From an uncultured virus (IMG/VR IMGVR_UViG_3300005588_000005) (Duplodnaviria > Heunggongvirae > Uroviricota > Caudoviricetes): a stretch of 64,000 bases of DNA. The translations under genes were made by a program, and so were the position numbers. Location of the stretch: the IMG/VR virus record IMGVR_UViG_3300005588_000005; one strand, given 5' to 3'. Under the pieces are notes generated by a model. The model saw nothing but the letters and a program-made list of their open reading frames with translations. It was not told the origin of the DNA and searched no databases. Positions 1-64,000 of this stretch are shown in pieces. Every line of letters starts with the position of its first letter. Position 1 is the first letter of the stretch.

Positions 1-157
1 CTCCGATACGGCAGTACAACCGTTTCTTTAGATCCTTTGGAAGCGACGAATAGCACTTCCGGCAGAACGACATGTGAGTGTTTTTCGTCCCTCCGCACTG
101 GCAGGTCTTTGAATTCAGTTCCCGGATCAGTTCCACTTGCTTGTCCCGATTGCTCAT
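1..157 (-). CDS. Small Cys-rich (putative Zn-binding) phage protein, 3' partial
   Basis: Hand translation from ATG at 157: MSNRDKQVELIRELNSKTCQCGGTKNTHMSFCRKCYSSLPKDLKKRLYCRIG; runs off the window; not in the ORF track. Confidence 0.6.
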   Translation of the reverse strand, partial: MSNRDKQVELIRELNSKTCQCGGTKNTHMSFCRKCYSSLPKDLKKRLYCRIG

Positions 158-545
158 CGCTCAGCATCTCCAAAGTGACAGGTTCGATTACCACGCGGAC
201 GTATTTGCCATCCACGGCTTTTTTGTATTTCCGCCATGACCAGACTTCGATCTCGCCGCCGGACTCCAACCAACTGACCGCACTATCACGGCACTTACCC
301 TTGATCTTGGCAAGCCTCGCAGAGTGGTGTGATGATCCGGCCGTGCATTGGATTCCGACGATCCCACGACCAGGGATCAGCGCGACGATGTCGATGAAAC
401 CGAACAGGTCAACGCGTCGGCGAGTGAATGAACACCAACGCTCGACTACCTGAACCTGACTGCAACCGTCATCGCGGAGTTTCTTCAGTGTTCGCTGTGT
501 CGGGCTGACCGACTTCTTCCGTTTCTTCTTGGGCGGCGTTTCCAT
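1..545 (-). CDS. Putative PD-(D/E)xK nuclease / Holliday-junction-resolvase-like protein, 3' partial
   Basis: Hand translation from ATG at 545: METPPKKK...SPTQRTLKKLRDDG...VVERWCSFTRRRVDLFGFIDIVAL...GIQCT...IEVWSWRK; no stop before the edge, so absent from the ORF track. Confidence 0.7.
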   Translation of the reverse strand, partial: METPPKKKRKKSVSPTQRTLKKLRDDGCSQVQVVERWCSFTRRRVDLFGFIDIVALIPGRGIVGIQCTAGSSHHSARLAKIKGKCRDSAVSWLESGGEIEVWSWRKYKKAVDGKYVRVVIEPVTLEMLSDEQSGQASGTDPGTEFKDLPVRRDEKHSHVVLPEVLFVASKGSKETVVLPYR

Positions 546-960
546 GTGGTTCTGTTGCTCTCTTGAGTACATGTAGGGCTTCTTCCCATCGTTCTGTGAT
601 GTCTTCCAGCGTCCCAGCTTCGGCAATTTCCTCAAGGATCATCGTTGCCATCTCCCGAGCCACTTCGCCGGCTTTGACGAACCGGACGGTGCGGACAATC
701 GCATCCAGCGACCTTTCCCGAGGTCCGACCAAGACACCGTACTGCGATGCCATCACCGCGGCGAAAGATTTCTTGTCTTTGTTCTTTAACGCGGTCAGCA
801 GCTTCACGCCGGTCTTGGAAATCATCTCCGACGGCTCGAAACCATCCGTCGACGGTGGATCATCACCAGACGATTCGATCGTCAATCGCATTATTTCCGC
901 ACCAAGAATCATCGCATCGAGAATCATCGCGCGGGCCAACCTGACTTCGCGAGGCGTCAT
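469..960 (-). CDS. Hypothetical protein
   Basis: 163-aa ORF, start overlaps the helicase stop. Confidence 0.65.
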   Translation of the reverse strand: MTPREVRLARAMILDAMILGAEIMRLTIESSGDDPPSTDGFEPSEMISKTGVKLLTALKNKDKKSFAAVMASQYGVLVGPRERSLDAIVRTVRFVKAGEVAREMATMILEEIAEAGTLEDITERWEEALHVLKRATEPHGNAAQEETEEVGQPDTANTEETPR

Positions 961-2549
961 TCACCCACCTTGTCTTTGTTGTATCCAATCAATGCAGACA
1001 TCGGCACTTCGCAGACTCGTTGCTTCCAGTCGATCGCTCGTCGCGGCATGAACTTCAGATTGCGTTCCGGCCAGTAGAAGTTGGTCCGGAAGAAATTGGC
1101 CTCCATCTGCAAGAAAGTCTGTTTAACCTTCTTGTTCTTGTACCCGTAGTAGATGTTGGTCCATTTGTCCTGCGTGTCGTTCCGATTGCGGCGAACCTTT
1201 TTCTTGATCATGTTCCCTTCCACCATCTTGATTTCGCCGTCTTCCATGATGATTTCCCGGACAGACTTCTCGTGTCGGTACCCGCATTCACACTGAGGCC
1301 CGCGAAGGCGCTCCCGGCCGCATTCAGGGCATCGGATCGGTTCTGGCTGGTCGCCCTCTGCCACCAGCGTTTTGTGGAGCGTTGACGCGGCATGATCCGA
1401 CAACTGCCACAGAGATTCCCAATCGCGGTTGTTGTTGGGCGAACCATGCGTCCAATACACTGCCCCATGGTCCTGCAGGATTGCGTGTGTCTTTCCGGTC
1501 GACGGCGAAGCACGCATAACACGTCCGCAAATCTGAAGGTAGGACGCGAGAGAACCAACCGGCGTCGCAAGGATGCAGTGATCGGCTGCCGGTATGTCGA
1601 TTCCTTCCCGGAGCTTGAATCGGCATGACAGCCCTTTCGCTTTTCCCGTCTCGATCATCCCGATGATGTCTTTCCACATATCGCGATTGAGAGGATACGG
1701 CTTTCCGGCAATGCGGCATTCGGTCGAATCGACGTGAATGAACTCGTGACCGCGAAGGGTCATTTGATGGGAAAGCCATTTGGATTCAGCAACGCCAGGG
1801 CAGTACATGAAACACGGACCGCCCTGTGTCAGTTCCTCGTACTTCGACATCACGTCGCCGACGATGTGCTGCGTGAAAGATTTCTTCTGCTCGTTGGACA
1901 GCACGAATTCACCGTCCTTATTCCGTTTCTTCTCTACCTTGGAAAGATCCGGATGCTTGCACGAATACGGATGGACCAACACCAACGCGCCGCAATTACG
2001 CCACTCGTGGATTTTTGCCGAGACAACAAGAGCATCGGCCCACTTTGCCATGTTGATCGGCGTCGCAGTGAGGATCACAACCCGAGCGTTATTCCGTTCG
2101 TAGAAGTCGAGAACGTCTTTCATACGCTTGGTCTTTTGCATGTGACCTTCATCGACGACAACCAGCCCATCGTCGCCAACGTGGTGCATGTCCCAGACTG
2201 AGGATTTGTAGCAACGCTGATCTTCAGTCTGCACCGACGTCACCTGGAACGGAGCATCCTCGTCGTATTTGTCGTCGTAGTCCGCCGCACGGACCCCGCA
2301 CCACAAACCAGAGTCTTGCATCCGCTCGAAAGTTTGCCCAACCAGGAACTTCCGATTGACGTAGAAATTGCCGCCGAGCTTCAGATGGTTCATCCACTGG
2401 AACAATTCCAGAGCCATGCGCGTTTTTCCGGATCCCGTTGGCGACTGAAGAATGATCCGACGAACACCCTCATCTAAGTGATATTTCACTTCTTTTAAGG
2501 CGTTTAACTGGGGCGCCCAGAGGTCATCTGAAAACTTGAATTCACTCAT
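957..2549 (-). CDS. Superfamily II DExH helicase with C-terminal Zn ribbon
   Basis: SPTGSGKT, VVVDEGH, TATP, EGIDIP, QICGRVMR; CPEC...CECG. Confidence 0.9.
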   Translation of the reverse strand: MSEFKFSDDLWAPQLNALKEVKYHLDEGVRRIILQSPTGSGKTRMALELFQWMNHLKLGGNFYVNRKFLVGQTFERMQDSGLWCGVRAADYDDKYDEDAPFQVTSVQTEDQRCYKSSVWDMHHVGDDGLVVVDEGHMQKTKRMKDVLDFYERNNARVVILTATPINMAKWADALVVSAKIHEWRNCGALVLVHPYSCKHPDLSKVEKKRNKDGEFVLSNEQKKSFTQHIVGDVMSKYEELTQGGPCFMYCPGVAESKWLSHQMTLRGHEFIHVDSTECRIAGKPYPLNRDMWKDIIGMIETGKAKGLSCRFKLREGIDIPAADHCILATPVGSLASYLQICGRVMRASPSTGKTHAILQDHGAVYWTHGSPNNNRDWESLWQLSDHAASTLHKTLVAEGDQPEPIRCPECGRERLRGPQCECGYRHEKSVREIIMEDGEIKMVEGNMIKKKVRRNRNDTQDKWTNIYYGYKNKKVKQTFLQMEANFFRTNFYWPERNLKFMPRRAIDWKQRVCEVPMSALIGYNKDKVGE

Positions 2550-3772
2550 CAGAAAAGCATCTCCTGAGGGTTAAGGCACGCGGGAGAGAACCAAATCCGC
2601 TCCCGCCCTTTGTTTGTGTTTTCGTCCCGACGGTTTCCGTACCCGCCGTTCGTCGTCCACGCCACGACATCCCATCCATGGTCAGCCACAAGGTTGTCGT
2701 GTTCGCCTTCATACCCGCACAACGCGATACGGGCGTTTGGTTCCGATCCCCACTTCTGACACCACAAATTGACATCAGCAACCAGCCGATCAATGTCCTG
2801 TGTTTTGTCGCCGGCATACAGATCGTTGGAGCGGTTCGTCGCGCGAGGTTTCGGGACTTCCTCGCCGCGAATCATGGCAGTCACGCGTTTGACATTCTTG
2901 GCGTATGGCGGATCCAGGAAAACGCCAGTCAACCCAAGCCTCGTCATTGTTGTCGGCGAATCACAAATCCGATTCCAATCCCCGTAGCAGACACGGACCA
3001 GACGAAGGCGATCACGCAATCCGCACATCCAATCGACAAGCCACTGTCGACGCTCGTGGCAAAGCCCCAGGTGACGATTCGAATTCACTCCGCGGCCAAT
3101 ATCGTATGCGTCTCCAAGTTGCGGTCGGCCTTGAGGGCGATCGGTATGAACACCAGTTCCAGCGCCGTTCCAGTTGTTTAACGCGGGCTTTTTCTGAATC
3201 GTCGTTCGGTTGTGTCCGGCCGACGAAACCACGCCTCGACCAAACGCGCCGTAATCGCCAGAAATATGCGGCAATTGCTTCCCGAGAACGTGAATTCCAT
3301 TGCCGTCGCCGACGTTCGCCTTTCGCTTCTGTGACGATCCATCAACCTTCATTCCCTTGTCGTCACACCACCCAGCGCCAATCCAGCAACATTGCCCCCA
3401 AACCCACCATCCGGCAATCTCCGGATCGAAGTACTTGGGATCCACAACAAACTGCCGGCGGAACTTCTCGCACGCTTCGCCACGCATCAAATACTCGTGG
3501 CGCGCGTGTAGGTCTGCTTCGGAGACAGGGTGATCGGCGTACTCGGCAACCAAATCAGGATCCGATTGCACCGATCGCCAGAAATTGGCGACGAAGTGAT
3601 TCCGATCGTTAATCGTTTCGATCTTCCCAACGTTCGGACGTCGAAGGAGGACGGCCGCTGTGCCGGCGAACGGTTCGCAATAATTATCCGGATCTCCGAG
3701 CCGCTTCCAGACAAGCTTTGCCACATTTGCCTTTCCGCCGAAATATGGAAAGGGTGCTTTGAGCTTTGTCAT
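2549..3772 (-). CDS. DNA adenine methyltransferase (D12/Dam-like)
   Basis: PFPYFGGK, EPFAG, FLDPPY; ATG at 3772 overlaps the upstream stop (TGATG). Confidence 0.88.
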   Translation of the reverse strand: MTKLKAPFPYFGGKANVAKLVWKRLGDPDNYCEPFAGTAAVLLRRPNVGKIETINDRNHFVANFWRSVQSDPDLVAEYADHPVSEADLHARHEYLMRGEACEKFRRQFVVDPKYFDPEIAGWWVWGQCCWIGAGWCDDKGMKVDGSSQKRKANVGDGNGIHVLGKQLPHISGDYGAFGRGVVSSAGHNRTTIQKKPALNNWNGAGTGVHTDRPQGRPQLGDAYDIGRGVNSNRHLGLCHERRQWLVDWMCGLRDRLRLVRVCYGDWNRICDSPTTMTRLGLTGVFLDPPYAKNVKRVTAMIRGEEVPKPRATNRSNDLYAGDKTQDIDRLVADVNLWCQKWGSEPNARIALCGYEGEHDNLVADHGWDVVAWTTNGGYGNRRDENTNKGRERIWFSPACLNPQEMLF

Positions 3773-4905
3773 CACGGTTTCCTTGGCTCTCCGGGAAGCT
3801 GCCCTTCCTGCGATCGCCGCAAAAGTCGACCACAAGCAGCCGACAATGCCCCCGGAAACGCGTTGTGTTCAACACCATCGAGTAGGCGACCGGCACGCTT
3901 CTTGCCGACGCGGATCATTCGCCTGCTGGCTCCGTCTGGTTCATCAAGAACCACCCCGCCATCCTCGCAAGTTTCGCTTGGCGTGCATGTGCACGGACCG
4001 CCTTCGCATTCAACGGGTGTATACTCACCCCATTGCTTAAAGTGAAACGGCACATCAGCCGCCGCACACTGATCACGAATCGACCTGAACCAATCCGGAT
4101 GCGATGGACGGGCGTTGGGTCCGGATTCTCCGCCCGCGATCACCCAATCGATACAACTGATGTCACGACGAACACACGCAAAGTCCAAGTCAACCGGGCC
4201 TAGTAGTGGTTCGCACGAAAGAAATAAGCATGGCGATAGATCCCGGCATTCCGTTAATTCCGGAATCCGCTTCTCGGCCTGCTCTTGGTTCTCGACGCTG
4301 GTTCCAAGCCAAACGTTATGGCGACGATCGTATAGTCGATTTCCATCAAGCACCGCTTTGACTTCTTCATGCCACATCCGCCGAATGTTCTCCGGACGCT
4401 TCGTCAACAGCAGCCAATCAAGATGCTGTGTCGCGTCGATTGTTCGAAACAGTCGTTCCCTGACAACATCCATCGTCAACGGAACAATACGACCTTTGTC
4501 TCCATGAGGACAACCGCAATCATCCGAAGGCCATGCACCACAACCAAGGCAAGTATCAAGAACTTCACCCTTGTGGTTGTGGATTGGACCTTTCCAATCC
4601 TCGAAGACATCGGAAATTGACGCACAGAAGACACGGGGACGTTCCATGCAATCGCGGTTCTGCATCGAATCCGCTAAACGCCTTCGATTTCTTTCCCCAA
4701 TCTCTTTATTCCACTTCAGCGGCTTCGCCCAGTTCGCATCGGACGTGACAACGCGAGTCCCGTTTGGACCCCACGCGACCTTTCCAAAGCGATGATCCAT
4801 GTCACGCTCGGCATAACAGTTTTTGCACGCCGGTGACACTTTCGTGCATCCCATCCACGGTGAAAACGTATAGTCACACCATTCAATGTTTGTTTTATCA
4901 GACAT
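3772..4905 (-). CDS. Phage Gp37/Gp68 (DUF5131) radical-SAM-like protein
   Basis: TNIEWCD, GCTKVSPACKNCYA, LLLTKRPEN, SCEPLLG, WVIAGGESG, FKQWG. Confidence 0.9.
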   Translation of the reverse strand: MSDKTNIEWCDYTFSPWMGCTKVSPACKNCYAERDMDHRFGKVAWGPNGTRVVTSDANWAKPLKWNKEIGERNRRRLADSMQNRDCMERPRVFCASISDVFEDWKGPIHNHKGEVLDTCLGCGAWPSDDCGCPHGDKGRIVPLTMDVVRERLFRTIDATQHLDWLLLTKRPENIRRMWHEEVKAVLDGNRLYDRRHNVWLGTSVENQEQAEKRIPELTECRDLSPCLFLSCEPLLGPVDLDFACVRRDISCIDWVIAGGESGPNARPSHPDWFRSIRDQCAAADVPFHFKQWGEYTPVECEGGPCTCTPSETCEDGGVVLDEPDGASRRMIRVGKKRAGRLLDGVEHNAFPGALSAACGRLLRRSQEGQLPGEPRKP

Positions 4906-5524
4906 CTGAATCCCCTTTAGATTTTGTTCTACGTCTTTTGTTTACAGACTTCCAATATCCCTCTGGACGGACTCGTTGGCGGTCTCGAATCCTGCGACAC
5001 TCTTTACAGAACCTCCGTCCTTCGGAAGTAAAACCTGTGTTTTCTAAATTGAATTCGTGTCCCCTCTTGCACTCTGTTTTCTGATGACGTCTAGCATGAC
5101 AGGTCGTGCATACCACCTGCACCTTTTCATGGTTCTCTTTTGCGTACCCGAGGTAGTGGTCGTACTCATGACGTTTATCTGATCCGACATGATTGCAATC
5201 TGAGCACGGGATGATTTCTGGGTCTGGAAGAATCCCAACATTTACAAGGTGATTGACTCGCCCCCTTGCTTGCTTCGGATCATTGTCCCTTGGCTCAATG
5301 AAACACCGCCCCCGTTCGTGAACAACGTCGCAAGATTCCATCCGTCCACGCCGTTCAATTCCAGATCGGCACACGCTGCACTTAGAAGAAAGCTGATTCC
5401 ATCGAGACCGATCTGCACAAAATAGTTCAAGCGGCTGAAGGGACTTGCATGCCGTACACCACGAAAAACCAAACAGCCATTCCCTGATTCTCTGTTTTCG
5501 TGTTGTCCTGCGAGGATTCGACAT
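4898..5524 (-). CDS. HNH-like homing endonuclease with several Zn-binding motifs
   Basis: CTAC...CSVC; CSDC...HEYDH...VCTTCHARRH; CKRGH...CKEC; GGAG RBS before ATG 5524 (frame is open back to 5692). Confidence 0.7.
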   Translation of the reverse strand: MSNPRRTTRKQRIREWLFGFSWCTACKSLQPLELFCADRSRWNQLSSKCSVCRSGIERRGRMESCDVVHERGRCFIEPRDNDPKQARGRVNHLVNVGILPDPEIIPCSDCNHVGSDKRHEYDHYLGYAKENHEKVQVVCTTCHARRHQKTECKRGHEFNLENTGFTSEGRRFCKECRRIRDRQRVRPEGYWKSVNKRRRTKSKGDSDV

Positions 5525-5540
5525 CAGATTCACTCCAAAC

Positions 5541-5645
5541 AAAAAGCCCGCACCACACGACGACTCTCGCCAAAGAATTGCGTGTGGATTGGGCTGAATT
5601 GAATTGGGTTTTCTTGATTTGGCGAGAATCGTCGTAGCGATTATG
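5541..5645 (-). promoter_or_regulatory. Attenuator-like leader (terminator plus competing antiterminator)
   Basis: Terminator arms 5545-5559/5581-5595 with U-tract; 5618-5635 complementary to 5557-5574; CATAAT at 5640-5645. Confidence 0.6.
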
Positions 5646-5709
5646 CCACCTGGCGCGCTATCACACCACTCTATTCCACTATTTTTCATCACAGGTAAAC
5701 TCCGAATAC

Positions 5710-5773
5710 AAAAAACCGGCGGAATTAATCGGTCCTCCCAGACTTACAAAGCAAGACTGGGAAGTTCCGCCGG
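5710..5773 (-). terminator. Intrinsic terminator-like hairpin after the ParB-like gene
   Basis: CCGGCGGAA...TTCCGCCGG with inner TCCCAG/CTGGGA; T-run on the minus strand. Confidence 0.55.
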
Positions 5774-5805
5774 GAGGCAACGGCAACGCGCCGCTGCCAG
5801 GGTTG

Positions 5806-6693
5806 CTACTTAATATCTTCTTTCCACCCTTCCAGAATGTCGTTCAGGCGCTCGACAATGATCCGGACCTGACCCCATTTCTTGTCCGTGACCTTCAGTT
5901 CACGCCGCGTCTTGCTGAGCAGCTTGAAAGTATCTGCCAGCGAATCGGAACTAGACTTCCACATCTTCTTTTTTTTCTCGCGAGCAGCACGTTCCGCCTC
6001 ACGCGAATCCGCCTTCTCCTTTGTCTGCTTGTTGAGTGGAGTGCCAGGCTTCTTTGTGATCCGGCGGATCTCCTCGATGATGTTCTTCTTCTCATACCCG
6101 GCGCGTTCGATCAGCGCGTGCTGCGATGCTTTGTCCAACGCAGACAGCTTGTCGATCATGTTGCACGACAGCTCGGAAACGGCGAGCGAATTCCGGCACG
6201 AGTCAATGAGTGTGTTGATCTTCCGAGCCTTTTCCAGGCCACGATAAATCTGACGTTCGGTCATCCCGGTTTCTTCTGACATCTTCGACACGAGGTCGCT
6301 GATCGGGCTGCCGTTGACATCCGATTCGTGAATGATGTACTCCGACCGGTAGCGATCGCGGATATTTCGCGGCAAACTTCGTTGCTCTGCCGCCTCCTTC
6401 TTCATGCGTGCCTTGACGTCTTCGAGCGTCTTGCAGACTGGCCAAACCTCGATCGTCTTGTACGGGATGTTGTGTTTGGTCGCGATTTTGTGCCGGTTGT
6501 GACCGTCCACAAGAATCCGTCGTTTTGTTCGGGGACAGACCCAGATCGAAAGCGGATAATTGACAACGCCGTCTTTGAGGATCAATTCCTCCAAGCCAAG
6601 CAAACTGTCTTCGCTGTGTGCTTCAATCAACAACTCCAATTCGGGGAGGATGATAAAGTCGTCTTTCTTCTTCGCTGCTTTCTTCTTAGCCAT
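5806..6693 (-). CDS. ParB/Srx-like N-terminal domain protein with putative HTH
   Basis: LEELILKDGV..PL.IW...ILVDGHNRHKIA; later SEETGMTERQIYR (HTH-like). Confidence 0.75.
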   Translation of the reverse strand: MAKKKAAKKKDDFIILPELELLIEAHSEDSLLGLEELILKDGVVNYPLSIWVCPRTKRRILVDGHNRHKIATKHNIPYKTIEVWPVCKTLEDVKARMKKEAAEQRSLPRNIRDRYRSEYIIHESDVNGSPISDLVSKMSEETGMTERQIYRGLEKARKINTLIDSCRNSLAVSELSCNMIDKLSALDKASQHALIERAGYEKKNIIEEIRRITKKPGTPLNKQTKEKADSREAERAAREKKKKMWKSSSDSLADTFKLLSKTRRELKVTDKKWGQVRIIVERLNDILEGWKEDIK

Positions 6694-8080
6694 CGTTCAG
6701 ATTCTCCTGAGTGTCATCGTCATCATCAAAACCATCGTCGCCCTTCACGCGTCCCTCGTGAATGACGACCGTACAACGTTCCTCGTCCTCGTCGGTCTTG
6801 GTGACCACTTCGACGATGATTTGGAAATCACGTTCAATTGCCAGCTTTTCCAGTTCTGACATCGTTTCTAAGTCAAGCTCGCTGCCTCGCCGGAGGATCA
6901 GCAAACGCAGTTTGGGATTCAGAGCCATCCCGATTTGCGTCGCGGCAATCATCTGCTGCGACGTACTGGCCTGTCCGAGCGGAAGACCGTTCAACAACAA
7001 ACCGTCTTCGGCGAAGTCCATTCCCTCCACCGGCCATTCCGCGTTCTCGATCGCTTCGGTCCGTTCCTCACGAACCTTCTGGATTTTTTCTGACAGACTC
7101 ACGTACTCGGATCGCTTGCCGTCGGTGGCCTTCTTCGCCTTGTCGTACTCGACCTTAGCACGAACCTTCCGATTGGTTTCCTCAGCGTTCTTGATCTGCT
7201 GGCGAAGGTCAACAATCTCATCGCTGTGATCGGGAATGGATTCCAATTCGGCTTCTTGGTTTTCCAGATGGCCTTTGAGTTCTTCGGCCTGACGGATCAA
7301 GTCGCGTTTCTTGTCCATCAGCCGCTTGATCTCTTGGATTGTTTTCTCGGACTCCTGTTCGACTTCTTCAAGATACCTCTTGCTGGTTTCGATCTCCGAA
7401 ACCTTGTCCTCGCGTACGCTGCCTTCTTCCTCCAGCGCGTCGATCTTTTCGAGCAGTTCCGTAACAACAACTTCCTTTTCCGGGATGTCCTTGGCAGGCT
7501 TTTCAAGAGATTCGAAGTGGCCGGCAATCCGCTTGCCTTCGCGCCCGCAAATAGTCCGTTCCTCCGAAAGCTTCTTTTCACGCTTGGCGAACCCTTCCAT
7601 GTCGATCCCAAGGAACGATTGAACAAGCGTTGCCTGTGCCTTCGGTTCCATGTTGATGAACGTGGTTGGGTCCAACGCCTTCATCGCAAACATTCGTTCG
7701 AGCAACGACCGCGGTGTCGGAGAGTTCTCGCCCGTCTCCTGATCGTAGATACGGAACTTCTCTTTGATCGTCCCGTTCGATCGTCGTGACCACGTCAGTT
7801 CGAGAACCAGGGGACCGATGTTGTCGATCCCAAACACTTCGGCGTCGCCCTCAATGACACACTCGACCGAGCCGCGTTTCTTCCCGTTGCGCAACGCGAC
7901 TTCGGGATACCCTTGCATGTTCTTCGGACCGCAAACACACATCATCAGTGCGCTGAGCAAGGATGACTTGCCCTGGTAATTCTTCCCACCAACCCAGAAC
8001 AGGTGATGGCCGCGAAAGTCCAAAGAAATGTCCTTGACTCCAAGGACATTGTGGATCGCAACCTCAAGCAATTTCGACAT
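6686..8080 (-). CDS. SMC/SbcC-like coiled-coil ATPase
   Basis: GKNYQGKSS Walker A, long coiled coil, QASTSQ signature-like motif, atypical Walker B (LLILRRGSELD); ATG 8080 after GGGAG. Confidence 0.8.
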   Translation of the reverse strand: MSKLLEVAIHNVLGVKDISLDFRGHHLFWVGGKNYQGKSSLLSALMMCVCGPKNMQGYPEVALRNGKKRGSVECVIEGDAEVFGIDNIGPLVLELTWSRRSNGTIKEKFRIYDQETGENSPTPRSLLERMFAMKALDPTTFINMEPKAQATLVQSFLGIDMEGFAKREKKLSEERTICGREGKRIAGHFESLEKPAKDIPEKEVVVTELLEKIDALEEEGSVREDKVSEIETSKRYLEEVEQESEKTIQEIKRLMDKKRDLIRQAEELKGHLENQEAELESIPDHSDEIVDLRQQIKNAEETNRKVRAKVEYDKAKKATDGKRSEYVSLSEKIQKVREERTEAIENAEWPVEGMDFAEDGLLLNGLPLGQASTSQQMIAATQIGMALNPKLRLLILRRGSELDLETMSELEKLAIERDFQIIVEVVTKTDEDEERCTVVIHEGRVKGDDGFDDDDDTQENLNDG

Positions 8081-8092
8081 AACAGGCAAACT

Positions 8093-8172
8093 CCCAATTC
8101 GACGACGGAGACACGAATTAAACACAGATTCGTCAAAAACCCCGTGTTTCAGCTACTGACATGATGTCAGTA
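8093..8172 (-). repeat. Dispersed tripartite element, copy 1
   Basis: Minus strand: TACTGACAtcaTGTCAGTA-GCTGAAACACGGGGTTTTT...GTGTCTCCGTCGTCGAATTGGG. Confidence 0.9.
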
Positions 8173-8184
8173 AAAACTGATTCA

Positions 8185-9033
8185 CTATCCCTCTAAAGAC
8201 ATAATCTGTCCTTCACAAAGAGACAAGAGCGTGTCGCCAGAATCCTCGTCGATGATCTCTTCAATCATCAAATCCTGCACCTTGTTTTTGATGGCGTCGA
8301 CCTCCTCAATAGTCGTTGCAGCATTGATCTTTTGCGAAAAATCGTCCATGTACGTGTCCGGGCTGGCCTGCTGATTACCCGACTGTTTTTTTTCCGGTTG
8401 TTTTTCCGGTTCGGCTTCGACTGACGGATCCTGACCACCCTCATCCCATGGCGGACCTTCGTCGCCGGTCGCTTCTGCTGGCTTTCCCTTTCGCTTCGCG
8501 GGGGCCTTGCGTTTTGGCTTTGCGGGAGGCTTGGAATCTGATTCCGACGGCAATTCATCCTGATCGCTGTAGACGTCTGCCGCGAACCCGAGACACGAGA
8601 GCGCTTTCGAACGGGTGTTGGTGACGATGCTTTTCATCGTCGAGCAACCCGGCAACAGATTCATATCGTTCAGGATCGGGAATGACGCGACCGTTGCCTC
8701 TTTGGTCTTTTCGTCGATCGACAACGGATAAAAGAAGACCGCGCTAATAATGACGATCGGGAACCCAAGTGATTCGTGAGAATAGACCTCGTAACTCAAG
8801 TCCTTGAGCCCCCAGGTGGACCCGTACGGTCCCCAAAGCTCTGTTGCCTGTTTCAGCTGATACGCAGCGTCAACTTCGGTCATCTCGTGTTTGGCACCGT
8901 CGCGACCGTCTATCACAATCGGCGTCTGCACTTCCTTTGGCGTTCGGCAGACCTTCGACCACAGTTCCATCGTTGGCAATTCCATTGCATTGGACTGCGT
9001 TGTGTCACTCGTTGCTGCTTTTTTCTTGGCCAT
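8185..9033 (-). CDS. Putative single-strand annealing protein (Rad52/Sak-like)
   Basis: ATELWGPYGSTWG...TNTRSKALSCLGFAADVY, acidic tail; adjacent to the exonuclease. Confidence 0.55.
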   Translation of the reverse strand: MAKKKAATSDTTQSNAMELPTMELWSKVCRTPKEVQTPIVIDGRDGAKHEMTEVDAAYQLKQATELWGPYGSTWGLKDLSYEVYSHESLGFPIVIISAVFFYPLSIDEKTKEATVASFPILNDMNLLPGCSTMKSIVTNTRSKALSCLGFAADVYSDQDELPSESDSKPPAKPKRKAPAKRKGKPAEATGDEGPPWDEGGQDPSVEAEPEKQPEKKQSGNQQASPDTYMDDFSQKINAATTIEEVDAIKNKVQDLMIEEIIDEDSGDTLLSLCEGQIMSLEG

Positions 9034-9733
9034 CTAAGAACCCTTTGACAATTGGAGAATCGAACATCTGAGGACAAACGTTGTCCACAAGTTTGGTGAG
9101 TTGGATCTTGACCTGTTCAAGAAACGCTGGGATTTCTTCGTCAAGATCGTCCATGGCGTCCTCGTCGCGTTCAACGTCGATGACGTGCATCTGAAGCTCA
9201 CGAGGAAAGAGCGGATGGTACGAGATAAACCGAAGCCGACTGCGACCGGTCACCCACATGTTTCCTTGGGTCTGCCAAAAATACTCCTTGCTCGTTTTGG
9301 CAGTGAACTCGCTGAATCCGCAATAGAAGATGTGCTTCTCTGACGTGTACGGACATTTGATTTCGCCGACCTCGTCATCGCCGAGAAGGAAGTCAGGCGA
9401 ACCGCCGCAATTGCCGATCGTCGGATGCCGCTGGAACCCGGTCAGTCGCAACTTCTTGCCGCCGGTGTCGTATCGCAGAAGGAATTGGATTCGCGCGGTG
9501 GGTTCGTGCTTGTTGCCCCAATCAAGATACTTCGACTTGATTTCTTCGGCCGGTCGACCGCTGAGAACTTCGCCAATGATCTGATTTGCGTACGTCTTGG
9601 CGGTTTGGCTGATTCCGTCGCCGCTCCTGGCCTTGGTCATCACCTTCCAGAAACAGGAGGCGGTAACGCAACCCATGCGTTCCAAATACCACTCTTTTGA
9701 CCCTTGAGGGGCCAAAACTGAAGATTTCGTCAT
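9005..9733 (-). CDS. YqaJ/lambda-exonuclease family recombinase
   Basis: QGSKEWYLERMGCVTAS, WGNKHEP, GSPD, EIKCP, YFWQTQG. Confidence 0.9.
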   Translation of the reverse strand: MTKSSVLAPQGSKEWYLERMGCVTASCFWKVMTKARSGDGISQTAKTYANQIIGEVLSGRPAEEIKSKYLDWGNKHEPTARIQFLLRYDTGGKKLRLTGFQRHPTIGNCGGSPDFLLGDDEVGEIKCPYTSEKHIFYCGFSEFTAKTSKEYFWQTQGNMWVTGRSRLRFISYHPLFPRELQMHVIDVERDEDAMDDLDEEIPAFLEQVKIQLTKLVDNVCPQMFDSPIVKGFLDGQEKSSNE

Positions 9734-9907
9734 TTTGTGTTACTCCGAGAAAGCTCGCTGGGACTGATGATTGCGACTTGGCAATCCAAATGCAAGAGAT
9801 TTCCGCACAATAATTTCCCGGGTGAACGTGGGTCAACGTCCTGATACAACATAATTTCGTCGCCCACTGGGCAAAAGCGGTAAGGTACCCAACAGGGGCA
9901 TTCAAAG

Positions 9908-10273
9908 ATGGACGATTTTCTAGCATCCTTCACATCGGAGCATTTCCATGCGGTCCTATTTTTCGTTGTTGCAGCAGGCGCCGGTTTTTCTCGTACACTT
10001 CGCCAAGTTCGCTACAAGTCTCTTTGGAATCTTCTTGGCCTTGTGGGTTGCTCCGGGTTTCTCAGCCTCATCTGCATTTCTGGTCTGTCTTACATTGACC
10101 CTGATATCACTTCTCAGCTTGTTCCTGGTATCGGCGTGGCGTCGGCTGCCGGGCTGATGGGGAAGGAATTGGAACGGTTCCTACATTCCATCTTCGACTC
10201 TGTGTTGGCCAAATTACTCAAGAAAATCGGGTTCGATGTCAAAGACTATGACGACACCAAAGAAATCAATTAA
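9908..10273 (+). CDS. Holin-like membrane protein
   Basis: 121 aa, three hydrophobic segments, charged C-terminus. Confidence 0.55.
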   Translation: MDDFLASFTSEHFHAVLFFVVAAGAGFSRTLRQVRYKSLWNLLGLVGCSGFLSLICISGLSYIDPDITSQLVPGIGVASAAGLMGKELERFLHSIFDSVLAKLLKKIGFDVKDYDDTKEIN

Positions 10274-10532
10274 CGTTGCAATTCTAGTGCTCACTGTAAT
10301 CGGCGGATTGTTCATTTATTCAAACCGGAACAAATCGACCACGTTGGAAGATGGACAAAACACCAACACGGCTTCGATCCAACGATTGAGCACGCAGGTG
10401 AAAGACCTAGACGACAAGGTCCATCTGCTCAATGACAAGTTCGACAAGAACTTCAAAAACGCCAATCCTGGCGATGTCCTGAAAGAACTGAAAAGCTTTC
10501 GGCACGACTGGGAATCCACTGCCAAGCGATAA
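10248..10532 (+). CDS. Single-TM coiled-coil protein (possibly spanin-like)
   Basis: INVAILVLTVIGGLFIY then heptad-like region; overlaps the holin-like gene. Confidence 0.45.
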   Translation: MTTPKKSINVAILVLTVIGGLFIYSNRNKSTTLEDGQNTNTASIQRLSTQVKDLDDKVHLLNDKFDKNFKNANPGDVLKELKSFRHDWESTAKR

Positions 10533-10568
10533 AAAAACCCCCGACGGTCACTGCACCGCCGGGGGTTC
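10530..10568. terminator. Terminator hairpin between convergent genes
   Basis: A-run then AACCCCCGACGGT...ACCGCCGGGGGTT. Confidence 0.7.
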
Positions 10569-10604
10569 ACCCAAGTACTTCTAGCAAAAACGTTGTACCA
10601 CAAG

Positions 10605-11297
10605 CTAGGTTTGCAAGCCAGTGGCGATCGCTTTGACAGCTGCTTTGAGGTCGCTGAGGTCTTTGATCGAACCACTTGCGACGAGTTTGGAAAGTTCCAC
10701 GACAATCGGTGAATACCAACCGTTGTCCCAGTCGGTCGTGTTGTCGCGCGGTCGCTCGGCCAAGACTCGGCGGACAACCTGGTCAATCCGCTTGTCCACT
10801 TCTTCCGGGGTTCCTGTGAACTGGACTCCCATCAAACGCATACCAAGCTTTGCCCTTGTCTGTTCGTCGCCAAGGCCCGTCGAAAGCGATCGACTCAATT
10901 CCTCGAGCGGTTTGAATCCGGCCGGTGGCGGTGGAGGAGGCGGAGGCGTCGGTCCACCAATGTCTGCACCGGTGACCTTCACATACTTGTCGATGTGGTT
11001 CATAGCGAATCCATCCTCTGCATTTCCACCGACACCACTAAGGATCAATCGGTAAACGCCTGCTTTGTCGGGGAACACCATAAGCTTTCCAGGATTCCGT
11101 TCCTGGCATTCGAAAACGTTGTCTTCAAGCTCTCGTGGCTTGATGAAGTAGAACGCCGTGGCGGTCGTTCCTTCTGTTGTGAAGATGGCAATCTTTCCGA
11201 CTTTGATTTCGTCGGGACCGTTGATCACCAGTTTGAATTCGTCGGCAAAAGCACTCGGCGTCGCCAACAGCAGCAGGGTAAGGATCATGTTTCTCAT
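10605..11297 (-). CDS. Exported protein: signal peptide, Ig/PKD-like region, polyproline linker, helical domain
   Basis: MRNMILTLLLLATPSAFA; GGPTPPPPPPPPAG. Confidence 0.75.
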   Translation of the reverse strand: MRNMILTLLLLATPSAFADEFKLVINGPDEIKVGKIAIFTTEGTTATAFYFIKPRELEDNVFECQERNPGKLMVFPDKAGVYRLILSGVGGNAEDGFAMNHIDKYVKVTGADIGGPTPPPPPPPPAGFKPLEELSRSLSTGLGDEQTRAKLGMRLMGVQFTGTPEEVDKRIDQVVRRVLAERPRDNTTDWDNGWYSPIVVELSKLVASGSIKDLSDLKAAVKAIATGLQT

Positions 11298-12355
11298 CAG
11301 AATTGGTAACTCCGCAACAATCGGGGGCCTTTTTGAGCCATGTCCGTCAGCAGCTTTTCAATGTCCGGATAGCCGTATCCGGAGTCACGATCGTATCCGG
11401 GTTTCCCAAGATCGATTCCATAGTCTTTCATCAGGTTAAATACCGGACGAATGTTGCGCCAGTTTGGCGCGCCGGATGCCCGGTGGAGACACAAGACACC
11501 GCCCATCAGGTTTCCCCAGTTGGGAGTTGCCATTGACGTCCCGCTCATCAGACGCATCAGAGTTTGATTCTGGTTGGATGCCGACATAATGTTGACACCA
11601 GCGTCGGCGATCAAAACTTCCCCTCGAGATGAGAACGCAGCGATATTGCGATTCTCGTCGCGAGCCGCGATCGCTGGGAGGTTGGGATCCGCCGCCGGCC
11701 AACCGACACCGCGGTTACCACTGTTGCCGGCAGCAATCGCCGGAATGATGCCTGCTTCGATGCACGCATACAGGGCTTTGATTGTCGGTTCGTGTCGTTG
11801 GTTTCCACCGAGCGACATATTGAGAATGCTGACCTGCAATCCGTCTGATCCTCGCCATTCTCTCGCGTGATTGATACCGTTAAGTATCCAGCTTGATTGC
11901 CCTGAACCTCCATTCGAGAGCACTTTTTCAACGCCGTGCTGGAATCCAACAAACCGGGTGAACCGGCGATTGTTCCCGGCGATCGTCCCACCGACGTGCG
12001 TTCCGTGAGAATTCCCGTCAAAGGCAGATTGCCCAGGAACGTGCGATTCGTGGTACAGAGGCTTGTCGATGATCTGGTGGGGGTTTTCACCCGTGTCGCA
12101 GATCGAAACGACGATCGTGTCGGCGTACGGCGCGATCATATCGTTGATTTCGTCCAGAATCTCGACTGAGGGCTGCTCAGTCTGCCACGAACGGGTTTCT
12201 GCCGCTGCCTGCGACATTTGCACCGCACCGCCTTCCTCGTCGTCTGGTGGCAGGAAAACGGGCGGATCGTCGTCGCTGAAAACGATGTTCGGCTCCGGAT
12301 CTGGTTTCCGGAAGAACTCTTCGTGATCAAAGCCTTCCCAAGTTGCTTGGTACAT
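11297..12355 (-). CDS. Subtilisin-family (S8) serine peptidase
   Basis: Triad motifs ICDTG, HGTHVGG, GTSMATP; NMSLGG, AAGNSG. Confidence 0.93.
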   Translation of the reverse strand: MYQATWEGFDHEEFFRKPDPEPNIVFSDDDPPVFLPPDDEEGGAVQMSQAAAETRSWQTEQPSVEILDEINDMIAPYADTIVVSICDTGENPHQIIDKPLYHESHVPGQSAFDGNSHGTHVGGTIAGNNRRFTRFVGFQHGVEKVLSNGGSGQSSWILNGINHAREWRGSDGLQVSILNMSLGGNQRHEPTIKALYACIEAGIIPAIAAGNSGNRGVGWPAADPNLPAIAARDENRNIAAFSSRGEVLIADAGVNIMSASNQNQTLMRLMSGTSMATPNWGNLMGGVLCLHRASGAPNWRNIRPVFNLMKDYGIDLGKPGYDRDSGYGYPDIEKLLTDMAQKGPRLLRSYQF

Positions 12356-13377
12356 TATTTTGCCGCCAACTGTGATGCGAGATTGAAGGTAGTTGGGACC
12401 GCCGCTGGAACAACGGTGGTTACGAATATCTCAGAATCGCCTGGCGTCTTGTACGATTCCGTCTCGAAACCGTCGATCCCATCGAAATGGTTGTGGAGGT
12501 ACGAAACGATCCGGGCGCCAGGCCGCAAATGCTTCAGACGATCGGTCAAGCGTTCCATCATCGGAGTACCTGGATAATGGAACAGGAACACGACATCGCC
12601 GTCAGAAGCGTTTGTATCCTCAATGTCGCGTTCCATGATCTGGACGTTCTTCAGGTCGCATGTTCGCTCCACGGCCATCTTGAACGTTTCCGGGTTCGAT
12701 TCGACGCCAATGCACATCAGAGCGTACGGTGACGCATACTCGAGTATTCGGCCGTCTCCGCAGCCAAGATCGTACACCACGTCATCCGGACCGATCTGTG
12801 CGAGCGTGACCATCATCTTCGCGTCACCCTCGGGCGTTGGGGCGAAATCCAACGTGATATCGATGATCTCGTCCTTCGCCGCTACAGACTTTGTAGCAAT
12901 CTGAGGTGATGCTACAGACTTTGTAGCGACCGGAACCCACTGGTCGACCCAAACCTTTTCAGTTACCGGTACGTTCCTGAACGTGCAACGGCCGTTGATG
13001 CAACCCGTCTTTATCTGGACCATCTTGGTCCGCTCGACCTGGACCTTCACCAGGCTCATTGCCCCTGAGGACGTTGTCGCCGCTGGAACGGATTGCACCG
13101 GCGGGGCAACTGGCCGCGCGGCAACAGTCGGTCGTGTCGTCAAATACTTGATCGGATGATTTACGCCACCGATTCGGACATAGGAATCACCGCGGTTCAC
13201 CGCTGCCTGTGCAGATTGCAGCATCGGGCAATTCGCGTTGGAACAACAACCGGAGGTCAGAACCCCGTCGGTCGCCACAAAATTGTACGTGGCCTGGCGA
13301 CTACCAAACCAACGTCCCCTTGCAGCGTCGGCCGTCGTCGCGACCAACATCAAAACCACTGCTAACAAAAGCCTCAT
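12355..13377 (-). CDS. Signal-peptide-bearing protein with C-terminal class I SAM methyltransferase domain
   Basis: MRLLLAVVLMLVATTADA; VVYDLGCGDGRIL; LRPGARIVS. Confidence 0.8.
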   Translation of the reverse strand: MRLLLAVVLMLVATTADAARGRWFGSRQATYNFVATDGVLTSGCCSNANCPMLQSAQAAVNRGDSYVRIGGVNHPIKYLTTRPTVAARPVAPPVQSVPAATTSSGAMSLVKVQVERTKMVQIKTGCINGRCTFRNVPVTEKVWVDQWVPVATKSVASPQIATKSVAAKDEIIDITLDFAPTPEGDAKMMVTLAQIGPDDVVYDLGCGDGRILEYASPYALMCIGVESNPETFKMAVERTCDLKNVQIMERDIEDTNASDGDVVFLFHYPGTPMMERLTDRLKHLRPGARIVSYLHNHFDGIDGFETESYKTPGDSEIFVTTVVPAAVPTTFNLASQLAAK

Positions 13378-13380
13378 CGG

Positions 13381-13470
13381 TCACTCCCAAGAAAGTAGGC
13401 AAGAGATGGAAACAACAGCCAACGTGGCTGCGAAGCCCATCCAGTAGTACAGAATCAGAGGGTCATACAT
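13381..13470 (-). CDS. 29-aa single-TM microprotein
   Basis: Hand translation MYDPLILYYWMGFAATLAVVSISCLLSWE; fills the gap in the operon. Confidence 0.5.
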   Translation of the reverse strand: MYDPLILYYWMGFAATLAVVSISCLLSWE

Positions 13471-13477
13471 CGGAAGG

Positions 13478-13978
13478 TTAGAAACTCCCCAGCCATTCAA
13501 GAATTAACGGAAGTAAGATTTTGAGCAATTCCGCCCAAAAGTCTTGATCAATCTTGACCTCCACATCAGACGTTCCATCGTCATTTTCAAGCACGGTATA
13601 TGTGATCGCGCCAGCGTCCATCGCTTTTGCAATCACGCGATCGCATACCGCATCGGCGACAACTGGCCTTCTGAGCTTCGTCAACAATCCAATTTTTCGG
13701 AGGGGCCCGACGTCGCTGGACCTGATCAAGTCGCGAACGTCCTTCATCGCCTTTTCTCGGACGGGACTTTGGTCCGACTCATACGTCTTGGTGAATACCA
13801 GGACATTGGATCCAGTATCGCTCGGTCCAGCCGGATCCGCGATCGGGATCGGCGCCGAATCAGCTTCGAGAGGGGCAGGAGTCTGCGGGGAAATTTGAAT
13901 TTGCGAAAATGCCGTTTCGGACAACATGATGCAAAGAACGACGCCAAGACCCACGGACAACAACTTGTTTTGTCTCAT
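13478..13978 (-). CDS. Exported/membrane protein with amphipathic C-terminus
   Basis: Signal-like N-terminus MRQNKLLSVGLGVVLCIML; ends FWAELLKILLPLILEWLGSF. Confidence 0.7.
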   Translation of the reverse strand: MRQNKLLSVGLGVVLCIMLSETAFSQIQISPQTPAPLEADSAPIPIADPAGPSDTGSNVLVFTKTYESDQSPVREKAMKDVRDLIRSSDVGPLRKIGLLTKLRRPVVADAVCDRVIAKAMDAGAITYTVLENDDGTSDVEVKIDQDFWAELLKILLPLILEWLGSF

Positions 13979-14002
13979 CACAAATACCTTTGTGCACAAA
14001 CG

Positions 14003-14036
14003 AAAAAACGGTCAACGACAACATGCCGTTGACCGT
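14003..14036 (-). terminator. Intrinsic terminator after the ProQ-like gene
   Basis: ACGGTCAACG/CGTTGACCGT followed by T6 on the minus strand. Confidence 0.7.
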
Positions 14037-14073
14037 ACTGGTCAAGTGTAGTGAATTCGAATAATCGCAGGAA

Positions 14074-14505
14074 CTATCTACGTTTGCCCTTTCGGAGACT
14101 CTTTGGCGTGTATTCCTGCTCTAGCTTTCCCATTGTGACAGCGGCTTGCTTGGCGTGCTTTTCCTCAACAGGCCCCGACAACTGCTGTTCTATTGAATAC
14201 CGAAACCCCGACTCGGTGATAGATTTCAGGTACTCGTATCGGCCTGTCCACCATCTGAGAAACCGGTCGACCGCCTTGTTCGATGCCTCTGGAAGCTGGG
14301 ATCGGATCTCCCTGTGGACCCCAACGGCCAACGGGGTCGGTTTTTTGGGATCAAACATCGACGGCGCGATCGCCTGCATTACGCAAAGGATTTGCTGTCT
14401 TTCCTGCTTAATCCGCTTTCGCTTTTCCGGTGTCCACCTCCGTGCCTTCTTTTTTTGTTTTGTAGGGGGGCTTTGTTGTTTTCTCACCTGATTTCTCACA
14501 TTCAC
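14074..14505 (-). CDS. ProQ/FinO family RNA chaperone
   Basis: PSMFDPKKPTPLAVGVH...FLRWWT.RYEYL...RY...GPVEEKH.KQA matches the PLKxGI / YL / RxDLxG FinO pattern. Confidence 0.8.
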   Translation of the reverse strand: MNVRNQVRKQQSPPTKQKKKARRWTPEKRKRIKQERQQILCVMQAIAPSMFDPKKPTPLAVGVHREIRSQLPEASNKAVDRFLRWWTGRYEYLKSITESGFRYSIEQQLSGPVEEKHAKQAAVTMGKLEQEYTPKSLRKGKRR

Positions 14506-14680
14506 AGAGGATGTCTAACCGACCACAACCACCACATCGGCAATCGTCACAGATCGTATTTTCCGTCGTGTTCGGGCAATTCGCACAACGGCTGATTCTC
14601 GGTGGTTTGATGGAAACATCGACGTCACCACCGTAATCAGTGTTCTCGAAGATAAATCGCCCTTGGGTAATGCTCGTCAT
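14408..14680 (-). CDS. Small Cys-rich hypothetical protein
   Basis: CANC...CDDCRCGGC...CEC; start overlaps the upstream stop. Confidence 0.5.
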   Translation of the reverse strand: MTSITQGRFIFENTDYGGDVDVSIKPPRISRCANCPNTTENTICDDCRCGGCGRLDILCECEKSGEKTTKPPYKTKKEGTEVDTGKAKAD

Positions 14681-15102
14681 GATCCCACCACAAACGCGCC
14701 GCAATCGATCACAGTCACGTCATCGATTCCAGAAGGTTGTTTGTCCGGCGGCAATTCAAACGTTTCAATCTGCGTGCCGCTGTATCGCTCAACCATCTGG
14801 CGGAGTTCCTGCAGACGCTCGGACGATGAAATCTGTAGTTGAGACTCCTTCGACGGCAGATCGGAATTGCGAGCATCCAACAACTCTTCTTTCAAAGCCT
14901 CGATTGTTTCAAGCAACCGGCATTCGCGGGGCGACAGTCCGCTGGTATCACCATCCAGGAGATACGGACCGAACATTTCGCGAAGTTCGTAGTCGTCGTA
15001 GGCGTGTTCGTGAGGCTTTCGGAAACGTGCCCTCACTGCCAATCTCCCCTCGAGGGAGAACACCCTTTCCTTAAGTTCTTTGATTCGTTCTTTCTTGCTC
15101 AT
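14677..15102 (-). CDS. Hypothetical protein
   Basis: 141-aa ORF with coupled start/stop overlaps. Confidence 0.65.
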   Translation of the reverse strand: MSKKERIKELKERVFSLEGRLAVRARFRKPHEHAYDDYELREMFGPYLLDGDTSGLSPRECRLLETIEALKEELLDARNSDLPSKESQLQISSSERLQELRQMVERYSGTQIETFELPPDKQPSGIDDVTVIDCGAFVVGS

Positions 15103-15596
15103 CGCTTTTTTGATGCCTTTAGTGCGAGGTTGAATAAGGTTTCTGTATCGATCTTTGTCGGCTTCTTCAGCCTTGGCGCGACACGCTGATAGATTGGTCG
15201 ATTGTGATCTTCGTCAAACTCGATCAACCCGCAATGTGCTGGAATGTCTTCGACATTGAGCAACCTGACCGGTGTCACGAAATAAAACTGCTTTGGCTTC
15301 GGAATAAATTCCCGTTTCGTCCATTGGCGACTGCTCAAGATCGGTTCGGCTGAGCTATACGCATCGTGTTTAAGTAAACTGCCGGACTTCCAACGACGTT
15401 CGGACTTCAAGAAATCCTTTCTGTAGTCGGCAACAGACGTTTTGATCTCGAATTCGGTCCAAAACAAAGACTTCGTCACCAACACGACGTCGCTCTCCCA
15501 GGTGCTTCCAAGGAGAGTGACGTTGGGAATAACAAAGTTCCCAATCTTTCGTTGGAGATGACGAATCATCTTGTTTTGGATCTCGTTGGCGTCCAT
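15099..15596 (-). CDS. MmcB-like PD-(D/E)xK nuclease
   Basis: WESDVVLV...EFEIKTSVADYRKD...FYFVTP...IPAHCGLI. Confidence 0.7.
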   Translation of the reverse strand: MDANEIQNKMIRHLQRKIGNFVIPNVTLLGSTWESDVVLVTKSLFWTEFEIKTSVADYRKDFLKSERRWKSGSLLKHDAYSSAEPILSSRQWTKREFIPKPKQFYFVTPVRLLNVEDIPAHCGLIEFDEDHNRPIYQRVAPRLKKPTKIDTETLFNLALKASKKR

Positions 15597-15793
15597 CAGT
15601 CAACCTTGATGTACGTGGCTTTCTTGTCGTGGTGTGAAATCACCAGGAAAACGCCATCGTCGCCCTGGAAAGAAGGTGGTCGGTTAGAAACACCGATGAT
15701 CAGACCGTCGTCGTCGGGGATACGCTCCCCGATCAAATCTTCGGCTTCTGCACGGGTCAACGGTTTTCGTTGTGGTTCTTTTACTTCAGACAT
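15596..15793 (-). CDS. Hypothetical protein
   Basis: 65-aa ORF, tightly packed with neighbours. Confidence 0.55.
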   Translation of the reverse strand: MSEVKEPQRKPLTRAEAEDLIGERIPDDDGLIIGVSNRPPSFQGDDGVFLVISHHDKKATYIKVD

Positions 15794-15796
15794 CGC

Positions 15797-16165
15797 TCAA
15801 AAGCCTCCTGAGTTTTCAGAGTTGGAGCTATTGAGATTTGGGTTATCTCGCCAGTGATACCAACCGTTGGTCACCTTTCCCTGCGGAATATCCTTCGGTT
15901 GACGCTTGATGAACAACGTGTCTCCTTTTTTGTGCTGACCAAGGTCCAATTGCTTGTCGCAATCGATGCAACGGAGATAGAAGTACTCATCGTTGTTACT
16001 GTTCGTTCTGCGGAAAGGCCTGATATTGACGCTCTTGCACGCACCGCAACAGGTTTCCGAGAACACTTCCGCCCACAAGGCAAGTTCGCGAACACCGTCA
16101 ACAACAGTACTCGCGTCGACTTCGATCCAAACCTTGCCAATCTGCTGTCTGATTTTTGCAGCCAT
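15797..16165 (-). CDS. Zn-ribbon hypothetical protein
   Basis: CGACKS...LRCIDC; GAGGAG RBS. Confidence 0.7.
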   Translation of the reverse strand: MAAKIRQQIGKVWIEVDASTVVDGVRELALWAEVFSETCCGACKSVNIRPFRRTNSNNDEYFYLRCIDCDKQLDLGQHKKGDTLFIKRQPKDIPQGKVTNGWYHWRDNPNLNSSNSENSGGF

Positions 16166-16182
16166 CGTCTCAACTCCTCGTA

Positions 16183-16869
16183 CTAAGAAAAACTTCCGTC
16201 ATCACAAATGCTTCGCGCCAACACGGCGTCAAGCTGCTTGTCGAGTTCGATCGCATCCTCGCTTTCAAACCCGATCCCATTCATGACCTGCTCTAAACAG
16301 GTCCACTGTTGAAGACCGTCCCAATCATTGAGCCAATCGTAGTATCGCGGATCCAGGCTATCGATCGGCTTGCCAACGTGTTTCCCGAATGGCATCAGGT
16401 CGTCCGGGCGAAGACCCAACCCGGGTTCGACGCGCGCCAACACCGCGTCGCAATACCACAGGACGGTATCAACAACAGGAGGCTTCGGGATCCACTGGTC
16501 GGGGAACGCTTTTTCCGAATAGCACTTCCCAGAATGGAAACTGCATTGTCGCTTGTCCGTGAGTTGGACATAGAGAACGTGCTGGTGGACTTCCGTTTTC
16601 CTATCCACCTGCCAACCCCACTCGATTTTCATCGCAGCGCCCCAGCGCGAGAGAACGGCATCGAGGTATTGCAACGCTTCGTTCTTGCCGTCGTATGACG
16701 ATTGTCGGTCGTTGTGCCGACGGTAGGTTTTCGCCAAGGTCGATCGTTTCTGGGCCCGGAAGAGTCCGAAAGCCAGCTGCCCGGCTCGTCCGCGGCAGAG
16801 AAGATCGTTTTGAAACTCCACGGTCTTGTCTCTTGATCGCGTTTCGAACGCTTCAAGTGCATGGATCAT
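16183..16869 (-). CDS. Hypothetical protein with C-terminal MPFGKH domain
   Basis: LMPFGKHVGKPIDSLDPRYYDWL. Confidence 0.7.
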   Translation of the reverse strand: MIHALEAFETRSRDKTVEFQNDLLCRGRAGQLAFGLFRAQKRSTLAKTYRRHNDRQSSYDGKNEALQYLDAVLSRWGAAMKIEWGWQVDRKTEVHQHVLYVQLTDKRQCSFHSGKCYSEKAFPDQWIPKPPVVDTVLWYCDAVLARVEPGLGLRPDDLMPFGKHVGKPIDSLDPRYYDWLNDWDGLQQWTCLEQVMNGIGFESEDAIELDKQLDAVLARSICDDGSFS

Positions 16870-16939
16870 TTGTCAGTCTCCGAATTCACAGCTACCTGAG
16901 GTCACTCCACTTTGGGACTTTTCTCGCAAGTTCTGGCGA

Positions 16940-17575
16940 CTAGTCAATAACCAAATCGATTAATTGCTCAATCGTCTCGTTTCCCCAATGGCAAATCGAG
17001 CACTTTTCGTAACCCGTGTTGTACGGATGCTGCGGATCCAGGTGTGAAGCCGGTTGCCCGCAAATGCAGCACGGAACGAACTCCGCTCCCTCGCCGGCAT
17101 CCAGATACCGGACGCCCTTCGGATCGTCGCCGAACATTGTTTCAAACGTGTAAACGCGAGGATTGTCGAAAACCATCAGCAACCACGCCCAAATCGCCGG
17201 CGTGTAGTGTTCGACCATCTCGGCGACCGACTTGAACGCTGGGCTACCTTCCGACACTTCTAAGATCGCGGACCAATCAAATCCTCGCTTCGCCAACCCA
17301 CGGTTCATCGGCAAGGCGTTGTTGGCCTGCATGTGAAGAAGACCGGCACAATGCTTGGGCTTGTCTCCTTTGAAATTCCGGGGCCCGTCGCAGCCATTCC
17401 GGTTGTCCGTCTTGTGGCAAGTGTGCATCAAGAACCCATCACTGGCCAAGTCGATGTATTGTTGCAGCGACGTGATTACGCCGAAGTGCGTTGCCGGTCC
17501 GTTCCTGGTAAACGGGCAGTCGCCGCAAGGATGATGGAGGTCAAAATCCATCTCTACCGATCGCAGTGGTTGCAT
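16940..17575 (-). CDS. Cys/His-rich hypothetical phage protein
   Basis: PCGDCPF...CHKT...HCAG; CCICG...CSIC. Confidence 0.7.
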   Translation of the reverse strand: MQPLRSVEMDFDLHHPCGDCPFTRNGPATHFGVITSLQQYIDLASDGFLMHTCHKTDNRNGCDGPRNFKGDKPKHCAGLLHMQANNALPMNRGLAKRGFDWSAILEVSEGSPAFKSVAEMVEHYTPAIWAWLLMVFDNPRVYTFETMFGDDPKGVRYLDAGEGAEFVPCCICGQPASHLDPQHPYNTGYEKCSICHWGNETIEQLIDLVID

Positions 17576-17859
17576 CAGTACGGCACCAACGAATGGAGCT
17601 TTTCGGCGATGGACATCAAACCGTCAGTGTTCCGAATCTCGTCCGGTGACAACGGCTCGCCGACAAACGCTCCGCTGATCATGAACTGGAAAGAGACGAC
17701 GCGATTTTCGTCGTTTAGATTGGACAAATACCCCCAATTCTCACCATCGATTCGGTATCGGCGAGAGAGGATTCCAAGGATTTCACCGGCGTTCCGGTAC
17801 TTCATCGTCTCCGCGTACAGTTCGCCGGCGGAGAACGGTTTCGTCTGATTCTGTTCCAT
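17575..17859 (-). CDS. Hypothetical protein
   Basis: ORF coupled to the next gene (TGATG). Confidence 0.6.
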   Translation of the reverse strand: MEQNQTKPFSAGELYAETMKYRNAGEILGILSRRYRIDGENWGYLSNLNDENRVVSFQFMISGAFVGEPLSPDEIRNTDGLMSIAEKLHSLVPY

Positions 17860-17875
17860 TTCTGTCCCTTTGCTC

Positions 17876-17910
17876 AAAAAGAAGGCACCGCAAAAAGGGC
17901 AGCGGTGCTC
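17876..17910 (-). terminator. Terminator-like hairpin
   Basis: GCACCGC/GCGGTGC followed by a T-rich tract on the minus strand. Confidence 0.5.
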
Positions 17911-17960
17911 AGTTTCTAAACACCCCGTTGGTGTTCAATCTGGAAGTGTCGCAGTCAGAT

Positions 17961-18191
17961 CTAAAGTCGACTCGCGATCGCTACCCCGACTTCAACGATA
18001 TTCAACGCCCAGAACAACCACCATTGCCAACGCAGTCGCTTAATCCACCAAGCCACCGCCAGACCGCCCATGAATAAGTGGGCCACGTCCTTGTACGCTT
18101 GTGACCACGCAAATGATTCGGGCTCAACGTTGAATCCGATCCAAACCCTTGCCACTGCCAACACTAATCCGATTGCTACTGTAGTCTTCAT
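17961..18191 (-). CDS. Small membrane protein (three hydrophobic segments)
   Basis: 76 aa, Trp-rich. Confidence 0.65.
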   Translation of the reverse strand: MKTTVAIGLVLAVARVWIGFNVEPESFAWSQAYKDVAHLFMGGLAVAWWIKRLRWQWWLFWALNIVEVGVAIASRL

Positions 18192-18272
18192 TTTGAATCC
18201 ATCTGTACCGAAGCCGCGAAGTTCGGTTGAATTGAAATAAGGTCCACCGTCGCGACTCGGTGATCGCTGGCG

Positions 18273-18620
18273 TTACGACGAGGCCAAGAAATCTTTTTCG
18301 GCGGACGTTGGTTCCCTGAATTTCACAAGACACTCGGCGGCACCAATTAGGTGTTTTGCCGTTTCGATGCAATACTCGACTGACGTTTCGTATTTGTCGT
18401 GCTTTGCAACCTTGCGATCCAATTCGTCAATCCGTTGATTGAGCATTTTGATCTGCTGCAATCGTTCGGCTGATTTCTCGGCCTTACGTTGTAGTTTCGC
18501 AAGCTCTTTCTCGTCCACGGGTATGGTCGCAACCATGCGTTGCACCGAAGCCGAATCGTTGTTGTTTTCCGGCATGTCTAATAGCTCTCCAACTTTCAAA
18601 ATGTATTCAACGTCTAACAT
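18273..18620 (-). CDS. Coiled-coil hypothetical protein (start uncertain)
   Basis: LAKLQRKAEKSAERLQQIKMLNQRIDEL. Confidence 0.55.
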   Translation of the reverse strand: MLDVEYILKVGELLDMPENNNDSASVQRMVATIPVDEKELAKLQRKAEKSAERLQQIKMLNQRIDELDRKVAKHDKYETSVEYCIETAKHLIGAAECLVKFREPTSAEKDFLASS

Positions 18621-18645
18621 GTGCCTGCTCGGTGAATGTTGGTCG

Positions 18646-18885
18646 CTACTCCTCGTGCTCTGGATCATCGGTAACTTCCGCTGGCGACTCTTCCGTGAAC
18701 CAAACGCAACTGACAGGCACCGAAAAACACTGCCCGGTGGCAACATCCTTTACGACACCGATATGCCCGCCGGTGTTTCGGTTGTGGCTCCCATCAGCCC
18801 CCCACGAAAGCAAAACACCACGGCGAAAATTGTTACTGCCCGTGCTTTTCGAATACCAACACCTTTCATCGATTCTGGATGCCAT
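18646..18885 (-). CDS. Hypothetical protein
   Basis: MASRIDERCW... small beta-rich protein. Confidence 0.55.
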   Translation of the reverse strand: MASRIDERCWYSKSTGSNNFRRGVLLSWGADGSHNRNTGGHIGVVKDVATGQCFSVPVSCVWFTEESPAEVTDDPEHEE

Positions 18886-18942
18886 TTTATTGCTCTCTTG
18901 CCGCATCGCGGCGGTATGGGTTGTGGTTTTCTGGCGGTCACT

Positions 18943-19173
18943 TCAGCACCGAAAAATCATGTCTTTATCATGGCCACTGTTGTGAATCGCATTCAACGCG
19001 GCTTGCTCCGACTCATCGCCATGCGTCTTGTCTAGCTCGTGCTTGAACACAAGTGCTAAATGACGCTTGATCGTTTCGCATTGCTTGCGTGTCATCGTGC
19101 CGGGGTGCTCTGAGTCCCCTTCAGTCAGTTCAAAGTGACCTTGCAACCAGTAGCAGAATTCAGAGGCTTTCAT
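18943..19173 (-). CDS. Conserved-looking small phage protein
   Basis: MKASEFCYWLQGHFEL...IKRHLALVFKHE. Confidence 0.75.
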   Translation of the reverse strand: MKASEFCYWLQGHFELTEGDSEHPGTMTRKQCETIKRHLALVFKHELDKTHGDESEQAALNAIHNSGHDKDMIFRC

Positions 19174-19184
19174 ATTACTTCCCT

Positions 19185-19565
19185 AGTTAAAATGCCGCCG
19201 CTCCCCGCGGGCCACGGATCAACACGGCGGCTATCGCAATTGCTTGCCCTGGTCAGCTTGGACAATTCAGGTCGACCAACTCCTATCCGCTCTTGCGGAC
19301 CATTAAATTTCGCGGACTGTCCAACCGCTGAGGCTCAGTCTCTCTCGCTAACACGCCGCTCCAACCCCGGCGCGAGGAATGCGATCTGCCCTAGCCGTAC
19401 GTCCCTTGCTGTTGCGGCGGTACTCGATCGAGTGGCCAACTCGACATTTCCCACACGAGTCCTGTGTCGTCGAGCGGAACGTGCTTCACCTCATGCCATG
19501 AAAGATCTCCTTCATGGGCACCCCACGTCATCACTCGGCGAATGATCCAGACTATGAACACTACG
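19185..19565 (-). ncRNA. Candidate large structured non-coding RNA
   Basis: No sense ORF across ~400 nt; many nested inverted repeats whose mismatches read as G-U on the minus strand. Confidence 0.5.
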
Positions 19566-19580
19566 ATTTCTCACTCAATA

Positions 19581-19769
19581 CTAGCTTTCTTGAACAAGTT
19601 TTGACGTAAGCCAAGACACATTGCTGATACGCCTACCCGGTGGCATCCGCTGGAATGCTTCGTAGGCGATCTTCAGTTCCTTGATTTCGTCACTTGGTTC
19701 AACGTGAATTTCCTTCGCTGGCTCCTTCCAGGCCTTCCGTGGAATCAGCAACACACCGTGGTAACTCAT
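19581..19769 (-). CDS. Hypothetical protein
   Basis: MSYHGVLLIPRK..., start overlaps the upstream stop. Confidence 0.5.
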   Translation of the reverse strand: MSYHGVLLIPRKAWKEPAKEIHVEPSDEIKELKIAYEAFQRMPPGRRISNVSWLTSKLVQES

Positions 19770-19996
19770 CGTTTTTCCCTCTCGTAAATAGCGATAGCCT
19801 GCTGAGCCTCGATCCATCCAGCACGAAACGAATCCCGGTATTGTCCAACTTCCGGGTAACCAACCCCACAAACACAACAACACCATCCAGCCAGAAACGC
19901 TTGGATGTACGGGAAATTACCAGCGGAAGATTCATCCCACCGTTTCGACACAACCGCAAAACGGATCATTGCCAGTTCGATTGTCGGTTCGTTCAT
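19766..19996 (-). CDS. Hypothetical protein
   Basis: MNEPTIEL...FRAGW; purine-rich RBS. Confidence 0.55.
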   Translation of the reverse strand: MNEPTIELAMIRFAVVSKRWDESSAGNFPYIQAFLAGWCCCVCGVGYPEVGQYRDSFRAGWIEAQQAIAIYEREKR

Positions 19997-20063
19997 CTCT
20001 TCCTCGTGGTTATTTATCTGTCGGTACGGTGAATACAACCAACCGACTCCCCGCCGCGAGCTA

Positions 20064-20291
20064 CTACTTTCTCTCCATCAAAAGCTTTCCAAACGCGCCT
20101 GAAATCACTCCGAGTACACATGCTGGAACATAAATCCAGTAAAGCACCCATGACCAGGATGGAATAGCGTCGCCCAACGCTGTGAGCACTTGAAAAAGCA
20201 AGATCAGCCAGATTGGGCCAGTGATAAGCAATTGCCAAATACTCATCAGGCAGCCAACCGTCTCAGTTCCGCTCAATTCTTTTCCACTCAT
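20064..20291 (-). CDS. Small two-TM membrane protein
   Basis: MSGKELS...IWQLLITGPIWLILLFQVL...WVLYWIYVP. Confidence 0.65.
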   Translation of the reverse strand: MSGKELSGTETVGCLMSIWQLLITGPIWLILLFQVLTALGDAIPSWSWVLYWIYVPACVLGVISGAFGKLLMERK

Positions 20292-20312
20292 GTGACAACA
20301 TTCCCAATTTAG

Positions 20313-20451
20313 AAAACGCCCGCCGTGTCGCTTGGCAGTCGGCTGTGCGAGGGCACAAAGACACGACACGACGGGCCTGGATTATTTGGCGAGTTGTTGG
20401 CCGACTGCCGATCAGCGTTGGTGATAATAGCGGGCGGGCTCATGATGTCAA
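20313..20451 (-). promoter_or_regulatory. Sigma70-type promoter followed by an attenuator-like leader
   Basis: TTGACA (20451-20446), 16 bp, TATTAT (20429-20424); terminator 20318-20330/20364-20376; competing 10-bp pair 20334-20343/20400-20409. Confidence 0.65.
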
Positions 20452-20492
20452 GTTTTTGCTTCGCTCATCTCTTCTCCCAGACAACAAGAAAG

Positions 20493-20792
20493 CTACAGGG
20501 TTTTGATCCGGTCGATCAGTTCGCGAAACTCAGAGGAACGCTTCTCCGGACGATGCACCAATTTCAGCTGCTGCTCATACACTTCGTAGGACAGGTCAAC
20601 CTTCATGGTGCCTCCCATGTTCCTTTCCACTGCAACAATCACGCTGTCGCAGATCTGATCTTGTTTAACAACCCCTTCCGTGCCGTTGATAAAACCACCG
20701 TCATAAAAGCTCTGAAGTGACCACACTTTCACGATGTCGCCAGCCTTGTACCGTCTTTCTGGTTTAGCCGAAGACGGCTTTGCCGATGTCAC
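20493..20792 (-). CDS. Hypothetical protein (SH3/KOW-like)
   Basis: RYKAGDIVKV...GTEGVV; GTG start overlaps the upstream TAG. Confidence 0.55.
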   Translation of the reverse strand: MTSAKPSSAKPERRYKAGDIVKVWSLQSFYDGGFINGTEGVVKQDQICDSVIVAVERNMGGTMKVDLSYEVYEQQLKLVHRPEKRSSEFRELIDRIKTL

Positions 20793-21064
20793 TATTCGAC
20801 ACAAACGGTAACTTTTCTCTTCCGCCGATCGGCGCCGTCCGAAAATCCACATGGGTTCTCACCTGTTTTCAATTGTTGACTTTTGTACTTGAAAGGGTTG
20901 CTCGTTTCCGGATAGGCGATCCTGCGTCCGGCCATTCGTTTCCACTCCAAGCGGTTTGTTGCAGGGTTCAGATCATCGTAGAAGCAACTCCGACAATAAG
21001 CCGGAATCGCTTCTAGCAGAGCTTGTCGCATGGGACGAGTCACCGCTTTCGGCCGGTTTGTCAT
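20792..21064 (-). CDS. Hypothetical protein
   Basis: 90-aa ORF. Confidence 0.5.
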   Translation of the reverse strand: MTNRPKAVTRPMRQALLEAIPAYCRSCFYDDLNPATNRLEWKRMAGRRIAYPETSNPFKYKSQQLKTGENPCGFSDGADRRKRKVTVCVE

Positions 21065-21362
21065 ACCGGCGAGGATCGCATTTATTCCGTCTGAATCCTG
21101 GGGCGTACCCTACTCCTTGACGGCCGACTTTTGACCAAAGCCCGGAGTTGCTAAAGCACGACTTTGGGAACATCAACCCGTTTACACGCCAACGGGAAGG
21201 CGACTTTTTGTCCGGCGCCCCATGCTCTCGGGACGTGGATCCGGCATTCGTTCCCGCGTTGCTCTCGACAACTTAGACGACAGGGAGACTTGCCGTTGAT
21301 CGGTCGTGTTCAAACAAAAAAACCGCACTCACCCAGCAGGATGAATGCGGCTTAACAGGAAT

Positions 21363-21450
21363 AAAAAAATCCACGTCCGACTGATTGAAGACGTGGATTG
21401 TGTTTTTCGGAGTATTTCAGAAAAACGGTTTGGATCATCGTAATCAGTCT
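21363..21450 (-). promoter_or_regulatory. Terminator whose loop is complementary to upstream sequence
   Basis: AATCCACGTC/GACGTGGATT plus T-run; loop GACTGATT (21379-21386) pairs with AATCAGTC (21442-21449). Confidence 0.55.
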
Positions 21451-21530
21451 GGTTGTAAGGTACTCCACCGGTCCCGATGGAGTCATTTCAGTGATAGGTC
21501 GCCGGCGGAAAACGTTCCACCGACGGCATG

Positions 21531-21559
21531 ACTTTAGAAGCCCGAAAGTTGCGTGTCAA
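21531..21559 (-). promoter_or_regulatory. Sigma70-type promoter for the accessory operon
   Basis: TTGACA, 17 bp, TAAAGT, immediately followed by a GC-rich hairpin (21501-21524). Confidence 0.65.
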
Positions 21560-21570
21560 TGTTTTTGCCC

Positions 21571-21602
21571 AAAAAAAGAACCCGGACAAAACGCCCGGGT
21601 CC
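21571..21602 (-). terminator. Terminator of the virion operon
   Basis: GGACCCGGGCGTTTTGTCCGGGTTCTTTTTTT just after the giant gene. Confidence 0.75.
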
Positions 21603-21628
21603 AATTCAACTGGTAGGTAGCGGGCAAA

Positions 21629-24600
21629 TCATAGCGTGTTTTCCCGGCGAAGTCGCTGGAACAGCTGATACCTTTCCATTTCTGCGGAATGTTCCGCCCA
21701 GGTCTCCTTTTTCGGATCCCACTTCGGTCGTGGCAGCGCTTTTGCGCCATCCTTGTAACGTTTCGTTTCCTTGGCATTCCGGATCGCCTCCTGAATAACC
21801 GGGCTATCGCTGTGTTCCATCAGCCACAACCGGTTTGCCTTGACCATCGCTTCGTATTCACGCAATCGCTGACGCAAGGGCTTTTCATCCGTGTCTTTTG
21901 CCGGAATGTCGTACAACGCAACTGCCGGTTCCGTCATCCTGTTGACCTTCGCCACGAGCATCTTGTGAAGTGGTTCGGGGAGCGGGTCGGTCGTGGTGAA
22001 CGGATTCGGAGAATGTTCCAACGGAGGCCGGCCGAGCGCGTCCCGGGCAATGCCGTTGATGTACGGCTCGTATTCGAACGTCCGGGCGCCACCAGACTCC
22101 TTCGGTTCCACCTTTCGGATACCCGACATGACGCCCTGCGCATCAGAAAGAACGTGGAATCGATGTTCAATCGGGGCGATTTCTTCGGCATACCGCTTGT
22201 TGTACGCCTCCAATTCGGCTTCGTTCTGGGGTTCGCCAAGCTCAGAAGCCTTCAGGTCGATCATCTGCTCTAACCGCGAGGCTTCTTCGTAGACGTCATT
22301 CACCGAACCGGACTGGAAGAATCCTTTGTAAATCGCACGCATCCCGGGAACCACGTCGCGCGGACCGATCTTCCGCTTGGGGACATCCGCCAAATCCTGA
22401 TTCCCCATCTTTTCGCCAATGACGCCGACCGTTCCTTCTGCGAATCGCCCCCAACGTGAATACGCGCCACCGCTGGCCGAATTCATGAAGTGCTCGAATT
22501 GCAGCGGGCTCATCCCGACCGACTTCCCAAGCTGATACCCCGCCTCATCGCTCATTTTCAACGTGTAGGGAGAGGTGCGCAGCGATTTATGCTTCCCCTT
22601 CAGGTAATCCGCCTCGATCGCCCGTTGCCGAAAATGGTCGTAATTCATCCAGACTTCTGCAGCGCCGCGGAGAGGACCGCCGCCGGTGGAGACTTTCCCC
22701 TTCAGGTCCCGAAGCATCGTGTCGGTCAGGTCACTTCCCTTGTCGGCCAATTCAACTTCATACAGTTTTGCGACGGCCGCTTCGATCAGATTGAAGACGA
22801 TGGCGGTGTCCCGGGGCTTCGGGATGGTGATGTCGGTCACACCGTCGGAGCCAAACGTGAAGAATCGGTCCCGGTCATGCGACTCCAATTCCTGGTAATC
22901 CTCGTCGTCGACACGATCCAGGGCATACCAAATAGCCGCTGGAATCATTGCCGTCATGTAGGCGATGGTGTTGAAAAGCTCCTTTTTCCGCTCGGCGGTT
23001 CCCATGTTCTTGATCTGCTTCGCCGTTCGGTAGTGTGCCTGAATCGACGCGTTGAAGAACGGCAAGAAAACGTCGATCACGCGAGCGGTTGACCCGCCAC
23101 GCTTGAAGTTGACGGTCGCTTCGGCGCCGGCACTCATCATTTCTATCCGGATCTGTTCCGGCAGAGCTTTCACCGGCTGCCCTTCGTGAAAAATCTGCTT
23201 GCCTTTGATCGTGTAGCCCTTTGACTTCAGGTACGCCCGCATTTCCGCCAACCGCGGCGGCATGTCGGAGATGGCAATAACGTCCTGCATCCGGTCGACG
23301 ACGTTCATCATCGTTTCTTTCGGGCCGTAAAAGAGCTTTTCGCTCAGCGAACGACGGTGTTTCAGTTTCCGCATTGCACGCCGACGGCCGCGACCGATCG
23401 AATCGATGTCGTATCCGATACGCGATTGCAGGGATCCGCCGCCCTCCTCGTACATTTCAACCAGGAGACTGTTTGTCGGTGCCCATCGATCCATTGGCAA
23501 TCCAACGGATTTCCCGATCTTGTAGACCATCACCGAAAGCAATTCCTCGATCGGTGAAAGGACGGTTTTCGGTCCGACCGTGTACTGACTGCGACTCTGG
23601 AAGGTCAGGTAATCCGAAATCAGGTTGAATAGGCCGAATCCGGAACTCATGTTGACAGCACCAGCGCGGAAGATCTTCGTCGACGCTTTCAGCATGTTCA
23701 GCCACGCCGGAAGGTTCTCACGTCGCATCCCCGTTGCAAGTTCGTAAAGGTTCCTTTCCAGCGAGAACATCCGGTTTTTGCCGTCGCGATCGCGGACAAC
23801 GATCGTTGCCTTCTGCTGGTTCGGAGTCCAGTCCGACCGCCAAAGGGTGATCAGATTCATGATGTCCGGAGTGTTCATCACGACAACATCAGCCATAGAC
23901 CAGAAATCATCGCTCTTTGGATCCAGTCCGTGGCGCTTAGCGAAACTGTCGATCCGTGCCTGGCTCACGTTCGTTCCGAGCCGGATGTCCCGAGCAAACT
24001 TCAGGTCCTCGGCGAATTCCGGGGTGACGATCTTGTTTTCGGTCAGCCCCCGAAGTGCTTCCTCGATCGCAAACGTGAACGATGTGCTTCCTGGGGCGAC
24101 TTCATCACCCCAAACGCCCATGCCTTCAGCACCCAACAAGTTCTGAACCAGAATATCCGACACGCGGTACCGCGCTGCCGAACTGTAGGCTTGCTGAATC
24201 TTCCGCATGAGCGATTCCACCGGGTGCAGAATCGGCCGATCGCTACCCTCGCGTGATCGGGCAAGTAGCGACTTGGGAAGGTTGACGAACGATCGGGCGC
24301 CGGCCTTTTTGAAATCGTCGTCGCTCGCGCGCATCAGCGAGAACATGTTGTCGCCGTAGTACTCCCGGATGTTGTCCGCGTCCTTCTTGGTCAATTCGCC
24401 GGCATCCACACGCATTTCAAGGATGTCGTCAAGGATCTCCGAGATTCGCAAAGCGTACCGGTCGTATTTGGCAACCTCCTCATCACTCAACCCTGCAATG
24501 AAGTCTTTGGCAACTTCCGGATCAATCCCGGAGTTGTACGGGCCTGTGCCTCGCTCCTTCCGCTTTTCCTGCATGAACAACGTGTGTTTCGCGTAGGAAT

Positions 24601-27600
24601 AGGCGATTGCCTTGTCTTCTTCTTCTGCGTTGTCAACGAGCTCCGCCAGGCTGAAAACTCCATGTTTGCCGATGGGCTCGAGAGTCCGGATCGAATGCAA
24701 TCCGTTTTCGAACGCTTTTGACGCATGGCTTCCGGCACTCATCAGGTAGACCAAGTAGGCCTGTTCGATGCCAACCCCCTCGTATCCCTTTTTCTTCGCA
24801 AACCGCTCGATGTCCTTCAGGACGCGGGATTCGTCGACAAATTCACGAATTCCGTTGAAGGAGATTTGGCCAAACCGCTCCCGGGCCCGTTGCCAGCGAT
24901 CCAGGTCCTGACCCGTCCGGCCGACCTGCGAGAGGATTTGATCTTCGGGCGTCATCCGATCGTATTGTCGAACGTGCTGAATCGCCTGTGCCATCGCAGG
25001 TCCGAACACCGGATGGGTCAACACTTCGTCGTGAACCCATGCGATTGCCTTGGCGTGCGAAGCGCCTTCGGTGTGCGTCCCGGTGAGGATGTGCCGGAAT
25101 GCTTCGGCGATCCCTTCGGAAACGTCACCACCATCACGACTGGCTTTGCGGGTGTTGTCATAATCCAGGTCTTTTAACTGGGTCAGAACGATAGAATGTC
25201 CGATCGGGTCGACGCGACGGAAAGCCCGCAGTCTCGCGCGAAGGTCCATTTTCCGATCGATGTGGTGGGCGATCTCGTGTGAATCAACCAACAGATCCAA
25301 GTTATTGGATTCCCGGAGTCGAACGATTTCAGGTGCAATCCGACCATCGATCGATTTGTACGTTCCCAGCGTCTTGCGTTTTGTTTTGCCAGAACGCATC
25401 GGAACGTCGAATAACCGGTGCCACGTTTTGACGATGTCACCGCGGCGGATGATATTCGCCTTTCGGGCGTTTTTCGGCATCGGCCCCAGTTTCCGACGCT
25501 TAGCGTTGATCATCTGCTCGGCGTAATCGTTGGACCGGTTCTTCGGCCGGTTCACTTCGATGATCGCGTGACCGTTCTCCATCAAGTGATTGAGAACGGG
25601 CGTCGGGTTGTCCATCGGAATGAAATACCTCGTCCGGTATCCGATTCGTCGTGAGAACACGCCTGTCGGCTGCAATACGGTGAAATCGCTGTCGGTGGGC
25701 CCTTCCAGTTCCATCATCTGTTCGCCTTCAACAGACGACATCCGGACCTTCCACCCGCCGGCGAGCTTCAGGTTCCCGCCGCGACCAACGATTGCAGCTG
25801 CTTCGCCCGCGTCCATTTGCGGACCGTCGTACGTCATCCCCAGGTTCGCGAGGGTGTCGGAAAGATCTTCTTGGTCGATGACCCGTCCTAGAATCTGCTC
25901 GCCATCCTCAGTCAGAGCCCGTTTGATCTTCGGGTTTGAATCGGGAAGGTTGTTCCAGACCGGAAGCAACGCGCCGGTGATCAGGTGCATTTCCTTTTCG
26001 ACAAAACCAGGATGCTTCTCTACCTCCGCATTCCACAGGGCAGCCCCTTCTTGTTGTGAGACTTCCCGCCAGTTGTCCGTGTTCTTGTAGTTGTCGAGCT
26101 TGGACAAACGCTGGCTTTCTACTCCCGATTGCCGTCCCATCGGATGGTATCGCCCTGCGGAGTCTTGAACGGTTGCCTTGGCGTCCGACACCAGGAACAC
26201 TTTGCCGGTTTTCTTGCTGACGAAGTATCCAAACAAGTCCTTCCCGTAATTCTTCTGGGCGACGTCCAGCGATCGGACAGAGACGGGTTCTTTGACGCTG
26301 ATTACAACGTGTTTGGTGATCGCTCCGGTCGAATGGACGTTTGCGACTTCTTCGGAAACCTTCTTGGTTCCAACCGATCGGATCGTTTCCAGCCCTTGGT
26401 CCAGCGTATCGTTTGCGATCGCGGCTTCGACGATCTCGTTCAACCGACGGTCGAATTCTTCGAACAGGACGGCCTGTTCCGATGTCCTCAGGTTGAGAAG
26501 ACGGTTCAGGAACTTTTCCATGTTCGGCATTGACGACAACGCCGAGCCTTCCTTGTTGACGATCTTGAATCCCATGCGGTTTTCAAAGTAGTCCGGATCA
26601 ATACCCTCAATCTTGCCGTCAATCGAATCCTCGAACAATTGACGGAGCGCCCGAGTGGCTTCCGTGCTTTCCAAGTTGTCTTTCGCTGCGAAGACGCCCG
26701 AGTCGCCGGCCTGTCGCTGACCCTTCGTCAACGCGCCAAGCTGGGAGAGACGGCGCGCGATGGTCGAAACAAACCGCTTGTACCCATGCAAGTTGGGTTC
26801 CATCAGTCGCAGGATAGGCGCCGACGACTGGTTCGATCGGTGACCACGCCCAAGACCCTGGACCGCAATGTCCGCTCGCCAACCCGCTTGAAACAGGTAA
26901 TGCGATCGCTGCTGCTGGTTCTCCTTAGTTCGGTCGGCATGGTAGCTGGCACCGGTCCCGCCGGCTTCGCTGAAGATAAGAATCCGTTTCTTACCGTTCA
27001 TGAAGTCCTCTTTGTCCTTTCCGGTGGCATTCTTACCACGTTTCTCCACAGCCACCTCGCCGTTCTTGTCTACCAGACGTTGGCGACGACCAGTAATCTC
27101 GGCGACGTTCTTGGCTCCGAAATGGTTGATGATCTCGTCCAGCGCCGACCGGTTGCTGATCGGTAGCCTGGAAACACGATCGATTAACGCGTCACGCATC
27201 GCCACCGCGCGAGGGTCGACGATTTTTTTCCCGGTCTCCCGATCCAGTGCCGGCCGGGTCTGCTCGTTCCCGTTGTCATCGGTGAAAGTCTCGTGAACGT
27301 GGATCGGGAACGCCTTTTCGAGCAATTCGATTAGGACGTAGGCAGGAGACACGTCGACGTCTTCCAGCGATTGATCCTTTTTCAATCGCGACATCGCTCG
27401 TTCGGTTGCCGCCTCGCCGGTCGACGTCAATTGGATCAAAACGGACTTGTCATTCTTCATATCCGTTTCGATGTTCTTGATCAGAGTCGGAACCATCATC
27501 GACATGACAACGGAATTCCAGAACCGCTGATTTTTAGACCAGAATTGCGACATGATGAACGAACGGCCGTTGGTGTTGTTCGTCAGTTCCAACGCTTCTT

Positions 27601-30600
27601 CGATGTTGTCCAGAACCGAAATCCACGCGTCGGACGCTGCGTCATACCCACGGGTCTGATCTTCGGTCAGATTGTGCTCGACGCGGTCGAACGTCACTGT
27701 CCCCTCTTTTGTCCCGTCGTCAAACGCAAGGTTTCTTGACGTGTAAAGGCCCATCGCCTTCATATCCGACGCAACGACTTCCATTGACGCGACGCCGCCG
27801 GACGTGATCCTGTCGATGAACGACTTGGCGTCCGCGAATTGTGTTCCCGGGCCCCACAATCCGAGACGTGGCGCATAGGCAAGGTTGGCAACTTCAGTAG
27901 CTGACGTCGCACTCATGTAGACGACACGGGCATTCGGTAAACGCTCCTGAAGCGCCAGGCCAGCTTTTGCCGTCTGAGAAGGCTCTTTTGCCACACGCCC
28001 GCTTCCTTTATCGCTTCCGATCGCATTGCCCATCTTGTGGGCTTCGTCGAACACGATAACGCCGTCGAAGTCTTCGCCGAGCCAATTCACAAGCTGATCG
28101 ACACGCGACGGCTTGTCTTCACCGGATTCTCGCGGGATTGTCCCGTACGTGGAAAATAGGATGCCCTGCGTGTTACCGATCGGTTCGCCAAGCTTCGTGT
28201 TCTTGTGAGACAAGACGTCATTCGGATCGCCACCGACACGCTCCCATTCCTCTTTCGCTTGGCCGAGAAGATCGAAGTTCTTGGAAATCCAAACGGCTTT
28301 CTTCCGCCCCTGGTTCCAGTTGTCCAGCATGATCCCGGCTGCCTCCCTCGCCTTGCCGACACCCGTCCCGTCCCCTATGGCGTATCCGCGACGAGTCTTC
28401 CCGTCGGGCAATAGCTGCTGGTGGGATTGTCCTGCAGCTGCGATCGCTTCGAGTTGGACGATACTGATCCCAACGTTTTCGCCGTTCTCGTTGGTGTAGC
28501 CTTCGATTACCGATTGGTCGATCGAGGGCGTGTATGTGATCGGCGGAGCGTTGACGGCCGACATCGCCGCGGATTCGACGATCGACGCTGGATGCGCTTG
28601 GCTTCCTTTGACAGTGATCGACGGGGCATACGGTTCGTACGTCGAATCGGAAAGTTCTTCGACTTTCTTCGATTCCGGCGTGATCGGCGTAACGCTTATT
28701 CCTCTCGCAGTAACGCCGTCAGGTACCCGCCCAGTTGTTGACTCTGTTCCTCCGGACTCAGACCGGCCATCGCTTGATTTACCGCGCTTGCCTGTTTTTC
28801 CGGTTCCTCGTCCGGATCGCCCACCACGCTTAGAAGTGCCATCATTTGGACGCTTGGGTCGTCCTCCTTTAGCGCCTCCACCATTTCCAGCGCTTCCCCG
28901 TCCACCGCCAGGCTCGCCAGTTGGAGACTGTGCGTCATCGTTGGATCCGGTGTTTGCTTCAGGGCTGTCAACGCTTCCATCGCCCTCACGTTCAGAGGGT
29001 GTTTGTTCCACATTTCCAGATCGTTCATTTCGAATACCTTCAAGGGTTTGGGCCAATTCCGTCAGAGTGTCGACAGACGCGTTCAACGTCGGGACGTTCG
29101 GATCGGCCGGGATTTTGTCAAACACAAGCAATCGGGTCGGGAACGTGGTTCCATACCCTTTGTAAACATCGCGGTTTACTTCGACGTTCGCACGCACCTG
29201 GTACGGGCTGGAAGCAAGCCATTTGGTCATTCCTTTTGATTGACCGTGGAGCCCGGCGCCGACGATGGCGACCAATCTCCCGCCATCGGGAAGAAGGTCC
29301 AACGCCTGCTGAATCTGCTTCCGGTCGGTTCCGATGATCTTTTTGTTGCCGTGTCGACGCCCCGCGCGAGAGAAAGGCGGGTTCATCACCACGACAGTCG
29401 GACTCACTCGGCCGTTTAACGCCGCTGCGAGGATGTCGGCATCCTGCTTGTGATAGCCCTTGAATCCCAATTCCCGCATCAGAGAAAGACGGTTTTCGTC
29501 AATCTCGTTGGCGTAGACGTCGGCGCCGGCAACCTTACCAAAGACCGCCAACCCACCGACGCCGCCCGACGGTTCCAAGTACACGTCCGTCGGCCGGATG
29601 TTGGCAACCCAGTTGGCAACGTATCCGTAATGCGGCGGAGTGGAAAACTGTTGGAGAGTGTCTTTCTCGCCGGTTCGGGCCCGTTGTCTCGGAACGGTCT
29701 CGAGGAAATCCTGAATCAGTCCGATGACGTTGGCGACGTCGGCAACGCTTCTGGTGGTCAGATCCGCGGCAGAAACCATCTCGGAAACCCGCATGTTGAC
29801 CGCCAGTTCGAGGGCATCGTACGCGCGCGAGTCACCGTAAGTGCCTTGCGCACGGGAACCACCGTACACATCGTCGGCAAGTGAAAAGAACGCTTTGGAG
29901 TCAAAATCGGGCGTTCCGAGCAGTTTGGCCGCTCGCTTGGCCAACGAAATGTCCTGTTGTTGCGGCGACATATCCTTGGTCGATCCGGTCGTCTGCTGCT
30001 GTTCGTCCGGGACGATCGTCAAAACTTCGGAGAATCGACCACCCGGGTCGTCGGTCATGCCGCGCGCATGCGCACGACGCCATGCGCTTTCAAAGTACGG
30101 CACCGCCTTTTGTCGCATCTCGTCGGGAAGCTTGGCGTAAACCTTCTCGGCGAATTCGGCAAACGTCAAAGCCCCGTATTGAAGTTCTTTCAGGGTGTAT
30201 TTGACGGCGATCGTCGCCAACTCCGGATCCAAACCGGTAAGACCCTTGCCCTTGGCTTTGGTGATGAAGTCATTGAACAGGTCGTCCGCCTCTTGCCGGG
30301 CTTTCTTGCGGCGAGCGGAAATCGACGGTTTTTTCTTCTTCGGCTTTTTGGGTGGCTGTGGGCCGATTTTTTTGGTCGGCTTAGGTTTCTTCGGTTTCGG
30401 AGCGGTTTGGGCGTCGAACTCTGCGTCAACAAGCTTATCGATGTCGCTCAGTTCTTCCTCTGGCGCCGCCGGCGTTTCCACCGGCGGCGCTGCAGCTTCG
30501 GGCTGGTCTACTTGCCCTTCGGTTTCTTCTTGCCGCCCTTCTTGGTCCCGCAACCCTTCTTCATTCGAATCACCCCCTCGAGATGTTTGAGGTCCAATTT

Positions 30601-33166
30601 TCTTCGGTGGCGTCTCCACGTCAGAGATGCCAGCACGTTTTCGAGCAATTTTGGCCAATTCCGGATCCGTGTACCACCGTTCCCAGCGGGCAAGATCCTC
30701 TTTGGTCGCTTCGACCTGTTGTCGGATCTGGTCCATATCGCCGGTCAAACCCATCCGCCGGGCTTCTTCCGGTCGCTTTAGCGCGCCACGAACAGCAAGT
30801 ACTCGAGCTTTCTTCTCCCCGATGATCTCGGCGGCGGCTTTACTCAGCTGCTCAGCCTCCAAAATCGCGGAGTCGTCGAACCCGAACAGGTCGCCTTGGG
30901 TGGCTTCCGTTGTCCGCGGCGTCGATTTGACGGTCTGTAGGAAACCGCGAAGTTCGTCAACCGTTAGGTTTTTCGCCCTCGCGGTCCCAAGATTCTGGAT
31001 CCCTTCGTCGTCTCGGCCGATGTCGGCGATGACGGCTGCTTTGTCGGCTGGGAGTTTTCCGGCTCGGAAGCCTGCCCAGGTGTTATCGCTGGCATATTTT
31101 CCCAGAACGAATCCGGTTTTCCCTTTACCCCTTGCCAATAGCCCTCTTTCGTTGGCTTGGGGTTCGTCGATTCCGGACTCCCGGAAGAATTGGGCATAGT
31201 CATCTACGGTACCTTGACCTTCGAGGATGTTGATTTCCGCACCCAAGACACGCGCTTGGTCGGCGGTGACGCCATCGGATTCACGGACGATTTGTGCTGG
31301 CAACGTTGCCACCTTCTGCCGGCGCGCGAGCTCTGTCCGGTGGTGACCATTGACGGGGTATCGGTTCCCATCCTTGTCCTCCCACACGAGGATTGTCCCG
31401 GCAGCCAGCGGATTGAAGTCGCCTTCGAGCGGTTCGACCACTCCCGATTTGTTGGCGTTTTCCTTGAATTGGAACCGTTCTGGCTCCACTTTCAGGGATT
31501 CCACGTCAACATTGCTGATCGTTGCCCCCTGAACGGCAAACTCGGGTGTCGGTGTTTCCGCGGCGGTTTCGGGCTGAGTCGTGACAGTATCCTCACCGGA
31601 AGCGCTGTCCGATGTCTCGTCAGTCGGCAAATTGCCGGACGCGTCGTCGACTGGTGGTGCTTCCGGTGATTCTGTTGTCGCCGGTTCCGCGCCGGTCTGC
31701 GCCGGTTCCGACTCAGATTGGGCGTCGGTCGAACTCGAGGGGAAGTTTCGGACAAGGTCCAATGCCTCTTGAGCGTTCGCCCCAAGCCGGACGATCGGGA
31801 TTGGGCGATCGGGCTCGTCGGTCAAACCCTTCATCCACTGGTGATGCCCGTCGATCACATATCCGTCTTTGGACACGATAATCGCCCGCTCGGGGCCGTC
31901 GTACGATCTGGCCTTGTCGACCTTCGCCGGCGAGTACTCGGCCTGTGTCGGCTTCAGGTCCCCCGGGAGGGTTTCCTCTCGCTCGAATTCCACACCCCGC
32001 GACCGGGCGTACTGCGACAACGCCCCACGTTGCTCGCTCTTAATTTGCGGCATTTCTGCCCGTGGAACACCCAGCGACCCCGATTCCTCCGGGAATGGCT
32101 GGAATTCGGGCGTATCCTGCTCAGATTCAGCGGCAGGAGGTTCGGCAGGCATTTCGGTCGTCTCGGCCGGCGGAGGCGTCTCCGTCGATTCCGGGGCTTC
32201 CGGCGGGGCTGGCGTTTCTTCGTCAAGCTGTCCTTGGGCTCGTTGGCGGGATTCTTCTTCCTGCTGAAGTCGGACGCGTCGCGCTTCCAACAACTCCTCG
32301 AGCCTTTTCTTCCGGGCCATCCCCGTTTGTGCATTCTCGACGGCGCCGACCGCACCTTTTCCGGCCTTGATCATTCCAAGGGTGATAATCGACTGTGCCG
32401 AAGCTTCGGCGATCGATTGGAGTTGGTTCCCGGCGTCCGCCGCATCAGGATCGATCTCGCTGTACGCTGAGTTGACGTTTTGCAGGACGGCGATCGTCGA
32501 TTCCTCAACCATTTCCGGCGTGACTTCTTTCAACGCAAATTGCTTGAATCGGTCGGTGACCGCCTGTTTGACCGCTTGCCGCTTGGCTGATTGGGTGATT
32601 GCGCTTTCCGCACCACCTAATCCAACCTTTGAAAAAATGGCGGTTATCCCCACTTCAACAACAGCGTCACGCGCGGCAGCCTTGTGGGCATCCGGTTTAC
32701 TCAGACCTGCATCAACGCCAGCTGTGTACGATTGGTCGTAAGTCGTTGCACCGTAGTAAGCCAGCATCCCAGGAAGACCGCCCGCCGTTCCAGAACCAAC
32801 CATGCCGGGAATGTTCTGGGCGGCACCCATGGCCATCCTTGCCGGAAACCCAACTTTGCCCTCAGGGTACTGCTCAAACGCCGCGGATTGGCGTGCTTGG
32901 TTTGCTCGTACGATGTCGCCTGGATCTTCGACGTCAGAGCCTAGAACAGGCCCGAGGGTTTCAGGAGGAACCCCCACAGCCGTGGCTGCTCTCGCGGCCA
33001 GTGACTTGACTGGCGAAATCGCGCCTTCCGCAAACTGGCTGGCGATCATCTCAGGACCGCTCTTTTTTGCCACTTCCTCCCTGGCCAGCCTCAACCGCAT
33101 CATCGCGGCCAGATCGTTGGAGTATGCTTGATCGTCCGCAGCGGTTAAAAGCTTGCCTTGTGGCAT
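21629..33166 (-). CDS. Giant polyvalent virion/ejection protein (DarB-like): two ParB-like domains, N6-adenine methyltransferase, Strawberry-notch SF2 helicase, LPD38-like C-terminus
   Basis: VIDGHHQW (~31850), VNGHHR (~31345), QQFSTP / LEPSGGVG / MNPPF (29.65-29.37 kb), IGDGTGVGK (~28365), FDEAH (~28045), QGLGRGHRSNQ (~26845), IPKP (~22820). Confidence 0.88.
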   Translation of the reverse strand: MPQGKLLTAADDQAYSNDLAAMMRLRLAREEVAKKSGPEMIASQFAEGAISPVKSLAARAATAVGVPPETLGPVLGSDVEDPGDIVRANQARQSAAFEQYPEGKVGFPARMAMGAAQNIPGMVGSGTAGGLPGMLAYYGATTYDQSYTAGVDAGLSKPDAHKAAARDAVVEVGITAIFSKVGLGGAESAITQSAKRQAVKQAVTDRFKQFALKEVTPEMVEESTIAVLQNVNSAYSEIDPDAADAGNQLQSIAEASAQSIITLGMIKAGKGAVGAVENAQTGMARKKRLEELLEARRVRLQQEEESRQRAQGQLDEETPAPPEAPESTETPPPAETTEMPAEPPAAESEQDTPEFQPFPEESGSLGVPRAEMPQIKSEQRGALSQYARSRGVEFEREETLPGDLKPTQAEYSPAKVDKARSYDGPERAIIVSKDGYVIDGHHQWMKGLTDEPDRPIPIVRLGANAQEALDLVRNFPSSSTDAQSESEPAQTGAEPATTESPEAPPVDDASGNLPTDETSDSASGEDTVTTQPETAAETPTPEFAVQGATISNVDVESLKVEPERFQFKENANKSGVVEPLEGDFNPLAAGTILVWEDKDGNRYPVNGHHRTELARRQKVATLPAQIVRESDGVTADQARVLGAEINILEGQGTVDDYAQFFRESGIDEPQANERGLLARGKGKTGFVLGKYASDNTWAGFRAGKLPADKAAVIADIGRDDEGIQNLGTARAKNLTVDELRGFLQTVKSTPRTTEATQGDLFGFDDSAILEAEQLSKAAAEIIGEKKARVLAVRGALKRPEEARRMGLTGDMDQIRQQVEATKEDLARWERWYTDPELAKIARKRAGISDVETPPKKIGPQTSRGGDSNEEGLRDQEGRQEETEGQVDQPEAAAPPVETPAAPEEELSDIDKLVDAEFDAQTAPKPKKPKPTKKIGPQPPKKPKKKKPSISARRKKARQEADDLFNDFITKAKGKGLTGLDPELATIAVKYTLKELQYGALTFAEFAEKVYAKLPDEMRQKAVPYFESAWRRAHARGMTDDPGGRFSEVLTIVPDEQQQTTGSTKDMSPQQQDISLAKRAAKLLGTPDFDSKAFFSLADDVYGGSRAQGTYGDSRAYDALELAVNMRVSEMVSAADLTTRSVADVANVIGLIQDFLETVPRQRARTGEKDTLQQFSTPPHYGYVANWVANIRPTDVYLEPSGGVGGLAVFGKVAGADVYANEIDENRLSLMRELGFKGYHKQDADILAAALNGRVSPTVVVMNPPFSRAGRRHGNKKIIGTDRKQIQQALDLLPDGGRLVAIVGAGLHGQSKGMTKWLASSPYQVRANVEVNRDVYKGYGTTFPTRLLVFDKIPADPNVPTLNASVDTLTELAQTLEGIRNERSGNVEQTPSEREGDGSVDSPEANTGSNDDAQSPTGEPGGGRGSAGNGGGAKGGRPKRPNDGTSKRGGRSGRGTGKTGKRGKSSDGRSESGGTESTTGRVPDGVTARGISVTPITPESKKVEELSDSTYEPYAPSITVKGSQAHPASIVESAAMSAVNAPPITYTPSIDQSVIEGYTNENGENVGISIVQLEAIAAAGQSHQQLLPDGKTRRGYAIGDGTGVGKAREAAGIMLDNWNQGRKKAVWISKNFDLLGQAKEEWERVGGDPNDVLSHKNTKLGEPIGNTQGILFSTYGTIPRESGEDKPSRVDQLVNWLGEDFDGVIVFDEAHKMGNAIGSDKGSGRVAKEPSQTAKAGLALQERLPNARVVYMSATSATEVANLAYAPRLGLWGPGTQFADAKSFIDRITSGGVASMEVVASDMKAMGLYTSRNLAFDDGTKEGTVTFDRVEHNLTEDQTRGYDAASDAWISVLDNIEEALELTNNTNGRSFIMSQFWSKNQRFWNSVVMSMMVPTLIKNIETDMKNDKSVLIQLTSTGEAATERAMSRLKKDQSLEDVDVSPAYVLIELLEKAFPIHVHETFTDDNGNEQTRPALDRETGKKIVDPRAVAMRDALIDRVSRLPISNRSALDEIINHFGAKNVAEITGRRQRLVDKNGEVAVEKRGKNATGKDKEDFMNGKKRILIFSEAGGTGASYHADRTKENQQQRSHYLFQAGWRADIAVQGLGRGHRSNQSSAPILRLMEPNLHGYKRFVSTIARRLSQLGALTKGQRQAGDSGVFAAKDNLESTEATRALRQLFEDSIDGKIEGIDPDYFENRMGFKIVNKEGSALSSMPNMEKFLNRLLNLRTSEQAVLFEEFDRRLNEIVEAAIANDTLDQGLETIRSVGTKKVSEEVANVHSTGAITKHVVISVKEPVSVRSLDVAQKNYGKDLFGYFVSKKTGKVFLVSDAKATVQDSAGRYHPMGRQSGVESQRLSKLDNYKNTDNWREVSQQEGAALWNAEVEKHPGFVEKEMHLITGALLPVWNNLPDSNPKIKRALTEDGEQILGRVIDQEDLSDTLANLGMTYDGPQMDAGEAAAIVGRGGNLKLAGGWKVRMSSVEGEQMMELEGPTDSDFTVLQPTGVFSRRIGYRTRYFIPMDNPTPVLNHLMENGHAIIEVNRPKNRSNDYAEQMINAKRRKLGPMPKNARKANIIRRGDIVKTWHRLFDVPMRSGKTKRKTLGTYKSIDGRIAPEIVRLRESNNLDLLVDSHEIAHHIDRKMDLRARLRAFRRVDPIGHSIVLTQLKDLDYDNTRKASRDGGDVSEGIAEAFRHILTGTHTEGASHAKAIAWVHDEVLTHPVFGPAMAQAIQHVRQYDRMTPEDQILSQVGRTGQDLDRWQRARERFGQISFNGIREFVDESRVLKDIERFAKKKGYEGVGIEQAYLVYLMSAGSHASKAFENGLHSIRTLEPIGKHGVFSLAELVDNAEEEDKAIAYSYAKHTLFMQEKRKERGTGPYNSGIDPEVAKDFIAGLSDEEVAKYDRYALRISEILDDILEMRVDAGELTKKDADNIREYYGDNMFSLMRASDDDFKKAGARSFVNLPKSLLARSREGSDRPILHPVESLMRKIQQAYSSAARYRVSDILVQNLLGAEGMGVWGDEVAPGSTSFTFAIEEALRGLTENKIVTPEFAEDLKFARDIRLGTNVSQARIDSFAKRHGLDPKSDDFWSMADVVVMNTPDIMNLITLWRSDWTPNQQKATIVVRDRDGKNRMFSLERNLYELATGMRRENLPAWLNMLKASTKIFRAGAVNMSSGFGLFNLISDYLTFQSRSQYTVGPKTVLSPIEELLSVMVYKIGKSVGLPMDRWAPTNSLLVEMYEEGGGSLQSRIGYDIDSIGRGRRRAMRKLKHRRSLSEKLFYGPKETMMNVVDRMQDVIAISDMPPRLAEMRAYLKSKGYTIKGKQIFHEGQPVKALPEQIRIEMMSAGAEATVNFKRGGSTARVIDVFLPFFNASIQAHYRTAKQIKNMGTAERKKELFNTIAYMTAMIPAAIWYALDRVDDEDYQELESHDRDRFFTFGSDGVTDITIPKPRDTAIVFNLIEAAVAKLYEVELADKGSDLTDTMLRDLKGKVSTGGGPLRGAAEVWMNYDHFRQRAIEADYLKGKHKSLRTSPYTLKMSDEAGYQLGKSVGMSPLQFEHFMNSASGGAYSRWGRFAEGTVGVIGEKMGNQDLADVPKRKIGPRDVVPGMRAIYKGFFQSGSVNDVYEEASRLEQMIDLKASELGEPQNEAELEAYNKRYAEEIAPIEHRFHVLSDAQGVMSGIRKVEPKESGGARTFEYEPYINGIARDALGRPPLEHSPNPFTTTDPLPEPLHKMLVAKVNRMTEPAVALYDIPAKDTDEKPLRQRLREYEAMVKANRLWLMEHSDSPVIQEAIRNAKETKRYKDGAKALPRPKWDPKKETWAEHSAEMERYQLFQRLRRENTL

Positions 33167-35094
33167 CAGTGCATTCCGGGGTACTGGAATTTATCGGGAA
33201 GATTTTCGTATGTCTGCCGCTTTTCCTCTTTCGACAGACCCTTTGGCTTTTCTTTCTGACGCAAGTTCAGATTCTTGTCAAAGTACATCGCGCCGGGTGG
33301 AAGCTGTTTCAAAGCTTGCTCAAGTTCCTCACCCTCGTACGGAATTGTCGGCGTTCCAAGCAGTTCGTGATACTGCTTTTCCATCGTCGGCATGGTTCCC
33401 CAATGGTAGCGCTGACGCTTCTCACGAATTGCATCGGCAGCATTCTTTGCCGCGTATTCAATCGGATCTTGCCCAAGCTCTTGCCCAAGCTGCAGCGCAC
33501 GACTGGTCAAGAACTGACTGCCATCACCACCAATCTGGTTCGTTCTCAGGACGCGACGAAGGTAGCCAATGCCGTTCGTGTCGTTCTCCGAACCGGATTC
33601 GGCCCGTTTTTTGTACTCGTTGGTGACTTCTTCGGGGACTGCGTGCAAACGTTCTGTTTGCTCTGGCGTTTCCTCGGCACCGACATCGGCATTCCCGCTC
33701 ATCAGTTCTTCGGGAACCCTTCTCGGAACATCCTGTTGCTCGGACCACTGCTGAAGCGGACTGATCCTGTTGGTTTGACGTGGCTGATTTGGGACTTCCG
33801 GCATTCCACCTGCCTCTGGTGGCGCTGGGCGCGCTCCCGGAGCCGGCGGCAATGGTGAACCGCCTTGACCGCCCATGAAGTATTCCGGTACGCGTGAGGG
33901 AGAATCCTGCTTTGCCGACCACGCTTGGTACTGCCGCCGGCGAAGCTCCTCCTCTCCGCCGTAGATGTTTGCCTGAAGCTTTCGCTCATCGTCGAACAGG
34001 TTTTTCATCTCCGTGAACAATTCATCCGGGCTGATCTTCTTGCTCGGTTGCTTTCCATCAGCAAGAGCCTGCTGTTCCCTGCGGTCGTTAATCGATTCGA
34101 TCGCGCGTTGGCGAATTGTCTCGACGTTCTTTGGTGGCAATTCTTCAATACTGAACGCGTCCAACGGAATGTCTGTTCCACCCGAAGCCGAACCGCCTTC
34201 CGATCGGATCTTCCAATCCAACTCTTTTTCCTTCAGTTCCAACTCTCGCCGCAAGTCGGTAGCAGATTGGATCGGACGGCCTTCCCATCCTCCCTTGCTG
34301 TTCTTCTGAAGAAAGATCCCGGTTTCTGGGTCATACTGGCTGCCGATGATCTCTGTCGGCGTTGGCGGCACTTTTGTTTTCGATCCAAAATCCGCCTTCT
34401 GGTATTTGTCCAGCCAACCACCGATCGCCTGGTTGTACGCAGGAAGACGAAGGCTGTCCCGCTGGGCCTCGATCGCGCGAAGCTCCCCCGACATCGCTGC
34501 CCATTCCCGTTGGCCGTCTGGTGTCAATTCAGCTTCCGACATGTTCTTTCGAACGTCCGCAATCTGCGTTTCGAAAAGCTTTGTCGTCGCCATTTGGTGC
34601 ATTTGCTGATTGTGGGCCGACAAGCCCTGCAATCCGCCCTCCTGGTCAAGCTTGTGCTTTGCCATCAGCAATTCAAGATCGTTCGGCTGCCCCTCCTTCC
34701 AGGCTTGCTGACGTTCGGCCAACGCCGACTGCTGGTCGTAGTACCGATTCCGACCTTGAGCAGCAAGCAAATCGATCTCCGACCCTCGCCCGCCAAGAAT
34801 CGCTTTGGCCTTGGCTTCAACCTCCTTCAGGATCTGGCCGCGCTGGGCAATCTCTAACTCTGCACCAAACTCACGCTGGCGCTGTGCCATTTCGCTAGCG
34901 TTTTGACGCTGATCAAATTTGCGTTGATTCGCCGCGTTGGTGAAATCGGCAATAACCGGCGTCAAAGCCATCCGACGGTCGATCGCAGCCTGGTACTGTT
35001 GCATCGGTGTCGTGTACTGACCGGCGTCTTCAGGTCGAACCAAGCGCGTTCCACCGTCATACACACGGTCAAGAAAAGGCGAGTAAGTTGGCAT
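33166..35094 (-). CDS. Putative internal virion/ejection protein
   Basis: 642 aa, helical Q/E/A-rich; lies just upstream of the giant gene. Confidence 0.6.
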   Translation of the reverse strand: MPTYSPFLDRVYDGGTRLVRPEDAGQYTTPMQQYQAAIDRRMALTPVIADFTNAANQRKFDQRQNASEMAQRQREFGAELEIAQRGQILKEVEAKAKAILGGRGSEIDLLAAQGRNRYYDQQSALAERQQAWKEGQPNDLELLMAKHKLDQEGGLQGLSAHNQQMHQMATTKLFETQIADVRKNMSEAELTPDGQREWAAMSGELRAIEAQRDSLRLPAYNQAIGGWLDKYQKADFGSKTKVPPTPTEIIGSQYDPETGIFLQKNSKGGWEGRPIQSATDLRRELELKEKELDWKIRSEGGSASGGTDIPLDAFSIEELPPKNVETIRQRAIESINDRREQQALADGKQPSKKISPDELFTEMKNLFDDERKLQANIYGGEEELRRRQYQAWSAKQDSPSRVPEYFMGGQGGSPLPPAPGARPAPPEAGGMPEVPNQPRQTNRISPLQQWSEQQDVPRRVPEELMSGNADVGAEETPEQTERLHAVPEEVTNEYKKRAESGSENDTNGIGYLRRVLRTNQIGGDGSQFLTSRALQLGQELGQDPIEYAAKNAADAIREKRQRYHWGTMPTMEKQYHELLGTPTIPYEGEELEQALKQLPPGAMYFDKNLNLRQKEKPKGLSKEEKRQTYENLPDKFQYPGMH

Positions 35095-35103
35095 CGGAAT
35101 GTC

Positions 35104-35829
35104 TTAGAAAGAGGCGGAACGACTGGTAGACGTAGACGTAGACTTGGTCGGTTGGTTCAGGCCAATGCGGGCAGCAAGCTCGGCGATGATCTGACCCAAC
35201 TCACTGTCCTTTGTGATTTGGTCAGCGCGTGCGGAGTCCATGGACGTCAACCGCTGCAACAAGGTTCCGATCGACTGGTTCCGCAGCGACTCGGACAACT
35301 GTCCCTGTGCTTCAAGGCGATTGCGTTCAACGCCCTGCTGAAGCGTTGGGAGGACGGTCGACGCCATCAGACCGCGGCCGGCAAGTTGCGCGGCAACGGA
35401 ATTCCTTTGGCTCGTGGCGTCGCGATCGATCCGCTGACGGTCGTACTCGCCGAGTTCACCAACCATCCCTTGAAGCTGATCAAACCCAGCCGAAAGGGCA
35501 TTGAGCCGATCCGTCTGAAGATTGTTCGTGTCGCCACGAAGGGTTTTTGCGTATTCCATTGCTTGCGCAAGCTGGGCGTCCGTCGCCTTCTTGGCGTCGT
35601 AGTCAATTGAATTGGTCGACTGGCTGGTGTTCGTCGAGCCTGAATTGACTCTTGAAAAGTTCGAACCAAGAGCCTGGCCAACCCCACCGGTGGTATTGGT
35701 GCTCGAAATCGACCACATGTTTCCATTCGTTCTTGGCGCTCCGTTCGATCCGATCGTCGGCGTTCCGTTGAAGTTGGACCCCAAAGTACTGGTGCTGCGA
35801 GGCAGGAAGCGGGACATCGAAAGAGGCAT
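35104..35829 (-). CDS. Putative internal virion/ejection protein
   Basis: S/T/G/N-rich N-terminus, helical region with LAGRGL; AGGAG RBS. Confidence 0.6.
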   Translation of the reverse strand: MPLSMSRFLPRSTSTLGSNFNGTPTIGSNGAPRTNGNMWSISSTNTTGGVGQALGSNFSRVNSGSTNTSQSTNSIDYDAKKATDAQLAQAMEYAKTLRGDTNNLQTDRLNALSAGFDQLQGMVGELGEYDRQRIDRDATSQRNSVAAQLAGRGLMASTVLPTLQQGVERNRLEAQGQLSESLRNQSIGTLLQRLTSMDSARADQITKDSELGQIIAELAARIGLNQPTKSTSTSTSRSASF

Positions 35830-35851
35830 AGGAGTTCTCCTGTCAGAGTTT

Positions 35852-35931
35852 TACTGACATTCATGTCAGTAGATAAAACACGGGGTTTTAGACGATTTGA
35901 AAATGATTTTATGTCTCCGTCGTCGAATTGG
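35852..35931 (+). repeat. Dispersed tripartite element, copy 2
   Basis: TACTGACAttcaTGTCAGTA-GATAAAACACGGGGTTTTA...ATGTCTCCGTCGTCGAATTGG. Confidence 0.9.
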
Positions 35932-36663
35932 TTACTCGCGGATGAACACCAAACTGGCGGTTAAATCGCCCCAGGTGCCCACCCCAACGTTGGTCACTTC
36001 GATCTCCAAGACATCGTTGAATTCAAATCTGTAGTACGTCTTGTCAATTTCTCCGAGTCCAGAGTATCCACCATTGACCTGGACACCGTCACCGGAGTTT
36101 GCCAACAAGACTCGGTCGCCATTCTTCAGAATGTTAATGTACGGTCCGGTTGACCCGGTTGTCTTCGCAAATGCTGCGACCTGGCAAAGGTATGCCGTGC
36201 TCTCCAACCAAAGCCTTGCTTTCTTCGCTGTGGTGGCAAGCAGCGTCGTCGTCGTCCCGCCGTTGAATGTCCCGGCGACATCAATGTCCTTCTGAAGTGA
36301 GATTTCAGGCGATCCGATTTCCAGCGAATCAACGTCGACGTTCGTTGCAAGCCTTGGTCCAACCAGAAGGATGTAAGCCGCCTGCACGTCAGTGACGTAA
36401 AAGTAGAGATACGTTCCACCCTGCAAAACACGCACAGGGTAGTACTCCAAAATGCCGGACGAATCCGACATATTGATTTGGTACGTTTGTGGCGGAGTGG
36501 CGTCGTAATCGGCGGACGGTATCACTTGCCATCGTGAATTCGACGAGATGGCTGTGCGAAGTGCCGAGTATTCGATACCGCGAACAACGCTGCCCTGAAG
36601 GATCGCAATGATGTCGCTGTTCGTTAAAGCTACTGCTGTAGCGAGTTCTGAAAACTTGGTCAT
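35932..36663 (-). CDS. Tail-associated protein
   Basis: TKFSELATAVALTNSDIIAILQG fibre-type N-terminus; beta-rich. Confidence 0.6.
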   Translation of the reverse strand: MTKFSELATAVALTNSDIIAILQGSVVRGIEYSALRTAISSNSRWQVIPSADYDATPPQTYQINMSDSSGILEYYPVRVLQGGTYLYFYVTDVQAAYILLVGPRLATNVDVDSLEIGSPEISLQKDIDVAGTFNGGTTTTLLATTAKKARLWLESTAYLCQVAAFAKTTGSTGPYINILKNGDRVLLANSGDGVQVNGGYSGLGEIDKTYYRFEFNDVLEIEVTNVGVGTWGDLTASLVFIRE

Positions 36664-37373
36664 CACAGACCCTTTGACTGAAGGAGGGAAATTGCGGTGT
36701 TCAGATCATCTTGGATGTCTTCAACAAACCCGATGATTTGCAAAAAGATTGCATTGATCTGAGCATGGTGTGTCGAGTTCCATGTCGCTTGCGATACGGA
36801 ACCGCTCGGAGTTGTGTAGTTGTCAAACGGCAATGGGCTGTAGGCGGCAGTGCTTACCGACAGACCTGCTGGCGAACCATACGACAGATACCAGATGTTC
36901 GGCGCGAGAACCTTGTACAGGTTCCCGGACGTGTCTGTCATTATCAGGTATCGGGATGTGAGGGTTGTTGTTGTCGTCGCATCGGAGAAATCAACCGTGA
37001 TCGAATCGGTAGCGAATTCCAGGTAATCGCCAAGCTTGACTTTCAGCTGCTCGCTGACGACTTCCAAACCCTGGCCGTAAAGAAGCTGGACAACACCGGA
37101 TGCAACCGTGATCGGCGACAACGCTCCGACCGTGAGTGCATTGTCATCGAAGTACAAACCAAGACCGATGTCGAGGGTAAGGTTCCTGTCCTCATCGATC
37201 GCAATTCCGTTGCCTTCGGAAATGACGTAATCCGCCTCGTTCAAGAGCTGCAGCGCGTCCCAGATTTTGTTGACGCGCTGGCCAATCCGGTCAAAGCTGA
37301 ATCGCACTTGTTGGCGTGAAGCGATGTCCGGCGGAGTTCGGAACGGCAAGTCTTGTGGAAGCTCAATCGCCAT
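36663..37373 (-). CDS. Tail fibre/needle-like protein
   Basis: Repeats of GNGIAID / GLGLYFD / GQGLEVV / GDYLEF. Confidence 0.6.
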   Translation of the reverse strand: MAIELPQDLPFRTPPDIASRQQVRFSFDRIGQRVNKIWDALQLLNEADYVISEGNGIAIDEDRNLTLDIGLGLYFDDNALTVGALSPITVASGVVQLLYGQGLEVVSEQLKVKLGDYLEFATDSITVDFSDATTTTTLTSRYLIMTDTSGNLYKVLAPNIWYLSYGSPAGLSVSTAAYSPLPFDNYTTPSGSVSQATWNSTHHAQINAIFLQIIGFVEDIQDDLNTAISLLQSKGL

Positions 37374-39171
37374 ATCGTTTCAATCCTGCTTTCTGAACTT
37401 CGCCGACCATCATCTCAAATGCCCAGTCGGTTGTTGCGGCAATCCTGATCGCCATCGAGCCACCGCGGCGACGCGGACGAATGACCTTAGACTGACCGCC
37501 GCCGATGGTGACAGAGTATGCCGGGGACGTTGCGGCAGTTGCGGCTTCAACGACCTGCTCTGCTGTTTCGTCGACATAGATCTCGACAGTCACATCAGAA
37601 CTGAGCGTGTCCAACGTCACTTGCAAGGTGTTCAAGATCCCTTCGACACGCCTGGAATCGTCAAGCTGATATGGGCCGAAAACGATCTCGCTGCTGATTG
37701 CCGTTCCGTCGTCGTCGCTCCCGCCAAGTTCCCGGATGTAGCCATCCTTGCACAGCATGACCAACTTGCGTTTGAACGTTGGGTTTCCTGAAAACCCAAG
37801 GGCGGATATTGGCTGGTGCCCTGTCTGGAATCGCCACTTCCAAAACGATTGGGTTTCGGTGTCAAACCACCAATGAATAACTTCGGCCGAATCCTTTGGA
37901 GTGATGAAGATTGCGATACCCTCATACTCCGAATCGTACACAAGGGTGGTTTCGTAGTTGTCCCTCGCGGCGTTCTGAAGTTCTCGAGGGATGTTCGGTT
38001 TCGAAATGGCTTGCGGTCCAGAATCAACATTTGCATCAAGCCGATACATTCCGTTCTTTGACAAGAAGAAGATTTCTTCCGATTCCCCGCGACACCAAGC
38101 GGATGAGTCAACGCAGCCAATATGCTTGTCGATCGCGTAAAGCTGACCACCGTAAACAGGGTCACCGCGAAGAACCCACGTTGAATCCTCGCCCCACATG
38201 ATCAGGTAATCGTACCCACCAGCCGCCATCGCAATGATCGGATCACCAGGCTGGCCGGAATCGCTGCTTACCGACGAAACTGCCCTTCCTAAGTCGTCTG
38301 CGTCAGCACCGTAGTCGTAATCGTAAATGTCCCCAACCCGGGACATGTACCAAGCACGACCAACAGCCCAGACCAGCCGTTCCCGGTAGACCGTCAACGC
38401 CCTCGCGCCGGTGGGAACGTATCCGGTGGTCGGAATCAGCTGCTCAAGGATCTCGTTGTCGAAGTCGAGGATCTTCGGCCCTTCGATCACAGAGTACGTG
38501 ACTGATCCGGATCCAGTGATGCCGGCGATGGTGATATTCAACGTGTCGACGTCCTGGATCTGGTACACGCCGTTGAAATCGCCGTTTAGCTGGATGCTGT
38601 GAACTTCCAGGTCGATCCCCAGCGCCGTCCAGTCAGCAACGTCGGTTGACGAAAGCCTCCCGTCAACGATCGTCCCGACCGACGTCGAAAGGACTGTTCC
38701 GGATCCAGCAATGATCAACGTGCCCTGGTATGTCGTAACTTCGCCACGCGGAACCTCGCCAACGTTGTATTCACTGACGACAAGCGGTTCGGGGACCTCT
38801 GTTTCAAGCGGATCGCCGTTGTTGGCTTCCAAGTATCCCGAAAGGGCATTCAGCGTTTCGGTGTAGGTGATCCCGCCAGCCACGCCCGACGGGGTTGCCA
38901 ACGACTGGTATGCGTTGACTGTCGTCGCGGCCACGAGCGTCCTGTACGGTTCACCCGCAACCGTAACAAGATCAAGGATGAATTGCGGATCATCTTCCAG
39001 CAGCGTTGCGAATCGCTTTGTCAAACCCGGCCGGCGACCACCACGCGCGCGTCCTCGCGCCGTGTCCGGAAACACGTTGGTGGCGTGATAGCAAGTCTGG
39101 ATTTCTTGCTCTTGGAAGGCGACTCGGCGAACGATTCCGCCAAGCGGGAACGGGATCCGGATCTCGGACAT
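37363..39171 (-). CDS. Podovirus tail nozzle/hub protein (P22 gp10 / T7 tubular B-like)
   Basis: 602 aa beta-rich; RRPGL near the N-terminus, IGCVD, IFFLSKNGMYRL; gene position. Confidence 0.7.
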   Translation of the reverse strand: MSEIRIPFPLGGIVRRVAFQEQEIQTCYHATNVFPDTARGRARGGRRPGLTKRFATLLEDDPQFILDLVTVAGEPYRTLVAATTVNAYQSLATPSGVAGGITYTETLNALSGYLEANNGDPLETEVPEPLVVSEYNVGEVPRGEVTTYQGTLIIAGSGTVLSTSVGTIVDGRLSSTDVADWTALGIDLEVHSIQLNGDFNGVYQIQDVDTLNITIAGITGSGSVTYSVIEGPKILDFDNEILEQLIPTTGYVPTGARALTVYRERLVWAVGRAWYMSRVGDIYDYDYGADADDLGRAVSSVSSDSGQPGDPIIAMAAGGYDYLIMWGEDSTWVLRGDPVYGGQLYAIDKHIGCVDSSAWCRGESEEIFFLSKNGMYRLDANVDSGPQAISKPNIPRELQNAARDNYETTLVYDSEYEGIAIFITPKDSAEVIHWWFDTETQSFWKWRFQTGHQPISALGFSGNPTFKRKLVMLCKDGYIRELGGSDDDGTAISSEIVFGPYQLDDSRRVEGILNTLQVTLDTLSSDVTVEIYVDETAEQVVEAATAATSPAYSVTIGGGQSKVIRPRRRGGSMAIRIAATTDWAFEMMVGEVQKAGLKRYGD

Positions 39172-39173
39172 GG

Positions 39174-39536
39174 TTACGCCTGGACGACAAGGTAATCAAG
39201 AGAGCACGCCGCAGTGTCAGCAATCACGTACGGCGTTGTGGTGGCGAAGTAGAAAAGCACCACCGAACTTGGCGGGATCTTGACCACGTCGTCGCCGCTG
39301 GATCCGTGACGAACTTCGATGTAATTCGTCGAATCTTCGTTGTACCCCACAAAAAGGTGGGGATCAGTGATTTCGCCAAGCTCCAACGCCTCAACAGAGG
39401 TTCCAACCGTCTGCCGATTCCTGATCGCCTTTGTGCCCGTGATCGTTAGGGTAACGCCGGCTTTTTTGAATTCGATCGGCAGTTTTCCCGTCGGGGAAAA
39501 GACCGCAGCGACCGAAGTACGCAATTCATCTGACAT
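39174..39536 (-). CDS. Small virion protein
   Basis: 120-aa beta-rich ORF in the tail module. Confidence 0.65.
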   Translation of the reverse strand: MSDELRTSVAAVFSPTGKLPIEFKKAGVTLTITGTKAIRNRQTVGTSVEALELGEITDPHLFVGYNEDSTNYIEVRHGSSGDDVVKIPPSSVVLFYFATTTPYVIADTAACSLDYLVVQA

Positions 39537-39609
39537 TTGCTCTACCTGAATGAGGATCGGACAGACTTCCGACCGTCGATTCTAGTAAAGGTTGCCGTTT
39601 GGCTCTTCT

Positions 39610-40245
39610 TTATTTTTCCCTGGCCTTCTGAGACTTCTTTGACAGCGCCTTTTCTACTGTCCAGCCTGAAGAAATACGCATGGAAATAGTGTCGGCTGGA
39701 ATCCCGGTAATTTCCGACCATTCCACCAAGGTTTTTGATTCATTTCCATGCTTTATTACCTTGGAACTTCTGCGGTTTCTGGCCTGCTCAGTCCTCGTTG
39801 CCCATCGGCAATTTTCTTTGGAATACCCGCTTTCGTTATTAATCCGATCAATACTGTGATCAGAAGAGGGGCGTTCACCCATGTCTTCAATGAAGTTCTT
39901 GAAAGAATTCCACCTTTCACAAACCCTTATTCCCCGACCTCCATAGTCACCAAAGTGATGGTTGTTCGGGTTGTTGCATCGGTTCCTCATTGCAACCCAG
40001 ATTTTGTATTCGGGTGTTTTGCTAAATGCCTTCTTCGATTTCTTTACACACCCGCAACTCTCAGACCCTCCGCTTCTGAGACCGCTTGCAAAAACAACCC
40101 TCTTGCTTCCGCAATCACAGAGGACAAACCATTTAAGAGCGTAGCCCTTTTTTCCAGCAAACCCTACTACTGTTTGTTGGCCAAATCTCTTTCCAGAAAG
40201 GTCTGTGATGTTTTTGGGAGTAGGGATAGGATATTCACCAGCCAT
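39610..40245 (-). CDS. Free-standing HNH homing endonuclease
   Basis: DLSGKRFG, CDCG, SCGC, YGGRGIRVCERW, SIDRINN..GY..ENCRWAT; visibly more AT-rich than flanks. Confidence 0.9.
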   Translation of the reverse strand: MAGEYPIPTPKNITDLSGKRFGQQTVVGFAGKKGYALKWFVLCDCGSKRVVFASGLRSGGSESCGCVKKSKKAFSKTPEYKIWVAMRNRCNNPNNHHFGDYGGRGIRVCERWNSFKNFIEDMGERPSSDHSIDRINNESGYSKENCRWATRTEQARNRRSSKVIKHGNESKTLVEWSEITGIPADTISMRISSGWTVEKALSKKSQKAREK

Positions 40246-40276
40246 GACAGGTACCTCGATTGCCTAATTGGTTAGA

Positions 40277-40308
40277 GCAGCCATGCGTTTACGACACGCA
40301 TGGCTGCT
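40277..40308. promoter_or_regulatory. Strong hairpin upstream of the HNH gene
   Basis: AGCAGCCATGCGT/ACGCATGGCTGCT perfect stem. Confidence 0.55.
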
Positions 40309-40319
40309 TGTGTTTTACC

Positions 40320-41450
40320 TCAAAAGATCTGTCCATTATACGTGACAGGCTGCTCAGCACTCGCGATTCGACGATCCCCCCAGCCGCGAATTGTGCTGTT
40401 TCGATTCCCGTTGGGTCCCACCGACTGGGAAGCCCAAAGCTGCTGATCCTGCCGAATCGATGCTATCAGACGTTCCTCGTACAACGCTTCATGCGGCCGT
40501 TGCCGGCGTTTCAGGAAAACATCCGCTTGGGCTCGGCAGGCTTCCAGGAAAAGCTCCTTGTAAAGGTCCTCGCCCGGAATCACCGAAAGATCGTCCGGCG
40601 CCTTCGCAACGCGATACGGCATTTCGATCGCGTATGCCCCGTCCGGCGATGGGTAAAACAGGATTTCGTAGCGCGTCGCCCCCTCGCCAACGTTGTCTTT
40701 GGTTCGGATTCCGAAGTAAACGGGCCGTCCAGTGGCAACGCTGCTGTTCTGCAACATCGCGCGAATGTTCGCCTCAGATCGACGGTTGATACAGGTGTGG
40801 ATGGTGTTTTCGTCCGGTTTGTACGTGATATTGCCGTCGACGCCACCGAAGTCCGCCGGCAATTCGTACGCATACGCACCGGCGATCGTGTTGATCGTCC
40901 GCGTCGGGTACATGAAAGACCACTCGTGCGCAGCCGTCTTTCCGGGAAGCGGCGGCGGAGAATAGACCCGCCGAAGCGCACCACGAACGACTTCCTTGAT
41001 CTGCTCTTTCTGTGTGGCGGTCCAACCGCTGGGATGCTGGCCGAATCCCATGTGATGACCGGTCAGGCTGAGAATGCTGTTTGATTCACCGTTGTTTTCG
41101 TCGGCTTCCCATACCGTTGCTTCGTCGGTCGGCACTCCCATCCGCTTGTCCATGTGGATGGACGATGCGAGCCGCTGCAAATAACGCTGGTACCGCGGGC
41201 CAGCAACAACGTCGTTTTCGCGCTCGTCGGCGATTGCCAGGCAACTCATCAGCAACGTCTCGGCGTGCTGAACACCGCAAACCGGATAGCGGTTCTCAAC
41301 ACTCAGAGGCGGCGGGACCTTCGAATACCGGTAATTGAGCGTGTATTCGCCGGCGGGGACCGGGTAGAGGATCAATTCCCATAACTGGTCGGAAAACCCG
41401 TCAAACTGCGATGGGCGGACTGCGGCATACTTTGGAGGCGATTCGGCCAT
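40320..41450 (-). CDS. Head-tail adaptor-like protein containing one and a half repeat units
   Basis: LILYPVPAGEY and ILFYPSPDGAY repeats; HEWSFM...YELPADF. Confidence 0.7.
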   Translation of the reverse strand: MAESPPKYAAVRPSQFDGFSDQLWELILYPVPAGEYTLNYRYSKVPPPLSVENRYPVCGVQHAETLLMSCLAIADERENDVVAGPRYQRYLQRLASSIHMDKRMGVPTDEATVWEADENNGESNSILSLTGHHMGFGQHPSGWTATQKEQIKEVVRGALRRVYSPPPLPGKTAAHEWSFMYPTRTINTIAGAYAYELPADFGGVDGNITYKPDENTIHTCINRRSEANIRAMLQNSSVATGRPVYFGIRTKDNVGEGATRYEILFYPSPDGAYAIEMPYRVAKAPDDLSVIPGEDLYKELFLEACRAQADVFLKRRQRPHEALYEERLIASIRQDQQLWASQSVGPNGNRNSTIRGWGDRRIASAEQPVTYNGQIF

Positions 41451-41453
41451 GGT

Positions 41454-43328
41454 TTATCCCTTGATTACCCTGTGAGTGATTCGAACACCTGTCTTGGCTG
41501 AGGCTGTTTGAGCCACGATGTTGTTTGATCCGTCTTGGCTCCAAGTGACGAGACTTCCCTTGTTCTCGCCAACTTCGATCGAGGCAGATGCGACGCTGGC
41601 ATTCCGGAAACCGATCAGCGCACGAGACAAGACACTTGCATCGGCACTTTTTAGAGTGACTTCCAATGTCGTGTTGATCGTCACGATGCCAACAGGGACG
41701 ACGATTGAATCCACGCCAGCAGCGAAATCAACCTGATCCCACTCGCCGTTGACAATCACACCAGCATCCGGATCCGAAGGCTGTCCATAGCCGCCGGTGT
41801 AGCTGATGAACCGGCAATTCGGTGGGCGCGTCGCTGTCTCGTAATTGGGACCTGTTCGGATCGCGTACCCAATGGGGTTCCCGGACTGGTTTGCGCCCTC
41901 AACGCCAATGTCCTCAATCGTCAGGTTCAAGCAGAAACTGTCGTTGATGTAGACCAGCGAATTGTCATCGTTCCTCGTGTTTCCACGAAGGTCGTGAATC
42001 CGGCTGTCGTACAGGCTTGCACCTTGAATCTCGACAATCGATCCATCGTTTGTGCTCGTTGCCGACGTGCCGATCGTGATTCGACCAATCGTCGTACGGG
42101 CAAACGAGTTTCCTGATACGCCGCCATCCACGTCAGCAATCGGGAGCACTTCGACCCATGCCGATGTCTGATACTGACGAATCGCGTCGTCGGTCGTGCT
42201 CCAATACCAATCCAGGTCGCTCGGGCTTCCCGGGTCTGAGCTAAGCTCGCCCTGGTATTGGTCGATCGGAAGGTTTTGCCCTTGCTGGTTCAGAATGTAA
42301 GCCCAAGATTCTTCACGACCAAAGCATCCCACGATGTGTTCGCATGACCGACCAAACATCGGGATTGAAGACGAACCGACCGAATTATTCTCCGCCCACG
42401 TCCTCCAAATCATCAAGAGGACACCGTACTCGAAAACGTCGACTTCCATCGGATGGATGTAACTGCCGCGAATGTCGCGCCCCGCAATGAACCATCGACT
42501 GTCCGTTGTGTTTGCTCCCGTCGCGTGACCGCCTTGCCAGATGAAACGACGTTCGGACAAACTGTATCCTTCAAACAGAAAGATGCCTTTGCCTGTCCCG
42601 CTGTGAATGAAGTTGGCGCCTTCCGCATCGAACCACAAATCGCACTCGACTTTGGCAAAGTTCCCGACTGCACTGTAGTGGGAAATCCTGTCAATCTCGT
42701 CGAGAAGATACTTGCGTCGCATCTTGATGGTGACAGATCCCGTGATATTCCCACGGTCGATCGCCGCAGCAATCATCGATTCGAATGCAGCGGTGTCGTT
42801 CGTCGTCCCATCCCCGGCAGCACCGTAGTTCTCGGGGTAGAACACGTCGTCGGTCGGATCGTACGTCGCCTGGACGATCGGAGTCGTCGGGATAACGCCT
42901 TTGGTCGCCACAGCAAGCAGATTCGTCAGATGCCGCTCTGAAACGATCGAGACGCGACCCTCCCCCGATTCGATAATCAGATCGCTCTGATTCCCTGCAA
43001 ATCCTTCAGGGAGCATGTAAAGCTTGTTTCCCCAGTTGGTGACAATCTCGCCACTCTGCTGCAGGAAGGACCAATCGTGCGGTTTCCGCCGGCGCGCGTC
43101 CTTCCCCTTTTCGCCGGAATCGCTTTCAGGATCCATCGGCGATTCGGTGAACGCATCGTACAGGAACTGCGAATAACCCGACTGGACGATCGCATCGGCA
43201 CGATCAAGCTCGTCCTGCGTCCAGCTGTTGAATGCCCGGCCGAAACCAAGGTAGTTCCCCACCTCCTGCAAGAGCCAAAGGTATGTCCCAGGTTCAACAG
43301 ATCCGGTCCAGATTTGAGGCATTTCCAC
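41454..43328 (-). CDS. Adaptor half-domain fused to a tailspike/pectate-lyase-like domain
   Basis: N-terminal HDWSFL...YMLPEGF; then NYGAAGDGTTNDTAAF. Confidence 0.7.
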   Translation of the reverse strand: MEMPQIWTGSVEPGTYLWLLQEVGNYLGFGRAFNSWTQDELDRADAIVQSGYSQFLYDAFTESPMDPESDSGEKGKDARRRKPHDWSFLQQSGEIVTNWGNKLYMLPEGFAGNQSDLIIESGEGRVSIVSERHLTNLLAVATKGVIPTTPIVQATYDPTDDVFYPENYGAAGDGTTNDTAAFESMIAAAIDRGNITGSVTIKMRRKYLLDEIDRISHYSAVGNFAKVECDLWFDAEGANFIHSGTGKGIFLFEGYSLSERRFIWQGGHATGANTTDSRWFIAGRDIRGSYIHPMEVDVFEYGVLLMIWRTWAENNSVGSSSIPMFGRSCEHIVGCFGREESWAYILNQQGQNLPIDQYQGELSSDPGSPSDLDWYWSTTDDAIRQYQTSAWVEVLPIADVDGGVSGNSFARTTIGRITIGTSATSTNDGSIVEIQGASLYDSRIHDLRGNTRNDDNSLVYINDSFCLNLTIEDIGVEGANQSGNPIGYAIRTGPNYETATRPPNCRFISYTGGYGQPSDPDAGVIVNGEWDQVDFAAGVDSIVVPVGIVTINTTLEVTLKSADASVLSRALIGFRNASVASASIEVGENKGSLVTWSQDGSNNIVAQTASAKTGVRITHRVIKG

Positions 43329-43400
43329 GACTCACGAATTGGGTAATTTGCAAACTACCCAAAATCATAGCATCGTTGCGAAAATGACGATAACTACGTT

Positions 43401-44612
43401 TTACCGACACGCTTCTCGGCAAACTTCACGCAGCGGACTGGCCGCGGGGATGCCCTGCGCAGCCGAAATGTTCCCGTAGTCAAGAAAACGAAGCTGCTCG
43501 TGCGTCGCAAGCCCATCGTAAAACACCGCGTTTGACATTCGGCCGGTGTAGTAGGTCGCGTTCCCGCGAGATCCGATTGTGATCGGGGCGGTCGTGTTCT
43601 CGATTGCGGTAAACGTCCCGGATGTCGTGTCTGCACCGTCACGACGCACTTCGTCGACGTAGATGCTCATCGTCCCGTTGTTGTAATAGCAAGTGATCTT
43701 TTGCCACTGGCCAGTGACGATCGAGTCGGACGACGTGACGCGCCCTTTGTAGGCACCTGCCGAATCGTCAACAACGCGAAAGGTCACTCGCCCGGACGTG
43801 TCAAGGAAAACGTACCACTCACCAGCCGTTGCGCTCGTCGCCTTGCTGAACAATCCGCAGGCCGTCAGTGTGTCGCAATAGATCCAGAGCGAGACTGTGA
43901 ATTGGTTCCCGGTGACAAAGTCATCGGAGTCCGCGATCGTGACGTCTTCCGTTCCGTCAACTTCAAGAGCATTGGCCAGGTAACTTGTTGGCCCGGGCTG
44001 TGCAAGGGTTCCGCTGCTCAACGTCCCTTCGTTGTTGAACGTCGAGTAATCTTTGATCGCCGTGCCTGACTCTTCAGTCATTTGCCAGATACCAAGATAG
44101 TCGGTATCGGCTAGCTGATTATTGAACCCAGTATTGGCACTTGTACGAGATCCGGAAACAGCGATGTCGCGAGCAACTGTGTTCGAATCGTCGTCGCCAT
44201 CGTTGATCGTGAAACTGATTTCGCGAGTCCCGCCGACTGCCGTGTAATCAGTGTCGAAAGTGATCGACCGCAAAGCCGTTTGGTAGTTGGCCTTTGTTGC
44301 TGATCCGGAAAGAGACAGGATCCCCGTTGACGCATTCCAGCTTCCTGTGATCCCGTTTGCATCAACGAACGCAAGAACGTCCTCGCCATTGATATAACCA
44401 TCGGAAATCTCCACTTCCGCCGAATCGATACTTGAGTCGTCCGAGTCGGCGACAGTGATTGCCGAAGTGATTGCCGTTGGTCCGTCACCCTCCGCGAAAG
44501 CCAATTCCGATCCTTCAATATCGGCTAGGACGGGTGGAACGTTTGGTGATGGGGACGATAGGGGAATGACTCCCCGACTTACCCCCATCAAGCCTAAGGT
44601 TGTCGTTGTCAT
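43401..44612 (-). CDS. Virion protein with cadherin-like repeat and LamG/concanavalin-like domain
   Basis: LSLSGSATKANYQTALRSITF; FTVSLWI, GQWQKI, IYVDE, ITIGSR. Confidence 0.8.
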   Translation of the reverse strand: MTTTTLGLMGVSRGVIPLSSPSPNVPPVLADIEGSELAFAEGDGPTAITSAITVADSDDSSIDSAEVEISDGYINGEDVLAFVDANGITGSWNASTGILSLSGSATKANYQTALRSITFDTDYTAVGGTREISFTINDGDDDSNTVARDIAVSGSRTSANTGFNNQLADTDYLGIWQMTEESGTAIKDYSTFNNEGTLSSGTLAQPGPTSYLANALEVDGTEDVTIADSDDFVTGNQFTVSLWIYCDTLTACGLFSKATSATAGEWYVFLDTSGRVTFRVVDDSAGAYKGRVTSSDSIVTGQWQKITCYYNNGTMSIYVDEVRRDGADTTSGTFTAIENTTAPITIGSRGNATYYTGRMSNAVFYDGLATHEQLRFLDYGNISAAQGIPAASPLREVCREACR

Positions 44613-45637
44613 TAAACCACCACGAAAGTATCAGCGTTTGCCGGAGCTGTTGCAATTACATCGTACGTGATCGTTCCGCCAGACGACGCGTAATCGGTAA
44701 TCGTCGATCGCTGGCCCGCTGCTGTGCCGCTCTTCCAAACCACCGTCGCGCCGATCAGTTCGTCGTCTGCGTACCCAGTGAGGTCGGTTGTCATCACTGT
44801 TGTACTGAGCGTTCCAGTAACGGCTGAACCTCTAATGATTGCGTCTGCCGCTGCCGCCAAATTGGTGACTGGCGATGTTTCCCCGTCCATCTGCGTCATG
44901 TTAGCGTCGACCGGCGTTGTTGACTCAGGAATCGCGATGATCGTGACTTTGTCTGACGTGGTCGGGGCTTCTGCACCGAATGGCGCCTCCTCCAAGTTGA
45001 GCGTTGGACCGCTGGCGACATACGAACAGGCAACAGCTTTCGTATTGTTGCTGTCGCTGGCGTTCGACAAAATCGCGATTCCGGACGCAATGTCGTAGGC
45101 TGGACCGCCACTGATCGTCAGACTCGTGCTTGATCCCACAGCAGAAATCGATGCTTCGATGACGGCATAACCGTACTTTTTTAGAAGCCCAAGATCGGAC
45201 GAAAGCCCTCCAGCAGCCGTTGCTGCAAAGTTTGGAATACCTGTCGGGCTACCGAGTCCTCGAATCGGATCAGATAGCTGAATTTCTAAGGTCAGCGGTG
45301 CCATGTTTGCAGCACCGCCAAGTGTCACCACGACGTATTCCGCGCCAGTGGCGAAAAGGGCGTTATCAAAATGCAATTCATACGTTCCAGTCCGCATGTT
45401 TGCAGGCGTGCCGATACGGACTTTTCCCGATGCTGATGGCGCTTGATAGGTGCCTTCGGTTGTCACGTCTTCATCAACAGCCAGGGCAACGCCGGTGCTG
45501 CCTTCTCGCACGAAACCGCCAACGATGGATGACGACTCATCGAGCGAGCCAAGACCAGAACCATCCGTTGCGGACGAGTCCTGAATGAAGACGGTGACGA
45601 TTCGGCTCGTCGAACCTTTTGGGATTACAAGTTTCAT
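44612..45637 (-). CDS. Virion structural protein
   Basis: 341 aa, A/T/G/S-rich; GQRSTITDY. Confidence 0.65.
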   Translation of the reverse strand: MKLVIPKGSTSRIVTVFIQDSSATDGSGLGSLDESSSIVGGFVREGSTGVALAVDEDVTTEGTYQAPSASGKVRIGTPANMRTGTYELHFDNALFATGAEYVVVTLGGAANMAPLTLEIQLSDPIRGLGSPTGIPNFAATAAGGLSSDLGLLKKYGYAVIEASISAVGSSTSLTISGGPAYDIASGIAILSNASDSNNTKAVACSYVASGPTLNLEEAPFGAEAPTTSDKVTIIAIPESTTPVDANMTQMDGETSPVTNLAAAADAIIRGSAVTGTLSTTVMTTDLTGYADDELIGATVVWKSGTAAGQRSTITDYASSGGTITYDVIATAPANADTFVVV

Positions 45638-45643
45638 TGTTTC

Positions 45644-46753
45644 CTATCCTCGCATTCCACCGGACATTCCCGGATGTGTTAAGAGTCCGCCGCCGGTAGC
45701 AGGAGAAACCGCGCCAATGTTTTCACCGGCCAGGCTGGCACCAACCAGCGGAGAAAGGCTCGACGGCGTAAAGTCACTGTTGCCTGGGTCCGCAAACAAC
45801 GGATCACCTGTCTGGTTTGCGAAACCCGGCATTGAAGCGAAGTTTGTTGCTGCCGTCGTGTTTCCATTTGTGTGGTTGTTGCTAGCCGTTTGAGGCAGCC
45901 CGACTCCGTTGATTCCGTATCCGCCACTGTTTGCCAAACTGTTTCCGTGTAGCTGAATTACTGCGCCGGTAACCCATGTTATTGCATCTGCACCATTGCC
46001 GTAGATCGTGTTTTGCAAAATCCTCAGTCGGTCCGTTGCTCCGGGGATTTCGATTCCTGATCCGGTGTTGCCATAGATCCGGTTGGCCAAAATCGTTGTT
46101 CCGATACCGGCAGTGTAGATACCGTCACCCCCGTTATCATGAATGTCGTTCGCTTGGATCAAACTATAGGAGAACCTTGAACTCGCTGTTGATTGAGCAG
46201 CTAGTCCAGAGCCTGTGTTTCCATCGATTTCGCAGGCGAGGAAGTTCAGCCCAAATGCAGATGACCCACGAACGTTTGCGCCATCACCGCCATTGTTCCT
46301 TACTCGGCATCCGATCATTGATGACCCAAGGCCATCGTCGGAAACCGTGGCGTCGATTCCGTGACTCGTTGTATTGCTGTTGCCGTCGAAGTCGATAAAT
46401 CGAAATTCGCAATATTGCCCACCACTTGCACCACCGAAGTTCAACACGTTTGCGATACTAGCAGTTGCTTGGATGTGATAACGAGTGCCATCAGTGTGTG
46501 CATCACCGCTTGAATCTGCCGCTTCGTAAATGATTGATGACGATGCGGTGCCGTTTTGTGTGTCTGCGTCAATTACAGCAGTGATTGACTCAGTTCCTGT
46601 CGTCATCAATCGAACATTATCGCCAGCGATAGCGTTATCAAGAGCGTGCTGAAATGTGGCCCACGGTCCCACGCCGCCGCCCTCATCTGTTGGGGCGGTG
46701 CCGTCAAGTGTGCCATCGTTACCACTTACTGGGTCGACATAGTAGATTGTCAT
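45644..46753 (-). CDS. Right-handed beta-helix protein (tailspike-like)
   Basis: YYVDPVSGND...PWATFQHA; repeated NNGGDG / GNTGSG; GDPLFADP. Confidence 0.8.
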   Translation of the reverse strand: MTIYYVDPVSGNDGTLDGTAPTDEGGGVGPWATFQHALDNAIAGDNVRLMTTGTESITAVIDADTQNGTASSSIIYEAADSSGDAHTDGTRYHIQATASIANVLNFGGASGGQYCEFRFIDFDGNSNTTSHGIDATVSDDGLGSSMIGCRVRNNGGDGANVRGSSAFGLNFLACEIDGNTGSGLAAQSTASSRFSYSLIQANDIHDNGGDGIYTAGIGTTILANRIYGNTGSGIEIPGATDRLRILQNTIYGNGADAITWVTGAVIQLHGNSLANSGGYGINGVGLPQTASNNHTNGNTTAATNFASMPGFANQTGDPLFADPGNSDFTPSSLSPLVGASLAGENIGAVSPATGGGLLTHPGMSGGMRG

Positions 46754-46879
46754 TCAAGCGGCCCCCGCGTCAGCGACAACGTTGTCGATGGCAAACTTAG
46801 TAGTGGCCCAAGCGTTTGCGAATGAGAGCCCGTCATTGCCGTTACTGCCACTTACTGGGTCGACATAGTAGATTTTCAT
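46754..46879 (-). pseudogene. 41-aa truncated paralogue of the downstream beta-helix N-terminus
   Basis: Hand translation MKIYYVDPVSGSNGNDGLSFANAWATTKFAIDNVVADAGAA*; 27-bp exact repeat shared with the downstream gene start. Confidence 0.7.
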
Positions 46880-49101
46880 CCTACAGTTGCTCCTTCGGTA
46901 ACACCGTTGAACGTACCGGGTATTATCCAGCTCACGCCGACCCGACTAGCGGAATCCTTGACGTGGCAATTTTCAAACGAGACTTCCGATAACGGAACGG
47001 TTGTGCCCGATTCTCCAAATGCGATGTTTTCGAACAAGCATCCTTCGCAATGCACGTCGGTATATGTCGCGTTTCCCGTTCCGTCTGGATTGAAGTTCAA
47101 CCACCAGTTCCCTTGCCCAGACTCACTTTTGTCGGTGAACGTTGACCAGTGGAGTAGGTGGTTGTTGCCAGTCATGTTGAATGAACACTGTCCGCCACGA
47201 CTCATTACATAATCTAGCACGCCGATAGAGTTGCAACGCGATGCAGTGCTACCAACGGACTCGAAAAACAGACCTTGAGTTGACGTGTAAGATGTTGACC
47301 CGAGTGCCAGACTGTAGATCAGATAATTTTCTAGCACCGAATTGGTTGAAAACTGCCACGCATCTGTATGTGTCCCACCGATAGGCGACGTGTCTTCAAT
47401 CACACCGCCAAGTAGCCGGATAGATTGAATGTCCTGGATGTCTGACACAGTGGCCCCGAAAATTGCTGTGGCGCCGTTGATTGTTTCGAACGACGCAAGC
47501 GAACCGCCGAGGACAAAGATTTCGTCGCTGGCTCCCCAGTCGGACGCCGAGAAGAAATTTGAGTCAGTGTCTTTCTTTCCTGCACCTGAAACAGCACAAC
47601 CGATAAAACCTAAAAGCGATGACTCATCAGAGAAAGCAGAGCCAAACGTGAACCCTGGCATTTTAATTGTGCAGCTGTCGAACAGCGTCCTCTGTGACCG
47701 CAAGCCTGACGTTTCAAACTCAAACAGTAGAAACTTTGGGTGCCCTTCGTCAGATTCGTTTAGGTCAATGGACGACTCCACCCAGAACGTCTTGTCGATG
47801 TCGTCATCTGTGTCGACGATGGTGACTACATAGGTTGCACCATCGCCAGTGATTGCTTCGATTTCCGTCTTCAATGCGGAGCACGTTTTTGTCGCAGCGT
47901 CAGCTATTGCTGTCCCGCTCCCGTTGCGAGTGAAAGTCAATGTGTCAGCGGTTCGATCATACTGCATCGTCGATGTCTCGCCACTTCCAGCTGCCGAAGT
48001 ATCTTCGACGATGAGGGATCCGGCGATGATCGGGCAGTCCCCCGTCGCGACTCCCGTGTCTGGCTGGATCACATAGGGCACAACCGTAATGTCTCGTCGT
48101 GCCGCCGAGACTGTTGTCTTAGTTAATCCTCCCGGCGTGTATGTGCCAGCTTTCAGCCAGACATAGCCTCCGCCATCTTCGCCAGCCAGCCAGCCCGAAA
48201 GGTCGCAAGCATTCATTGCAGCTTTCAGCGTTTCAAACGGATTCGCCGCTGCGGTTGCCTTTGTTGTGCTGGCGACTCCTGTGCCGTCGTTACCACTAGC
48301 TGAATCAACCACCACATGCGGGATCGGAATTGTCCCGCCTTCATTAATGATCACTTCAAAGCCGGACAACACACGCTCTACCCCATCCGCATTGGGAGTA
48401 GCCTTGAATCGAATCTCAGCAGGTCCATCAGACTCGCCAGACCAGTCGTCGGCGTCAACGTGAAACCAATACCCCCACGCACCGACACCGCTCCCGTAAA
48501 TGTCCGGGTTATACGTCAGCCCTGGCGTCGTCGCTGTTGTGCCGCCTTCGCACGCTGCCGTCACCGTGTCAATTCCGTTGGCGTGAATTGCAATGATCCC
48601 TACAGACTCGATTCCAGTCGTGTGAATCAATGCCCTTGATGGGCAAAGGGGTCGTGCAATCGGTTTGGTTGTGCCGAAGCTGCCGCCACTTGACCCAACT
48701 TGTGATTCTGACCAAGCACCACTGAAACCAGAGCCTAGCGTGCCGTCGTAGTTCGTGTGCGGTGGCAATGTTGGAATCGCTGACAAACTCGCTGTTGATC
48801 GTGCCGAGTTATCGAGACCTGCCGACTTCTCAGACAGTGTTCTCGCAAGCGAGTAATTTGCAATTCCCAAAGCTACCGCAGTATCTTGCGAGTCAATTGT
48901 TTCTGCATCTACCGCTGATTCCCAAGCTCTCTGTTCGCTTGCTGTAAGCCCGTGTTTTCGTGCAGCAAGAACGATGTCACACTTGGCTTTCCACTTTCGC
49001 CACTCTGCGGTAGTAGATCCATCTGGCGTAGCCGCGACAGACAGCGCCGGCAACGCACCGGTGCTCCCTCGTCGTCGTCTTGTTGCGAGTGCGTAATACA
49101 T
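46876..49101 (-). CDS. Large tailspike/receptor-binding-like protein
   Basis: 741 aa; VVDSASGNDG...NPFETLKAA, LKAGTY, HTDAWQ (beta-helix-type motifs). Confidence 0.65.
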   Translation of the reverse strand: MYYALATRRRRGSTGALPALSVAATPDGSTTAEWRKWKAKCDIVLAARKHGLTASEQRAWESAVDAETIDSQDTAVALGIANYSLARTLSEKSAGLDNSARSTASLSAIPTLPPHTNYDGTLGSGFSGAWSESQVGSSGGSFGTTKPIARPLCPSRALIHTTGIESVGIIAIHANGIDTVTAACEGGTTATTPGLTYNPDIYGSGVGAWGYWFHVDADDWSGESDGPAEIRFKATPNADGVERVLSGFEVIINEGGTIPIPHVVVDSASGNDGTGVASTTKATAAANPFETLKAAMNACDLSGWLAGEDGGGYVWLKAGTYTPGGLTKTTVSAARRDITVVPYVIQPDTGVATGDCPIIAGSLIVEDTSAAGSGETSTMQYDRTADTLTFTRNGSGTAIADAATKTCSALKTEIEAITGDGATYVVTIVDTDDDIDKTFWVESSIDLNESDEGHPKFLLFEFETSGLRSQRTLFDSCTIKMPGFTFGSAFSDESSLLGFIGCAVSGAGKKDTDSNFFSASDWGASDEIFVLGGSLASFETINGATAIFGATVSDIQDIQSIRLLGGVIEDTSPIGGTHTDAWQFSTNSVLENYLIYSLALGSTSYTSTQGLFFESVGSTASRCNSIGVLDYVMSRGGQCSFNMTGNNHLLHWSTFTDKSESGQGNWWLNFNPDGTGNATYTDVHCEGCLFENIAFGESGTTVPLSEVSFENCHVKDSASRVGVSWIIPGTFNGVTEGATVG

Positions 49102-49133
49102 ATCAGTGTTTGGCCCATGACCAGAGCGAGCGG

Positions 49134-49445
49134 TTAGTTCGAGGATTCCAAAACCGAAAACTCAATCGTACCACTGACCGAAGTCGCTGAAAAACCAAAA
49201 ACACCACCGCCGGAAATCTCGAAGACTTTGTCGGCCGTCAGGCTTCCCGCGTACCCTCCGGATCCATCTGGAACGTTGACAGTGATCAGATTGTCCTCGT
49301 CGACCCCCATCTTTGCGACAAGAGTCCCGGCCGCGCCCGAACCGTACTTGACGATGATCTTGCAAGCACGGGGCGGGAGTTCGATGACGTCAGATTGTCC
49401 ATCCGCTGCGATCTGGACTTTGTTCGTGTCGTTGACAGTTGCCAC
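49134..49445 (-). CDS. Small virion protein
   Basis: 103 aa beta-rich; GAGG RBS. Confidence 0.65.
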   Translation of the reverse strand: MATVNDTNKVQIAADGQSDVIELPPRACKIIVKYGSGAAGTLVAKMGVDEDNLITVNVPDGSGGYAGSLTADKVFEISGGGVFGFSATSVSGTIEFSVLESSN

Positions 49446-49460
49446 GGTCAGAACCTCGTT

Positions 49461-50348
49461 TTAGGCCAACATGAGTGAGTCAAAGGGTATAGCTTCCCGT
49501 TTTTTCAATTCGTCGTCCAATTGAATATCGGCACGCTTGGATCCAGCAGACCGGAGGAACACCCCTTCGTGCGTTTCATCTCCTTCGCGGAAGTAAATTG
49601 GGGTGTTTTTCTTGACCGTTGTCCACTTCGTTTTCCGAGACTCCTCCAAAAACATGTCTCTGCTATCAACGTTGTGACCGCCAATTTCCTCGCCGGCGGC
49701 AAAGCTGGACGCTGGTTTCGGTGTTTCAGGCTCCTTTTCTGGTTCCTCAGCAACCGGATCGGGCTTCGACTTGCCCTTGGGTGACGCTCTCTTCTTGGCC
49801 GATCGCCCAGTTTTCTTTTTTGTCGACCGACCGCCCTTGCTGGGAGACTTCCGCGGCGTTTTCGTCATCTTTGGTGCCGGTTCGTCGTCTTCTTCCACCT
49901 CTTCGATAGGCGGAGGTGGAGTCGGCGTGTCGTCTTCGGTCGGCAGTCTGACGTCGATCGCCCGGTATTCGTCCACTCGCCCGAATCGCTCAATCGCCAG
50001 AATCCCGGCCTGAACAATCCCTTGGTAGGTCGCCATCGACATAATCCACAACCCTTTTTGGCGTACCTGAACCGGCGTCCCGGTCGGAACGGTGTGCCAG
50101 TCAATCTCCATCCGCTCCTCATCCTTTCGGATTTCCTTGCCGACTTCGCAGCTGTAATCAAGGAACCGAAGCATGTCGATCAGGGCTAGCGGGCCCAGCG
50201 GACCGCCAGGCCCGTGCCGGTGATAGAGGGTGATCCGGATGCCGTATTCCTCCTGAATGTCGTCAGGAATGATGGAAATGCCAAGCATTTGCTGGATCAG
50301 GAGTTCGTCGTCGGGCACCATGATTGTCTGTTCCTTGGGAAATTGCAT
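49461..50348 (-). CDS. Hypothetical protein: two SH3-like regions joined by a charged linker
   Basis: DWHTVPTGTPVQV and KWTTVKKNTPIYF repeats. Confidence 0.6.
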   Translation of the reverse strand: MQFPKEQTIMVPDDELLIQQMLGISIIPDDIQEEYGIRITLYHRHGPGGPLGPLALIDMLRFLDYSCEVGKEIRKDEERMEIDWHTVPTGTPVQVRQKGLWIMSMATYQGIVQAGILAIERFGRVDEYRAIDVRLPTEDDTPTPPPPIEEVEEDDEPAPKMTKTPRKSPSKGGRSTKKKTGRSAKKRASPKGKSKPDPVAEEPEKEPETPKPASSFAAGEEIGGHNVDSRDMFLEESRKTKWTTVKKNTPIYFREGDETHEGVFLRSAGSKRADIQLDDELKKREAIPFDSLMLA

Positions 50349-50349
50349 G

Positions 50350-50393
50350 AAAAAACGCCAGTACGTCAGGAACAGATTGAACGTACTGGCGCT
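50350..50393 (-). terminator. Terminator after the capsid/decoration genes
   Basis: CGCCAGTACGT/ACGTACTGGCG plus T-run. Confidence 0.75.
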
Positions 50394-50425
50394 GAAAAGC
50401 AAGACTGGGAAATGAAACCCCGTCG

Positions 50426-51292
50426 TTACCCTGCCTGGTAGAACGCCCAGAGATCCAGCAAAAAGTTCTGCGGATCGGCGTCGGCTGAGTTCTTGATCGC
50501 CGCGTACATGGCGAGTTCTTCACCATCGGGGAAAGTCGCAGCGGCAATGTTGTCGGCCGTGACGTAAGACTGTTGCTCGACGTTGTCGACAAAGATCTTG
50601 ATTCGCTTCGATGCGACCGCAGCCGGATCGTAAACGAATCCAACGTTGTACCACGTATCGGCAGCCAAAGCCGTTCCGTACGTCATCACCGTCTGCAGCA
50701 CGCCGCCGTTCTTGCGATACAAGAATTTCAACGCGTCGTTGTCGTCCTCGCCAATGAAGAATCCAATCAAGTCGTCATCGCTGACAACGTGACCGGACGA
50801 GTCGGCGATCGGCGTTGCAGCAGCAGCCAACGCTTCTTCGCCAAGACCGAGGAAGATCGAACCGTCGCCGTTGGTCACACTGTTGAGCTTGAATCGGTAT
50901 TCGCAGATCAACAATCGCGGATCCGAATCACTGATCACGCCCATCACGCCACTGTTCCCGTTAGTCGCGAGAACCGTATTGTGGTTGTCACCGTCGGCGG
51001 CGTCGTTCGACGTCAGCAGCTGAATCGCACTTGGCTCCGTTGCGATTTGCTTGATAGCCCCAACCGTGGCATCCGCTTCGATGTAAGCAAAGTACCCATT
51101 CGGAGGCTGAAGCTGGCCGGCCGCTGTCGTAACCGTCAGGTTCGGAAAGGAATCGAAGTCATCGTACAAGAAGACTCCGGGATTTCGCCCGTCCGGCGTC
51201 ATCATGTGCTCAACAAGTCGTGACCACAGCCGGGGGCTTAGTTTGCCGCCTCGTTGCGAAGCGTGAGGCGCCATTAAGTTACCAGGAAACAT
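50426..51292 (-). CDS. Putative capsid decoration/minor head protein
   Basis: YDDF N-terminal motif, lectin-like beta sandwich; follows the capsid gene. Confidence 0.55.
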   Translation of the reverse strand: MFPGNLMAPHASQRGGKLSPRLWSRLVEHMMTPDGRNPGVFLYDDFDSFPNLTVTTAAGQLQPPNGYFAYIEADATVGAIKQIATEPSAIQLLTSNDAADGDNHNTVLATNGNSGVMGVISDSDPRLLICEYRFKLNSVTNGDGSIFLGLGEEALAAAATPIADSSGHVVSDDDLIGFFIGEDDNDALKFLYRKNGGVLQTVMTYGTALAADTWYNVGFVYDPAAVASKRIKIFVDNVEQQSYVTADNIAAATFPDGEELAMYAAIKNSADADPQNFLLDLWAFYQAG

Positions 51293-51355
51293 TTTGAAAA
51301 CTCTCAAAAGATACGGAGATGGATCAACAACAAGTCAAGCAAAATCCGACTCGGA

Positions 51356-52399
51356 TTAAGCCTTCGATCCGACGAACAGCGCCCGACGGTTGTAGCAGAT
51401 GTAATTCATCCACGTATCGTAGTGGACGGTTCGCATCGTGTGCTGAGTGTGGCCCGGCGACATCATCGGCTTGGACCGACGGTTGTTTCGGCCCTTGTGC
51501 ACGAACGGTCGGAACCAACGCCAGTTGATACCGTAAACCGGATCGCTGGTGTCGTTCGCTTCCAAGAACGGAACCCAAGTCAACGGAACGCCGCCGATCA
51601 CGACTTTGCCGATGTACCTGGCAACGTCGTTTCCGAGGTTGTCGTTCCGGGTTTCGGCCAACCGCTCCAACGCATCCTGAACGCGGTAGGTCGAATACAT
51701 GGATTGCATCGACTTGCCGTAGCCAAGTTCCGGGTGGGGGACCGGAGCGCGGAAGTGGGTGAACGCCAACGACTTCTTGACTTTCTTGACGAAGTCCAGT
51801 GGCGCGACGGTGTCGTAACCAAAGGTCCAGTTACGCCACCGCGGATAGTCGATGCTGCTCACGCCGCCACAACCGGCAGAGAATCCGGATGGGTTTCCAC
51901 CGTGGAAGCCACCGCCGGGAGTCGTGGTCGCATCCTTCTGCATCCAGTACGGAACGCCGAATGGACGGTCGTCGCTCGGGCCCGTCGGGGCGGACCACAG
52001 GTTTTCCTCGTTCAGTTCGGCGAGGTCCGACAAACAGTCGTGCTCTCGCATCTTCATCTCATCGATGATCATTTCCCGTTCGGACTGGAAAATGGGTTCG
52101 TCGACGTCGTACGAGAAGTTGGTCGTTTGCTTACGCCACGGAACGGTGCACTCAATCGACACGTCAATCACACGAGCAACGTCTTGAGCAAAAAACCCAA
52201 CGTTACGGGCGTTCCCCGTGTTTTGTGTCTTCAACTTGAAGTTGATGTCTTTGCCGCCTTGTTCCTTCACCGACTTGTCGTTGATGATGGTGTTGGCGAC
52301 GTATTCTTGGTGCTCAAGAGAGATGTCGGTCCAACTGCGTCGCTTGAAAAGCGACAGAGTCAGATTCATCAGGTCGTGAACTTGGTCAGGGTACAACAT
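51356..52399 (-). CDS. Major capsid protein
   Basis: ~347 aa after the scaffold; GGKDI, VPWR, GGVSSIDYPRWRN, GGVPLTWVP. Confidence 0.75.
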   Translation of the reverse strand: MLYPDQVHDLMNLTLSLFKRRSWTDISLEHQEYVANTIINDKSVKEQGGKDINFKLKTQNTGNARNVGFFAQDVARVIDVSIECTVPWRKQTTNFSYDVDEPIFQSEREMIIDEMKMREHDCLSDLAELNEENLWSAPTGPSDDRPFGVPYWMQKDATTTPGGGFHGGNPSGFSAGCGGVSSIDYPRWRNWTFGYDTVAPLDFVKKVKKSLAFTHFRAPVPHPELGYGKSMQSMYSTYRVQDALERLAETRNDNLGNDVARYIGKVVIGGVPLTWVPFLEANDTSDPVYGINWRWFRPFVHKGRNNRRSKPMMSPGHTQHTMRTVHYDTWMNYICYNRRALFVGSKA

Positions 52400-52493
52400 T
52401 GAAAGTCTCGCCTGTGAGAGGAATTTGGCGGCAACCAAAGCCGCGTCACTCCCTAAATCTGACCAGTTCTGAAATCCGTCTCAACTCAAAAAT

Positions 52494-53723
52494 TTAGTCC
52501 TGGTTGTTCTCGCGGTTGAACCGGGCCCAAAGTTTCTTCATTTGAGGTGAGTTTGCGATGTCCGAAGGATTGTCGCTTTGCACCGGCGGAGCCTGCCTCG
52601 TGGACGTCCTTCCGCTGACTCCCGACGGCCGGCGTCGACGGCTTTGCGACTGAATTTCCCGTGTTTTGCCGGTTTGGTTCGCAACTCGCGGCGTTGTCCC
52701 AACCTCGCCAAACACCACGTTCACAGCCCGCTTTGCCAGCTGCGCAACGGAAATGTTTCGTTGCCCCTGCTTTTCCAGGGCGTCGTACATGCTGGCCATC
52801 TTGCTCAGAACCATTTGGCGGTTTGCCGTATGAAGGCCTCCGAGATCCTGGTTCACCGAACCGTTTTTGCCGACGACGCGACCGAAAGTGTTCTGATCCA
52901 TCCCGTCGAGCGATTGGTGGAATTCGATTAAAACGCGGTCAGTTTCCTGTTGCTTGCGAATCTCATCCTCCTGTTGCCGACGAGCCGCTTCACGCTCCCG
53001 TTCTTCGATGATCAGATTGTGCTGTTCCGCCATCATAATGTCGTCTTCTGAATAGTTTTCCTCCTTCATCTTCGCGATGTCGCGTTTCTTGAACTTCGGG
53101 GTATCGCTTTGCTCTGTCTGCTCAGGCTGTTGTTGCGGAGAGTTCTCCGGTCGGTATCCGGGCAAAAGCGGGTTGTTCGTCCGCGGCGCCGGTTGCTGGA
53201 ATTGTTGGTAACCGGGTCCGCCGGCGGCTGTGAGGTTCTGGTCGTACATCCGACCAAACCGGTCCAACTCTTCTCGACTCGACAGGTCTTTGATGTCGTC
53301 TTCCGAAAGACCGTAGCTTTTCGCGAATTCAATCGTGTCCGGATCCTCGTACCACTTGGCAGCATCCGGATCGTCATCGTCAAGTTCTTCGTCGTCAAAC
53401 TCGTCGATCGAGGAACCCCGCTCGTCGTAGAAGTCCGATCCAGTGTCATCGCTAGCCGACCAACCGTCCTCGGGAGCGTAGTCCTTTTCGTCTCGGTCCC
53501 CGGTGTCGTTGGAGGCACTGGTACGGCGGAGAGGTTCATCGTCAAGGTCGTCGTCGCCTTCGTATTGTTCAGGCTGAGGAGCGGCCGACGGTCGTCGCGC
53601 GCCGGGCGGCGGATCCTGCGAACCTGGAAGTTTGCCGTTGGGTAGCGATGAAGCCCCATCGTCACCGAAGTCGGCTTTTGCGCGAGCGATTTGAGCGGGG
53701 GTAAGGCTGATTGATCGGGCCAT
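52494..53723 (-). CDS. Putative scaffolding protein
   Basis: Very acidic N-half, helical C-half; between portal and capsid. Confidence 0.65.
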   Translation of the reverse strand: MARSISLTPAQIARAKADFGDDGASSLPNGKLPGSQDPPPGARRPSAAPQPEQYEGDDDLDDEPLRRTSASNDTGDRDEKDYAPEDGWSASDDTGSDFYDERGSSIDEFDDEELDDDDPDAAKWYEDPDTIEFAKSYGLSEDDIKDLSSREELDRFGRMYDQNLTAAGGPGYQQFQQPAPRTNNPLLPGYRPENSPQQQPEQTEQSDTPKFKKRDIAKMKEENYSEDDIMMAEQHNLIIEEREREAARRQQEDEIRKQQETDRVLIEFHQSLDGMDQNTFGRVVGKNGSVNQDLGGLHTANRQMVLSKMASMYDALEKQGQRNISVAQLAKRAVNVVFGEVGTTPRVANQTGKTREIQSQSRRRRPSGVSGRTSTRQAPPVQSDNPSDIANSPQMKKLWARFNRENNQD

Positions 53724-53790
53724 TTTCTGTTCCTTTTAGGAAAACAAGGGTTTTGAGTGCTGTTGTTGTAGGCAGGCGGTCATAAAAAAA

Positions 53791-54303
53791 TCAACGGCTT
53801 GGTTTCAGGCTCTTGCGTTTCTTCTTGTCCGCAACACGCCCTAAGATCTCGCAGGCGTCCCGGATGTCCTTCGCCGAAATTGCCTGTCCGCCGCCGTTCC
53901 GACTGTTCTGGTCGGTGAATTCCCGAGACTTCATGTACTCGGCTTTCGACCTCTCACTTCCGCAGACAACGGAATAGAAGTGGGTTTCGGGGTCCCGCCG
54001 GAATTCGATGTCCGTGAAGTTGTTGCGCTTGCGATGTTCCTCCATCTCCGCAAACTGGTGTTCGCCGAAGCCCATCGCGTCGCTAACAATCTCCGTCCGG
54101 CCGGCAACCTTCTTCGTCTTGATCTTCTGCGTCGGCCGGTTCGTCCGTCGCGCCCACACTCCCGGTTTCACCTCCAAGAACCCGTCCCGGGCTTTCATCG
54201 CCTGGTGGAAGTCCACGTAGATGATCGTCCCGTCGTCCATCTTGAACGGAATCCCGGTGGTGTTGGATGACTTCTTCTTTCGTTTGTTCTTGGATCTTCC
54301 CAT
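53791..54303 (-). CDS. Hypothetical protein
   Basis: MGRSKN...IVSDAMG. Confidence 0.6.
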   Translation of the reverse strand: MGRSKNKRKKKSSNTTGIPFKMDDGTIIYVDFHQAMKARDGFLEVKPGVWARRTNRPTQKIKTKKVAGRTEIVSDAMGFGEHQFAEMEEHRKRNNFTDIEFRRDPETHFYSVVCGSERSKAEYMKSREFTDQNSRNGGGQAISAKDIRDACEILGRVADKKKRKSLKPSR

Positions 54304-54613
54304 CGTTATCAATGACAACTGCCTTGGTTCCTTCAGGTGCGTACTTGAACATTTGATTTGTTGCCCACTCGGACAACTGAGCATCGGTCATCAGCGTATC
54401 GTCAACCAACGCGTCGATTTCTTCAGGTGTCCGCCTTTTCAGGCCGAGCGTCACGCGGACATTGATTTCCTTTTGGCAGTGCGGACAGGCTATCGACTTG
54501 TCAGGATGGATGTATTTGCCTGGTTCTATGGCAAACACAATCTTTTCCTTGCATTTTCCACACTTCCCTTCAAGTTTGTCTGCAATGACAGAAGGGCTTG
54601 ATTCGGTGTTCAT
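54083..54613 (-). CDS. Zn-ribbon hypothetical protein
   Basis: CGKC...CPHC; 3' end overlaps the next gene. Confidence 0.55.
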   Translation of the reverse strand: MNTESSPSVIADKLEGKCGKCKEKIVFAIEPGKYIHPDKSIACPHCQKEINVRVTLGLKRRTPEEIDALVDDTLMTDAQLSEWATNQMFKYAPEGTKAVVIDNDGKIQEQTKEEVIQHHRDSVQDGRRDDHLRGLPPGDESPGRVLGGETGSVGATDEPADAEDQDEEGCRPDGDC

Positions 54614-54798
54614 TCGTCTTCATCCTCCACGGGGTGACTGGTCATGTTGTGGCACTCGCCACACTCCAAAGAAACGATCGGTTCGTCGTAAGATTCCTCG
54701 ATCGCAATTACTGAAACCTGGACGTGGTTGCAGATAGAGCACTCTGTTTCGCCGGTCCACCACTTGTATCCGCATGGCAAAGGCTTGCATTTACTCAT
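54610..54798 (-). CDS. Zn-ribbon hypothetical protein
   Basis: ECSICNH...LECGECHN. Confidence 0.6.
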   Translation of the reverse strand: MSKCKPLPCGYKWWTGETECSICNHVQVSVIAIEESYDEPIVSLECGECHNMTSHPVEDEDE

Positions 54799-55093
54799 TT
54801 GAATACTCGAAGGAATAATTCTTCCATGGGAGAGGTTTTGGATCATCCCGGGCAGCCCCATGCTCTTTGTAGTGGATGAACGCTTGCACTAAGTTGATTC
54901 CATGACCGCATTTTGGGCAGATAATCCAGTCACTTTCCGAAAACACATCGCTTTGCTTCACCAAGACTGACCAAGTGTGATCGCATTGCCAACGCATACA
55001 GCGGAGGGTTTCAGGTCTGACAGATTGATTCTTGGTAAGGAAGCATGGGATCAATGTCGCAACCATTGATTTGAACCACGATCGTCTTTTCAT
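54791..55093 (-). CDS. Hypothetical protein with twin-Arg-like N-terminus and Zn ribbon
   Basis: MKRRSWFK...; CPKCGH. Confidence 0.5.
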   Translation of the reverse strand: MKRRSWFKSMVATLIPCFLTKNQSVRPETLRCMRWQCDHTWSVLVKQSDVFSESDWIICPKCGHGINLVQAFIHYKEHGAARDDPKPLPWKNYSFEYSNE

Positions 55094-57060
55094 CAGGTCA
55101 TTCCCCCAGGTGTTTGAGGACCGGCCGTCGCAGCTGCATTCATCATCTGCGATGACTGGGCCATCGGACTATTCTGTCCGGCAGAAACGTTCTCCCGGAC
55201 ATACCGGCGCGTGCCGTTGGGAGGCGACGACGGAACCTTGGTCAAAGGTTGCAGTTCCATGTCATCGCCAGATCCGCCCATGAATTTGACCACATTCCGC
55301 AACTCAGGAAGGTTCATCAGTTCGGAGAACGTCTCGACCAAAGCAAACATGTCGACCATCCCTCCTTGCTGCTGAAGGTACGGCGCCAACGGCATGATGA
55401 CTTGCTGGACGACGGTCGTAAGCTTTTGGATCTTTTCTTCCGGACCCTCGTATCGCATCGAGTAAATGTCGACGTCGAAGTTGAAGTCAATGAAGTTCCC
55501 TTCCCGATCGCCAGGCTTCCATACTTCGGAAACGGTAATGCTCGTCCCGGGAATCGGAATCTCCATCACAATTTCCTTGACCGAGTCTTGCCACAGCATC
55601 ATGCCGAGGCAGCGAAACAGGCGGGAAGTCTTCTCAATCACCCGCTTGCCCATTTTGTCGACCTTCCGCGACGCGGCTCCGTGGATCAGCCTGTCCTGTC
55701 CGAGAGTCCCCGCTTGGGCGCCGAGTCCCAGTTGTGCGGAAAGGTTGCCGGCCATCCGGTCGAACAGTTCGATGCCGCCGATCATGAAACCGTGGGTCCC
55801 GGCGTCAACGCCGCCAAACGTCAATTGACCAATCTCGTTCGGATCGTTCACGCAAACCGTTCCGCCGTCTTCTGTGATCGCAACGTTCTGGACGTCCTTC
55901 GCAGCGCCAGCGGTGTACGTCGTGACCGTCTTCTGGGCTCGAGCCTGTGTCGATTCCTTCCGCATCAGGTCGTTCACAAGCGTTTCCAGCAATTCCAAGT
56001 TCGCCGCCGGCGACGAAGGCATGATGTTTTCCGGAACATCGTGAAAGCCGAGAAGGTGGTATGGTCCAAGCTCGTCGCCCGTCCATTCCTCGACAGCAAT
56101 CGGACCGGGTCCGGCCAGGGACATTTTCGTCCTGTCTTGGATGACGTACGTGTAAACGACCCCGTGCCGCGGAACCCAAAGATCGATCAGATCAATCATG
56201 TCCTCCAAGTCGTCTTGGTCATTCTCTTGTGACCGACTCATTCCCTCGACACGATCTCGCTCGTCGTTCTGGGTCAACGTCGACGGCTGGTGATCTGACA
56301 TCGCATCTTCGCCGAAAATGTCGATCGCCTCTTCCCACGACAATCGGTACATGTCGCCGGCGTACCGCACTTCCGACCACTTGTTCGCCTTCATGTCGTA
56401 AACGAAGTCGTCCAGAGCGATGTTCGAAGCAAACGGCCGACCAGGATCCATCCACAAATCTGTCTCGACCTGGACCATCCCAGCATTGGCCATGTGGGTT
56501 TTGATGATGCCAACACAGAAGTACGCGTCCATGATCCACTGTTCCAGAGTCTCCGGAAGGTGGATTTCCTTCACAAGCGCGTTCAACGCACGCTGGAAGT
56601 GCTTGGAAAAGGCCTTGTATTGAGGGAATTCGGTCGACACCAGCGCCCGAGGCTTGTCCGACACAAGATTGATCTGAGCAGCTTCAACAGCCTGTTGTAT
56701 CAGATTCAAATAGCGGTTCGGATGATTTTCGTCCTCGCCGTAGGAGGAACCGCCGTAAAGCTCCGTCAGACTGTGATTCATCTCACGGAATGGCTCGAGA
56801 CTGCGGTACGATCGCTCAACCGATCGCATGAACCGAGATTGATCGCCGTCGTACCGCAATCCGCCGCCGCCGCCAAACAGTTCTTCCAACCGGTCTTCGT
56901 CGGCAGGCGCTCGAGAGGCAAAAGGCCCTTCGCCGGTATAAACTCCCGGCCTGACTCGCAGCCGATCGGGCATGTACTCGCCATCCCTGACGTTTTCGTA
57001 CATGGACTTTGGAGAGAAGTCGGCTTCCGAATCGTCGTCTACAACCGGCATTGAATACAT
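55093..57060 (-). CDS. Portal protein
   Basis: 655 aa downstream of TerL; GIIKT, DDFVYD, GPYHLL...PS, Q/M-rich tail. Confidence 0.78.
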   Translation of the reverse strand: MYSMPVVDDDSEADFSPKSMYENVRDGEYMPDRLRVRPGVYTGEGPFASRAPADEDRLEELFGGGGGLRYDGDQSRFMRSVERSYRSLEPFREMNHSLTELYGGSSYGEDENHPNRYLNLIQQAVEAAQINLVSDKPRALVSTEFPQYKAFSKHFQRALNALVKEIHLPETLEQWIMDAYFCVGIIKTHMANAGMVQVETDLWMDPGRPFASNIALDDFVYDMKANKWSEVRYAGDMYRLSWEEAIDIFGEDAMSDHQPSTLTQNDERDRVEGMSRSQENDQDDLEDMIDLIDLWVPRHGVVYTYVIQDRTKMSLAGPGPIAVEEWTGDELGPYHLLGFHDVPENIMPSSPAANLELLETLVNDLMRKESTQARAQKTVTTYTAGAAKDVQNVAITEDGGTVCVNDPNEIGQLTFGGVDAGTHGFMIGGIELFDRMAGNLSAQLGLGAQAGTLGQDRLIHGAASRKVDKMGKRVIEKTSRLFRCLGMMLWQDSVKEIVMEIPIPGTSITVSEVWKPGDREGNFIDFNFDVDIYSMRYEGPEEKIQKLTTVVQQVIMPLAPYLQQQGGMVDMFALVETFSELMNLPELRNVVKFMGGSGDDMELQPLTKVPSSPPNGTRRYVRENVSAGQNSPMAQSSQMMNAAATAGPQTPGGMT

Positions 57061-57069
57061 CTGGGATTC

Positions 57070-57441
57070 CTACTTTACGTCTGGGTCGTCGTCCTCCCCA
57101 CACCAACACAAGATGCACGGCAAGGAAACGATTGGTTTGTGGCATTCCGGGCAGTTGAACCGACTCATCAGCGACACCGATGCCGATGCCGGAAGACCGT
57201 TTCTCCTGCAAAACGAAACTGCTACGTTATCGCACGTCCACAGCATACGATTCAATCCAATAAATTCCCCCGGAGAAAGCCCACAAACACGGGCTTTATC
57301 CCTGATCGCCAAAGAATGGTACGACCAAAAGCCAATCACGCGACGCGCTGGGATGATTAGATGCCGCGCCAAATAGGGGTTCTGGACGTTGGAAATCCAG
57401 ATACTCTTGACCGGTTTCCCGGACAGAAAGTATTGGCTCAT
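57070..57441 (-). CDS. Hypothetical protein with C-terminal Zn finger
   Basis: CPECHKPIVSLPCILC; start overlaps the TerL stop. Confidence 0.55.
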   Translation of the reverse strand: MSQYFLSGKPVKSIWISNVQNPYLARHLIIPARRVIGFWSYHSLAIRDKARVCGLSPGEFIGLNRMLWTCDNVAVSFCRRNGLPASASVSLMSRFNCPECHKPIVSLPCILCWCGEDDDPDVK

Positions 57442-59423
57442 CGTCTTCTCTTCAGCACACTGCCCACCCATCTGTCCCGCCTTTTGTTGAGTTCTGCTGC
57501 CCGATCCTCCTGACGGTACATGTCCACACGCTCCGCCATCGTCCCGCTGATTGACTGAGATTTGACCATCGCCTTTCCCTGCTCGTCCATAATAACCCCA
57601 ACGTATTCGCTCGGACGATCTAGCAGTTGCTGACAATTCACCCCGAAAGCAATCACGCGGTCACCGTGGGCCTTCCCTTTGCTCGAATCATCCTTCGTCG
57701 TCAGACTTTGGGCGTGCTCAATCTTCCCGTTGATCATCACGTACTGCCGGAATTCCAACGCAAGTTTCTTGCACTTGACGATCGCTTCGGAAGCACGAAC
57801 AGCCCGGGTCATCTCCGAAAACATGATCCCTTTCGAATAATCGTCCGTGTGGAAACCCAAGTCGGTCGTGACAGTCCGCTTCTTCTTCTTGAACGAATGA
57901 CGGCGATAACAGTTCGGGTACTTCAGATCCTTGATCCGCTTGGTGAATGCACCGCCCTGCTGGCCGTTGGATTCCCACCCCAAATACGCACCGTAAAGCC
58001 ACAGCGCTGCAGCAACAGAAAGGTCAGCAAATTCCGACGGTTCGATCGTGTTCGCCGCATACCCCAAAATCTGCTCGTGGGTCGACAGGTCGGATCCGTA
58101 CAACGTCGAATTGCTGGTGTGACTCCCGCCAAGACCGGATGAAATGTCAGCCGACAACGCGTACATCCCTTTCGGTGGTCGCCCCTGGACGTTCAGCGGA
58201 ACCCAAAGATCGACCGGACCGCTCCGGATCTCCTGGAATTCGGCTTTCATTACCATCTCGCCATCCTCAACATGGCTGGTCACCGAGAAATTGCCGGTGT
58301 GGGTCGGGACGGCAATCGACTGGTGAACCGCCTTGATGAACTCGTTGCCAAACACCAAGAACGACGATCCGCCATAATCCCGGTCAAGCTCCTGAGCGAT
58401 AGACTGCGGCGTCATCCCAGCGCGATCGCACTCATGGTCGTACCATGGACTCCGCTGAATTCGCTCCCCGTCCTTGTTCTTCTCAAGATTGAATCCCCGC
58501 GATCGCAATCTCGAGAACAGGTCGAGCACTTCCTTTGTCGGTGGGTTGTAGTGCGACGGCAACGGATTATTCACAGGGTCGACCGCAACCGGCTTCCCCC
58601 GCTTCATCACGTACAAGCCGCGATTCCGCGTAACGTTCTGCTTCCAGTCGATGACGACCGGCACCATCGCCGACGGTTCGTGCATCACGTTGTAATATTC
58701 GTTGTGACAGCCGTTGACCGTCGACACGAACACTCGGCAGTTCGTTGAACCGTGACTCGAATTCAAAGCCTCCGTGTCTTCGCCCTTGTTGAAGAAGGCG
58801 AATTCGTCCATCACAGCGTAAGTCAGACGACCGCCGCGGAAGATGTTGCCGGTCGCCGCGCCAGCAGCGATTGAGGACCCCGTCCACTTGTGTGCCCAAG
58901 TGTGATTGTTCCGATTCCGCGTCCAATCCCTGCCTTTGATCCCCACCATCCATTCGGGAAGGCAATCCAACTCGTAGTCAATCTTCCATCCCAGCGAGTC
59001 GGAGTCGTCCGGGTTGTCAGCCGCAAGCTCTGTCCGGGAGACAAGACCGACTTTCGCATCCTCATCATTGACGAATGAATTACAAGCAAAAAGCACCGCG
59101 ATCCAGCTCATCCCCTCACCACGGCTTTTCTCTACCCCGATGTCCTCGTGACCAAGATGCTCATTGATCTTGCGAATCGCGTCAACTTGGTGGGGCCAGG
59201 GAATGAACGGAACCCGCTTGCTGTACTTCACCCCGTCCCGAATCTTCGGCCGAGGCTCGTAAACCCAGCAGAACGTCGAGAAGAACCACAAGACGTCATC
59301 CTTGCACGCGGACAACGCCATGTCCCGGAACTTCTTCGAAAACTCGCACTTCTTCAGGATGTCATTGCGGTAACCGAGATTGTCATCCGTATCCAGCGGC
59401 ACACGCGAAAACCAATCCGTCAT
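57438..59423 (-). CDS. terL: Terminase large subunit
   Basis: PFIPWPHQ, EKSRGEGMSW, AVMDEFAF, VSTVNG; nuclease SADISSG, WESNG, HGDRVIA. Confidence 0.92.
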   Translation of the reverse strand: MTDWFSRVPLDTDDNLGYRNDILKKCEFSKKFRDMALSACKDDVLWFFSTFCWVYEPRPKIRDGVKYSKRVPFIPWPHQVDAIRKINEHLGHEDIGVEKSRGEGMSWIAVLFACNSFVNDEDAKVGLVSRTELAADNPDDSDSLGWKIDYELDCLPEWMVGIKGRDWTRNRNNHTWAHKWTGSSIAAGAATGNIFRGGRLTYAVMDEFAFFNKGEDTEALNSSHGSTNCRVFVSTVNGCHNEYYNVMHEPSAMVPVVIDWKQNVTRNRGLYVMKRGKPVAVDPVNNPLPSHYNPPTKEVLDLFSRLRSRGFNLEKNKDGERIQRSPWYDHECDRAGMTPQSIAQELDRDYGGSSFLVFGNEFIKAVHQSIAVPTHTGNFSVTSHVEDGEMVMKAEFQEIRSGPVDLWVPLNVQGRPPKGMYALSADISSGLGGSHTSNSTLYGSDLSTHEQILGYAANTIEPSEFADLSVAAALWLYGAYLGWESNGQQGGAFTKRIKDLKYPNCYRRHSFKKKKRTVTTDLGFHTDDYSKGIMFSEMTRAVRASEAIVKCKKLALEFRQYVMINGKIEHAQSLTTKDDSSKGKAHGDRVIAFGVNCQQLLDRPSEYVGVIMDEQGKAMVKSQSISGTMAERVDMYRQEDRAAELNKRRDRWVGSVLKRRR

Positions 59424-59439
59424 GGTCGATCATCCAAAA

Positions 59440-60192
59440 CTAAGATTGCAACATGACGTAGCTTGCAGGGTAAGTCGCTTCCATTCTCGTCGTAAATTCA
59501 TCGTCGCTGGGACGCTTGTCTAGTGTGAAAAGACGACTCTTTGCAATGTGCAACGTTGCGTCGGCAATCGATTGTGGTGTCTGGAATGTGCTCAACGGGT
59601 CCGCAACCAGCCAATCATAACGACCAGCATCGGGAACACTTACCGCCGGTGAAACTTCAACAGTGACGCCAACGCGTTTATTGATCCAAGTTCTGGAAAT
59701 TCCATTATGAAGAAACTCGACTTCAGTGTCGTGCATGAACAAAGGAAGCCTGGAAATCATCCATTCGAATTTCTGGCCAAGAGAATCCATGTCCTGAGCA
59801 CAGTACGAAGATTCTTCGTTTCGACCAACCAAAAGAATACGCTTCAGATCGCTTGACCCAAGAGCGTATGCGTGCAACGCGACCATCAAAGCCAATTGCG
59901 TCGCGCCGTATTCCCGGTCGTACCAGAAAACCACATCCTTCTTTCCGGCATTCAAGCAAATCTCACGAAGGTTCTCTTCCTGATTCTTCCGGCAAATGAA
60001 CGGATTTTCTCTACCCGTACGTGGGTCAAAAACCCATCCGAACAGATTGCTAAACGCGACAATGTCATCGCGAAACACACTCAGTAATCCATCGCCGTTG
60101 AAGTCAGACGTCGCCATGAACCAAGACCTGTACACAAAGTTCAGCTGATGGTCAGTCGGAATGAATTTCGACACCAGATCGGATTGTGACAT
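59440..60192 (-). CDS. Degenerate paralogue of the TerL ATPase domain
   Basis: Collinear with the TerL N-terminus (WVFDPR, DSLG, LP.FM) but Walker motifs replaced. Confidence 0.7.
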   Translation of the reverse strand: MSQSDLVSKFIPTDHQLNFVYRSWFMATSDFNGDGLLSVFRDDIVAFSNLFGWVFDPRTGRENPFICRKNQEENLREICLNAGKKDVVFWYDREYGATQLALMVALHAYALGSSDLKRILLVGRNEESSYCAQDMDSLGQKFEWMISRLPLFMHDTEVEFLHNGISRTWINKRVGVTVEVSPAVSVPDAGRYDWLVADPLSTFQTPQSIADATLHIAKSRLFTLDKRPSDDEFTTRMEATYPASYVMLQS

Positions 60193-60241
60193 TGCGAAAC
60201 CTGCCGGATGGGGTTGAAGAAGAAATCGGATTCAGAAACCG

Positions 60242-61231
60242 CTATTCGGCGGGAACTTCGCCGGCAGATTCACCGGTCAAGTAATTCCCGGCAGGACGAT
60301 CGTTCAAAAGCTTCTGCTCAATCTCGCTGGAAGATTGACGGGTCACGCCAACCATGTCCTGCAGACAGCCGCCATCCTCCAACGTCTTTTTGAACGCCTC
60401 GCGAACATCGCCGACAGTCTGGTAACCAGCCGATTCCAGAACCCGACGCGTGTAATCCGAAACGCCGGCCGAAGCCAAATGGACATCATCGCCATGAACC
60501 GGGTACGTGGATGCCGGAGCCGGAAGATCGCCACCGTCCGTCACACCTTCCTGCGACTGTTCCTCCTGTTCCGACGCCGGCGAATCACAACCCTCACCAC
60601 CATCCGAGGGATGAAACGTTTCATCCCCTTTCTGGGGAGTTCCGTCCGTTTCGCCCTCTTTCGCCACGTCATCGCAAACCGTTTCCTCCGGAGAGTAAGT
60701 CAGTGCGTCGCGCGGAACCTCCTCGCCGTCCGCGGCAGAATCCTCCACCGAGTTCACGCCCTCTGCTTGTGGCTCTCCTTCGGGAGAATCCATCTCCATC
60801 CGGCAAAGATCAATCCGGCGTGCCAAAACGTCCAAATATCGCTCCATGTGGTTGAACTGCTCTTGAAGCAGTTCCAAAGAAGTCAACGAAATGCCGCTAG
60901 GTGAACTGGACAAAACCAACTTCAAGCGAAGGCATCTCTCCCCAAGATCCGCGTATTCGGCCGTCAAACGGACAAACCAATCAGGAGCACCATCAGGTAC
61001 GTGCATCAATTCCACATACCCAGATTCAAACGACTCCGCCGGACATACAGACTGGTAATCGTCCTCGTACATCACAAAGTACGCGCCAGCATGCGGCGAA
61101 TGACGCTGAAAGAAGTCGCTACGCAAAGGCTTGATCGCCTCGCCATTCTCGCCGTAAATCTTCCCGTTCTCTGTCCGTGAAATCTTGAAAGCACGAACAA
61201 CACACTGACTCTTGTAAAGAGATCCCGTCAT
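60242..61231 (-). CDS. Multidomain protein: YEDxYQSxxP domain, helical domain, acidic linker, RNAP alpha-CTD-like HhH
   Basis: YFVMYEDDYQSVCPAESFESGY; LLQEQFNHMERYLDVLARRI; VSDYTRRVLESAGYQTVGDV...MVGV...EIEQKL. Confidence 0.65.
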   Translation of the reverse strand: MTGSLYKSQCVVRAFKISRTENGKIYGENGEAIKPLRSDFFQRHSPHAGAYFVMYEDDYQSVCPAESFESGYVELMHVPDGAPDWFVRLTAEYADLGERCLRLKLVLSSSPSGISLTSLELLQEQFNHMERYLDVLARRIDLCRMEMDSPEGEPQAEGVNSVEDSAADGEEVPRDALTYSPEETVCDDVAKEGETDGTPQKGDETFHPSDGGEGCDSPASEQEEQSQEGVTDGGDLPAPASTYPVHGDDVHLASAGVSDYTRRVLESAGYQTVGDVREAFKKTLEDGGCLQDMVGVTRQSSSEIEQKLLNDRPAGNYLTGESAGEVPAE

Positions 61232-61290
61232 CTTCTGTTCCTGTTCTGAGGGAAACAACGCCGCCGAACATCAGCGGCAACCCTCAGACA

Positions 61291-61965
61291 TTAACCCTTA
61301 GAACGAGCAGACGCCAGATCCGAAAGCCACTTGTCAATCTCATCACGCATCTTGTCTCGCTCCAAAGGCTCCTCCTCAACAGAATCCTCCTCCTCAACCT
61401 CAACAGGCGACTCCGAACCAGAAACAACCGGCTTCGACTTCAAAGCCTTCTGAACCCACTCCCGGTAAAAACCCTTCTTGTCACGCATCCAATGCTGCAA
61501 CAAACCAACCGCAGCGCGACTCGGAGCATCCTCAATATCCGAAGCCAACAACTCATACTCGTCATCCCGCAAAACCATCGCCGGATGACTCTCCACCCAA
61601 CGCAGTGCACCAACAGGATCCTTCTCAACAACACTCAAACCCAAAAAAACACGCTCATACTCAGTCTGAGCAACCCGACGATTCTCCTCCGCAATCTCCG
61701 ACAACTCCTCACGCTCAAGACGATTCGCCTCCTCACGCAACAAGCGGTCAAACTGACGCTTCATCGTGTCCTTCTTGTTCGAAGGAATCAACTTCTCCAA
61801 CACCCGGTCCAAACAAGCTCCATACAAGCTCGCATCCACAGGCATCCCCGTCCGCTCCGACTCCTCCTTCGCCCAAACACGAGCAACCCGAATCATGTCC
61901 CCATGAATCCCAAGCTCCTTCGCCTCCTGAATCCGAGCATTGCGGTCAAAACCTCGCTTCCCCAT
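61291..61965 (-). CDS. Hypothetical protein, candidate terminase small subunit
   Basis: First gene of the packaging operon; GAGG RBS; call rests on position only. Confidence 0.5.
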   Translation of the reverse strand: MGKRGFDRNARIQEAKELGIHGDMIRVARVWAKEESERTGMPVDASLYGACLDRVLEKLIPSNKKDTMKRQFDRLLREEANRLEREELSEIAEENRRVAQTEYERVFLGLSVVEKDPVGALRWVESHPAMVLRDDEYELLASDIEDAPSRAAVGLLQHWMRDKKGFYREWVQKALKSKPVVSGSESPVEVEEEDSVEEEPLERDKMRDEIDKWLSDLASARSKG

Positions 61966-62519
61966 ACCACGAATCCTCATACGAAAAATGCCGGGCGAAC
62001 GTGAGCCTTCACCCGGCATACTGAGAAATTGCGAGCTCCCCAGAAAGAGGGCAGCACCGAAACGCCGCCACCAACCACAAATGGAAGATGCTCACGACTC
62101 CACGAATCATAGACCCACAAACACACCTTTTCAATCAAACAAAAGGCACCCCCCATCACCAAAACCAAAATGGGGCCCCCGAAAACATCCCAAAACACCA
62201 CAGAATGACACGCCAAAACCCGGTTTCGCTAAATCTGTCTAAACGGGCTAACTTAGGTACCAGCAATCGCGAGCCGGCGATCGCGGGTCAAAACTGAAAT
62301 CCGGATGGGTCCCTCTTTTCCCCTTAGACCCAAAAACACCTCAATCAGGCGTGTTCTCGCCAAACCAAGGACCAACGTGTCATCGATCCTGCACCACCTA
62401 AGGACGCATAAACAATGGAGTGCGACCCTAGCTCAAAATCGTGGCGAGGACACGCCAGGACGCTGCCGAGCGAGCCCGTGGGGAGGCAGGCGAACACGAC
62501 CAGACACGCACATTTTAGC

Positions 62520-62840
62520 TCGTTCGCCTCATCTGTCGCCGTTTCGGTTGCTTGTTGGCGGCGTTGTGGTGTCTGTCTGTCGGTGCTGTGGGTTGCTTGG
62601 TTGGTTGTCGTCGTTCGCGTCGTCCGATGGCTGTTGTGGTGGCCTGGTTGCGTGTTGTTGGTCTGTCCGATGTGGTCTTCGTCGTGCGGTTTCTGTTGTC
62701 GTTCGTCGTGTTGTCGTCTTCCGGTGGTTGTTGGTCTTTGGTTGGTCTTGTGGTTATTGGTCTTTGGGAGGGAGCATTGGTCGGAAAATCTGGTTTTCGG
62801 ATGTCGATCTGTTGTGCGGGTTCGGTTGTTGATCGGGGTC
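62520..62840. other. G/T-rich low-complexity non-coding tract
   Basis: Nearly A-free GTT/GTC/GGT runs, facing a C/A-rich tract at 61300-62350. Confidence 0.75.
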
Positions 62841-62864
62841 GGAGCGGTCGCCGACTGACGAATC

Positions 62865-62944
62865 TACTGACAACCATGTCAGTAGCTGAAACACGGGGTT
62901 TTTGGCGTTTTGAAAACGAGTTTGTGTCTCCGTCGTCGAATGGG
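62865..62944 (+). repeat. Dispersed tripartite element, copy 3
   Basis: TACTGACAaccaTGTCAGTA-GCTGAAACACGGGGTTTTT...GTGTCTCCGTCGTCGAATGGG. Confidence 0.9.
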
Positions 62945-63059
62945 GTCGATAAAAAGTTTGAGAAAATTCTGATTTTGTTTGTAACATTTCGGTGGTTTGT
63001 CCGCTTAATACATTGCGAGCTCGTTCTTACCCACCACACCAAAAACTGAGAGACTGACC

Positions 63060-63554
63060 ATGTACTACGCAGTAGTGACGTTCGGCACAAAGCCGCAACA
63101 GACAGTATTCGGCGACCTGGAAAGAGCCAGAGTAGCCGCGGCGCGTGCCGTTGGCTGCGGTTCTTGTACCGATTCCCGTGTCTACGCATGTGAGACGCGA
63201 CAACTTGCCGAGACGGCGAACATCGGTGCTGTCCGTGCCGGTGAGTCGATTGTTCACACAAAGATGCTGGTGGACGAGGCGAAAACGGCTGATGTGCCGA
63301 TTACGATTGATGGAAAGCCTGCGACAATCGCTGAAGTTGAAGCGTATGCAGAGACGCACGGTTGCGAACCGCTGCCCGATGATTTCCAGCCTGCCGAACT
63401 TGGCGATTCGATCCACGTCACCGAAAAGAACGTGACCGGCTTTATTGTCGAAATCGATCCTTGTGAGTGGTGCTACGTCATTCGTACCGCTTCCGGCTTG
63501 GTTGTCGTTGGCTGGAATGAACCGCACACCGTAATTGACGGATCGCAAGCGTAG
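63060..63554 (+). CDS. Hypothetical (early-type) protein
   Basis: 164-aa ORF after an AT-rich region; start of a divergent unit. Confidence 0.65.
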   Translation: MYYAVVTFGTKPQQTVFGDLERARVAAARAVGCGSCTDSRVYACETRQLAETANIGAVRAGESIVHTKMLVDEAKTADVPITIDGKPATIAEVEAYAETHGCEPLPDDFQPAELGDSIHVTEKNVTGFIVEIDPCEWCYVIRTASGLVVVGWNEPHTVIDGSQA

Positions 63555-63673
63555 CGGCTTGTCGGTCTGACTCGGCCGACGTGACCATGCCCCGGTTGCG
63601 TCGGTCCTTTCAGGCTTACAACGTCGTCAAGCTTGGTTTTGTTTCACTCCTATCCGCTACTATGGAGTCTGCT

Positions 63674-64000
63674 ATGTCTCGATCTTCTGAAGGGTTTTCC
63701 GACCCGTTTTCTCGGTCTTTCACGCTCGGACAGGTGATGGCCATCCGTGAATGCGTCAATCGTGTGCTCGACAAGGCCAATCTTGCATCGCCAGAACGCC
63801 GCGAATTGTACGAGGCGATGCGATTGTCCAATGACATCCTCGAACGTCACGGCGCACGCAAGGTGATGGACTTCGGCGGGGTGGAATTGGTCAATGAAGA
63901 GAATCATCGCCCAAACCCCTGCCCTCGTTGCTTTGGTCAACTGCCGGGACGGCTCGTCGATGGCGTCTGCGACCAGTGCGACCACGTTGTAAATGAGGTG
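63674..64000 (+). CDS. Hypothetical protein, 3' partial
   Basis: GGAG RBS; hand translation MSRSSEGF...CPRC...CDQC, open to the window edge. Confidence 0.6.
   Translation, partial: MSRSSEGFSDPFSRSFTLGQVMAIRECVNRVLDKANLASPERRELYEAMRLSNDILERHGARKVMDFGGVELVNEENHRPNPCPRCFGQLPGRLVDGVCDQCDHVVNEV

Follow-up and report, generated by a model that had tools for sequence, protein, structure and literature searches.

A gene-free stretch in the accessory operon of an uncultured tailed phage: a candidate orphan structured RNA of about 380 nt

On its minus strand, the accessory operon of an uncultured tailed phage contains a real gap of 407 nt (19174-19580) that carries no gene, is odd in composition, is predicted to fold into a moderately well-defined shape and matches no known RNA family. 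The reading that we favor, at a probability of roughly 0.35, is that the gap specifies an orphan structured RNA of ~380 nt that would be cut from the operon transcript and would act by binding protein. Incidental folding is about as likely as a free RNA: a foreign spacer or a small gene with fortuitous stems, taken jointly, is a substantial if still minority possibility. We regard the candidate as a fair lead to what may be a new phage RNA, and not as a demonstrated one.

The window, that is, the whole stretch of 64,000 nucleotides that was analysed, covers positions 1-64000 of a virus record that is complete at 72,131 bp and has direct terminal repeats. The phage is tailed, with a podovirus-type capsid protein (51356-52438) as well as portal, adaptor and terminase proteins, and the style of its genes allows the guess that its host belongs to the Planctomycetota. 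The capsid protein has many relatives, unlike the product of the adjoining 409-aa gene directly upstream (52494-53723, minus strand), for which none was found among the best 8000 candidates. Short minus-strand accessory genes form a block between the gene of a giant 3845-aa helicase/LPD38 protein, which ends at 21629, and the recombination genes. The gap lies in this block, flanked on the same strand by an upstream 62-aa gene without a family match (19581-19769) and a downstream 76-aa, phrog_28500-like gene (18943-19184), both of which are in the protein collection. Two promoter-like sites are aimed into the block, at 21559-21531 and 20451-20424. The second, a putative sigma-70-like promoter on the minus strand (a consensus match only, at 11 of 12 positions), is ~860 nt upstream of the gap and is the likely source of an operon transcript running through it; between 20451 and 18263, no minus-strand terminator was called except a weak one at 20220-20205.

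Within the same block and on the same strand, 4.7 kb downstream of the gap, lies a gene for a 143-aa ProQ/FinO-family RNA chaperone (14074-14505; PF04352, E 6.9e-13, 49 bits against a cut-off of 27). Outside the window, the minus strand also encodes a CsrA-like protein whose acidic tail is 40 residues long (68673-68942; 53 bits, below the 70-bit cut-off), so that two RNA-binding global regulators are found in one phage. Two other features of this part of the genome may be recorded. A subtilase, a methyltransferase with a signal peptide-like start and a third exported-looking protein make up a small minus-strand cluster (11297-13999). At 9934-10600 there are two small genes, one of them membrane-like, which apparently occupy the plus strand, against the minus-strand block; they come after a strong terminator (10568-10535) and point towards a minus-strand promoter-like site at 9836.

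The original prediction singled out this stretch as gene-poor in a gene-packed region, and that much is real: both flanks are called proteins, and the tested sense ORFs of the gap are uncalled. Its statement that there is no sense ORF stands for called genes and falls for reading frames as such, a 56-codon ORF with a GTG start being present on the minus strand at 19561-19391. Five of the six frames scored in the gap, sense and antisense, are negative for the codon usage of the phage (-0.10 to -0.26), as is the long antisense ORF; the called genes nearby score mostly positive. Three of the genome's 42 CTAG sites fall at the ends and in the middle of the gap (19183, 19391 and 19581), and two of these are stop codons.

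The candidate RNA (19188-19567, minus strand, its ends placed from the fold) is predicted to form a multibranch structure followed by a 3' hairpin. An 8-bp closing helix, in which 19560-19567 pairs with 19233-19240 (p 0.89-0.93), would enclose a multibranch domain of ~335 nt; the 3' strand of this helix has an alternative partner in 19380-19385, the pairing proposed originally. From its 5' side, the domain comprises a short hairpin with G-U pairs at 19530-19546 (p 0.72 on the minus strand, 0.0 on the plus strand), a two-tier stem-loop at 19478-19529 in which ACGTG/CACGT encloses CCATGAA/TTCATGG (p 0.95 and 0.85), a CTCGAC/GTCGAG stem-loop at 19439-19475 (p 0.75), a weakly predicted central arm at 19332-19438 (z -0.62, with a firm 6-bp helix, 19414-19419/19354-19359), and the best-folded arm, at 19250-19332, a long interrupted stem with a TCCGC/GCGGA hairpin cap at 19285-19300 (p 0.95-1.0). 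This last arm, whose ends were chosen after the fold had been seen, has a z of -2.89, with one of 200 shuffles as good. Next comes a G+C-rich 3' hairpin (19188-19231; p 1.0, z -2.65, three of 200 shuffles as good), which is followed by a short run of four U and drew no call as an intrinsic terminator; the 3' 145 nt of the candidate RNA have a z of -2.15. Every stem motif claimed in the original prediction is present at or beside its given position, and the choice of the minus strand as the better one is borne out by the claimed helices, seven of nine reaching a p of at least 0.7 there, as against four of nine on the plus strand. Two elements of the proposed architecture are lost: ATCGCA/TGCGAT and the CTCGC/GCGAG nested within it both have p 0.0 in the full minus-strand ensemble, and GCCGCCG/CGGCGGC, taken to be the closing helix, makes a local 3' hairpin instead (19194-19231).

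What does not hold up is the epithet "highly structured", in the sense of stability in excess of shuffled sequence, the lack of which heads the refutations that the original prediction set for itself. The minimum free energy of the minus strand has a z of -1.19, or of -1.40 (14 of 150 shuffles as good), or of -0.95 with slightly wider ends; the genome mean is -0.89, and 30 of 95 genome windows of the same length have a z of -1.19 or below. Watson-Crick helices of at least 6 bp number seven in the gap, compared with a mean of 7.9 (128 of 189 windows reach seven). The plus strand folds slightly better (z -1.79 to -2.05) and its ensemble diversity is equalled by only one of 150 shuffles, the better plus-strand fold counting against a strand-specific RNA, just as the ordinary energy of the whole region, the average helix counts and the absence of any diverged copy count against a structured RNA. 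On its own, folding energy is a poor guide for telling many real RNAs from background, so that an ordinary z removes the "highly" and does not exclude an RNA. The only excess over chance appears to be in how well defined the minus-strand fold is: its predicted ensemble diversity is 41.6 as against 91.8 +/- 27.2 in shuffles (two of 150 as low), and only three of 144 genome windows have so low a diversity, with four of 144 having as many pairs of p >0.8. This definition is carried by the 3' half. Since the ends were picked after seeing the fold and these are several tests among many, the real significance is lower. Coding windows of the same genome at 15385-15765, 25265-25645 and 50345-50725 have stronger z values than the gap (-5.4, -4.2 and -4.1, on 10 shuffles each).

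The uncalled ORFs, the negative codon scores, the odd composition (discussed below), the defined ensemble, the upstream promoter-like site and the ProQ gene together speak for an orphan structured RNA, and its making and use might be pictured as follows. An accessory-operon message starting at the promoter-like site at 20451 would run through the gap, and the gap segment would fold into one multibranch structure. Processing would then free an RNA of ~380 nt ending in the G+C-rich hairpin, which, together with the closing helix, would protect it. The most likely job of the freed RNA would be that of a protein-binding scaffold or decoy during infection, for which the phage's own ProQ may be the natural partner. 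ProQ is put forward because the ligands of FinO/ProQ proteins present a helix that runs out into a single-stranded 3' tail, and because some processed phage RNAs that lack a terminator are among these ligands (both from PMC9977716). The proposed link between ProQ and this RNA is one of common strand and region alone, and the same genome offers several better, terminator-type potential ProQ ligands, among them those at 14008-14036 and 21320-21353. No dedicated promoter or terminator was called at the ends of the candidate RNA, and its predicted fold changes once the 5' part is removed. A bolder version strikes us as quite improbable: the RNA, at ~380 nt, would represent a new phage class without kinship to GOLLD or ROOL, would assemble with the ProQ of the phage into a ribonucleoprotein, and would join it and the CsrA-like protein in a self-contained kit for rewiring the host post-transcriptionally.

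Two other RNA-like sites of the same genome deserve mention in their own right. At 21290-21600 on the minus strand, behind the terminator of the giant gene, a strong promoter-like site (21559-21531) is accompanied by a pair of short ORFs and by two hairpins with U runs. One of the hairpins was called (21353-21320); the other, spotted by eye immediately upstream of it, overlaps the last part of a 44-codon ORF. This region is a candidate for a small RNA or an attenuated leader. At 20860-21250, also on the minus strand, lies a second stretch without a convincing gene, with a near-perfect 17-bp hairpin at ~20975-21020, a whole-region z of -1.0 and nothing over the cut-off in Rfam.

The possibility that weighs most against an orphan RNA is that the gap is a functionless or recently acquired spacer of foreign or decayed DNA, passively transcribed, with stems typical of G-rich DNA of 58% G+C; we consider it doubtful overall, yet a real contender. 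Ordinary folding energy and helix counts are what it would lead one to expect, as are the lack of a relative in the searches made and the largely orphan accessory genes around the gap, and the composition of the gap lends itself to the same reading. In a fourth-order Markov model, the 381-nt window at 19031-19411 has the lowest score in the whole genome, and that of the candidate itself ranks among the lowest 0.45% (the genome's other long stretch without translation, at 20.8-21.6 kb, scores +0.01 to +0.09). A window within an HNH gene (39610-40245) that is probably foreign scores about as low and, the model being dominated by coding DNA, the signal says "non-coding or foreign" and not "RNA". 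The minus strand of the gap has 34% G and 24% C, as expected from helices rich in G-U pairs. Palindromes of 6 and 8 bases show no enrichment, 26% and 9% of windows having at least as many; for those of 4 bases only 1.2% of windows are as high. Against a mere spacer stand the well-defined ensemble, the firm helices marking both ends of the candidate, which come within a few bases of the upstream stop codon and the downstream ribosome-binding site, and the lack of repeats, terminal or tandem, such as a mobile element would have. Gaps of this kind are also rare in the genome: there are only five others of at least 200 nt without a 55-codon sense ORF, and most of those lie at promoters, terminators or strand switches.

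The search for relatives yielded identical copies only. Two contigs of IMG/VR match over 1200 nt at 100% identity, and two marine-sediment DNA runs, which may be the source of the phage record, have no differing letter within the gap; no RNA run was among those listed for the phage. In blastn searches, the best E values among 50,697 phage records were 0.5 for the whole gap and 0.1 for its halves, and there was no match in 72,556 plasmids. A search of 401 Pseudomonadota genomes gave none at E 0.001; one 20-base match came from a set of 101, and a genome-collection scan with a protein query gave one weak match. Three exact seeds of 15-16 bases hit 105, 27 and 16 loci in IMG/VR, where nothing but the two identical contigs extended past the seed. 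With six degenerate patterns drawn from the antisense frame, two of 28 stretches in IMG/VR were confirmed, both being the identical contigs, and none of 594 in metagenomes; by this translated search the antisense ORF has no diverged relative. Single-sequence covariance models (R1 and R2) matched only the window itself in 455 kb and 28 further records.

A 16-base seed gave at least 117 metagenome loci from 20 of 64 parts (~390 expected), of which 117 were scored with R1. The best R1 match among the matches listed, L359, reached 25.4 bits with the seed included; its apparent compensatory change was rejected, the locus being a cluster of nested palindromic repeats that has nothing but the seed in common with the gap. 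(That cluster, at L359:70-300 behind a stop codon, has a z of -12.3, looks like REP/BIME elements by eye and matches no Rfam family over the cut-off.) Another seed locus, L332, was rejected as a coding region. Among phages related through the capsid protein (31-70% identity), 16 of 18 loci and 47 of another 50 (these taken from 61 new ones) were searched, giving only chance matches of 14-19 bases; these 63 records are mostly fragments, with nine at least 90% complete. Upstream of four diverged relatives of the 76-aa gene there is no similar sequence. (In a phage with a relative of this gene, L005:2600-2980 has, upstream of that relative, a 50-base motif that occurs twice between small genes and is perhaps a repeated promoter or recombination site.)

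The neighboring accessory genes are largely orphan too: of 22 accessory ORFs, only that of YqaJ has a match in any of seven capsid-related phage records, and in a wider set only two of 24 do (YqaJ and the giant protein). Because the phage is an orphan across its accessory region generally, the missing relatives say little against function. Rare RNA classes, moreover, escape comparative screens for want of diverse copies (PMC5737381, in part). No description of such an RNA was found in the literature, the supplementary candidates of PMC10690425 being covered in part.

The sense ORF at 19561-19391 gives rise to two further explanations. According to the first, which we hold to be unlikely, the gap is a translation-coupled attenuator: the 56-codon ORF would encode a leader peptide, and the position of the ribosome would set read-through or translation downstream. 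Its stop codon sits in a segment (19380-19397) that is predicted to be able to pair with 19228-19238, opening the 3' hairpin, an inverted repeat joining 19228-19238 and 19387-19397. In the full-length prediction this hairpin has p 1.0; it is lost without the first 165 nt, a removal that mimics a ribosome stalled at the Pro-Pro-Gln-Gln-Gln codons, and deleting the stop-codon segment as well restores it in the minimum-energy fold, a modeled pattern of on, off, on. It also lies 10 nt ahead of the purine-rich ribosome-binding site of the 76-aa gene (19178-19184). Should this be correct, a ribosome-sensing switch would operate in the middle of a phage operon. The hairpin is, however, missing from the centroid of the fold without the stop-codon segment, and it is followed by only four U, without a terminator call, in a phage that has several terminators with long U runs; the truncated folds are no better than those of shuffles (z -0.33 to -0.90), and the ORF has no relative. 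It is the weak U run and the poorly defined truncated folds that keep our estimate low. Fifty-six codons are, in addition, long for a leader peptide.

The second explanation, less probable still, is that the ORF is simply a small orphan gene for a 56-aa protein and that the other 217 nt are either a further tiny ORF or a leader of the usual kind. It is on the sense strand, its start is 19 nt beyond the upstream stop with a purine-rich stretch ahead, and its stop-to-stop frame has a codon score of 0.004, which is neutral, above the other frames of the gap and close to two weak neighboring genes. It is nevertheless uncalled in any assembly. Its product has no candidate relative among 5.8 billion proteins and no match in the Atlas (recognition 1306), and two matches among 1.84 billion representatives were set aside because their scores add up over tandem repeats, no single stretch giving more than 10.7 bits. 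Nor would a small gene account for the 3' half, which is the best-folded part.

That the gap belongs to a known class (group I-like ribozyme, RNase P RNA, tmRNA or riboswitch), as a member that has diverged strongly or been circularly permuted, is very improbable and already largely refuted. By eye, 19549-19554/19336-19341 could make a short pairing that would resemble, in reversed order, the guanosine-binding helix of group I; its p is 0.00, and there is no room for the adjoining core helices. The group I model (RF00028) has no match in the whole genome. Both flanking ORFs are intact, and the relatives of the 76-aa protein begin at the same residue as it does. The original prediction's failure to place the candidate as tRNA, tmRNA or RNase P has been confirmed and extended to any Rfam family by covariance-model and ARAGORN searches. 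Rfam gave no match at gathering scores over the whole genome and none at E 10 in the gap alone (one chance match, at E 9.7, is outside the gap), the RNase P model with its conserved P4 regions had no match, and ARAGORN found no tRNA or tmRNA in 1-64000 or 62000-72131. Likenesses noticed by eye to motifs of group I, RNase P and tmRNA, and of TPP and cobalamin riboswitches and CRISPR repeats, were dropped after the empty Rfam search. That the antisense ORF (19135-19545, plus strand), whose conservation as protein the original prediction had named among its refutations, is a protein gene is barely credible: it is open over 136 codons and a 117-aa form of it has a single gene call, on a contig of 2.5 kb, and we judge it spurious because its codon score of -0.26 is the lowest of 29 frames scored, it has an identical copy only and no family or relative, and it would be a lone plus-strand frame in a minus-strand block.

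By the features tested, then, the favored orphan RNA is not GOLLD, ROOL, tmRNA, RNase P or group I, and it is instructive to set it beside the systems that it most resembles. The trp-type attenuators share the placement of an ORF stop within a segment that has two pairing partners and a G+C-rich hairpin before the next gene, with three states in the predictions; they differ in the long leader ORF here, the weak U run, the mid-operon location in a phage, the unknown function of the genes downstream of the hairpin and the lack of an Rfam leader match. The CsrB-type sponge RNAs that titrate CsrA are similar in length to the candidate, and the phage encodes its CsrA-like protein (under the cut-off, as noted above). 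Unlike CsrB and RsmY, the candidate is not enriched in GGA motifs (10 in 381 nt of the gap, compared with a genome mean of 9.0 +/- 3.4), which makes a CsrA sponge unlikely.

GOLLD and ROOL are large multibranch non-coding RNAs of phages, of unknown function, larger than ~380 nt and often near tRNA genes (PMC12286853 and PMC5737381, each in part). Broadly speaking, the candidate would be one more RNA of this sort. Kinship with either of the two, which the original prediction cited as known phage RNAs, is not supported: their models (RF02032, with its conserved 3' region, and RF03087) have no match in the whole genome, although no control passed the cut-off either, and where GOLLD and ROOL often lie near tRNAs this genome has none. 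ROOL averages 581 nt, with six junctions and three pseudoknots in ~580 nt, and GOLLD often exceeds 800 nt, while the gap here has only 407 nt; both are widespread, and the candidate was not found outside its own phage in the searches made. Large structured RNAs of bacteria and phages are few, and several of those known are ribozymes or RNA-only cages, so that a new class, if this is one, would be worth a structure.

The FinO/ProQ ligands provide the remaining comparison. FinP, Inc and RocR are far shorter than ~380 nt; the candidate, unlike FinP-type RNAs, is not antisense to its own genome (the best internal match is 13 nt) and, unlike these named ligands, is not adjacent to the gene of its presumptive chaperone. 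What it shares with them and with processed phage sRNAs is that its mobile genome also carries a FinO-domain gene and that the predicted fold has a 3' helix with a short single-stranded tail. If the favored reading of an orphan structured RNA is right, the phage itself would supply a candidate protein partner, something that GOLLD and ROOL lack, and this would make the function of the RNA testable in vitro.
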